DNA from: Candidatus Rokuibacteriota bacterium
GTDB lineage: Bacteria; Methylomirabilota; Methylomirabilia; Rokubacteriales; CSP1-6
Direction of reading: 5' to 3'
NCBI GenBank assembly: GCA_016184305.1
Contig: JACPCX010000114.1
Span: 1-21,723, forward strand
Length of the DNA stretch: 21,723 bases
Shown: positions 1 to 21,723 of the stretch, in pieces
Layout of the letters: the number at the start of each line of letters is the position of its first letter
Position numbering within the stretch: position 1 is the stretch's first letter
The notes under the pieces: model-generated
Told to the model about the DNA's origin: nothing
Database searches by the model: none
What the model saw: only the letters and a program-made list of their open reading frames with translations
Translations under genes and position numbers: made by a program

Positions 1-1
1 C

Positions 2-319
2 GCCGCTGAGAACCACGGCGCCGATCCCGATGCGCACGTTGTCCATGATGGTGCAGGCGTGGACCACGCACCGGTGGCCGATGGTCACCCCGGCGCCGAT
101 GATGCACGGGAACTGCGGCGTCACGTGGAGGACCGAGCTGTCCTGGACATTGGTGTTCCGGCCGACGGTAACGTGGTTGTCCTGATCGCCGCGCACCACC
201 GTGAAGGGCCAGATGCTGGCGCCCTCCTCGATCGACACGTCGCCGATCACCTGGGCGGCGATGTCCACGTACGCGTCCGGATGCACGCGCGGCGTCCGGC
301 CGGGCACCTCGCGGATCAC
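2..319 (-). CDS. Gamma carbonic anhydrase family (left-handed beta-helix, YrdA/PaaY/CaiE-like) protein, runs off the left edge
   Basis: Not in the ORF track; translated by hand from GTG at 319, adjacent to the CoA-transferase stop: MIREVPGRTPRVHPDAYVDIAAQVIGDVSIEEGASIWPFTVVRGD...NTNVQDSSVLHV...GVTIGHRCVVHACTI. Hexapeptide repeats, RGD, NxQD and the three metal-ligand His are present. Confidence 0.9.
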   Translation of the reverse strand, partial: MIREVPGRTPRVHPDAYVDIAAQVIGDVSIEEGASIWPFTVVRGDQDNHVTVGRNTNVQDSSVLHVTPQFPCIIGAGVTIGHRCVVHACTIMDNVRIGIGAVVLSG

Positions 320-1534
320 CTAGATGACCCCCTGGGCGCGCAGGTCCGCGATGGCGGCGGCGCCGTAGCCAAGCTCGCCGAGGATGGCGTCGTTGTCCTC
401 GCCCAGGAGCGGAGGAGCCTTGCGGAGCGCGGCCGGCGACCGCGACAGCTTGACCGGGTTGCCGAGCGCCTTCACGCGCCCCACCTGCGGATGCTCGTAC
501 TCCTGCACCATGCCGCGTGCCTGCGCGTGCGGGTCGGCGAGCGCCTCGGGAACGGTGTAGATGGGCCCGGCGGGGATCCCCGCCTCCTCGCACCCGGCGA
601 GCCAGTGGGCCCGTGACTTGTGGCGCGTCACCTCTTCCACCAGCGCCTCCAGCGCGGCCCGGTTCTTCACCCGGTCGCCGACGGTCTTGAAGCGTGGATC
701 GTCCACCAGGGGCTCGAGGCCGAGCAGCCCGGCGAACAGCGGCCAGAGCTTGCTGTTGGCGGCGCCCACCGTGAAGTGGCCGTCGCTGGCCCGGAAGGCC
801 TGGTAGGGCGCGTTGAGGCGATGGGCCGTGCCGAGTCGCCTGGGGATCTGGCCCGTGTACCAGTACTCGGTCGCCTCCCACGCCGACAGCGCGAGCCCCG
901 CCTCGAAGAGCGACGTGTCCACGAGCTGGCCTCGGCCCGTCACGCGGCGCGCCCGCACCGCGCAGAGGATGCCGAAGACGGCGAAGAGACCCGCGCCGAG
1001 ATCGGTGATGGGCACGCCCACCTTCACGGGCGGCCCCCCCTCGCTGCCGGTGGCGCTCATGATGCCGCTCATGCCCTGGGCCACGAGGTCGAAGCCACCG
1101 CGAGTCGCGTAGGGGCCCGTCTGGCCGAAGCTCGAGATGGAGCAGCAGATGAGGCGCGGGTTGAGCGCCGCGAGCGTGTCGTAGTCGACGCCCAGGCGCC
1201 GCGCCACCCCGGGCCGGTAGCTCTCGACGAGGATGTCCGCCGTCGCCGCGAGCTTCCGGAGGATGGCGACGCCCTCGGGCTGCTCGAGGTCGAGGGTGAT
1301 GCCGCGCTTGTTGCGGTTGACGGCGAGGAAGGAGGCGGACACGCCGGGCGCGATGGACAGCTCGGGCCGACAGCTATGCTCGCCCTCGGGGGGCTCGACC
1401 TTGATGACCTCGGCCCCCATGTCGCCGAGCAGCATGCTGCAGAAGGGCCCGGCCATGACCTGGGTCTGGTCGATCACGCGCAGGCCCTGGAGCGCAGCCG
1501 TCACTGCGCCGTGCGTCGTCCCGTCGGTCGTCAT
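320..1534 (-). CDS. Family III CoA-transferase (CaiB/BaiF/Frc-like)
   Basis: LQGLRVID..AGP...LGDMGAEVIKVEPP, NRNKR, YRPG, FGQTGP, catalytic Asp in GVPITDLG, C-terminal PPLLGE. Confidence 0.93.
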   Translation of the reverse strand: MTTDGTTHGAVTAALQGLRVIDQTQVMAGPFCSMLLGDMGAEVIKVEPPEGEHSCRPELSIAPGVSASFLAVNRNKRGITLDLEQPEGVAILRKLAATADILVESYRPGVARRLGVDYDTLAALNPRLICCSISSFGQTGPYATRGGFDLVAQGMSGIMSATGSEGGPPVKVGVPITDLGAGLFAVFGILCAVRARRVTGRGQLVDTSLFEAGLALSAWEATEYWYTGQIPRRLGTAHRLNAPYQAFRASDGHFTVGAANSKLWPLFAGLLGLEPLVDDPRFKTVGDRVKNRAALEALVEEVTRHKSRAHWLAGCEEAGIPAGPIYTVPEALADPHAQARGMVQEYEHPQVGRVKALGNPVKLSRSPAALRKAPPLLGEDNDAILGELGYGAAAIADLRAQGVI

Positions 1535-1611
1535 TGGCGAACCCGCCGTAGGCTAGCACAGGTGCATGGAGTATGGAACCGAGGCCGGTGTCGCGAGGTA
1601 GAATAGGTTCT

Positions 1612-2403
1612 GTGAACACCCCTGATCCGAGTCATGAGGTGCTCGTGAGGCGTGACGGCCCCATCGTCACCCTCACCTTCAACCGCCCCGAGGCACGCAA
1701 CGCCATGACGTGGGGCATGTACGAGCGGCTCTACCAGACCTGCGAGGAGGTGGACGCCGACGACTCGATCCGCGTCCTCGTGCTCAGGGGGGCCGGGGGC
1801 AAGGCCTTCGTGGCGGGCACCGACATCAGCCAGTTCACGAAGTTCGAGACCGCGGAGGACGGGCTCCGCTACGAGCGCGACGGCGACCAGCGCTCGGGGC
1901 GGATCGGCCGCGTCAAGAAGCCCGTCATTGCCCAGATCCAGGGATTCGCCGTCGGCGGCGGCTTCGGCATCGCCGCGGGCGCCGACATCCGCATCGCGAC
2001 GCCGGATGCCCGCTTCGGCGCGCCCATCGCCCGCACCCTCGGCAACTGCCTCTCGATGCGGGCGTACGCCCGCTACATGGATCTCATCGGCCCCTCGCGC
2101 CTCAAGGAGCTGATCCTCACCGCCCGGCTCCTCTCGGCCGACGAGGCACTGTCCGCCGGCTTCGTCCACGAGGTCGTGCCCGCCGACCGGATCGAGGCGC
2201 GCGTCCGCGAGGTGGCCGAGACCGTCGCCTCGCATGCGCCGATCACGCTCCGGGTCACCAAGGAAGCGATCCGGCGCCTGCAGGAGTCGCGCCCCCTGCC
2301 CGACGGCGACGACCTCATCGCCACGACCTACGGCAGCGCCGACTTCCACGAGGGTGTTCGCGCCTTCCTGGAGAAGCGCCCGCCGCGCTGGACCGGCACG
2401 TAG
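1612..2403 (+). CDS. Enoyl-CoA hydratase/isomerase (crotonase) family protein
   Basis: LTFNRPEARNA, AFVAGTDI, AVGGG, FGAPIARTLGNC, DFHEGVRAFLEKR. GTG 1612 chosen as start; the in-frame ATG at 1573 is an alternative. Confidence 0.9.
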   Translation: MNTPDPSHEVLVRRDGPIVTLTFNRPEARNAMTWGMYERLYQTCEEVDADDSIRVLVLRGAGGKAFVAGTDISQFTKFETAEDGLRYERDGDQRSGRIGRVKKPVIAQIQGFAVGGGFGIAAGADIRIATPDARFGAPIARTLGNCLSMRAYARYMDLIGPSRLKELILTARLLSADEALSAGFVHEVVPADRIEARVREVAETVASHAPITLRVTKEAIRRLQESRPLPDGDDLIATTYGSADFHEGVRAFLEKRPPRWTGT

Positions 2404-2624
2404 CGGCGGTCGCGCCACCGGCGGCCACCCGTGGCGGGAATACCCGTACGGGGCCATGGGTCCGCACCGCTCCTGGGAGCACCTCCAGGAGTGCTACATG
2501 GTCGGCTCACCCTGCATAGTCCATCGCAACCGGACGGCGCGCTGCCGCATCCAAAGGTGCGGGGCGCCCTCACGCCCCGCCGGAACCCACGCTGCAGCGA
2601 ACCCATGACGCGGAGGGACATGCG

Positions 2625-3134
2625 ATGGCTGGAAAGATCGCGAGCGAGCTCAAGGCCAAGACCGACGAGAGCTGGGCCACCCTGACCGGCCAGCTCCAGG
2701 GCATGGAGCCCCACCTGGAGCGGTCCGACGCGCCCGGCGAGTGGACCACCCGCCAGGTGCTCTGCCATCTCCTGTTCGAGCCGGGCTGGCAGCCCGCGGA
2801 CTTCCTCAGGCAGTTCTCCGAGCGCGATCTGCCCCACCGCGAGATCGTGCCCGGCCTGGCGGACGTGACGCCCGAGCGCAAGACGATGACCCTCACGCAG
2901 CTCACCGACGCCCTCGACGCCCAGCGGCGTGCCATCTTCGCCTACGTGGACACGCTCAGCGACGCCGAGCTCCAGGGCCGGAAGGCCCGCATCCCGCTCT
3001 TCAAGCAGATCCAGGGCAGCGAGGAGGTCCCCATCGCCGTCTATGTCGGCGCGCTCTTCGGCTACCACTGGGCCGACCACGCCGGGCAGCTCGCGAAGAT
3101 CCGCAAGGCGGCAGGCCTGGCGGACGCGACGTAG
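2625..3134 (+). CDS. DinB/YfiT-like four-helix metalloprotein (DinB_2/MDMPI_N family)
   Basis: GEWTTRQVLCHLL and HWADHAGQL supply the family's three-His metal site; GGAGG RBS upstream. Confidence 0.8.
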   Translation: MAGKIASELKAKTDESWATLTGQLQGMEPHLERSDAPGEWTTRQVLCHLLFEPGWQPADFLRQFSERDLPHREIVPGLADVTPERKTMTLTQLTDALDAQRRAIFAYVDTLSDAELQGRKARIPLFKQIQGSEEVPIAVYVGALFGYHWADHAGQLAKIRKAAGLADAT

Positions 3135-3150
3135 CGGCGGGGGCCGGCCA

Positions 3151-3261
3151 TTGTCTCTGGTCCACGCCAATGTCCCCGACGCCCACGCCGCCGGCATCAC
3201 CCGCGGCTGGCACACGTACTACTGGACCCCCTGGCGGGCATACCTGCGGGGATCGAGCTGA
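3151..3261 (+). pseudogene. Relic C-terminus of an SRPBCC/AHSA1 (Aha1-like START-fold) protein
   Basis: LSLVHANVPDAHAAGITRGWHTYYWTPWRAYL resembles the final strand and GWxxYW helix of AHSA1-type proteins. No N-terminal part and no RBS; it starts 16 nt after the DinB stop. Confidence 0.6.
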
Positions 3262-3358
3262 TGGCGCGCATCGACTGGAGCTACCACCGGCCCGGCTGAC
3301 AGACCTGCGCCAAGACGCAAGGGTTCCTTACCCGGGGCAAGGAGGTGAGTCGGGCGCC

Positions 3359-3398
3359 TTGACCCGGGAGCGCGAGGGTCTTACTCTTACCGGTAAGA
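3359..3398 (+). promoter_or_regulatory. Sigma70-type vapBC promoter with overlapping palindromic operator
   Basis: TTGACC (3359-3364), 17 nt, TACTCT (3382-3387). A perfect 14-bp palindrome TCTTACCGGTAAGA (3385-3398) overlaps the -10/+1 region. Confidence 0.7.
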
Positions 3399-3422
3399 CT
3401 CCACCGCCCAAGGGAGGTCGCG

Positions 3423-3650
3423 ATGCGGATCACGAGCAAGGGGCAGGTGACGATTCCGCTGGCCATTCGACGTAAGGCCGGGCTCTTGCCGGCGACCGAG
3501 GTGGAGTTCCACCTGCGGGGGCACACCGTCGTTCTTCGCAGAGCAAGGACCACCGGAAGGCGGGGCGGCCGCCTCCTGGATTCCATGCGAGGAAGGGCCA
3601 CCACCCGGCTGACCACCGACCAGATCATGGCCCTGACGCGCCCCCGGTAG
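3423..3650 (+). CDS. vapB: AbrB/MazE/SpoVT-family antitoxin (VapB)
   Basis: MRITSKGQVTIPLAIRRKAGL swapped-hairpin signature; GGGAGG RBS; directly upstream of a PIN toxin. Confidence 0.9.
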   Translation: MRITSKGQVTIPLAIRRKAGLLPATEVEFHLRGHTVVLRRARTTGRRGGRLLDSMRGRATTRLTTDQIMALTRPR

Positions 3651-3659
3651 ACCGGCCTC

Positions 3660-4064
3660 ATGCGCGAGATCCTCGTCGACAGCAACGTCATTCTCGACGT
3701 TGTGACGGAGGACACGACGTGGTTCGAGTGGTCATCGGGGCAGATCGCGCGCCTGGCCGAAGACCATGTGCTCGTGATCAATCCCATCGTGTACTCCGAG
3801 GTCTCGGTCGGCTTCGAGCGCATCGAGGAGGTCGACTCTGCGCTGCCGGTAGACTTCTTCCGGCGGGAAGCCCTGCCCTGGGAGGCGGCGTTCCTGGCGG
3901 CCAAGTGTTTCCTGAGATATCGGCGGGCGGGCGGCCGGAAGCGCTCTCCACTCCCCGACTTCTACGTGGGAGCCCACGCGGCGGTACGCGGACTGCCGCT
4001 CCTCACACGCGATGCGCGGCGCTACCGCACCTACTTCCCGAGGCTGACGCTGGTCGCGCCCTGA
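3660..4064 (+). CDS. vapC: PIN-domain ribonuclease toxin (VapC)
   Basis: ILVDSNV, YSEV, LPDFYVGAHA and LLTRD carry the PIN acidic residues; 134 aa. Confidence 0.92.
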   Translation: MREILVDSNVILDVVTEDTTWFEWSSGQIARLAEDHVLVINPIVYSEVSVGFERIEEVDSALPVDFFRREALPWEAAFLAAKCFLRYRRAGGRKRSPLPDFYVGAHAAVRGLPLLTRDARRYRTYFPRLTLVAP

Positions 4065-4090
4065 GAGGCTGTGGCTGACGGAGGGCCGGC

Positions 4091-4190
4091 GTGAGCTGCC
4101 CGCGCTGCCGGCCGGACCATTCTCTCCATGCCCGGTTCTGCCTCGGCTGCGGGGCGCGCTTGGCCCCGACCTGCGCCCAGTGCCGCGATA
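4091..4190 (+). pseudogene. Truncated double-zinc-ribbon (DZR) N-terminus
   Basis: GGAGGG RBS, GTG start, MSCPRCRPDHSLHARFCLGCGARLAPTCAQC. It has three of the four CxxC pairs of a DZR, then degrades and runs into the convergent gene at 4213. Confidence 0.55.
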
Positions 4191-4212
4191 CTGCTCCGGC
4201 GACGCGGGGCCG

Positions 4213-4551
4213 TCAAGCGCCCCGGACGCCGTTATCCTCCGCCGCAACCGGGGAGAGGGACTCTGCCGTGGACAGCGCGCGCGCCGCATCGAGCGTCCGG
4301 CCGGCGGCCAGGAGCGCGAGGACGTGGAGGCGCCGGCCTCGGGGCGTGGCGTGAAGACGGCACGCGGCGCCGGCCAGCCCGCACGCGTCAGGCCCGCGGC
4401 CGGCTTCGAGCGCCGCGCGCCCGGCCTCGCGGAGTTGCCAGGCCCGGGCCGCCACGCCCATGAGCGGGGCGAGGTCCGTCCCGCAGCGTGGGCACGCGCT
4501 CACGCCACGCCAGGGCGCGCGACAGGTGGGGCAGCGCAGGGGCTCGCTCAC
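4213..4551 (-). CDS. Small Zn-ribbon (CPTC-x9-CPRC) plus TPR-like helical protein, last gene of the Hsp70 operon
   Basis: MSEPLRCPTCRAPWRGVSACPRCGTDL followed by Ala/Leu-rich amphipathic helices; 16-nt G-rich gap after the Hsp70 stop. Confidence 0.75.
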   Translation of the reverse strand: MSEPLRCPTCRAPWRGVSACPRCGTDLAPLMGVAARAWQLREAGRAALEAGRGPDACGLAGAACRLHATPRGRRLHVLALLAAGRTLDAARALSTAESLSPVAAEDNGVRGA

Positions 4552-4567
4552 CCCGCCCCCCCCTCGC

Positions 4568-6487
4568 TCATCCTTCCTCGACGTAGAAGAGGAGGTCTGC
4601 CAGGTCGGCGGTGGCCGCGCGGAGCCTGTCCCAGTCCCCGCCGCTGATCGCCTTGTCGATCGCCTGCTGGAACATCACCGCCTCCTCGCGGTCCTCGGCG
4701 CTCATCCGGTCGTGGAGGCGGTGGCCCCGCTCGAGCAACGCGCGTGCCTCGGAGATCGAGACCCGTCGCTCGCGCTCGCCGCCGATCTCGTGCCCGGAGG
4801 ATCGGTCCCCGGCATCCGAGCGACGCCCGCGTTCGGTCTCGTCCGCGCGTCCGGCGGCGGGCCGGGATGAGCGACCGGCCGGAGCGGCCGGAGCCTCGGC
4901 GATGCCCGCGGCGTCGTCGACATCAGTGTCGTCGACATCGTCCTCGTCGAGGTCGGCCGGGGCGAGATTCTCGGCATCGCCGAAGAGGTTCAGCATGCGG
5001 CGCCGGGCTTCCGCGACCTGAGCGTCCGTCATCGCGGTCGTCGCGCCCTCGATGGTGATGTGCTTGGCGAGTCCGGTCCGCTTCTCGGTGGCCGTCACGC
5101 GCAGGATGCCGTCGAGGTCGAGATCCAGGCGGCAGAGGACCTCGTTGCCGGCGGGGACGGCCGAGAGCCCCTCGATCAGGAAGCGGCCGACCAGGATATT
5201 GTTGAGGGCGTTGGGATCGTCGCCCTGGTAGACGGACACCTGCCACGCCTCCTGGTTGTCGGCCATGGTGACATACGTGTCGGTCCGGCTGGCGGGGAAC
5301 GGCGTGTTGCGGGCGATGACCGGATGGTAGCAGTGCTCGGACGGCCGGCCGCCGAGGAGGCCGAAGTACGAGGGCCCGAACGAGTAGGGAGAGATGTCAA
5401 CGAGGACGCGGTCGATGTCGTGGCCGCCGAGGCGAGCGGCCAGCACGCCGGCCCCGAGGGCGACGCAGAGGTCGGGGTGAACCTCCTGGCGCGGGACCAG
5501 ACCCGTCTTCTCGCGCAGCAGCTCGGACAGAAGCGGCGTCCGGGTGGCGCCACCGACCAGCAGGATCTCGTCGACCTGATCGGGCTGCTTGCCGGCGTCG
5601 GCCAGGGCCCGGTGCACGCTGTCGAGCGTGCTCTCGACCAGGTGGCGGATCAGGCGCTCGTACTCCTCGCGCGACACCTCCAGGTCGAGGTGCACGGGCA
5701 CCCCGTCGCGCACGGCCAGATGCTCCTCCCTGAGGCGCGTGTAGGGCTCGAAGCTGAGCCGCTTCTTGGCCTCCTCGGCCGCGCGCAGGAGGCGGCTCAT
5801 CGCCCGGCGGTCGTCGCGGACGTCGGGGCCTCCGGTCGCGACGAACCGGGCGAGGACGAGGTCGAGCAGGAGCTGATCGAAATCGTCGCCGCCCAGGCGG
5901 TTATTGCCGTGGCTCGCGAGGACCTCGGTCACGTCGCCGGAGACCTGCACGAGGGACACGTCGAACGTGCCGCCGCCCAGGTCGTAGACCAGCACGGTGC
6001 GGTCGCCCTCGCGATCGGAGCCGTAGGCGAGCGCCGCCGCCGTCGGCTCGTTGAGGATGCGCACGACCTCGAGGCCCGCGATCTCGCCGGCGTCGCGGGT
6101 GGCCTGGCGCTGAGCGTCCGAGAAGTAGGCGGGCACCGTGATCACCGCCCGGCGCACCGGCGCGCCGAGCACTGCCTCGGCCCGGGCCTTGAGGGCGCGC
6201 AGGATCATCGCCGAGATCTCCGGCGGCGAGTACGTCGGCCCGCCCATGGCGACGCGCTCGCCGGAGCCCATCAGCCGCTTGATCGACTTGACGGTCCGCT
6301 CGGGATAGATCACGTATTGGTTGCGGGCCGGGGTGCCGACCAGCGGCGTGCCGTCGGGCGAGAGCCCCACGAACGAGGGCATGATCTGCTCGCCGTCGGC
6401 GGCGAGCACCTGGACATTGCCGTCCACGAGCGCCGCCACCTCGGAGTTCGTCGTCCCCAGATCGATCCCGACGATCACGTCAGCCAT
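4568..6487 (-). CDS. Hsp70 family chaperone, divergent DnaK paralog (639 aa)
   Basis: GIDLGTTNS, SIKRLMG, TVPAYF, RILNEPTAAA, YDLGGGTFDVS, LGGDDFD, LVGGATRTP, DNQ...VYQG. Start is ATG 6487 (MADVIVG), overlapping the grpE stop. Confidence 0.95.
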   Translation of the reverse strand: MADVIVGIDLGTTNSEVAALVDGNVQVLAADGEQIMPSFVGLSPDGTPLVGTPARNQYVIYPERTVKSIKRLMGSGERVAMGGPTYSPPEISAMILRALKARAEAVLGAPVRRAVITVPAYFSDAQRQATRDAGEIAGLEVVRILNEPTAAALAYGSDREGDRTVLVYDLGGGTFDVSLVQVSGDVTEVLASHGNNRLGGDDFDQLLLDLVLARFVATGGPDVRDDRRAMSRLLRAAEEAKKRLSFEPYTRLREEHLAVRDGVPVHLDLEVSREEYERLIRHLVESTLDSVHRALADAGKQPDQVDEILLVGGATRTPLLSELLREKTGLVPRQEVHPDLCVALGAGVLAARLGGHDIDRVLVDISPYSFGPSYFGLLGGRPSEHCYHPVIARNTPFPASRTDTYVTMADNQEAWQVSVYQGDDPNALNNILVGRFLIEGLSAVPAGNEVLCRLDLDLDGILRVTATEKRTGLAKHITIEGATTAMTDAQVAEARRRMLNLFGDAENLAPADLDEDDVDDTDVDDAAGIAEAPAAPAGRSSRPAAGRADETERGRRSDAGDRSSGHEIGGERERRVSISEARALLERGHRLHDRMSAEDREEAVMFQQAIDKAISGGDWDRLRAATADLADLLFYVEEG

Positions 6488-7430
6488 GGGATTCTCCCGT
6501 TGCCGCCGGCGGATTGCCGGCGACCTTGACCTCGGCAAAACGGAGCACCCTGCCATCGGCGGTGTAGCCCGGGCGGAACACCTCGAGCACCGTTCCCGCT
6601 GATGCCGCGGGGGTGGCCGCCACCTCCACCGCCCGCATTACCCGCGGGTCGAACGGCTTGCCCAGGGATGGGATCTCGTGGACGTCGAGCCGCTGGAGCG
6701 CGTCGTCGAGCCGCTCGAGCGCGAGCCCGTTGCCCTCGACCAGCGCCTCGAGCACGGGACGCTGCCCGAAGCGCGCCCGGAGCCCGCGGAGCCCGGCCAG
6801 CCGGCGGCGGGCCTCCTCGAGCCCGCGCGTGAAGCGATCGCGCACCTCCAGCAGCTCGGCCACCAGCTCGAGCCGCGCCTCGCGCCGGGCCTCGGCGAGC
6901 TTCTTCGCGACGGCATCCGGACTGCTGACACTCTCGGCGAGACGCGTGAGCGCTGCGCCGAGCTCGGCGTGCAGGCGATTGGTGGCGCGGCCCTGGAGCT
7001 GCGTCTCGCGGGTCAGCGCGGCGAGCTGGGCCAGCAGCGAGAACAGATCGGGGACCTGCTCGGGAGCCGGCATCGCCTCGGGCGCGAGCCCAGGAGGCGG
7101 CGGTTCCGCCTCGTCCAGCTCGTCGAGCCACGCCACGACCGACTCCAGGAAGACGCGGCGGCGCTCGGGATCGCGCAGGCTTGCGGGGCGACGTTCACCG
7201 GGGCCGCTCGCGGGACTCGTCGTCTCCTCTCGCTCTGCGACTGGGTCGGCCCGGCCCTCGTGATCGCTCGCCTCGTGCTGCGGCCCACTCGCGTCTGAGG
7301 GCGTGAAGGAATCGGCGCGTGGAATCTCGGTGAAGGGTGGTGGCTGGGGGAGTCCGAGCGGGGCGACGACCCCTTCGAACGAGCAATCCGGCGCCGCTCC
7401 CTCCGACGTTGACTCCCTCGACTCGCTCAT
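6480..7430 (-). CDS. grpE: GrpE-like nucleotide exchange factor with long N-terminal extension
   Basis: LLEVRDRFTRGL, GKPFDPRVMRAV and VLEVFRPGY..GRVLRFAEVKV match the GrpE helical bundle and beta domain; ATGA overlap with the J-domain gene. Confidence 0.88.
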   Translation of the reverse strand: MSESRESTSEGAAPDCSFEGVVAPLGLPQPPPFTEIPRADSFTPSDASGPQHEASDHEGRADPVAEREETTSPASGPGERRPASLRDPERRRVFLESVVAWLDELDEAEPPPPGLAPEAMPAPEQVPDLFSLLAQLAALTRETQLQGRATNRLHAELGAALTRLAESVSSPDAVAKKLAEARREARLELVAELLEVRDRFTRGLEEARRRLAGLRGLRARFGQRPVLEALVEGNGLALERLDDALQRLDVHEIPSLGKPFDPRVMRAVEVAATPAASAGTVLEVFRPGYTADGRVLRFAEVKVAGNPPAATGESHG

Positions 7431-7717
7431 GACCGGTCACCCCGAAGGACGTCGAGCCACGGGCCCGGGCCGACGTGGCGCCGCTCGTCCGGCATCGCGT
7501 CGAGAAGCGCCTCCAGGCGGTCGAGCGGCGCCGGACCGAACAGCCGTAGCGCGAGGCGGCGCTCCTCGTCACGCACGGCCTCGTAGGCCTCGCGGATGCG
7601 CCGGAATCCCTCCGGGTCGCGGTCGGGCGGCGAGCGCCGGACCGCCGCCAGATAGGCGGCACGCACGGTGTCGTCGTCCGCCATCTCCTCGATCCCGAGC
7701 ACCGCGAACGGGTTCAC
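7427..7717 (-). CDS. Minimal J-domain (DnaJ-like) protein with PPD in place of HPD
   Basis: MNPFAVLGI...VRAAYLAAVRRSPPDRDPEGFRRIREAYEAV is the J-domain helix I-III pattern; 96 aa; GTGA overlap with the upstream gene. Confidence 0.85.
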   Translation of the reverse strand: MNPFAVLGIEEMADDDTVRAAYLAAVRRSPPDRDPEGFRRIREAYEAVRDEERRLALRLFGPAPLDRLEALLDAMPDERRHVGPGPWLDVLRGDRS

Positions 7718-10161
7718 GGGTTCTTCTCCAGGAAGGCGAGGAAGTCGTCAAACAGGTCTCGCTGCGGCCATCGTGGCGCCCGCCGCCGCTTGCGCCGCGC
7801 CTTCTCGGCCGTGAAGGTGGGCACCTGCCGGTGCGCGCGCTCGGCCGTGACAAGCCGCGCGATTTCCACCGTCGTCAGTGGCTCCATGTCAGCGACCGGC
7901 ACGGGCGGGGCCCAGGGAGCGGTGTCGGGCGAGCGCGCGAGGGCGTCGATCCCGGACGAGGCCTCGCGCACGGCGTCCATGTCGCGCGCGCGGCCGGCCA
8001 GCTCGCGCGCGGCACGCAGGCAGAGCGCGGCACGGTCGCGATCGCGACGCGACGCGGCGGCCGAGAGCGCGCGGCCACGCGCGAGGAGAAAACGGTGGAG
8101 CAGGGGCCCATCGCCGGCGAGCCCCTCCCCGGAGGCGGCGTAGGTCAGGGCCGGCCGGCCCATGTGGAGCCCGCCGACGCACAGCGAGTGAAGATCGGCG
8201 GGAGCAGCGCCGCTGAGGTCACGTTCGACCCGGGCAAGCAGGGCCGGTGGCACGGCGAGGGGGCGATCCAGCGCGCGAAACAGGTCACCCGAGCGGGCCA
8301 GCGCCTGGACGGTCTCGGCCGGCGAGGCCGGATCGGGCGCGTCGGGCGGCGGCTCGAGCCCGAACGACTCGGCCACCGACGACAAGATCAACGCGAGCAT
8401 CGTGGGGTTCCCGAGCCGTGACGCCAGCTCCTCGTGCAGCCGCACGGCGGCGGCCCCGTCGCCGTTCCGGCGCGTCGCCACCGACCGGACCGCGCCGAGA
8501 TATGCCGAGGTGTCACCGCTCGTCGCGACCGGCTCCTTCTCCAGGCGGTCGAGATCAGCCAGGGCGAGCGCGAACCGGCCTTCCCGGATCCGTCGCTCCG
8601 CGCTGGCGAGGAGCAGCCGGAAGCGGCTCTGCCGCACCTCGGGGTGCACCCGGTTGATCGCCTCGGCGAGGTCGAGCAGGTCGAGCGCCTTCCGGTGGGC
8701 GCCGCGCCGCTCGGCCGCGCGCACCAGGTGCAGCAGCGGCTCCAGGTCCCGCGGGTGCGCCTGCCGCCACGCTTCGGCCAGGGCCTCCGCCTGCCGGGGG
8801 TCGCGCGTCTCCCAGTGCGCGACGAGCGCCTGAAACACGCGCGGATCGGGATCGGCCTGGCGCGCGCGTGCCAGGAGACGGCCGCGGTCGACCCACTCCG
8901 GAAGCTCGCCGTCCCGGACCAGCGCCTCGAGCTCCTCCTCGGAGTCGACCTCGAACGTGTCGAGCACTTCCGCGCGATCGGCCGGGAACAGCTCGGCCAT
9001 GTGCAGAAGGACGCGCGACGGCGCGCGCCCCGCCGCGAGCAGGGTGCCGGCGCGAATCGCGGCCATGAGGTAGGCGTCCCAGGAGATGAGCGCCTCCTCC
9101 CACGCCCCCGCGCGCTCCAGCGTGAGGGCGATCAGCCGCTGCGTTTCGCGCTGCCAGTCGAGGTTGCGCCGGTCCCGGCGCAATGCCTCGATCAGGGGCT
9201 TGAGATTCAGGTTCAGCCGATACCAGTGCTGGAGCACCGTGGCCGTGAAGATCCGCTTGACTGGCACAGGCTCGAAGTCGAACAAGGGCATGATGCGCTC
9301 GACGGCGGCGACCGCAGTCCGCGGATCCCTCGCCTCGAGCGCGCGGCCGAGGCGCAGCAGGTGCTGCCGGAGCAGGGTCCGCCCCCCGCTGACGGCCCTG
9401 ATCAAGGCACCGACTGCGGGCGATCGCTGATCCAGCGCCCCGGGCTCTCCGATCAGATGACGCAGCACGGGCACGAGCCGCGCCGGGGCGGCGTGCGGCG
9501 GAATCGCATCGAGATTGGCGAGCGCCACGCCGTCCGCGCGCCGGTAGTACGCGTCGAGCGCCCGGATCAGGAGCTTCCATGGCGCCAGCGGCGAGTGACG
9601 CGAGACCTGGTCCAGGGCGGCGAGGGCGCCGTCGGGCAAGGGGCCGCTCGTCACCGCGGCGAACAGGTCACACACCGCCCGCGCGGCGCGCCGCAGTGGC
9701 TCGTCGGCGGCCAGCGCGTCAGCGTCGGCAAGCAGGCGTGGGTCCCGGAGCTCCCGCGTCAGGATCGCTTCGATCTCCTGCCGGCGCGGCCGGGCGGCCG
9801 CCGCCAGCTCCGCCAGGAGCGGCCGGAGGTCGCCGGCGGCGATCGCCTTGCTCTGGCGCACGAGCGGCACGATGCGGTGGCGGTGTGCCGGGAACCGCTC
9901 GCCGACGAGCGCGGCCAGCGCCGTCGCCTCGTCGTACAGGCCCTGCGCGAGCATCTCGCCGATGCGCGCCTCGTAGGCGGCGATGACGAGCGCCTCGGCC
10001 TCGGTGCTCCGCGCCTCCTTGAAGAATTGCTTGGCGAGGTCGAGCGCCCCCCGCGTGTTGCCGGAGGCGATCAGGGATTCGACGCGAACCCGTGACTCCC
10101 CGGGACTCGTGAGGGGCTGGACCGGCCGGTGATGGGATGGGCGCTTGTCACGTTTGCTCAT
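7714..10161 (-). CDS. Large all-helical, TPR-like hypothetical protein (815 aa), first gene of the Hsp70 operon
   Basis: Long ORF of Ala/Leu/Arg-rich amphipathic helices (e.g. ALDLLDLAEAINRVHP, ALADLDRLE); AGGAG RBS before ATG 10161; stop overlaps the J-protein start. No recognisable catalytic motif. Confidence 0.8.
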   Translation of the reverse strand: MSKRDKRPSHHRPVQPLTSPGESRVRVESLIASGNTRGALDLAKQFFKEARSTEAEALVIAAYEARIGEMLAQGLYDEATALAALVGERFPAHRHRIVPLVRQSKAIAAGDLRPLLAELAAAARPRRQEIEAILTRELRDPRLLADADALAADEPLRRAARAVCDLFAAVTSGPLPDGALAALDQVSRHSPLAPWKLLIRALDAYYRRADGVALANLDAIPPHAAPARLVPVLRHLIGEPGALDQRSPAVGALIRAVSGGRTLLRQHLLRLGRALEARDPRTAVAAVERIMPLFDFEPVPVKRIFTATVLQHWYRLNLNLKPLIEALRRDRRNLDWQRETQRLIALTLERAGAWEEALISWDAYLMAAIRAGTLLAAGRAPSRVLLHMAELFPADRAEVLDTFEVDSEEELEALVRDGELPEWVDRGRLLARARQADPDPRVFQALVAHWETRDPRQAEALAEAWRQAHPRDLEPLLHLVRAAERRGAHRKALDLLDLAEAINRVHPEVRQSRFRLLLASAERRIREGRFALALADLDRLEKEPVATSGDTSAYLGAVRSVATRRNGDGAAAVRLHEELASRLGNPTMLALILSSVAESFGLEPPPDAPDPASPAETVQALARSGDLFRALDRPLAVPPALLARVERDLSGAAPADLHSLCVGGLHMGRPALTYAASGEGLAGDGPLLHRFLLARGRALSAAASRRDRDRAALCLRAARELAGRARDMDAVREASSGIDALARSPDTAPWAPPVPVADMEPLTTVEIARLVTAERAHRQVPTFTAEKARRKRRRAPRWPQRDLFDDFLAFLEKNP

Positions 10162-10234
10162 GCCGCGCTCCTGGCTCCTGCGCCGGCCGGCCTCGGGATC
10201 CGATTCCCCCGCGCCCGGCGTCGGGAATCCCCGC

Positions 10235-10264
10235 ATTATGGGGTCGAAGGCGCCACCTTGTCTA
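10235..10264 (-). promoter_or_regulatory. Candidate sigma70-type promoter of the Hsp70 operon
   Basis: Minus strand TAGACA (10264-10259), 18 nt, CATAAT (10240-10235), followed by a GATTCCC...GGGAATC inverted repeat (10202-10229) in the leader. Confidence 0.5.
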
Positions 10265-10365
10265 CCGAGGGAACATTCCCCCGCGAGCGCGAGTGGCGGC
10301 GATCGTCTCCGAAGCCCGTGTGGGATCGTGGCCGAGGAGGCGACGCCGCCCCTCGCGCTTCAGGG

Positions 10366-10719
10366 CTACGGCAGGCGCTCGTAGAGGACGTGCCGGCGGT
10401 TCTTCGTGTACGGCCTCACCTGCCCCGGCCAGCGCCCGCGGTCCACGGCTGCCGCCCAGGCCTCGCTCGTGAGCACTGCGGGGCTCTCGAGCTCGTAGAG
10501 CGCGTTGTAGCGCGGCTCGTTCTCGATGACGATGGTCTTGCGCTCCCCGCCGATCACCATGGTCAGCTCCCGCGTCTTGAAGCGCGCCACCGAGATGACG
10601 CCGGGCACCGTGACGAGCAGGGGCACGTGCTCGGTGTCGTACACCTCGTTGAAGAGCGCCTCCTGGGCGGGCTCGACGTCCATGGCGGCGCTGAAGAGAT
10701 AGCGACCTTGTATCGGCAT
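10366..10719 (-). CDS. Small dimeric alpha/beta-barrel (EthD/DUF4286-like) hypothetical protein
   Basis: MDVEP..EALFNEVYDTEHVPLLVTVPGVISVARF...PRYNALYELES pattern; AGGAGGAG RBS. Confidence 0.7.
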   Translation of the reverse strand: MPIQGRYLFSAAMDVEPAQEALFNEVYDTEHVPLLVTVPGVISVARFKTRELTMVIGGERKTIVIENEPRYNALYELESPAVLTSEAWAAAVDRGRWPGQVRPYTKNRRHVLYERLP

Positions 10720-10747
10720 GGGGCTCCTCCTGTTGGGGTTCGGACGC

Positions 10748-11533
10748 CTACGGGCCGCTCGCCCCGGACGGCGGATAGAAGCGCGCCTCGCGCTTCTCGT
10801 CCCAGGCCCGGTTGGCCTCGCGGATCTCCCACGAGGCCATGCAGTCGTTCTGAGCCCGGATCACCGCCTCGATCAGGGCGCGCGGATCGGCGTGGAATGA
10901 CTCGTGGAGGAGCCGCTTGGCATGGCCCGTGGCCGTGCGGGAGGCGTGGAAGGCCTTCTCGACGATGGCGGCCAGCTCGGCGTCCAGGCGCTCGGCCGGG
11001 ACGACCCAGTTGACGAGCCCGATGGCGCGCGCCTCCTCCGCGGCGATGTGGTCGTTCAGCAGCGTCAGCTCCTTGGCCCGCCCGAGCCCGATGAGGCGGG
11101 CGAGCCGCAGGATCGAGCCGTCCGGGATCAGCCCGTGCCGCGTCGCCCCCAGCCCCAGCACGGTGTCCGTCGCCGCAAGGCGCACGTCACAGGCCACGGC
11201 CAGCTGCAGCCCGCCCCCGATGGTGTAGCCGTGCAGTACGCCGATCACCAGCTTGTCCATGTCCTCCAGCGCGTTCAGCGCCCGGACCCAGTGGCGGACG
11301 AAGGGCTCGGCGATCTGGCCCGCGGACAGCGCCGTGCGGTCCATGCCGGAGCAGAAGGCCCGCCCGGCCCCGCGCACCACCACCACCCAGACGTCGCGGT
11401 CGCGGGCGGCGGCCTCGGCGGCGTCGGCCAGCTCGGCCGCCAGCCCCGTGTGCAGCGCGTTGAGCACCTCCGGGCGGCTGAGCACGATGGTGCCCACGCC
11501 GTCCTTCACCCCGTAGAGAACGTTCCCGCTCAC
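10748..11533 (-). CDS. Enoyl-CoA hydratase/isomerase (crotonase) family protein
   Basis: LSRPEVLNAL, GRAFCSGMD, TIGGG, GLIPDG, AKELTL, GLVNWVV. Confidence 0.88.
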   Translation of the reverse strand: MSGNVLYGVKDGVGTIVLSRPEVLNALHTGLAAELADAAEAAARDRDVWVVVVRGAGRAFCSGMDRTALSAGQIAEPFVRHWVRALNALEDMDKLVIGVLHGYTIGGGLQLAVACDVRLAATDTVLGLGATRHGLIPDGSILRLARLIGLGRAKELTLLNDHIAAEEARAIGLVNWVVPAERLDAELAAIVEKAFHASRTATGHAKRLLHESFHADPRALIEAVIRAQNDCMASWEIREANRAWDEKREARFYPPSGASGP

Positions 11534-11552
11534 CGGACCGTATCCCCTGCGC

Positions 11553-12695
11553 CTAGACGCCCAGGATCTCGCGCGCGATCACCATCCGCTGCACCTCGGA
11601 GGTCCCCTCGCCGATCTCGGTGAGCTTGGCATCGCGGAAGATCCGCTCGATGGGAAACTCGGTGATGTAGCCGGCCCCACCGTGGATCTGGAGGGACTTG
11701 GTGGCGGCCCGCATGGCGACCTCGGACGCGAAGACCTTGGCCATGGAGGCGGCGAGCTTGGCGGGCTTCCCCGCGTCCTTGAGAAGCGCCGCGCGGAGCG
11801 TGAGCAGCCGCGCCGCCTCGATCTCCGTGCCCATGTCGGCCACCATGCCCTGCAGCCCGTTGAACTCCGCCAGTGTCTTGCCGAAGGCGCTGCGCTGCTT
11901 CATGTAGCGGAGCGCCTGGTCGAGCGCGCCCTGGGCGATTCCGACCGCCATCGCCGCCATGGCGATGCGGCCGCCCTCCAGCACCTGCATGCAGTTGACG
12001 AAACCCTGATGGAGCGTGCCGCACAGCTGGCGCTCGGGCACCCGCACGTTGTCGAGGATCAGCTCGGCCGTGTTGGAAGCGTGCAGCCCGAGCTTCTTGT
12101 AGGGGGTCCCCGCGCCGAAGCCCGGCGTCCCCTTCTCGAGGATGAAGGCCGAGATGCCCTTGTTGCCCCGCGCCGTATCGGTCACCGCCATCACCACGGC
12201 GATCCGGCCCACGCTCGCGTTGGTGATGAAGGCCTTGGTGCCGGTGAGGACGAAGTGATCGCCCTCGCGGACGGCGCGGGTCTTCATGGCGGCGGCATCC
12301 GACCCCGACCCGGGCTCCGTCAGACCCCACGCTCCCAGCGACCCGCCGCGGGCGAGCTCGGGGAGGTACTGCGCCTTCTGCTCCCTCGATCCGAAGAGGG
12401 CGATGTGGTTGGCGCAGAGCGAGTTGTGGGCCCACATGGTGATCCCGACGGAGGCATCCACGCGGTTCAGCTCCTCGACGGCCAGCGCGTAGGAGACGTA
12501 GTCGAGCGCCGCCCCCCCGTACTCCTCGGGCACGAGGGCGCCCAGGAGCCCCGTCGTCCCCAGCTTCCGGAGGATCTCGTGGGGGAACTCCTGCCGCTCG
12601 TCGAACTCCCGGATCACCGGCGCGACTTCCCCCTCGGCGAAGTCCCGCGCCATGGCGCGGATCTCCTTCTGCTCCGGTGTCAGCTCGAAGTCCAT
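11553..12695 (-). CDS. Acyl-CoA dehydrogenase (short/branched-chain type)
   Basis: [43 protein letters not shown], catalytic Glu in IGEGTSEVQ. Confidence 0.95.
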
Positions 12696-12743
12696 CTCAC
12701 CCTGCCATGCCTGGCCCCCCGCTCTCGCCCTGACGACGGGCGC

Positions 12744-13148
12744 CTAGACCGACGCCCGGATATTGTCCCGGACGAAGCGGATGATGTCCTGCGTCGAGGT
12801 GCCCGGCGTGAACAGCTCCTTGACGCCCAGGGCTTTGAGCGCCTGGACGTCCTCCTGGGGGATGATCCCGCCACCGAAGACCGCGATGTCGCCAGCCCCC
12901 TTCTCGCGCAGGAGCTCGAGCACCCTGGTGAAGAGGAAGTTATGGGCGCCCGAGAGCACGCTGAGCCCGACGGCGTCCACGTCCTCCTGGACCGCCGTGG
13001 CCGCGATCTGCTCGGGCGTCTGGTGGAGCCCCGTGTAGATCACCTCGAACCCCGCATCCCGGAGCGCGCGCGCGACGATCTTCGCCCCGCGGTCGTGCCC
13101 GTCGAGCCCCGGCTTCGCCACCAGCACCCGTACCTTGCGCTCGGTCAT
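12744..13148 (-). CDS. Cobalamin-binding small subunit of an acyl-CoA mutase (IcmB / MCM C-terminal domain type)
   Basis: [10 protein letters not shown] (DxHxxG), SVL and GGG B12-binding motifs; FTPGT. Confidence 0.95.
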
Positions 13149-13160
13149 GCGTCCTCCGCG

Positions 13161-13571
13161 CTACTTGAGCAGGCCCCGGAGCCGCTCGCCGACCTTCATG
13201 ATCTGGTCCCGGTTGCCGGGCGTGGGCGTCCAGTCGAAGCCCTTGCCGTCGCCGTTCCATCGGGGGATCAGGTGCATATGAAAATGGGGCACCGACTGAA
13301 AGGCCGCCGGCCCGTTGGCCTGCAGCAGGTTGAGTCCGTCCGGCTTGAGAACCTGCTGGATGGCCAGGGCGACCTTCCTCGCGGCGGCGATGGCCGCCTG
13401 GAGGTCCTCCACCTCGGCCTCGAAGAGGCTCGGCGCATGGGCCTTGGTCACGACCAGACAGTGACCGGAATTGACCGGGTTGATGTCCATGATCGTCAGC
13501 GTGCGGCCGTCCTCGAAGATCTTCATCGAGGGAATCTGCCCGTCGCGGATCCTGCAGAAGACGCAGTCCAT
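13161..13571 (-). CDS. HIT (histidine triad) family nucleotide hydrolase, Hint-like
   Basis: N-terminal CVFC, DINP..GH and VPHFHMHLIPR (HxHxH). Confidence 0.93.
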   Translation of the reverse strand: MDCVFCRIRDGQIPSMKIFEDGRTLTIMDINPVNSGHCLVVTKAHAPSLFEAEVEDLQAAIAAARKVALAIQQVLKPDGLNLLQANGPAAFQSVPHFHMHLIPRWNGDGKGFDWTPTPGNRDQIMKVGERLRGLLK

Positions 13572-13577
13572 GGCCCC

Positions 13578-14645
13578 CTAGACCTCGAGGGTCCAGCCGT
13601 GGGGATCGGGCGCCTGCCCGTACTGGATCCCCACGATGGCGTCGTAGAGCCGCTGGGTCAGCGGGCCGATCTTGCGGCCGTTGATGACCAACTCCTCGCC
13701 CTTGTAGGCAAGCTCGCCCACGGGTGAGATGACGGCCGCCGTTCCGGTGCCCCACACCTCGGCCAGCGTCCCCGCGCGGTGGGCGGCCATGACCTCGTCG
13801 ATCCCCACCTGGCGCTCGCTCGCCCGAAGCCCCCAGTCGCGCAGCAGCGTCAGGACCGAGTCCCGCGTGACGCCGGGGAGGACCGTCCCCGTGAGCGGCG
13901 GCGTGATCACCTCGTCGCCGATCTTCACCATGATGTTCATGGTGCCGACCTCGTCGATGTACCGCCGGTGCACACCGTCCAGCCACAGCACCTGGGTGAA
14001 GCCCTGGTGCTTCGCGTCCTCCCCGGCCATGAGGCTCGCGGCGTAATTGGCGCCCGTCTTGGCCCCGCCCAGACCGCCCTCGACCGCCCGCACGTAGCGC
14101 TCCTCGACCCGGATCTTGACCGGCGCCATGCCCTCCGGATAGTACGCGCCCACCGGGGAGAGGATCACGAAGTAGATGTAGGACCTGGCGGGGCGGACGC
14201 CGAGGAAGGCTTCGCTCGCGATGATGGTGGGGCGGATGTAGAGCGACGTGCCGAGCATGCGCGGCACCCACTCCCCGTCGGTCCGGACCACCGTCACGAT
14301 GGACTGAAGCGCCAGCTCGGGATCGAGCGGAGGGATGCACATGCGCCGGGCCGAGTTGTTCAGGCGCTCCACGTGCTTCTGCGGCCGGAACAGCCGGAGC
14401 TTGCCGTCCACGCCGCGGAAGGCCTTGAGCCCGTCGAACACCGCCTGGGCGTAATGGAGGACGGCCGCCGCCGGATCCAGGGGGATCGGCGCGTAGGGCT
14501 CGACCCGCGGGTCGTACCAGCCCTTCTCTTCCTGGAAGTTGGCGACAAACATGTGGTCGGTGAAGATGATTCCAAAGCCGAGATCCGAGTCCTTCGGCTT
14601 CTTCTTGAGCGTCGGCGCCTTCGTGATCCGGATAGGCTCAGACAT
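13578..14645 (-). CDS. ilvE: Branched-chain amino acid aminotransferase (PLP fold IV)
   Basis: FTDHM, LHYAQAVFDGLKAF, LYIRP, AKTGANY (PLP Lys), EVGTMN, LPGVTR, GTAAVISPVG. Confidence 0.95.
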   Translation of the reverse strand: MSEPIRITKAPTLKKKPKDSDLGFGIIFTDHMFVANFQEEKGWYDPRVEPYAPIPLDPAAAVLHYAQAVFDGLKAFRGVDGKLRLFRPQKHVERLNNSARRMCIPPLDPELALQSIVTVVRTDGEWVPRMLGTSLYIRPTIIASEAFLGVRPARSYIYFVILSPVGAYYPEGMAPVKIRVEERYVRAVEGGLGGAKTGANYAASLMAGEDAKHQGFTQVLWLDGVHRRYIDEVGTMNIMVKIGDEVITPPLTGTVLPGVTRDSVLTLLRDWGLRASERQVGIDEVMAAHRAGTLAEVWGTGTAAVISPVGELAYKGEELVINGRKIGPLTQRLYDAIVGIQYGQAPDPHGWTLEV

Positions 14646-14673
14646 CCTCAGGGTCTCCTTGTGATCGTCCCGC

Positions 14674-16341
<1,668 letters not shown>

Positions 16342-16354
16342 ACGCTCCCCTCGC

Positions 16355-17512
16355 TCAGTGGACCGCCGTCGGGCCGGCCAGCAGGTGACGGGCGATCACC
16401 AGCTTCTGGATCTGCGAGGTCCCCTCGTAGATCTGGGTGATCTTCGCGTCCCGGAAGTAGCGCTCCACCTGGTAGTCCCTGATGTAGCCGTAGCCGCCAT
16501 GGACCTGGATGGCGTCCGTGGTCACGCGCATGGCGGCCTCGGAGGCGAAGAGCTTCGCCATGGCCGCCTCGGTGCCGAACGGCGCGCCCGCGTCCTTGAG
16601 TGCGGCGGCGCGCCAGATGAGCAGGCGGGCCGCGTCGATGGCGGTGGCCATGTCGGCCAGCATCCACTGCACCATCTGGTGCTGGCCGATCGGCACGCCG
16701 AAGCTCTTCCGCTCTCGGGCGTAGGCCAGCGACAGCGTGTAGGCGCCGGCGGCGATGCCGAGGGCCTGGGCGGCGATCCCGATGCGCCCGCCGTCGAGCG
16801 TGGCCATGGCGATCGTGAAGCCCTCCCCCTCCTCGCCGAGGCGGTTGGCGACGGGCACGGGGCAGTCGTCGAACACGAGCTCGGCGGTGTCCGAGGCGCG
16901 GATGCCGAGCTTGTCCTCGACCTTCGCCACGAGGAACCCCCGGGTCCCCTTCTCGACCAGGAAGGCGCTGATCCCGTGGTGGGCCTTGGCCCGATCCGTC
17001 TGGGCGAAGACCAGCGCGACGTCAGCCTCGCGGCCGTTGGTGACGAAGATCTTGCGACCGGTTACCCGGTAGACGTCGCCGTCGCGGACGGCCAGCACGT
17101 TCTGGTTCCTCGCGTCGGAGCCGGCCTCGGGCTCGGTGAGGGAGAAACAGCCAAGCTTCTGACCCATTGCTGCCGGGGCGAGAAAGCGCCGCTTCTGCTC
17201 CTCCGTGCCGAACTTGTAGACGGGGTCGCAGTACAGCGAGTTGTTGACCGACATGATGACGGCGTGGGACGCGCAGGCCCTGGCGACCTCCTCGAGTGCC
17301 AGCGCATAGGCCACGGTGTCGCCACCGCTGCCGCCGTACGCCTCGGGGATGGCGATGCCCATCAGCCCGAGCGTGCCCATCCGCCGCACCGTCTCGTGCG
17401 GGAAGCGGGCCTCGCGATCGATGATCTCGGCGATGGGACGCACCTCTTTCTCCGCGAACTCGCGCGCCACCGCCTGGATCATCCGCTGCTCGTCGCTCAG
17501 CTCGATGTTCAT
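16355..17512 (-). CDS. Acyl-CoA dehydrogenase (butyryl-CoA/short-chain type)
   Basis: [55 protein letters not shown] 17512 follows AGGTGA; GTG 17521 is an alternative start. Confidence 0.95.
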
Positions 17513-17611
17513 GTCTTTCACCTGGGGCGGACGCCCGGGCTGTCGCCCGCCCGCCCCCGCCGGATCCTCGGGTCCCGCTCATGCACCCACGCGGCGTCAG
17601 CCGCCGTCAGC

Positions 17612-17632
17612 CCGGGCGGACAACCCGCCCGG
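17612..17632 (-). other. GC-rich stem-loop directly after the etfA stop
   Basis: CCGGGCGG-acaac-CCGCCCGG, 8-bp stem with no U-tract, so more likely an mRNA stability or pause hairpin than an intrinsic terminator. Confidence 0.4.
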
Positions 17633-17634
17633 TG

Positions 17635-18624
17635 CTATTTCTCCAGGAGCTTCTTGAACTCCTGGGTCAGGAGCGGGGCGATCTCGAACAGGTCGGCCAC
17701 GATGCCGTAGTCGGCGATCTTGAAGATCGGCGCCTCCGGATCCTTGTTGACGGCGCAGATCACCTTGGAGGTCCGCATCCCCGCCAGGTGCTGGATGGCG
17801 CCCGAGATGCCGAACCCCAGGTAGAGCTTGGGCGAGACGGTGCGCCCCGTCTGGCCGATCTGGAAGCGGTGCGGCCGCCAGCCGGCGTCCACAGCCGCGC
17901 GCGAGGCCCCGACGGCGGCGCCGATCACCCTGGCGAGCTCCTCCAGGATGGCGAAGTTCTCGGGCCCCTTCATCCCGCGGCCGCCGGAGACGATGACCTC
18001 CGCCTCCGCCAGCTCCGGCAGCCCCGTGGAGGCCTCCTCGCGGCGCTCCACCAGCTTCATCTGCTCCGCCGGCAGGCTAACCGCCGGCCGCTCCACCGCG
18101 GGCGCAGCGCCGGCCTGCGGGTCCTCGGCGCGGAAGACATTGGGCCGGAGCGTGGCGAGCCACGGCGTCTTCGCCCACGTCACCTTTGCCAGGAGCTTGC
18201 CCGCGTAGATGGGCCGCGTCGCCACGAGCCGGTCCCCATCGAGGACCAGGGCCGTGGAATCGGCCGCCAGTCCTGTCCCGAGACGCGCGCCCAGCCGCGC
18301 CAGCAGCTCGCGCTGACGGGCCGTGACGGCTCCGAGAATGGCCTTCGGCGACTCCTTGGCCGCGAGCTCCGCCACCACCGGGGTCCACACCTCGCCCCGG
18401 TACGGCGCGAAGGCCGCGCTCTCGAGGAGCCACACCCGCTTGGCGCCCCACTCGGCGAGCAGCTTGAGGCCCGCCTCCGTGGCCTTGTCCGTCAGCCACA
18501 CCGCCTCGGCCTGGCCGCCGGCCTGGGCCGCCAGCCGCGCGGCCTCCCCCAGCACCTCCGCGGTCACCTTCTTCGGGTTACCCTGCCTGTCGTCTTCAAC
18601 GATGCACCAGAACGCACCCGCCAT
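17635..18624 (-). CDS. etfA: Electron transfer flavoprotein alpha subunit
   Basis: Start ATG 18624 (MAGAFW) after [50 protein letters not shown]. Confidence 0.95.
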
Positions 18625-18644
18625 GGTTTCTCGTCTCCTGGTAG

Positions 18645-19424
18645 TTAGATTGCTTTGGCGTCTTCGCGGAGCGCGCGCACGAGCTCCCGGGCCGCTTCGG
18701 CCGGCTCGCCGGGGATGATCCGCCCCGGCGGCCTCGGCGGAAGCATCTCGAGGGCCACCACCGACAAGGCGGGCGGCTCGGCGGCGAGCCCGAGGTCCGC
18801 GGCCTTGACGTCCTTGACCTCCTTCTTCTTCGCACCCATGATGCCCTTCAGCGTCGGGTAGCGCGGCTCGTTGAGCCCCTTCTGCGCCGACACGACGGCG
18901 GGCAACGGCAGGTCGAACACCTCGATCCCGCCCTCCATCTGGCGCCCGACTCGGATCGACGTCCCGCCGGCATCCACGGCCTCCTCCATGATCCACGAGG
19001 CGCAAGGCCAGCCAAGCACCTCGGCCACCTGTGCCCCCACGGAGCCCATGTCGTCGTCGATGGCCTGCCGCCCGCACAGCACCAGCGCCGGCGCCTCCTG
19101 CTTGATCACCGCCGCGAGGGCGCGGGCCGTGGTCAGGGTGTCGCCCCTGTCCCACGCCGGATCCAGGAGATGGATGGCCCGGTCGCAGCCCATCGCCAGG
19201 CACGACCGCAGCGTCTCCTTGACGCGATCGGGTCCCAGGGACACCGCGACCACCTCGCCCTGGCCCCGCTTCTCCTTGATGCGCAGCCCTTCCTCCACGG
19301 CGTACTCGTCGTACGGCGAGACGATCCACGTGATCCCGGCCGTGTCGATGGCCTTGGGATCGGCGCCGATCTTCACCTGCGTCGCCGTGTCCGGCACCTG
19401 TTTCACCATCACCAGTATCTTCAT
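18645..19424 (-). CDS. etfB: Electron transfer flavoprotein beta subunit
   Basis: Start ATG 19424 (MKILVMVKQVPD); PYDEYAVEE, GRQAIDDD, NEPRYPTLKGIM. Confidence 0.95.
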   Translation of the reverse strand: MKILVMVKQVPDTATQVKIGADPKAIDTAGITWIVSPYDEYAVEEGLRIKEKRGQGEVVAVSLGPDRVKETLRSCLAMGCDRAIHLLDPAWDRGDTLTTARALAAVIKQEAPALVLCGRQAIDDDMGSVGAQVAEVLGWPCASWIMEEAVDAGGTSIRVGRQMEGGIEVFDLPLPAVVSAQKGLNEPRYPTLKGIMGAKKKEVKDVKAADLGLAAEPPALSVVALEMLPPRPPGRIIPGEPAEAARELVRALREDAKAI

Positions 19425-19472
19425 GCTTGGCCTTCCCCTCGCTTGAACGTCGTTGACATCGCCTTGCGGTTC

Positions 19473-19674
19473 GGCCTCTTCGCCCCTATGGGCGTCATCT
19501 ATGTCGGCTGAACGTGGATGACTTCGGTTTGGTGGTTCGGCCTCTTCGCGCAAGCGCTCATCGGGGCGTCCGCATCACCGAGGCCTCTTCGCCCCTATGG
19601 GCGTCATCTATCTCGCCTGAACGAGAATGACTTCGGTTTGGTGGTTCGGCCTCTTCGCGCAAGCGCTCATCGGG
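19473..19674. repeat. Two direct copies of a 93-nt structured element (19473-19565 and 19582-19674, period 109 nt)
   Basis: The copies differ at 4 of 93 positions. Each holds two GGCCTCTTCGC-hairpin-TCATC sub-motifs plus a central hairpin. Confidence 0.9.
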
Positions 19675-19682
19675 TCCTGGTG

Positions 19683-20453
19683 TCAGTCCGAGCGGGCCAC
19701 GTGGGCCGCTTCGTGGAGGTGGCCGTGGGGCGCGTGGTCGTAGCGAAGCTGTCGCGTGATGCGGAAGCGGTCACCCGGGATGAACACGCGGTCGTAGACG
19801 ATCGGGGTCCCATCGGCCGCGAGGGAAATCCGGTCGGAGCGGAACGACGGGATGCCCGGCCGGCACCCCAGCGCGCGCGCCGCCCGTCCCTCGAGCGGCA
19901 CTGCAGACACCGTCTCGCGGGCCGTGGCGATCTCGATCCCGAGCTTGAAGGACAGCGCCTGGCGGAGTGGGGTCACCTCGAGGTCGGCCTTGGACAGCTC
20001 CTCCCCGAGGGCGGCGGTGACATACGACGCCTGGAAGCTCATGGGCCGCCCGCCAACCAGGCGGAGCCGCTCCAGCACGAACACGCGCTGGCCCATGCGG
20101 CAGCCCAACTCCTGGGTCGCGCGCCGGTCCGCGGGAGCGAAGGAGCTCCGCAGGAAGCGCGTCACCACATCCTCGCCCTGGGCGCTCAGGTCTCCCGCGA
20201 AGGTCTGGAGCTGGAGGATGTCATAGTCGACGGAGGGGGCGGCGATGAAGGTCCCCAGCCCGTGCCGGCGCGAGATCAGGCCGTCGCGGTCGAGCACATC
20301 GAGAGCCTGTCTGAGGGTCATCAGGGTCACGCCGAACTCAAGGGCCAGCTGCCGCTGGTTGTCGAGCCGGGTCCCTGGAGCGAGCCGACCGCCAAGGATT
20401 CGCTCGCGCAGCGTCTGAGCGATCTGGTGGTAGCGCGGTACCCGGGTCTTCAC
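19683..20453 (-). CDS. GntR-family transcriptional regulator, HutC subfamily (wHTH plus UTRA)
   Basis: PRYHQIAQTLRERI, LALEFGVTLMTLRQAL, RHGLGTF; UTRA-like C-terminus (LERLRLVGGRPM, RSDRIS..DGTPI). Confidence 0.92.
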   Translation of the reverse strand: MKTRVPRYHQIAQTLRERILGGRLAPGTRLDNQRQLALEFGVTLMTLRQALDVLDRDGLISRRHGLGTFIAAPSVDYDILQLQTFAGDLSAQGEDVVTRFLRSSFAPADRRATQELGCRMGQRVFVLERLRLVGGRPMSFQASYVTAALGEELSKADLEVTPLRQALSFKLGIEIATARETVSAVPLEGRAARALGCRPGIPSFRSDRISLAADGTPIVYDRVFIPGDRFRITRQLRYDHAPHGHLHEAAHVARSD

Positions 20454-20476
20454 ATGGGCCCTTTCGTGACTCTGGT

Positions 20477-20486
20477 GTTCTAGAAC
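20477..20486. promoter_or_regulatory. Palindrome, candidate GntR/HutC operator
   Basis: Perfect AT-rich palindrome GTTCTAGAAC, 24 nt upstream of the gntR start in very GC-rich DNA. Confidence 0.4.
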
Positions 20487-20570
20487 TGCTGAGGCCGCTC
20501 GACGCCGTCGCCAGGGTTCAGCACGGGATTACAGCGATCGGACGGGCAGTTGCGGCTACCAGCAGCCCCT

Positions 20571-20600
20571 ATCTTACTGTCGGCCGGCTGTGAGGGTCAA
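20571..20600 (-). promoter_or_regulatory. Candidate sigma70 promoter for the gntR-etf cluster
   Basis: Minus strand TTGACC (20600-20595), 18 nt, TAAGAT (20576-20571). Confidence 0.55.
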
Positions 20601-20670
20601 CCCCCTCTCGGCGACGAGCCGCCAGCATCAGCGGCGCCGCCGGAGGCCCGTCGGGGCGAGAGCGGCCGTC

Positions 20671-21723
20671 TCAGGCCGGGCGCGGGGTACCGAGCCTCCG
20701 GGAAAGATCCCCGAGATCCGCGAGCTTGCGGGCGGCCGCGCCCGAGTCCACCGACTGGCCGGCCAGCGCCACACCGTCCTTGAGATCGTGAGCCTTGCCG
20801 CCGACCACCAGGGCCGCGGCGGCGTTCATCAGGACGATGTCGCGCCGGGGCCCGGCCTCCCCCTGGAGCACCTGGCGGATGATCCGGGCGTTCTCCTCCC
20901 GATCCCCACCCTGCAGATCGCGGACGACCGCGCGCGGCATCCCGAAGTCCTCGGGCGTGACCCGCGAGCTCCGCACCACGCCTTCGTGCACCTCGGAGAT
21001 ATGGCTCTCGCCGGTATTGGAGATCTCATCCAGCCCGTCGGCGCCGTGGACGACGAAAGCGCGGATCGTGCCCAGCTCGGCCAGCACCCGGGCCAGCGGC
21101 TCCGTGAGGGAATCGGCGTAGACGCCGATGACCTGGGCATTGGCCCCGGCGGGGTTGGTGAGGGGCCCGAGCATGTTGAACACGGTCCGGATGCCCAGCT
21201 CCCGGCGCGCCGCCATCACGTGCTTCATGGCCGTGTGCAGGAGCGGCGCGTAGAGGAAGCCGATGCCCACCTCGTCCAGGCAGCGGGCCACCTGCGTTGG
21301 GGTGAGCTCGATGTTGATGCCGAGCGTCTCGACCACGTCGGCCGAGCCGCAGAGGGAGGAGACGGAGCGGTTGCCGTGCTTAGCCACCTTGAGCCCGGCC
21401 CCCGCCACCACGAAGGCCGTGGCGGTCGAGACGTTGAAGGTGCCGGAGGCGTCCCCGCCCGTGCCGCAGGTATCGATGAGCATCTCGCGGTCGGTGCCGG
21501 TGGCGGCCACCACGTCGCTTGCGTGGGCGCGCACCTTCACGGCCTTCTGCCGCATGACCTGGGCGAACCCGATCAGCTCTTCCACCGTCTCGCCCTTCAT
21601 GCGGAGCGCCGTGAGGAAGGCGGCGATCTGGGCGTTGGTGGCGGCGCCGGACATGATGGCGTCCATGGCGGCCGCGGCCTCGATGCGGGTCAGATCGCGC
21701 CGGTCGATGAGGGCGCGCACCGC
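20671..21723 (-). CDS. trpD: Anthranilate phosphoribosyltransferase; 5' end probably beyond the window edge
   Basis: LRMKGET, DTCGTGGD, FNVST, KHGNRSVSS..GSAD, RTVFNMLGPLTNP, GLDEIS. Confidence 0.96.
   Translation of the reverse strand, partial: AVRALIDRRDLTRIEAAAAMDAIMSGAATNAQIAAFLTALRMKGETVEELIGFAQVMRQKAVKVRAHASDVVAATGTDREMLIDTCGTGGDASGTFNVSTATAFVVAGAGLKVAKHGNRSVSSLCGSADVVETLGINIELTPTQVARCLDEVGIGFLYAPLLHTAMKHVMAARRELGIRTVFNMLGPLTNPAGANAQVIGVYADSLTEPLARVLAELGTIRAFVVHGADGLDEISNTGESHISEVHEGVVRSSRVTPEDFGMPRAVVRDLQGGDREENARIIRQVLQGEAGPRRDIVLMNAAAALVVGGKAHDLKDGVALAGQSVDSGAAARKLADLGDLSRRLGTPRPA

Follow-up and report, generated by a model that had tools for sequence, protein, structure and literature searches.

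A tightly packed five-gene operon for a second, private Hsp70 machine recurs in many uncultured bacteria

Organization of the locus

The window analysed here is the whole stretch of 21,723 nucleotides at the start of contig JACPCX010000114.1 of a Candidatus Rokuibacteriota bacterium (assembly GCA_016184305.1). Five genes, all on the minus strand, lie between positions 4213 and 10161, and their products are an 815-aa TPR-like solenoid (TPR815), a 96-aa J-domain protein (J96), GrpE, an Hsp70, and a zinc-ribbon/mini-TPR protein (Zn112). The features of the cassette and its neighbours are as follows.

4213-10161, minus strand: five-gene cassette
10235..10264, minus strand: promoter-like site, sigma-70-like TAGACA, 18 nt, CATAAT (consensus match only)
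7714..10161, minus strand: TPR815, 815-aa all-helical TPR-like solenoid scaffold (AlphaFold2 and Foldseek)
9001..9747, minus strand: predicted docking surface for the J96 tail, TPR815 residues 139-387 (complex prediction)
7717..7806, minus strand: disordered K/R-rich C-terminal tail of TPR815, residues 786-815
7427..7717, minus strand: J96, 96-aa J-domain protein of DjlB/DjlC type (Pfam DnaJ 32.8 bits, cut-off 27.8)
7622-7630, minus strand: PPD in place of HPD in J96
7436-7567, minus strand: conserved C-terminal extension of J96, residues 51-94, the part contacting the scaffold in the predicted complex
6480..7430, minus strand: GrpE, 316 aa (Pfam GrpE 84.4 bits)
6519-6944, minus strand: GrpE domain (long helix and beta domain), residues 163-304 (Pfam)
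4568..6487, minus strand: Hsp70, 639 aa (Pfam HSP70 459 bits, profile positions 1-516 of 599)
4213..4551, minus strand: Zn112, 112-aa zinc-ribbon and mini-TPR protein (model and cysteine pattern)
4483-4533, minus strand: four cysteines of Zn112
3660-4064, beside the cassette: PIN toxin gene (domain scan)
3423-3650, beside the cassette: MazE/AbrB-type antitoxin gene (domain scan)

The original prediction described five translationally coupled genes on one strand, and all of its coordinates were confirmed. The genes for TPR815 and J96 share a GTGA overlap (7714-7717), those for J96 and GrpE an ATGA overlap (7427-7430), and those for GrpE and Hsp70 an 8-nt overlap (6480-6487), while a G-rich gap of 16 nt (4552-4567) separates the Hsp70 gene from the GTG start of Zn112 at 4551. 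The longest open reading frame for TPR815 begins at 10236, and we place its start at 10161, the position favoured by the homologues, because these are 814-815 aa long at 100% coverage. A candidate promoter had been proposed for the cassette, and one sigma-70-like site (10264-10235) was indeed found upstream of 10161, overlapping 10236; it has 10/12 matches, with CCCCATAAT as its -10 region, and is the single one on the minus strand within 3300-10800, against an expectation of 0.1 from shuffling. Loci L005, L006, L007, L008 and L021 retain a CCCCAT element 5' of the first gene. As had also been claimed, there is no sign of hrcA or CIRCE, in that a scan of 24 window ORFs gave no match to the HrcA family and the CIRCE consensus was not matched even with up to three mismatches allowed. 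The vapBC pair reported beside the cassette corresponds to the MazE/AbrB-type antitoxin and the PIN toxin.

Distribution and conservation of the cassette

Of the 49 related loci found, 39 span the cassette from end to end, and all of these, which carry about eight phylum-level labels, have an identical gene order; in the remaining 10 the cassette is broken by frameshifts, contig ends or a scaffold gap. Because the order never varies among these 39, the cassette represents more than a chance arrangement. The 4-nt overlap is the commonest type of junction and occurs at most junctions of the related loci. There is no conserved flanking gene, no family of flanking ORFs being present in more than 8 loci, and one contig carries the cassette twice; the two copies share 98.1% identity over 5,919 nt, and their flanks are unrelated. 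Within the phylum of the organism, the scaffold is present in 10 of 251 genomes and the cassette-type Hsp70 in 8 of 251, all 8 falling within the scaffold's 10. The original prediction proposed a neighbourhood search for conserved order and patchy distribution, and both were obtained. It would have been abandoned had the 815-aa and zinc-ribbon proteins occurred apart from the J/GrpE/Hsp70 trio, and their genes always accompany it.

The genome carries a housekeeping set as well. Four of its proteins match the HSP70 family (at 881, 700, 448 and 41.5 bits), of which the third is the cassette gene and the first a canonical DnaK on another contig; two match GrpE, the second one scoring better at 147 bits, and six match DnaJ. 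Canonical GrpE and DnaJ proteins are thus present, together with an HscA-like Hsp70. The cassette Hsp70 is not the sole DnaK of the genome, and the proposal that the Hsp70 system is self-contained, has partners of its own and stands apart from the housekeeping DnaK is upheld. The cassette is a tightly packed operon for a second, private Hsp70 machine and is recurrent in many uncultured bacteria; our literature search found no published study of it.

The Hsp70

The cassette Hsp70 consists of a nucleotide-binding domain, a linker, a beta substrate-binding domain and a lid that is broken by an acidic insert (about 4799-4966), and it ends in LLFYVEEG. It scores below the equivalog cut-offs for DnaK [491 against 648 for NF001413, 482.6 against 822.55 for TIGR02350] and below that for HscA [394 against 620]. 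We considered whether it could be the housekeeping DnaK, and this identity is ruled out by the sub-cut-off scores and by the better DnaK elsewhere in the genome. The catalytic and allosteric residues that we checked are all intact, with the equivalents of K70, P143, D148, R167, N170, T173, E217, D326, D393, P419, D481 and L484 invariant in 39/39 copies. Two positions differ from DnaK: 37 of the 39 copies have L or M at the equivalent of Q378, and every copy has R or K at the equivalent of V389 in the linker. The roles of these residues, including the bond between Q378 and the HPD aspartate in DnaK, are as described in PMC8215388.

Aligned with E. coli DnaK, HscA and HscC, the cassette Hsp70 displays the features listed for HscC (PMC8215388), namely a deletion in lobe I (DnaK 76-101), an insertion in L1,2 of the beta substrate-binding domain, a shortened helix B and lid, and a short C-terminal tail. 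HscC is also marked by the absence of the GrpE-signature loop and of an exchange factor, whereas the cassette Hsp70 retains a loop of DnaK length and has a GrpE gene beside it; the loop is deleted in E. coli HscA and HscC and in the HscA-like paralogue of this genome. The Hsp70 tree separates two DnaK and two HscA-like sequences from HscC and the 39 cassette Hsp70s with an SH-aLRT of 99, a split in which the single HscC sits on a branch of 4.26 and long-branch attraction is possible. Plain BLAST similarity puts the cassette protein closer to DnaK, at 376 and 360 bits, than to HscC of E. coli, at 296 bits. Phylum labels are not mirrored in the branching of the Hsp70 tree.

J96, GrpE and Zn112

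J96 has the fold and profile of a J-domain, and between helices II and III it lacks HPD: of 46 copies, 43 have PPD at this place, 3 have PPE and none has HPD. No gap is needed to align the family profile with DjlB (37.8 bits) and DjlC (31.5 bits) of E. coli, while DnaJ requires a gap of 6 residues, and J96 shares with the DjlB/DjlC type a short loop between helices II and III and the continuation D-P-(Q/E)-G-F. DjlB and DjlC each have roughly 480 aa and are tail-anchored in the membrane, whereas J96 is soluble, has 96 aa, and devotes its C-terminal half to a predicted docking segment. No fused TPR-J form was present among the proteins scanned.

The cassette GrpE has an N-terminal region of variable length among its relatives and scores below the cut-offs of all 22 NCBIfam models matched, 21 of which are GrpE equivalogs. 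By equivalog cut-offs, motif and alignment, the J-protein, GrpE and Hsp70 all deviate from the housekeeping forms, as had been noticed from the window. Zn112 belongs to no Pfam family; its CPxC-x9-CxRCGxDL pattern is retained in 40/40 copies, and its model (pLDDT 88.2) shows a ribbon and four helices. Foldseek returned only weak matches for it (best E 0.055), to small TPR domains, some of them solved with C-terminal peptides of Hsp70 or Hsp90.

The scaffold and its predicted complex with J96

TPR815 is modelled by AlphaFold2 as about 40 helices (pLDDT 85.4), and its best Foldseek matches are the TPR scaffolds Ski3, Ctr9, APC subunits and Prp6 [E from 1.9e-6, TM 0.12-0.24 by query]. It belongs to no Pfam family, and its own family, which goes without a descriptive name in the sources searched, comprises 2367, 1575 and 619 representatives of 50%-identity clusters at E<=1e-3, 1e-10 and 1e-30, respectively.

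The predicted complex of scaffold and J96 scored 0.75 in three runs, and the best of 3 controls scored 0.00; in the calibration of the tool 116 of 157 solved complexes attained the mark, as did 2 of 215 mismatched pairs, counts that are only roughly valid for this pair because we supplied our own alignments. Contacts agreed by at least 91% between runs, with a partner pLDDT of at least 82, and the interface comprises 135-139 contacts involving J residues 51-94. In these models the C-terminal tail of J96 appears to dock on the scaffold. The predicted interface of TPR815 includes D140, F167, T171, G173, R228, L229, L268, L271, R342 and H387, all at least 90% conserved, although conserved residues are not significantly enriched there [10/56 versus 80/759, p = 0.12].

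At its C-terminus TPR815 has a pLDDT below 50 (residues 786-802) and carries QRDLF (residues 800-804, 7750-7764) just after a run of K/R. The ends are K/R-rich in 96 of 149 representatives of the scaffold family, and in 81 of 144 the last 40 residues hold at least 25% K/R, the median over whole proteins being 14%. Q..[LMI]F occurs within the last 30 residues of 18/149 representatives, in 12 of them as the final five residues, as compared with 24 of 4265 background windows of 30 residues.

Comparison with known systems

Judged by sequence features, the closest apparent relatives are HscC with DjlB/DjlC. The E. coli locus (ybeQ-ybeR-djlB-ybeT-ybeU-djlC-hscC) likewise joins a specialised Hsp70 to adjoining, exclusive J-partners; the cassette Hsp70 has in common with HscC the traits of lobe I, L1,2, lid and C-terminus, and J96 aligns gaplessly with the J-domains of DjlB/DjlC, including the short loop after the motif. 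DjlB and DjlC also depart from HPD, with HPE according to PMC10410713 and PMC13254874, so that the aspartate is altered there and the histidine in the PPD of the cassette. The E. coli locus encodes TPR-like Sel1 proteins too, but these are small, and the cassette has an 815-aa solenoid instead; it also has a zinc-ribbon protein and lacks the DUF1266 genes.

The housekeeping DnaK-DnaJ-GrpE set has the same three functional parts, and the cassette keeps the catalytic and allosteric residues and a GrpE-type exchange factor. It differs from that set in falling below the DnaK and GrpE equivalog cut-offs, in its replaced HPD, in having no class A/B DnaJ architecture and no CIRCE match, and in its two additional conserved genes. 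In Myxococcus xanthus, SglK (MxDnaK2) is described as a DnaK paralogue with a specialised role whose gene shares a transcript with that of a dedicated GrpE homologue, GrpS (10.64898/2026.08.28.747804, PMC11019930); it has no J-protein gene as a neighbour, and neither a TPR scaffold nor a zinc-ribbon gene is described beside it. The GTPase-centred HSP70-GrpE theme of the GAP1-N2 systems, as outlined by Kaur et al. 2020 (PMC7159879), has HSP70 and GrpE near a DnaJ- or TPR-fused partner, whereas the cassette has no GTPase, FNIII-repeat protein or effector, either within it or as a conserved neighbour; no TRAFAC GTPase or FNIII-repeat protein was found among its genes, the 24 window ORFs scanned or the conserved neighbours. 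In eukaryotes, DNAJC7/TPR2 and DNAJC3/p58IPK steer an Hsp70 with a TPR array and a J-domain (PMC13254874), but in the cassette the two are separate polypeptides joined by prediction, and the likeness is architectural and does not imply homology. p58IPK and several TPR domains that bind Hsp70/Hsp90 peptides are among the weak fold matches of Zn112.

The earlier statement that no characterised system has this gene set holds in so far as no matching system was found, but kin do exist, with HscC and DjlB/DjlC the closest. The accompanying remark, that the HscA and HscC loci do not encode their own GrpE, has to be amended for specialised Hsp70s at large, since a private GrpE is described for the SglK-GrpS pair (10.64898/2026.08.28.747804) and for the GAP1-N2 theme (PMC7159879).

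Proposed mechanism and alternatives

We consider it likely that the cassette specifies an accessory, horizontally spread and self-contained Hsp70 machine of five genes, related to HscC-DjlB/DjlC and working alongside the housekeeping DnaK-DnaJ-GrpE, with a two-part TPR/J co-chaperone. J96 and TPR815 would form this co-chaperone, the conserved C-terminus of J96 (about 45 residues) lying along the concave scaffold face 139-387 in the predicted complex and leaving the J-domain free. Conservation suggests that the free PPD J-domain would trigger ATP hydrolysis solely in the co-encoded Hsp70, whose J-contact site may have been rewired to suit PPD, with L/M at the equivalent of Q378 and R/K at that of V389 in an otherwise intact catalytic and allosteric network. 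The private GrpE would reset an Hsp70 that has kept the loop lost in HscA and HscC, the remaining scaffold and its basic disordered tail may choose the client or the site of action, and Zn112 could be an additional adaptor or an Hsp70 escort. The PPD domain could also be a pseudo-J domain that does not stimulate the ATPase, because changes of H to Q in HPD abolished stimulation in every system tested, as related in PMC8215388.

The original prediction saw in the 815-aa protein the single client of the machine. J96 would hold TPR815 much as HscB holds IscU, and the Hsp70, by gripping the basic tail, would unfold the scaffold, take it apart or activate it; in one version a putatively self-assembling solenoid would be dismantled, as clathrin is uncoated by Hsc70 with auxilin. 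The predicted binding of J96 to the scaffold, the disordered K/R-rich tail and the want of any other conserved gene to serve as client are consistent with this, as is peptide binding by HscC, reported to depend chiefly on positive charge (PMC8215388). The docking of J96 suits a co-chaperone subunit equally well, however, and the very large predicted interface resembles that of a permanent subunit, not of a transient client; such TPR solenoids typically scaffold other proteins. We regard a sole client as unlikely. The other suggestion, a chaperone-gated switch in an anti-phage or other conflict system, finds some encouragement in the patchy occurrence, the disagreement of the Hsp70 tree with phylum labels, the duplication of the cassette as a unit and the PIN-antitoxin pair in the window. 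In 8/34 loci scanned (10/116 ORFs), at least one of the two ORFs closest to the cassette on either side belongs to a toxin-antitoxin, restriction, defence or transposase family, which is a plain count and not an enrichment, and HSP70-GrpE modules are said to belong to GTPase-centred conflict systems (PMC7159879). But the GTPase partner is absent, no PADLOC-DB 2.0 system was matched beyond two weak partial hits (MkoB, E 0.0033; PDC-M61B, E 5e-5), and effector domains, whether nuclease, protease, pore, NADase or other, are absent from all five proteins. The flanking genes are mostly metabolic or housekeeping, and the proteins are well conserved, not diversifying (Hsp70 identity across related loci is 50-97%), so that this reading seems to us highly improbable.

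We give the least credence to a machine that acts on DNA or at the replisome, its basic tail binding DNA and its Qxx(L/M)F, the consensus for binding the beta sliding clamp, docking on the clamp. The excess of Q..[LMI]F at scaffold ends and the QRDLF of TPR815 behind its K/R run point in this direction, but the motif is missing in 131/149 representatives, related loci often lose the Q yet keep the hydrophobic-acidic helix that follows, and a basic stretch before L-F equally resembles an Hsp70 substrate site.

Returning to the accessory Hsp70 machine, a bolder form of it can be put forward tentatively, as a possibility that we would not bet on. The PPD J-domain may be a working, positively selected alternative to HPD that fires only the co-evolved Hsp70 (389 R/K, 378 L/M), and the whole may be a naturally orthogonal Hsp70/J/GrpE circuit that has a giant TPR scaffold as its platform and is directed to a single place in the cell, perhaps DNA or the sliding clamp, reached by way of the basic Qxx(L/M)F tail. 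Bacteria would then have their own equivalent of the TPR-J co-chaperones of eukaryotes.

Significance

HPD is regarded as indispensable to J-domain function, with the HPE of DjlB/DjlC described as the sole tolerated change, and what other deviations mean is "enigmatic" in the words of a 2026 review (PMC13254874). Here PPD or PPE is fixed in every copy of J96, across several phyla, beside a dedicated Hsp70 whose ATPase network is intact and whose J-contact site carries a corresponding change, and the HPD question therefore becomes testable with four or five proteins. The scaffold family is a large blind spot of annotation, with hundreds of 50%-identity clusters and no Pfam family. Provided that it is insulated from DnaK, the machine would be a candidate orthogonal chaperone module for engineering.

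Gene organisation and conservation of the cassette

The five genes are consecutive ORFs on the minus strand of the window (72% G+C), at the positions originally predicted, and a plus-strand toxin-antitoxin pair converges on them:

Cassette genes and the adjoining toxin-antitoxin pair
7714-10161, minus: scaffold gene, a TPR-like solenoid of 815 aa counted from the ATG at 10161
7427-7717, minus: J-protein gene (J96), 96 aa, Pfam DnaJ 32.8 bits
6480-7430, minus: GrpE gene, 316 aa, Pfam GrpE 84.4 bits
4568-6487, minus: Hsp70 gene, 639 aa, Pfam HSP70 459 bits (profile positions 1-516 of 599)
4213-4551, minus: zinc-ribbon gene (Zn112), 112 aa
3423-4064, plus: MazE/AbrB-type antitoxin (28.4 bits) and PIN-domain toxin (44.8 bits), convergent with the cassette

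The junctions are exactly those of the original prediction, namely three overlaps (GTGA, ATGA and one of 8 nt) and then a G-rich gap of 16 nt. No Pfam family matches the 815-aa or the 112-aa protein. We place the scaffold start at 10161, and not at the head of a longer ORF from 10236, because the protein is covered to 100% by homologues of 814-815 aa; the position of a sigma-70-like site at 10264-10235 also supports this start. That site (10/12 matches) is the sole one in 3300-10800, where shuffling gives an expectation of 0.1. The -10 region before the first gene, CCCCATAAT or CCCCATACT (window 10235-10264, and upstream of the related loci L005, L006, L007, L008 and L021), is kept in the nearest relatives and resembles the CCCCAT core of sigma-32 heat-shock promoters. 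The reported lack of CIRCE and hrcA was confirmed, with no match at up to three mismatches to a CIRCE consensus and no HrcA family match among the 24 window ORFs scanned. The remaining neighbours in the window are genes of acyl-CoA and B12 metabolism, and a DinB_2 ORF lies at 2625-3134.

A pattern scan covering one genome from each species recovered 49 related loci, all from metagenome-assembled genomes labelled Rokubacteria/Methylomirabilota, Binatia, Nitrospinota, 'Deltaproteobacteria', Hydrogenedentota, Planctomycetota, Gemmatimonadales, Chloroflexi and Acidobacteriota, the last as three separate clades. The order scaffold-J-GrpE-Hsp70-zinc ribbon is found in all 39 loci that span the cassette (tblastn, and phmmer on ORFs), and the proposal that the five genes form a conserved ordered unit is thereby upheld. 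In the other 10 of the 49 loci a contig end, a scaffold gap or a frameshift interrupts the cassette, and the expected genes are present up to the break. In most loci the scaffold and J genes overlap by 4 nt. We found no conserved sixth gene: no flanking ORF family is common to more than eight loci, and those families that recur sit on inconsistent sides of the cassette. Four related Binatia genomes (L026-L029, about 15.3-19 kb in each) have a common upstream region with an ABC-transporter auxiliary gene and differ downstream, carrying defence-type genes: GmrSD with AAA_15/DUF3696, DUF2806 with an M78-HTH regulator, or MazF with an MmeI-like enzyme; this looks like a variable island beside the cassette. 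Two cassette-bearing bins (L014 and L019) are labelled Enterobacteriaceae and Klebsiella pneumoniae, labels that look wrong because their cassette genes nest among 'Deltaproteobacteria' bins.

The distribution is patchy, as had been anticipated, with the scaffold present in 10 of 251 genomes of the window's phylum (4 of the 104 high-quality ones). Cassette-type Hsp70 (E<=1e-150) occurs in 8 of the 251, and all eight are among the ten with the scaffold, so that the expected co-occurrence holds in 8/8 Hsp70 genomes; the other two scaffold genomes carry a frameshifted copy and a contig-end fragment. One Rokubacteria contig carries the cassette twice, about 25 kb apart:

Cassette copies on one Rokubacteria contig
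CAVXVV010000055.1, 474873-497311: copy L007
CAVXVV010000055.1, 500320-522758: copy L008

Over a stretch of 5,919 nt, which starts some 130 nt ahead of the first gene and stops some 110 nt past the last, these copies share 98.1% identity; their flanks are unrelated. Both show Hsp70 frame changes within the acidic linker, which are either long-read indel errors or real.

Separation from the housekeeping chaperones

The window's own assembly (3.2 Mb, 239 contigs, 88.8% complete) encodes a better DnaK (881 bits) on another contig, with a J-protein gene adjoining, and a separate grpE-dnaJ pair (GrpE 147 bits, DnaJ 104 bits). The cassette Hsp70 is thus not the only DnaK of its genome, the case in which a dedicated system would have been doubtful. 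Its scores do not reach the NCBIfam equivalog cut-offs of DnaK (491 vs 648) or HscA (394 vs 620), and the cassette GrpE falls below every NCBIfam GrpE equivalog cut-off. Given these sub-equivalog scores and the better DnaK, GrpE and DnaJ elsewhere in the genome, we rejected identity with a housekeeping dnaK operon. A third Hsp70 (700 bits; G000:C18:7705-10036, locus L002) has 50% identity with E. coli HscA and no GrpE-signature loop, and just upstream of it lies a weak J-domain gene (34.5 bits). These two genes are probably an HscA-HscB pair, in which case this small genome has three Hsp70 systems.

The Hsp70, J-protein and GrpE

We aligned the cassette Hsp70 with E. coli DnaK, HscA and HscC and with the paralogues of its own genome. 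Like HscC it has a lobe-I deletion, an insertion in loop L1,2 of the beta substrate-binding domain, a shortened lid, a short C-terminus and an S-P-Y-S-F-G strand, features that the sections consulted of a review give as those of HscC (PMC8215388). Unlike HscC, HscA and the HscA-like paralogue of its own genome, it has a loop of DnaK length at the GrpE-signature position. The lid carries a variable acidic insert followed by a conserved helical end, LLF[YF][VMI]E... All 39 cassette Hsp70s fall into a single clade (SH-aLRT 99). An SH-aLRT of 99 is also found for the branch parting them and E. coli HscC from the DnaK/HscA-like proteins, but HscC enters this tree as a single sequence on a branch of 4.26, for which possible long-branch attraction is flagged. 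BLAST gives 376 and 360 bits to DnaK, 296 to HscC and 291 to HscA. From the shared features, the tree and the BLAST scores together, the protein may be called HscC-like in architecture; it belongs to a separate clade and is not established as an HscC.

Twelve catalytic and allosteric positions checked (K70 to L484 in DnaK numbering) are invariant in 39/39 cassette Hsp70s. The equivalent of Q378 is L or M in 37/39 and Q in all five references, and the linker equivalent of 389 is R or K in 39/39, where the references have V, L or M. In the DnaK-DnaJ structure Q378 hydrogen-bonds the HPD aspartate, according to the portion consulted of the review on residue roles (PMC8215388). At the HPD position, J96 has PPD in 43 of 46 copies and PPE in the other three, while identity among the copies falls as low as 34%. 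The J96 family profile can be aligned with the J-domains of E. coli DjlB (37.8 bits) and DjlC (31.5 bits) without opening a gap, even in the short loop after the motif; alignment with DnaJ needs a six-residue gap. DjlB and DjlC, the partners of HscC, carry HPE, as described in the parts consulted of two papers (PMC10410713; PMC13254874). The C-terminal half of J96 (residues 51-94) is conserved, with G83 and W87 invariant. The domain of the cassette GrpE is normal, and the region N-terminal to it varies in length.

The scaffold and the zinc-ribbon protein

The AlphaFold2 model of the scaffold (pLDDT 85.4, pTM 0.58) has about 40 helices, and its Foldseek matches are long TPR scaffolds (Ski3, Ctr9, APC subunits, Prp6 and IFT proteins; E from 1.9e-6), with low TM-scores (0.12-0.24 by query) as expected of flexible solenoids. 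The 815-aa protein has 161 relatives in a word-index search; among the 120 listed, nearly all have 800-830 aa and are named at most 'hypothetical' or 'TPR repeat protein'. A scaffold profile run against 1.84 billion cluster representatives matched 2367 at E<=1e-3, 1575 at 1e-10 and 619 at 1e-30, and most of the best 150 matches cover nearly the full length; these counts indicate a large, widespread and unnamed family. In the ESM Atlas the scaffold and Zn112 return unnamed clusters only.

The C-terminal tail of the scaffold is disordered and basic, with a K/R-rich end in 96 of 149 representatives. A motif Q..[LMI]F lies within the last 30 residues in 18/149, and in 12 of these it makes up the final five residues, against a background of 0.6% of windows; in the window's protein an amphipathic acidic helix comes after QRDLF. 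We rejected a sliding-clamp motif as a family-wide feature, given the 18/149 representatives and a Q that is not conserved in the related loci. In a Bryobacterales/Terriglobia clade (L036, L039, L040, L042-L048, L050 and L051) a CxCxxCRxxRGE motif precedes the K/R run; it is not present in the window's clade. Fusion of the scaffold to a J-domain was not found in this branch of the family, with no Pfam DnaJ match in 49 long representatives (948-1024 aa) and no J96-profile match in the 264 proteins scanned. Single ORFs joining scaffold and J in L009, L026 and L035 were not counted, because these are long-read assemblies with frameshifts in at least L009.

Zn112 keeps the pattern CPxC-x9-CxRCGxDL in 40/40 copies and is modelled (pLDDT 88.2) as a ribbon with four helices. 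Foldseek returned nothing at E<=0.001 for this model; the helices weakly match small three-TPR domains (best E 0.055; TM about 0.55 across some 66 columns), among them several whose structures contain a C-terminal peptide of Hsp70 or Hsp90, a likeness that we treat as a lead only.

A predicted co-chaperone complex and its alternatives

Complex prediction for scaffold and J96 scored 0.75, 0.75 and 0.76 in three runs, and the best of three controls scored 0.00. In the calibration of the method, 116 of 157 solved complexes attained the mark, as did 2 of 215 mismatched pairs; these rates are only approximate here because our own alignments were used. At least 91% of contacts agree among the runs, and the partner pLDDT is at least 82. 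To our knowledge no complex like this one has been solved, so a memorised structure is an unlikely source of the passing score. Residues 51-94 of J96 are predicted to lie along scaffold residues 139-387, leaving the J-domain outside the interface except for residues 2, 4-5 and 11. The predicted interface includes conserved scaffold residues (F167, T171, G173, R228, L229, R342, H387 and others), without significant enrichment (p = 0.12). The contact itself is a prediction that carries the model's confidence; the gene content, order and co-occurrence and the motif and residue patterns are direct observations.

We propose that scaffold and J96 together make up a co-chaperone of two parts, with an architecture like that of eukaryotic TPR-plus-J proteins. 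Its exposed PPD J-domain would fire the cognate Hsp70 by triggering its ATPase, the private GrpE would reset it, and the remaining two thirds of the solenoid with the basic tail may pick the client or site. PPD paired with the changes at 378 and 389 would insulate this circuit from DnaK and DnaJ; a precedent is that HscC is reported to pair exclusively with DjlB/DjlC, and HscA with HscB, in the sections consulted of one paper (PMC13254874). Zn112 may serve as an added adaptor or as an escort of the Hsp70.

The original prediction took the scaffold itself for the single client, which is compatible with most of the data; we rank this reading second because the predicted interface with J96 looks constitutive. 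A machine directed to DNA or the sliding clamp is a minor alternative: the tail motif that suggests it is clearly enriched, but it occurs in 12% of representatives only and would fit an Hsp70 binding site equally well. The anti-phage idea of the original prediction, a conflict system, seems to us improbable. The patchy distribution, an Hsp70 tree that crosses phylum labels and the duplication of the cassette as a unit would all suit it. So would the neighbours, since toxin-antitoxin, restriction, defence or transposase genes adjoin 8 of 34 loci (10 of 116 ORFs, a count without a background rate, from the two nearest ORFs per side; 116 of 130 ORFs were used, leaving out 14 from L047-L053). However, the flanks are mostly housekeeping genes, no PADLOC system matches, the cassette contains no effector domain, and there is no GTPase, unlike in the published HSP70-GrpE conflict theme.

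Relation to known Hsp70 systems

Among characterised systems the cassette is nearest to HscC with DjlB/DjlC, and the sections consulted on SglK-GrpS and the GAP1-N2 theme offer precedents for a private GrpE. At one locus (L012:6777-7715) the cassette has genes for two small Sel1-repeat proteins immediately downstream, recalling the Sel1 proteins YbeQ and YbeT of the E. coli hscC locus. Prokaryotic Hsp70s are divided into three types and many uncharacterised 'DnaK derivates' in the parts consulted of two reviews, from 2021 and 2026 (PMC8215388; PMC13580251, section 6). Our search of the full-text literature, with subscription papers and supplements outside it, found no description of this gene set. 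We file the cassette as a specialised Hsp70/J/NEF machine, unusual and testable in its fixed non-HPD J-domain, in a GrpE retained in an HscC-like setting, and in a giant TPR scaffold, predicted to dock the J-protein, with a zinc-ribbon partner.

Follow-up and report, generated by a model that had tools for sequence, protein, structure and literature searches.

An HscC-type Hsp70 with tryptophan at the DnaK V436 position, encoded in a five-gene chaperone cassette of Candidatus Rokuibacteriota

What might an Hsp70 chaperone clamp when the position of V436, in the central hydrophobic pocket of DnaK, is occupied by tryptophan? The question is raised by a gene of a Candidatus Rokuibacteriota bacterium (assembly GCA_016184305.1, contig JACPCX010000114.1; the window is the whole analysed stretch of 21,723 nucleotides). 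A sequence-only reading of this gene had described a remodelled substrate pocket and had concluded that the protein is not a general foldase. The gene is the fourth of a cassette of five, which are translationally coupled and keep a conserved order:

7714..10236, minus strand: TPR-like alpha-solenoid protein of 840 aa, opening the cassette; translation probably starts at M26 (10161)
7427..7717, minus strand: mini J-domain protein of 96 aa with a conserved 34-aa tail (Pfam DnaJ 32.8 bits, cut-off 27.8)
7622..7630, minus strand: PPD replacing the HPD of the J-domain, P30 being aligned to H33 of DnaJ (BLASTP)
6480..7430, minus strand: GrpE-like nucleotide exchange factor of 316 aa, the Pfam GrpE match (84.4 bits) covering residues 163-304 behind a long N-terminal extension
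4568..6487, minus strand: Hsp70 of the HscC type, 639 aa, counted from M24 of the open reading frame 4568-6556
4213..4551, minus strand: zinc-ribbon and helical protein of 112 aa (CPTC...CxRC), last gene of the cassette

The 840-aa gene ends in a TGA that overlaps the GTG with which the J gene begins, and the J stop is overlapped by the GrpE start (ATGA). In every locus the GrpE gene runs into the start of the Hsp70 gene; here the likely start, M24 at 6487, with which the N-termini of the homologues agree, overlaps the GrpE stop by 8 nt. The five-gene order is identical in all 17 genome loci that span the cassette (21 examined) and in all 20 such metagenome loci (64 examined); the 840-aa gene lies upstream of the J gene in every locus long enough to show it, and the zinc-ribbon gene follows the Hsp70 gene in 20/20 metagenome loci reaching that far. 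The 840-aa protein matches no Pfam family above the cut-off (best TPR_19, E 0.019), and its ESM Atlas neighbours, in a record that begins at residue 26, are TPR proteins or unnamed proteins of 865-914 aa. The four cysteines of the 112-aa protein are invariant (16/16), and its Pfam zinc-ribbon matches are weak (E 0.019-0.09). Complex prediction for this protein with Hsp70 residues 355-639 gave a score of 0.00 twice, in runs without controls, and is evidence neither way.

The Hsp70 fits membership of PF00012 by its profile score (459 bits, the cut-off being 20.6, over positions 1-510 of the 599 in the profile) and by the actin-fold ATPase motifs aligned to E. coli DnaK. Its scores stay below the cut-offs of the NCBIfam equivalogs for DnaK (NF001413, 491 vs 648; TIGR02350, 482.6 vs 822.55) and for HscA (TIGR01991, 390.2 vs 708.55). 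The genome encodes two other Hsp70s, a canonical DnaK on another contig (881 bits to PF00012) and a separate HscA-like protein; a canonical GrpE and DnaJ are also encoded elsewhere, and the cassette GrpE is the second GrpE of the genome. Numbered from M24, the protein contains the TMADNQEAWQVSVYQG motif and divides as follows:

5423..6487, minus strand: nucleotide-binding domain, residues 1-355, delimited by alignments; the ATPase motifs are kept, as is the "GrpE signature" segment 284-295
5027..5422, minus strand: substrate-binding beta-sandwich, residues 356-487 (AlphaFold2 pLDDT 96-98)
5318..5374, minus strand: beta1-beta2 (L1,2) hairpin with an 8-residue insertion, PSYFGLLGGRPSEHCYHPV, from alignments and model
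5243-5245, minus strand: codon of Trp415, TGG on the coding strand, equivalent to DnaK V436
4793..4939, minus strand: disordered low-complexity linker, residues 517-565, at the site of DnaK lid helix B
4571..4792, minus strand: C-terminal three-helix bundle, residues 566-639, with the C-terminal end LLFYVEEG

The ATPase motifs had been called intact, and MAFFT alignment with E. coli DnaK, HscA and HscC agrees: DLGTTNS, the K70 position, VITVPAYF.DAQRQAT.DAG, NEPTAAA, VYDLGGGTFDVS and LVGG.TR.P are all kept. Among 103 full-length close homologues, 218/355 columns of the nucleotide-binding domain (NBD) are at least 95% one residue, as are 81/132 columns of the beta-sandwich including the hairpin (SBD-beta); mean identity is about equal in the two domains, 84% and 83%, for homologues that were selected on SBD similarity.

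The assignment of Trp415 to V436 stands. HMMER alignment to the DnaK chain 2kho_A, gap-free over this stretch, pairs W415 with V436, M408 with A429, Y405 with F426, V417 with I438 and P372 with I401, and the same equivalences come from MAFFT with E. coli DnaK, HscA and HscC. AlphaFold2 modelling of residues 355-639 puts Trp415, residue 61 of the model, inside strand E60-67 with pLDDT 96-98. The predicted beta-sandwich superposes on solved Hsp70 substrate-binding domains, namely 3h0x with an rmsd of 1.0 A over 114 residues (Z 20) and DnaK 1dky with 1.5 A over 118 residues, and the fold matches include peptide-bound DnaK 1dky, human HSP70 4po2 and BiP V461F 6hab. The model thus has the canonical Hsp70 substrate-binding fold. 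W415 occupies the V436 site, on the floor of the hydrophobic central pocket; that its side chain points into the pocket is deduced from the register of the strand.

Could the Trp or the insertion be a sequencing or assembly error, or a mark of a decaying gene? The chance of this is virtually negligible. The residue is W in 117/121 aligned close homologues including the query (C in 3, A in 1) and in 18/20 metagenome loci, the other two having C or A; the loop length is identical in 119/120 close homologues by pattern match. Codon 5243-5245 is covered, with no listed difference, by contigs that come from four runs, each of a different study, and 5100-5500 is free of indels; one of these runs is near-identical to the analysed DNA and may be its source, which leaves three further studies with the same codon and loop length. 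None of the 20 runs listed is an RNA run. The frame is open and the NBD highly conserved. Homologue conservation, metagenome loci and independent contigs together refute an artefact, and a one-off substitution can be dismissed as well. The pocket residue changes and the L1,2 insertion are supported as real and under selection. The Trp is not indispensable, with C or A in 4/121 homologues and 2/20 loci.

Beyond the close homologues the Trp becomes rare. It is found in 5/135 representative relatives, the rest having V, I, A, C, M or L, and the 84 representatives that bear the insertion have V 47, I 16, A 11, W 5, C 3, M 1 and L 1. A FastTree phylogeny places the W sequences in a clade with SH-like support of 0.94, the 13 leaves of which comprise 10 W, 1 C, 1 A and 1 fragment. 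Three sister loci from Chloroflexota, with GrpE upstream of Hsp70 and the same loop, have A, V and A at the pocket site; a J-like gene was also seen in one of them. The Trp at the pocket floor is therefore specific to this one sub-clade, with C or A in a few orthologues.

The hairpin tells a different story as to novelty. L1,2 has 19 residues against 11 in DnaK and Pro at the I401 position, as the sequence-only reading had stated; HMMER against 2kho_A splits the insertion of 8 into 3+5, and MAFFT bears out the comparison. In the AlphaFold2 model the hairpin forms strands at residues 370-378 and 381-387 (E16-24 and E27-33) around the turn G379-G380, and P372, S373, H385, C386 and Y387 are invariant in 121/121 close homologues. 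The longer hairpin is nevertheless common to 84/135 representative relatives. We used the features of HscC-type Hsp70s listed, after Kluck 2002, by Mayer (2021, PMC8215388), in which an L1,2 insertion of 4-8 residues and a shortened helix B are the hallmarks. The cassette Hsp70 has both, with 8 inserted residues and a Pfam match that ends at position 510 of 599; its helix B is lost to a greater extent than in HscC, for which a deletion of 9 residues is described (Mayer 2021, PMC8215388). It also lacks DnaK residues 76-101 of NBD lobe I (the HMMER match to 2kho jumps from 75 to 103, and MAFFT agrees), a deletion that is common to many non-proteobacterial DnaKs, too (Mayer 2021, PMC8215388). Two listed features do not apply: the "GrpE signature" segment 284-295 is of full length, unlike in HscC and HscA, and the length of 639 aa, with close homologues mostly of 595-631 aa, falls outside 550-580 aa. 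By sequence comparison, known HscC-type hallmarks already account for the insertion, for Met at A429 and for Tyr at F426. Of the remodelled pocket, the Trp thus remains as the part special to this sub-clade, while the insertion and the Met and Pro/Tyr changes are not novel.

E. coli HscC (YbeW) shares with the cassette Hsp70 the L1,2 insertion, a shortened or altered helix B, an NBD without DnaK 76-101, Tyr at F426, Met at A429 and the motifs YQG and NNILV. Both have private J partners, DjlB/DjlC in the case of HscC, and the hscC locus encodes Sel1/TPR-like YbeQ and YbeT much as the cassette includes a TPR-like protein. The two chaperones differ in the length of the insertion (4 residues in HscC vs 8), in the V436 site (Ile vs Trp) and in overall length (556 vs 639 aa); they are 38% identical. 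In a FastTree tree of 119 sequences the query falls in a 68-leaf insertion-bearing clade (support 0.94) apart from the HscC-containing group, and whether all insertion bearers form a single clade depends on the root. HscC is thought to be GrpE-independent, whereas the cassette Hsp70 keeps segment 284-295 and its own GrpE. The J partner of HscC has 480 aa and HPD, in contrast to 96 aa and PPD here. The cassette TPR protein has no profile similarity to DjlC or YbeQ (hhalign probabilities 0.3 and 0.1; no relation detected).

In peptide-library scans E. coli HscC bound a rather broad set of peptides, characterised mainly by positive charge and without a preference for Leu (Mayer 2021, PMC8215388), so that neither the HscC-type architecture need mean a single client nor is the insertion alone proof of narrow specificity. 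The cassette Hsp70 might be just such a broad-specificity holdase or foldase with no dedicated client, in which the Trp merely tunes on and off rates or modestly shifts the preference, for example to basic peptides. The lability of the pocket residue among the insertion bearers and the retention of the cassette in the W-to-C and W-to-A variants from metagenomes would agree with this, but the SBD-beta is very strongly conserved, the gene is strictly co-inherited with those of two non-chaperone proteins, and the spread is patchy within the phylum and even the genus, which is better suited to an accessory task-specific module than to general proteostasis. We consider a broad HscC-like role possible, if somewhat unlikely. 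Because the pocket residues and insertion are under selection, canonical DnaK, DnaJ and GrpE are encoded elsewhere, the DnaK and HscA scores lie below cut-off and the cassette is a dedicated one, the earlier inference that this is no general foldase is the likely reading.

The lid and the J-protein bear on whether the pocket is used at all. In the AlphaFold2 model, helix A is followed by a disordered linker in place of lid helix B; pLDDT falls below 50 at model residues 163-204 and 209-211, and the linker averages 9% identity to close homologues. The partner of the lid latch is lost as well, with Ala at the R467 position in 121/121 close homologues. The linker leads to a bundle with helices at model residues 212-236, 243-262 and 265-284 (pLDDT 96-98), and LLFYVEE plus one residue is the C-terminal end of nearly all close homologues. 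In eukaryotes, the C-terminal EEVD motif of Hsp70 and Hsp90 is bound by TPR co-chaperones. The acidic LLFYVEE-x end is similarly near-invariant and travels with TPR-like proteins; unlike EEVD, it is the helix end of a three-helix bundle in the model, and the likeness is an analogy only.

The mini J-protein satisfies the Pfam profile and aligns with E. coli DnaJ residues 7-76 (BLASTP, E 1e-11), but lacks the HPD motif: PPD is found in 17/17 cassette orthologues, 119/120 database homologues (one has SPD) and 49/49 metagenome loci. The HPD histidine is required for ATPase stimulation in every system tested, and even a normal J-driven cycle is therefore not assured. A coupling between the Trp pocket and the His-less J-domain was rejected because the Chloroflexota locus L145 has Ala at the pocket position although its J-domain, too, is His-less (TPE motif; 41.3 bits to Pfam DnaJ).

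The missing histidine, the loss of helix B and of the latch partner, and the presence of BiP V461F (6hab) among the fold matches would all suit an Hsp70 with a functionally closed pocket, which acts as an ATP-driven switch or as an Hsp110- or Ssz1-like co-chaperone for the canonical DnaK or the TPR scaffold. A bulky aromatic residue at this site belongs to a class of change that weakens peptide binding: the strong loss of affinity in DnaK V436F, which had been invoked for this gene, amounts to a 40-fold higher KD for good peptides (Mayer 2021, PMC8215388), and DnaK-derived paralogues have been proposed as possible DnaK co-chaperones in a 2026 review (PMC13580251). Against a closed pocket stand the GrpE and the J-like protein of the cassette, which would be superfluous for a mere NEF-like co-chaperone, and the conserved equivalents of D431-N432-Q433 (cleft residues in the peptide-backbone hydrogen-bonding region) and of I438, V440 and D148, which relay from the pocket to the ATPase. 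We find it distinctly unlikely. DnaK V436F and BiP V461F resemble the cassette Hsp70 in having a large aromatic residue at the same pocket-floor position; they are, however, laboratory loss-of-binding mutants of canonical Hsp70s with a full lid, whereas the Trp here is natural and conserved and is accompanied by a longer hairpin and no helix B.

We hypothesize that the cassette encodes a private, translationally coupled five-gene chaperone machine in which an HscC-type Hsp70, with a Trp-filled pocket 0 and a dedicated predicted client segment, works with its own GrpE, a mini J-protein that lacks the His, a TPR-like scaffold and a zinc-ribbon/helical protein; to us this proposal as a whole is evenly poised between right and wrong. 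The ATP/GrpE cycle would be functional. Trp415, in register with V417 and V419 of one strand, would fill pocket 0 as does the Phe of DnaK V436F, and DnaK-type, Leu-centred peptides would therefore be bound poorly. The hairpin is 8 residues longer and a disordered linker stands in place of lid helix B; the longer hairpin could take over part of the covering role of the lid. We infer that this is a dedicated chaperone whose central pocket is shallow and which recognises a specific motif or binds in a non-canonical way. The substrate-binding domain might instead clamp a segment in which position 0 is taken by a small, Pro/Gly or cationic residue, most probably in the TPR scaffold, in the zinc-ribbon protein or in one client presented by the scaffold.

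A precedent is HscA, a specialised Hsp70 in which Met433 is a bulkier occupant of the V436 site and the pocket is shallower; it binds one Pro-centred motif of one client, IscU, whose gene shares the operon and which is brought to it by the small dedicated J-protein HscB (Mayer 2021, PMC8215388). Unlike the cassette, the HscA-HscB-IscU system has no L1,2 insertion (its loop is as in DnaK), no GrpE and a normal HPD J-protein. Myxococcus SglK/GrpS was dropped as a model because SglK is DnaK-type (PRK00290) and complements an E. coli dnaK mutant (PMC8265645). A full-text search of papers readable without subscription found no description of a natural Trp at the V436 site or of the cassette.

The distribution of the cassette is uneven. 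The TPR protein occurs in 10/251 genomes of the phylum and 2/4 of the genus, near-identical architecture is found in MAGs labelled Rokubacteria, Binatia, Deltaproteobacteria, Methylomirabilia and Chloroflexi, and one genome holds a duplicate of the cassette, a 5.9-kb unit with 98.1% identity. Among 401 genomes from the phylum of the Chloroflexi-labelled MAG, the close W-type was found solely in that MAG itself, at E up to 1e-22, beside three distant relatives; the search threshold was strict and yields no prevalence figure. Every carrier found is uncultured.

Such patchiness and cross-phylum spread, the duplication and the VapBC-like pair that adjoins the cassette here could point to a conflict or defence module, with the Hsp70 as an NTP-driven thresholding or assembly component, as proposed for GTPase-Hsp70-GrpE systems. 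GTPase-centred conflict systems, as described by Kaur, Burroughs, Iyer and Aravind (2020, PMC7159879), resemble the cassette in combining an accessory Hsp70, its own GrpE and DnaJ/TPR components in one neighbourhood. Yet family scans of the window ORFs found no GTPase, neither GAP1-N2 or another TRAFAC GTPase nor an FNIII protein or effector domain is present or conserved near the cassette, and neighbour clustering detected no conserved neighbour beyond the five genes in 22 loci, which excludes membership of those systems. The cassette is otherwise flanked here by ordinary acyl-CoA metabolism genes. The sole PADLOC matches, PDC-M61B on the Hsp70 NBD (E 5e-05) and MkoB on the GrpE (E 0.0033), are both weak and were not accepted as defence-system membership. 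We give a conflict module a very slim chance.

The dedicated machine could be taken further. The Trp pocket and long hairpin might read one Pro/Gly- or Arg-centred element of the TPR scaffold or the zinc-ribbon protein, and the cassette might be a bacterial counterpart of Hsc70-auxilin-clathrin: an assembly/disassembly switch powered by ATP, with a J-domain that works without its histidine. Because the spread is patchy and cross-phylum, a conflict or stress-triggered function might follow. This extension is decidedly improbable.

The position of V436 is the site that the Hsp70 field has mutated to bulky aromatic residues, as in DnaK V436F and BiP V461F, to weaken substrate binding, and here a still larger residue is naturally fixed in a clade that otherwise keeps the ATPase, the allosteric relay, GrpE and a J-like partner. 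The cassette Hsp70 is thus a natural system for asking how pocket 0 sets client specificity and what role the long L1,2 hairpin of HscC-type chaperones plays when the lid helix is absent. Together with the PPD J-protein, it also lets one ask if the canonical HPD histidine can be dispensed with in an Hsp70 cycle. With candidate clients encoded alongside, the five-gene cassette offers a tractable entry point.

The Hsp70 is the fourth gene of a cassette that forms a tight operon, with stop/start overlaps at junctions 1-3 (GTGA, ATGA and ATGGCTGA) and 16 nt between the Hsp70 and zinc-ribbon genes. The G+C content of the window is ~70%. The cassette genes, with the sites discussed below, are:

gene 1, 840-aa TPR-like protein
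gene 2, 7427-7717, minus strand, 96-aa J-domain protein
7622-7630, minus strand, PPD replacing HPD in the J-domain (BLASTP against E. coli DnaJ)
gene 3, GrpE-like protein
gene 4, 4568-6556, minus strand, Hsp70 (ORF call)
5318-5374, minus strand, L1,2 loop peptide (numbering from M24)
5243-5245, minus strand, Trp415 codon (numbering from M24)
gene 5, 112-aa zinc-ribbon protein

Translation of the Hsp70 likely starts at M24 (6487), since homologue N-termini begin there and its ATG overlaps the upstream GrpE stop by 8 nt. Both peptides cited in the sequence-only reading are found in the Hsp70 when numbered from M24. Its assignment of Trp to V436, Met to A429 and Pro to I401 was borne out by the HMMER alignment to E. 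coli DnaK (2kho_A), which runs gap-free from residues 387-443 to DnaK residues 408-464 and whose equivalences are W415 to V436, M408 to A429, P372 to I401, and also Y405 to F426 and V417 to I438. In the same comparison, L1,2 is indeed 8 residues longer than in DnaK, and the DnaK latch residue R467 is replaced by Ala. Aligned by MAFFT to DnaK, HscA and HscC of E. coli, the protein shows intact ATPase motifs, as claimed.

The pocket remodelling as a whole is only partly new. The Trp is new, whereas most of the other listed features are the already known HscC signature, because E. coli HscC (K-12), 38% identical to the query, likewise carries Tyr at F426 and Met at A429, along with the YQG and NNILV motifs. 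The two differ in the length of the insertion (4 residues in E. coli HscC, 8 in the query) and at the V436 site (Ile and Trp, respectively); moreover, the query, unlike E. coli HscC, keeps the 284-295 segment and has its own GrpE. Mayer (2021, PMC8215388) describes HscC-type Hsp70s as having an L1,2 insertion of 4-8 residues with a matching helix B deletion, as missing the GrpE signature, and as accepting a fairly wide range of positively charged peptides. A broad HscC-like holdase is one possible reading of the Hsp70, although we consider it rather unlikely. The L1,2 insertion is the HscC hallmark, and the Trp is specific to a sub-clade.

The AlphaFold2 model of residues 355-639 (109-sequence alignment, mean pLDDT 82.6) contains a beta-sandwich with pLDDT 96-98, which superposes on the solved SBDs of Kar2 (3h0x; 1.0 Å over 114 residues, Z 20) and DnaK (1dky; 1.5 Å over 118 residues). 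In the model, the strands of the long beta1-beta2 hairpin span 370-378 and 381-387 around a turn at G379-G380, so the eight added residues are predicted to extend both strands rather than to form a floppy loop. The sandwich is followed by a short, single helix A (488-502), a disordered segment (~517-565) at the place of DnaK lid helix B, and a confident three-helix bundle at the C-terminal end (566-638). Structural matches that take in the DnaK lid have an rmsd of ~18 Å, showing that the bundle is placed unlike that lid. W415 lies within model strand E60-67, in register with V417 and V419, the equivalents of DnaK I438 and V440, both named as parts of the pocket-to-ATPase relay (Mayer 2021, PMC8215388). 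From this register, we infer that the Trp415 indole would fill pocket 0. According to the same source, DnaK V436F raises the peptide KD 40-fold; in HscA, which has Met at the V436 site, the pocket is shallower and the client motif is a single Pro-centred one (Mayer 2021, PMC8215388). A pocket closed altogether, making the Hsp70 a switch or co-chaperone, seems improbable to us.

The partner J-protein carries P30-P31-D32 where E. coli DnaJ has H33-P34-D35 (BLASTP), and PPD is kept in all 17 cassette orthologues, in all but one of the 120 homologues from databases and in all 49 metagenome loci. To our knowledge, HPD is present in all studied J-domains. According to Mayer (2021, PMC8215388), no system tested retained ATPase stimulation once the His was replaced. 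The J-domain is followed by a conserved 34-aa tail, ERRHVGP..WL.VLR. A tie between the Trp pocket and the His-less J-domain was rejected, as the distant Chloroflexota locus L145 combines a His-less J-domain (TPE) with Ala at the pocket site. In this locus and in loci L146 and L147, from two other genomes of the phylum, a GrpE-like gene lies directly upstream of an HscC-like Hsp70 with the same +8 hairpin; the latter two Hsp70s, with Val and Ala at the Trp site, respectively, share 52-54% identity with the query along ~495 residues. Nearly all close homologues end, like the Hsp70 itself (4571-4594, minus strand), in LLFYVEE followed by one residue, and insertion-bearing relatives farther away have similar ends (ILFYLE, LLYFVE). 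By analogy with EEVD, this end could be a candidate docking motif for TPR-like partners.

Besides the Trp415-bearing Hsp70, its third, the genome (3.2-Mb assembly, 89% complete) encodes a canonical DnaK with an adjoining J-protein and an HscA-like Hsp70 that likewise has a J-protein of its own; GrpE and DnaJ are also present as a canonical pair. The five-gene order is the same in 17/17 spanning loci of the 21 examined in genomes (the others are truncated where their contigs end; the MAGs bear the labels Rokubacteria, Binatia, Methylomirabilia, Deltaproteobacteria and Chloroflexi) and in 20/20 spanning loci of the 64 found in metagenomes via the TPR protein. No neighbours beyond the five genes are conserved in the related genome loci. 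The cassette is an accessory element: across the phylum, its TPR protein turned up in 10 of 251 genomes (4 of 104 when only those of high quality are counted), and within the genus in 2 of 4. One genome has it twice as a discrete 5.9-kb unit (L007:3317-9233 and L008:3316-9204, 98.1% DNA identity), ~25 kb apart on the same contig, with flanks without match. That the cassette is a conflict module is highly doubtful in our judgement. Three MAGs that carry it have the record title Enterobacteriaceae or Klebsiella pneumoniae (L011, L013, L017) and look like mis-assigned bins; L017 is nearly identical to the 'Deltaproteobacteria' MAG locus L018. Other features of the window are:

3423-3650, plus strand, MazE/AbrB-type antitoxin (Pfam MazE_antitoxin, 28.4 bits)
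3660-4064, plus strand, PIN-domain VapC-like toxin (Pfam PIN, 44.8 bits)
10366-10719, minus strand, 117-aa ORF of no clear family (weak EthD match, E 0.0053)
10748-19329, minus strand, acyl-CoA metabolism block
12744-13148, minus strand, B12-binding subunit of a split methylmalonyl-CoA-mutase-type enzyme
14674-16341, minus strand, large subunit of the same enzyme

The antitoxin-toxin pair, just downstream of the cassette and convergent to it, is not conserved in other cassette loci. The 117-aa ORF upstream holds the same place only in the closest loci (L005 and 5/64 metagenome loci). The acyl-CoA block contains one enoyl-CoA hydratase, two acyl-CoA dehydrogenases, HIT and class IV aminotransferase genes between the two mutase subunit genes, and a gene for a protein of 564 aa in which ETF and ETF-alpha domains make up the C-terminal 320 residues.

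Of the 120 best homologues by SBD, which share 77-95% identity with the query, 116 have Trp at the Trp415 site, three have Cys and one has Ala, and hairpin residues P372, S373, H385, C386 and Y387 show zero variation. The Trp415 codon shows no difference and no indel in contigs of four runs from four studies, one run being possibly the source of the window DNA; a sequencing or assembly artefact is excluded. The most likely explanation, held with about even confidence, is that the Hsp70 is a dedicated chaperone whose pocket 0 is shallow. When 1.84 billion representatives were searched, 150 relatives were retrieved, 135 of them with the SBD aligned. L1,2 is at least 4 residues longer than that of DnaK in 84 of the 135 (mostly +8), while Trp occupies the V436 site in only 5. 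The 84 insertion bearers have V (47), I (16), A (11), W (5), C (3), M (1) or L (1) there, and aromatic residues are absent from this site in all 50 representatives whose loop is as long as that of DnaK. In the FastTree phylogeny, the Trp bearers form one clade of 13 leaves (10 W, 1 C, 1 A, 1 fragment; support 0.94) nested in a 68-leaf insertion-bearing clade. The pocket-floor residue varies among related lineages, and the nesting indicates that the insertion is old and widespread, whereas the Trp is a later trait defining the sub-clade.

Follow-up and report, generated by a model that had tools for sequence, protein, structure and literature searches.

The window, as we call the whole 21,723-nucleotide stretch analysed here, carries on its minus strand a conserved five-gene cassette headed by the gene of a large scaffold protein, which is followed by genes for a J-like protein, a GrpE-like protein, an HscC-like Hsp70 and a zinc-ribbon protein (Table 1). 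This bears out the Hsp70 setting assumed in the first-pass annotation of this DNA, the neighbours of the scaffold being a J-domain protein, a GrpE-like protein and an Hsp70. Cassette genes overlap (GTGA, ATGA), the GrpE-like gene being joined to the J-like gene by an ATGA overlap, and among related loci, searched for with a 12-sequence alignment as the query, the gene order, GrpE-like gene included, was kept in 59 of 61. Downstream of the Hsp70 gene, an ORF comparable to that of the 112-aa zinc-ribbon protein is present in 61 of 62 related loci (23 of 23 in another set); the zinc-ribbon protein itself gave no Pfam match.

Table 1. Features of the scaffold tail and of the cassette, with positions in the window
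Feature	Position	Strand	Evidence
QRDLF, clamp-motif-like pentapeptide	7750..7764	-	codons CAG CGA GAC CTG TTT from 7764 to 7750
Predicted acidic amphipathic helix DLFDDFLAFLEK	7723..7758	-	hydrophobics at motif positions 4, 5, 8, 9, 11 and 12; column counts
Basic patch KARRKRRRAPRWP	7765..7803	-	basic run is the sole tail feature common to the whole family
GGAG, Shine-Dalgarno-like site for the J-like gene	7726..7729	-	within tail codons L-E-K; ctGGAGaagaacccGTGa
815-aa all-alpha, TPR-like scaffold, without Pfam family	7714..10161	-	homologue starts; profile match to PDB TPR chains
96-aa J-like protein, DjlB/DjlC type, PPD instead of HPD	7427..7717	-	Pfam DnaJ E 7.5e-08; likeness to E. coli DjlB/DjlC J domains
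GrpE-like protein, 316 aa, long N-terminal extension	6480..7430	-	Pfam GrpE E 9.3e-24, residues 163-304
HscC-like Hsp70, 639 aa, 5-residue insertion in substrate-binding-domain loop L1,2	4568..6487	-	Pfam HSP70 E 2.6e-137
112-aa zinc-ribbon and helical protein, fifth cassette gene	4213..4551	-	CPTCRAPWRG...CPRCGTDL

The J-like protein, which is without a client-binding domain, reads RSPPDRD in place of the HPD that canonical J-domain proteins have between helices II and III. No HPD was found among 76 J-like sequences from related loci either: 63 have PPD by pattern, and the rest have PPE, an offset PPD or, by eye, SPD (L031, a cut ORF). In its short DjlB/DjlC-type J domain the cassette resembles the E. 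coli HscC system, where HscC and DjlB/DjlC are encoded in the ybeQ-ybeR-djlB-ybeT-ybeU-djlC-hscC locus (Kluck et al. 2002, reviewed in PMC8215388). In the beta-sandwich substrate-binding domain of HscC, 4-8 residues inserted into loop L1,2 are described as a hallmark (PMC8215388), and the cassette Hsp70 carries five extra residues in this loop relative to Geobacillus DnaK, in alignment with the insertion of E. coli HscC. The two proteins are 38% identical over 502 aa (E 7e-97) and have the PYS[LF]G signature in common; bit scores of the cassette Hsp70 were 407 against Geobacillus DnaK and 296 against E. coli HscC. Repeat-protein partners encoded alongside and a sporadic occurrence are further likenesses to the E. 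coli hscC locus. However, HscC-type proteins are characterized as working without GrpE and as 550-580 aa long, whereas the cassette has its own GrpE-like gene and an Hsp70 of 639 aa. Additionally, the J-like protein differs from DjlB/DjlC in being soluble, 96 aa long and of PPD rather than HPE type, and the scaffold is unrelated to the YbeQ/YbeR partners: kinship to YbeQ (Sel1) or YbeR (DUF1266) was ruled out by an hhalign probability of 0.1 for each.

The cassette is rare and dispensable, with carriers in 5 of the 136 genomes of its own phylum. Searches of viral contigs, plasmids and phages found no relatives, PADLOC gave no meaningful defence-system match, and among neighbouring ORFs of at least 120 aa none was both conserved and DNA-related. 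No RNA data set carrying the cassette was listed among public sequencing runs. The GTPase-centred Hsp70/GrpE conflict systems (PMC7159879) were also considered, but these require a GAP1-N2 GTPase, which is absent here. In the literature that we searched, neither this cassette nor any chaperone scaffold with a clamp motif was described.

Read from its first ATG, the scaffold ORF would encode 840 aa (7714-10236). Residue 26 of this query (M26) aligns to residue 1 of five homologues (P0016, P0033, P0125, P0229 and P0237) and the lengths of scaffold homologues cluster at 811-817 aa, so that the 815-aa start (7714-10161), which the first-pass annotation had used, is the correct one. None of 50 family members had a Pfam match, and no DNA-related domain was found in the scaffold with Pfam or NCBIfam, nor in the 50 relatives with Pfam. 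The family profile matches engineered TPR chains in the PDB at about profile positions 420-510.

The pentapeptide QRDLF, which had been pointed out as a sliding-clamp-binding-like motif, lies where it was described: the minus-strand codons place it directly after KARRKRRRAPRWP, with 11 more residues (DDFLAFLEKNP) before the TGA stop at 7716-7714. It thus follows a Pro/Arg-rich stretch near the C-terminus and runs on into a probable helix. Its sequence fits the beta-clamp-binding consensus QL[S/D]LF, more broadly QxxLF (PMC12309361, PMC6511837), of which positions 1, 4 and 5 are reported to be critical for clamp binding (PMC12309361). From the window's own genome, 2710 ORFs selected by GC3/GC2 served as an approximate proteome. 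Its 951,953 positions contain Q.[DS]LF 8 times, so that about 0.007 occurrences would be expected in an 815-aa protein, and only two of the 2710 ORFs have it within their last 20 residues, the scaffold protein and an SF2 helicase. As to the earlier caution that such a match may be accidental, QRDLF is rarer than chance predicts, yet it was chosen post hoc by a motif-scanning reader. The tail codons also carry a Shine-Dalgarno-like site: the GGAG of the J-like gene stands 9-12 nt ahead of its GTG start (7717-7715), which overlaps the TGA of the scaffold. Since the GGAG falls in the L-E-K codons, the conserved glutamate at motif position 13 may be partly dual-coded.

Conservation was followed in 116 aligned tails, those of the window's protein and 115 homologues of the 815-aa subfamily, five listed homologues shorter than 750 aa being left out. 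The glutamine is kept in 20 of the 115 homologues (21/116 with the window's protein), and it follows relatedness: 13 of the 14 homologues with at least 60% identity to the window's protein have it, as against 7 of the 101 below 60%. In finer bins the counts are 12/13 at 74% or more, 1/1 at 60-73%, 5/23 at 55-59%, 2/49 at 52-54% and 0/29 at 45-51%. Its usual substitutes are P, M or L (PRGLF, PRGLL, MRGLF). The rest of the segment is far steadier. The L-F/L pair at positions 4 and 5 is kept in 95 of the 115 homologues; counted by column, 96/116 tails have a hydrophobic residue at position 4 and 100/116 have F, L, M or I at position 5, positions 8 and 9 are hydrophobic in 113/116 each, and so are positions 11 and 12 in 106 of the 108 cells filled in each column. 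D/E predominates at positions 6-7, and the basic columns hold R/K in about 105 of the 116 tails. In addition, DLFDDFLAFLEK has a helical hydrophobic moment of 0.57 compared with 0.28 ± 0.14 in 5000 shuffles, 2.5% of which reach 0.57, and we infer that this segment forms a helix.

According to the first-pass annotation, a clamp-docking tail should have kept Qx[DS]LF among its homologues. Across the 815-aa subfamily this did not hold for the glutamine, and joint conservation of positions 1, 4 and 5 was seen only in parts of the wider family, whereas the L-F/L pair, the basic run and the acidic-hydrophobic helix were maintained. The conserved unit, as judged from the aligned tails, is therefore the basic patch plus the predicted helix and not Qx[DS]LF. 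Since position 1 is reported to be critical for clamp binding and the glutamine is seldom kept, the conserved function of the segment in the subfamily cannot depend on it; its limitation to the nearest relatives indicates that clamp binding is not what selection maintains on the segment across the subfamily. The window's own protein may still bind the clamp.

The tails of the wider family (871 representatives) are modular. Among the 132 full-length sequences of the best 150 of these 871, from which tail classes were drawn, 69 end in a polybasic run, and most other tails shown have a basic run ahead of the tip (judged by eye and uncounted, among the same best 150). Q-x-x-[LMIF]-F lies within the last 25 residues of 21 of these 132 against 0.53 expected, about 40 times background, and is exactly C-terminal in 14 of them compared with 2 of the 2710 ORFs of the own-genome proxy. 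QxxLF-type motifs are found in at least six separate clades of a tree built without the tails, including 33 of the 34 members of a Terriglobales-type clade, and the window's branch appears to be ancestrally Q-bearing. Tips chosen for a QxxhF ending have the consensus PPP[EG]QGSLF-COOH, with variable positions 2 and 3 and shared prolines ahead of the motif. Furthermore, 12 of the same 132 representatives (best 150 of 871) end in PF-COOH, as do 5 of the 2710 own-genome ORFs, and 7 of the 132 have a [DE]-hydrophobic-PF C-terminus, which none of the 2710 has. These tails resemble the tip of SSB (...SDDAPF, ...DDDMPF), and two hybrids, L087 (QRDLFDDMPF) and P0166 (QGDLFDDVPF), join a window-type start to such an end. 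Bryobacterales-type tails read LLNRLFGPG...RRKKGRRR.

The reading that we favour, with slightly less than even confidence, is that the tail is a two-part handle: the scaffold would belong to a private Hsp70 machine of HscC-like type, and QRDLF would open its bipartite C-terminal tail. The arginine/lysine run would be a grip for the cassette's own Hsp70. The short acidic amphipathic helix predicted for DLFDDFLAFLEK, which takes its first two hydrophobic residues from the LF of QRDLF, would act as a docking peptide that is specific to the clade and binds a partner other than the scaffold body. In this regard, the short J-like protein, the kept gene order and the gene overlaps point to one complex with the scaffold as client or adaptor. 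The substrate-binding loop of the Hsp70 is essentially alike in loci with QxxLF, DDxPF or polybasic scaffold ends, which fits a ligand common to all of them, such as the basic run, rather than the variable tip. No scaffold columns covarying with the tip class were detected in seven sister pairs, a low-power comparison that argues against docking of the tail back on the scaffold. A grip of this kind would have a parallel in HscA, which grips LPPVK of IscU. According to the Mayer review (PMC8215388), positive charge far outweighed all else when E. coli HscC bound peptides, a preference measured on a protein only 38% identical to the cassette Hsp70. The clathrin heavy chain is likewise a large alpha-solenoid, and its flexible C-terminal tail includes a short Q-x-hydrophobic motif, the QLMLT site, which is described as needed for Hsc70/auxilin uncoating (PMC2830701). 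There, a J-protein-recruited Hsp70 acts on the tail, and we propose a counterpart in the cassette, although clathrin is eukaryotic and without homology to the scaffold, and the likely grip here would be the basic run. The two-part handle leaves unexplained the precise recurrence of Q, L and F in several clades and the copying of the SSB tip in others, and the higher score of the Hsp70 to DnaK than to HscC also counts against it, as do the acidic residues within the helix, which would be unfavourable for a DnaK-type groove.

QRDLF could instead be a working beta-clamp-binding motif, a possibility that, judging from the sequences compared, we take seriously but consider doubtful. The basic flexible tail would then lie on or near DNA, Q-x-x-L-F would plug into the hydrophobic cleft of DnaN, and the scaffold would recruit its Hsp70 machine to the replisome or to clamps that stay behind on DNA. 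Like the bacterial clamp motifs of Pol III alpha, PolC and Pol II/IV, QRDLF has Q, L and F at positions 1, 4 and 5 and stands near a terminus, 11 residues from the end, after a proline-containing basic linker that may be flexible; it is close to the Pol III alpha motif of its own genome (GQASLFD), and those of related genomes read GQGSFFD, GQSGFFG and GQTSLLE. PolC is reported to carry QLSLF at its very C-terminus (PMC12309361), where distant scaffold homologues have QGSLF, and PPP[EG]QGSLF-COOH likewise resembles the Pol III alpha clamp motifs of related genomes. In addition, the SF2 helicase mentioned above, which among own-genome ORFs is the only other one to have Q.[DS]LF so near its end (last 20 residues), is an XPB-like DNA helicase whose C-terminus consists of a basic patch and then QAQQLDLF-COOH. 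The enrichment of Q..[LMIF]F at C-termini in at least six clades and the apparent ancestral glutamine of the window's branch also speak for a clamp motif. On the other hand, 95 of the 115 subfamily homologues have lost the glutamine but conserve the remainder of the segment, such a motif is absent from about half of the wider family (69/132, best 150 of 871), and the GrpE-like N-termini of 73 loci contained no Q..hF motif that might compensate. Unlike the polymerases named above, the carrier is a TPR-like chaperone scaffold of a rare, dispensable cassette with no DNA-related domain or neighbour, its LF runs on into the predicted amphipathic helix, unlike C-terminal tips, and short acidic-hydrophobic motifs resemble ligands of several different hubs. 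No match to dnaN was found in the window's own assembly (88.8% complete), a dnaN of the same genus being located at 1501-2592 of L005, and Y-family polymerase C-termini from five genomes showed no clear QxxLF and so were not useful as a local reference. The clamp docking first proposed for this protein therefore keeps the recurrence of QxxLF and the Pol III alpha likeness in its favour and loses the conserved glutamine, and a link of the scaffold to "replisome surveillance", as was also suggested, is speculation.

We consider it unlikely that the cassette as a whole serves to direct Hsp70-driven remodelling to the replisome or single-stranded DNA, with interchangeable copies of the two universal replisome hub ligands on its scaffold. 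These would be the clamp-binding motif (QxxLF) and an SSB-tip mimic (DDxPF), adjoining a basic run that would bind DNA or the Hsp70, an arrangement that would suit a horizontally moving module needing to plug into any host. Quite improbable, in our view, is that the tail targets some other hub or surface, such as a pocket of the SSB-tip- or FtsZ-tail-binding type, nucleic acid or a membrane. PF-COOH and [DE]-hydrophobic-PF ends are commoner in the wider family than in own-genome ORFs, SSB tips from cassette-bearing genomes (TDDDVPF, AEDDIPF, TDSDIPF) with their D-D-D-I/V-P-F-COOH layout are similar to the DDxPF family tails, and the hybrid tails combine both types; but the window's tail ends ...FLEKNP and not in PF, and in the family the tip comes after a basic tract and not after an acidic one. 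The tail of the genome's own FtsZ, DLDVPAFLRRQAD, resembles DDFLAFLEKNP; this likeness was discounted, as the window's tail has E-K after AFL where FtsZ has R-R, a reversal of charge, and lacks the proline. A polybasic run with an amphipathic helix is the layout of MinD-type membrane-targeting sequences, and the Bryobacterales-type tails were counted for this kind of reading, but the acidic polar face of the predicted helix is poor for anionic membranes, and a glutamine strictly kept in several clades is not needed for membrane or nucleic-acid binding. Lastly, it is very improbable that QRDLF is a chance match without a binding role and that the conservation of the gene end reflects the overlapping ribosome-binding site and the start of the next gene. 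A five-residue match, here one selected post hoc, can arise by chance, and the GGAG lies in the L-E-K codons with the scaffold stop overlapping the GTG start. However, the Shine-Dalgarno constraint covers 4 nt only, 21 nt downstream of QRDLF, 115 homologues with 47-93% identity retain the hydrophobic periodicity, and tail motifs are enriched at least 40-fold over background (best 150 of 871).

QRDLF is accordingly a real element of a conserved tail, for which binding to the sliding clamp is possible on sequence grounds. The cassette gives a concrete handle on what HscC-type systems act on, as its scaffold tail combines a basic run with a clade-dependent clamp-like tip, SSB-like tip or amphipathic helix. 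Should these tips really bind DnaN or SSB partners, an Hsp70 machine would for the first time have a dedicated link to the hubs of the bacterial replisome; otherwise, the tails would still supply short peptides for fishing out the client or partner. E. coli hscC mutants are described as UV-sensitive, without explanation (cited in PMC8215388), and a machine aimed at the replisome or single-stranded DNA would offer a mechanistic lead to this phenotype. One carrier of the cassette, Edaphobacter aggregans DSM 19364, is a cultured strain.

QRDLF is read near the C-terminus of the scaffold from minus-strand codons, preceded by KARRKRRRAPRWP and followed by the 11 residues DDFLAFLEKNP. The scaffold is the first gene of a tightly packed operon, and its length of 815 aa in the first-pass annotation is correct, since homologues begin at M26 of the longer open frame and measure 811-817 aa. 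In a rough proxy proteome of the same genome (2710 ORFs picked by GC3/GC2), there are 8 matches to Q.[DS]LF among 951,953 positions, and only two ORFs, the scaffold and an SF2/XPB-like helicase, have one within their last 20 residues. The motif is confirmed and is rarer than expected by chance, yet it was chosen post hoc. The helicase (491 aa; minus strand of the 6113-base contig C152; ResIII, Helicase_C and ERCC3/RAD25/XPB C-terminal domains) ends in a basic patch and QAQQLDLF-COOH, which looks like a textbook clamp motif.

Coordinates of the features discussed (positions without a contig or locus prefix are those of the window)
Feature	Position	Strand	Remarks
Scaffold open frame	7714-10236	-	840 aa from first ATG
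Scaffold, 815 aa	7714-10161	-	no Pfam family
E[RK]-x5-[FY/V]P motif	~7810-7851	-	AERAHRQVPTF; residues ~795-808, 840-aa numbering
QRDLF	7764-7750	-	CAG CGA GAC CTG TTT
GGAG	7726-7729	-	Shine-Dalgarno-like, J-like gene
Scaffold stop	7716-7714	-	TGA
J-like protein, 96 aa	7427-7717	-	GTG start overlaps scaffold stop as GTGA
GrpE-like protein, 316 aa	6480-7430	-	ATGA overlap
Hsp70, 639 aa	4568-6487	-
Hsp70 C-terminus	4568-4612	-	...DLLFYVEEG
Zinc-ribbon protein, 112 aa	4213-4551	-	no Pfam match
VapBC-like pair	3423-3650 and 3660-4064	+	MazE/AbrB-type antitoxin, PIN-domain toxin
Pol III alpha, own genome	G000:C168:40505-44848	+	single 1637-aa open frame
dnaN, same-genus genome	L005:1501-2592
Scaffold genes, same-order genome	G052:C55:484870-487311 and 510317-512758

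Tail conservation was followed over the last 90 residues of 115 homologues plus the window protein (116 tails), the set being the best 120 of 141 homologues (E ≤0.001) from which those of at least 750 aa were kept and 5 shorter ones dropped. Glutamine at position 1 was found in 12/13 homologues at 74-100% identity and 1/1 at 60-73%, falling to 5/23 at 55-59%, 2/49 at 52-54% and 0/29 at 45-51%, while the hydrophobic pair at positions 4 and 5 was kept in 13/13, 1/1, 23/23, 42/49 and 16/29, respectively. Conservation of Qx[DS]LF, proposed earlier as the check on a clamp motif, thus fails for this subfamily: the glutamine is mostly missing below 60% identity, frequent variants being PRGLL, PRGLF and MRGLF, and what is kept is a longer pattern, a basic run followed by [LM][FL][DE][DE]-h-[FL]-x-[FL][LF]-E (h, hydrophobic). 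Hydrophobic residues stand at positions 8 and 9 in 113/116 tails and at positions 11 and 12 in 106/108 filled cells, a periodicity of an amphipathic helix (hydrophobic moment 0.57, reached by 2.5% of shuffles); a polybasic run with an amphipathic helix is also the make-up of MinD-type membrane-targeting sequences. Mutation at positions 1, 4 or 5 weakens or abolishes clamp binding, according to PMC12309361, and since most of the subfamily has lost the glutamine, the maintained function of this segment cannot depend on it. Q-bearing lineages (P0130; P0001/P0010/P0013/P0016; P0124/P0033; P0018) are basal and paraphyletic in the window's branch, which suggests that the glutamine was ancestral there and later lost, the direction being taken from a midpoint root. 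Part of the tail conservation may have another origin in dual coding, because the GGAG of the J-like gene, 21 nt downstream of QRDLF, sits in the scaffold codons L-E-K, and the codon of the conserved glutamate may in part serve both genes.

The wider family offers a different picture. A HMMER search (E ≤0.001) returned 871 representative proteins, and tail classes, which overlap slightly, were scored on the 132 of at least 740 aa among the best 150 of these 871. A polybasic run ended 69/132, Q..[LMIF]F lay in the last 25 residues of 21/132 (exactly C-terminal in 14), a PF ending was present in 12/132 and 30/132 were classed as other. From 22 occurrences of Q..[LMIF]F in 115,383 body positions, 0.53 would be expected in 132 tails; the own-genome proxy tails (2710 ORFs) counted 2 Q..hF ends, 5 PF ends and 32 polybasic ends. 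On a FastTree of 219 family members built with the last 110 residues removed, tail state changed at least 48 times and Q-x-x-h-F tips lie in at least six clades (locus L074, scored as a Q tip by pattern, is a false positive by eye). The clade with loci titled Terracidiphilus, Edaphobacter, Granulicella and Acidobacteriaceae carries the motif in 33/34 members, and the Q tips share the consensus PPP[EG]QGSLF-COOH. Hybrid tails such as QRDLFDDMPF (L087) and QGDLFDDVPF (P0166) join a window-type start to an SSB-like end. Just before the tail, E[RK]-x5-[FY/V]P is invariant or almost so family-wide (E799 invariant, P806 kept in at least 90% of the 40-sequence alignment A1); a contact shared by the whole family would more plausibly lie here than at the tip. 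Several distant homologues (P0140, P0155, P0179, P0180, P0189, P0192, P0193, P0203, P0219 and L063) also bear a zinc-knuckle-like CxCPxCR(A/R)xR between body and basic tail.

These tips resemble known replication motifs. The internal clamp motifs of Pol III alpha, GQASLFD in the own genome, GQGSFFD in a related genome, GQSGFFG in Edaphobacter and GQTSLLE in a Nitrospirales MAG, closely resemble both the family tips and QRDLFD of the window. Other members have SSB-like ends: their tails ...SDDAPF, ...DDDMPF and QRDLFDDMPF resemble TDDDVPF, AEDDIPF and TDSDIPF, the tips of SSB in cassette-carrying genomes. The own-genome SSB ends in EGDEEVPF. The clamp itself was tallied over 41 genomes (the unpublished G012 was excluded from the DnaN alignment and carries no claim); no contig of the own assembly, which is 88.8% complete, matched dnaN, and a same-genus genome encodes it. 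In the own genome, as in G001, a stretch of about 400 aa interrupts the Pol III alpha family match, which in the own genome covers model positions 1-750 and 748-1022; this stretch is probably an intein.

Gene order was surveyed in 80 loci of named genomes. Of the 61 that extend 3.4 kb or more downstream, 59 keep the order J-like, GrpE-like, Hsp70 (exceptions L018 and L073), and a zinc-ribbon ORF followed the Hsp70 gene in 61/62 (exception L060); among ORFs of at least 120 aa around related loci no other conserved neighbour was seen. The 112-aa protein has an N-terminal CxxC...CxxC ribbon (CPTCRAPWRG..CPRCGTDL) and then helices; the VapBC-like pair converges on this end of the cassette. Canonical J domains all carry HPD. 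This tripeptide was found in 0/76 J-like sequences from related loci (L001-L087), which have PPD or PPE instead, or SPD in one cut ORF; the window protein reads RSPPDRD, and a FVGPxPWLxVLK motif is conserved at the C-terminus. E. coli DjlB and DjlC share this short J-domain type but carry HPE. The cassette Hsp70 has 38% identity with E. coli HscC, whose L1,2 loop insertion and PYS[LF]G signature it shares. Its overall score is higher against DnaK, and it is accompanied by a GrpE-like partner. The own genome additionally encodes a canonical DnaK and a second paralogue.

The substrate-binding loop of this Hsp70, SPYSFG.S[YF]LG.RGG..Y.HCY, is the same whether the scaffold of the locus is of the QF, PF or polybasic class, so its ligand should be common to all classes. 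Known Hsp70 grips include LPPVK in HscA-IscU, and acidic residues are disfavoured by DnaK. The basic run fits as the class-wide ligand, and according to the Mayer review (PMC8215388) it is positive charge that contributes by far the most when E. coli HscC binds peptides. Additionally, in seven independent sister pairs contrasting Q-tip with polybasic members, only three motif columns covaried, placed by MAFFT on the Q, L and F of the window; no scaffold-body column tracked tip class in at least five of the seven pairs, so that, at this low power, no receptor site for the tip is seen co-evolving within the scaffold. The tail could then be a two-part handle, whose basic part would be gripped throughout the family by the Hsp70 of the cassette itself and whose tip would be clade-specific and dock on something outside the scaffold; we propose this tentatively, at slightly less than an even chance. 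Clathrin would be a precedent, its C-terminal QLMLT being the Hsc70 site in auxilin-dependent uncoating (PMC2830701). Among specific partners, the sliding clamp is the strongest candidate for Q-x-x-L-F tips. Clamp docking by the window's scaffold, as first proposed, is partly supported: the motif belongs to a tail that is real, conserved and modular, but in this subfamily it is no conserved clamp motif. We consider such binding rather unlikely, because most of the subfamily lacks the glutamine and LF sits in a longer predicted helix. A replisome link of the cassette is a testable idea, not a finding. In the freely accessible literature searched, neither the cassette nor a chaperone scaffold with a clamp motif was found described. 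The Hsp70 terminates in ...ELLFFVEG plus 1-3 residues in 63/64 related loci read (rarely FFM, FFI, FFT, FFL or FFA), alike in QF, PF and polybasic loci and independent of scaffold tail class, and might be a candidate docking site for the TPR-like scaffold, comparable to EEVD.

The cassette is rare and patchy, being present in 4/41 related genomes and in 5/136 genomes of the own phylum, one of which has two copies. Across 151 evenly sampled genomes of the Edaphobacter phylum it was present only in the starting genome, with one partial match, and no relatives were found in the viral contigs, plasmids and phages searched. By record and source names, its hosts are Acidobacteriota, Planctomycetota, Desulfobacterales, Rokuibacteriota, Nitrospirales, Hydrogenedentales and Binatia-type MAGs. 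In one same-order genome, two scaffold genes lie about 25 kb apart and both end in QRDLFDDLFAFLEKNP.
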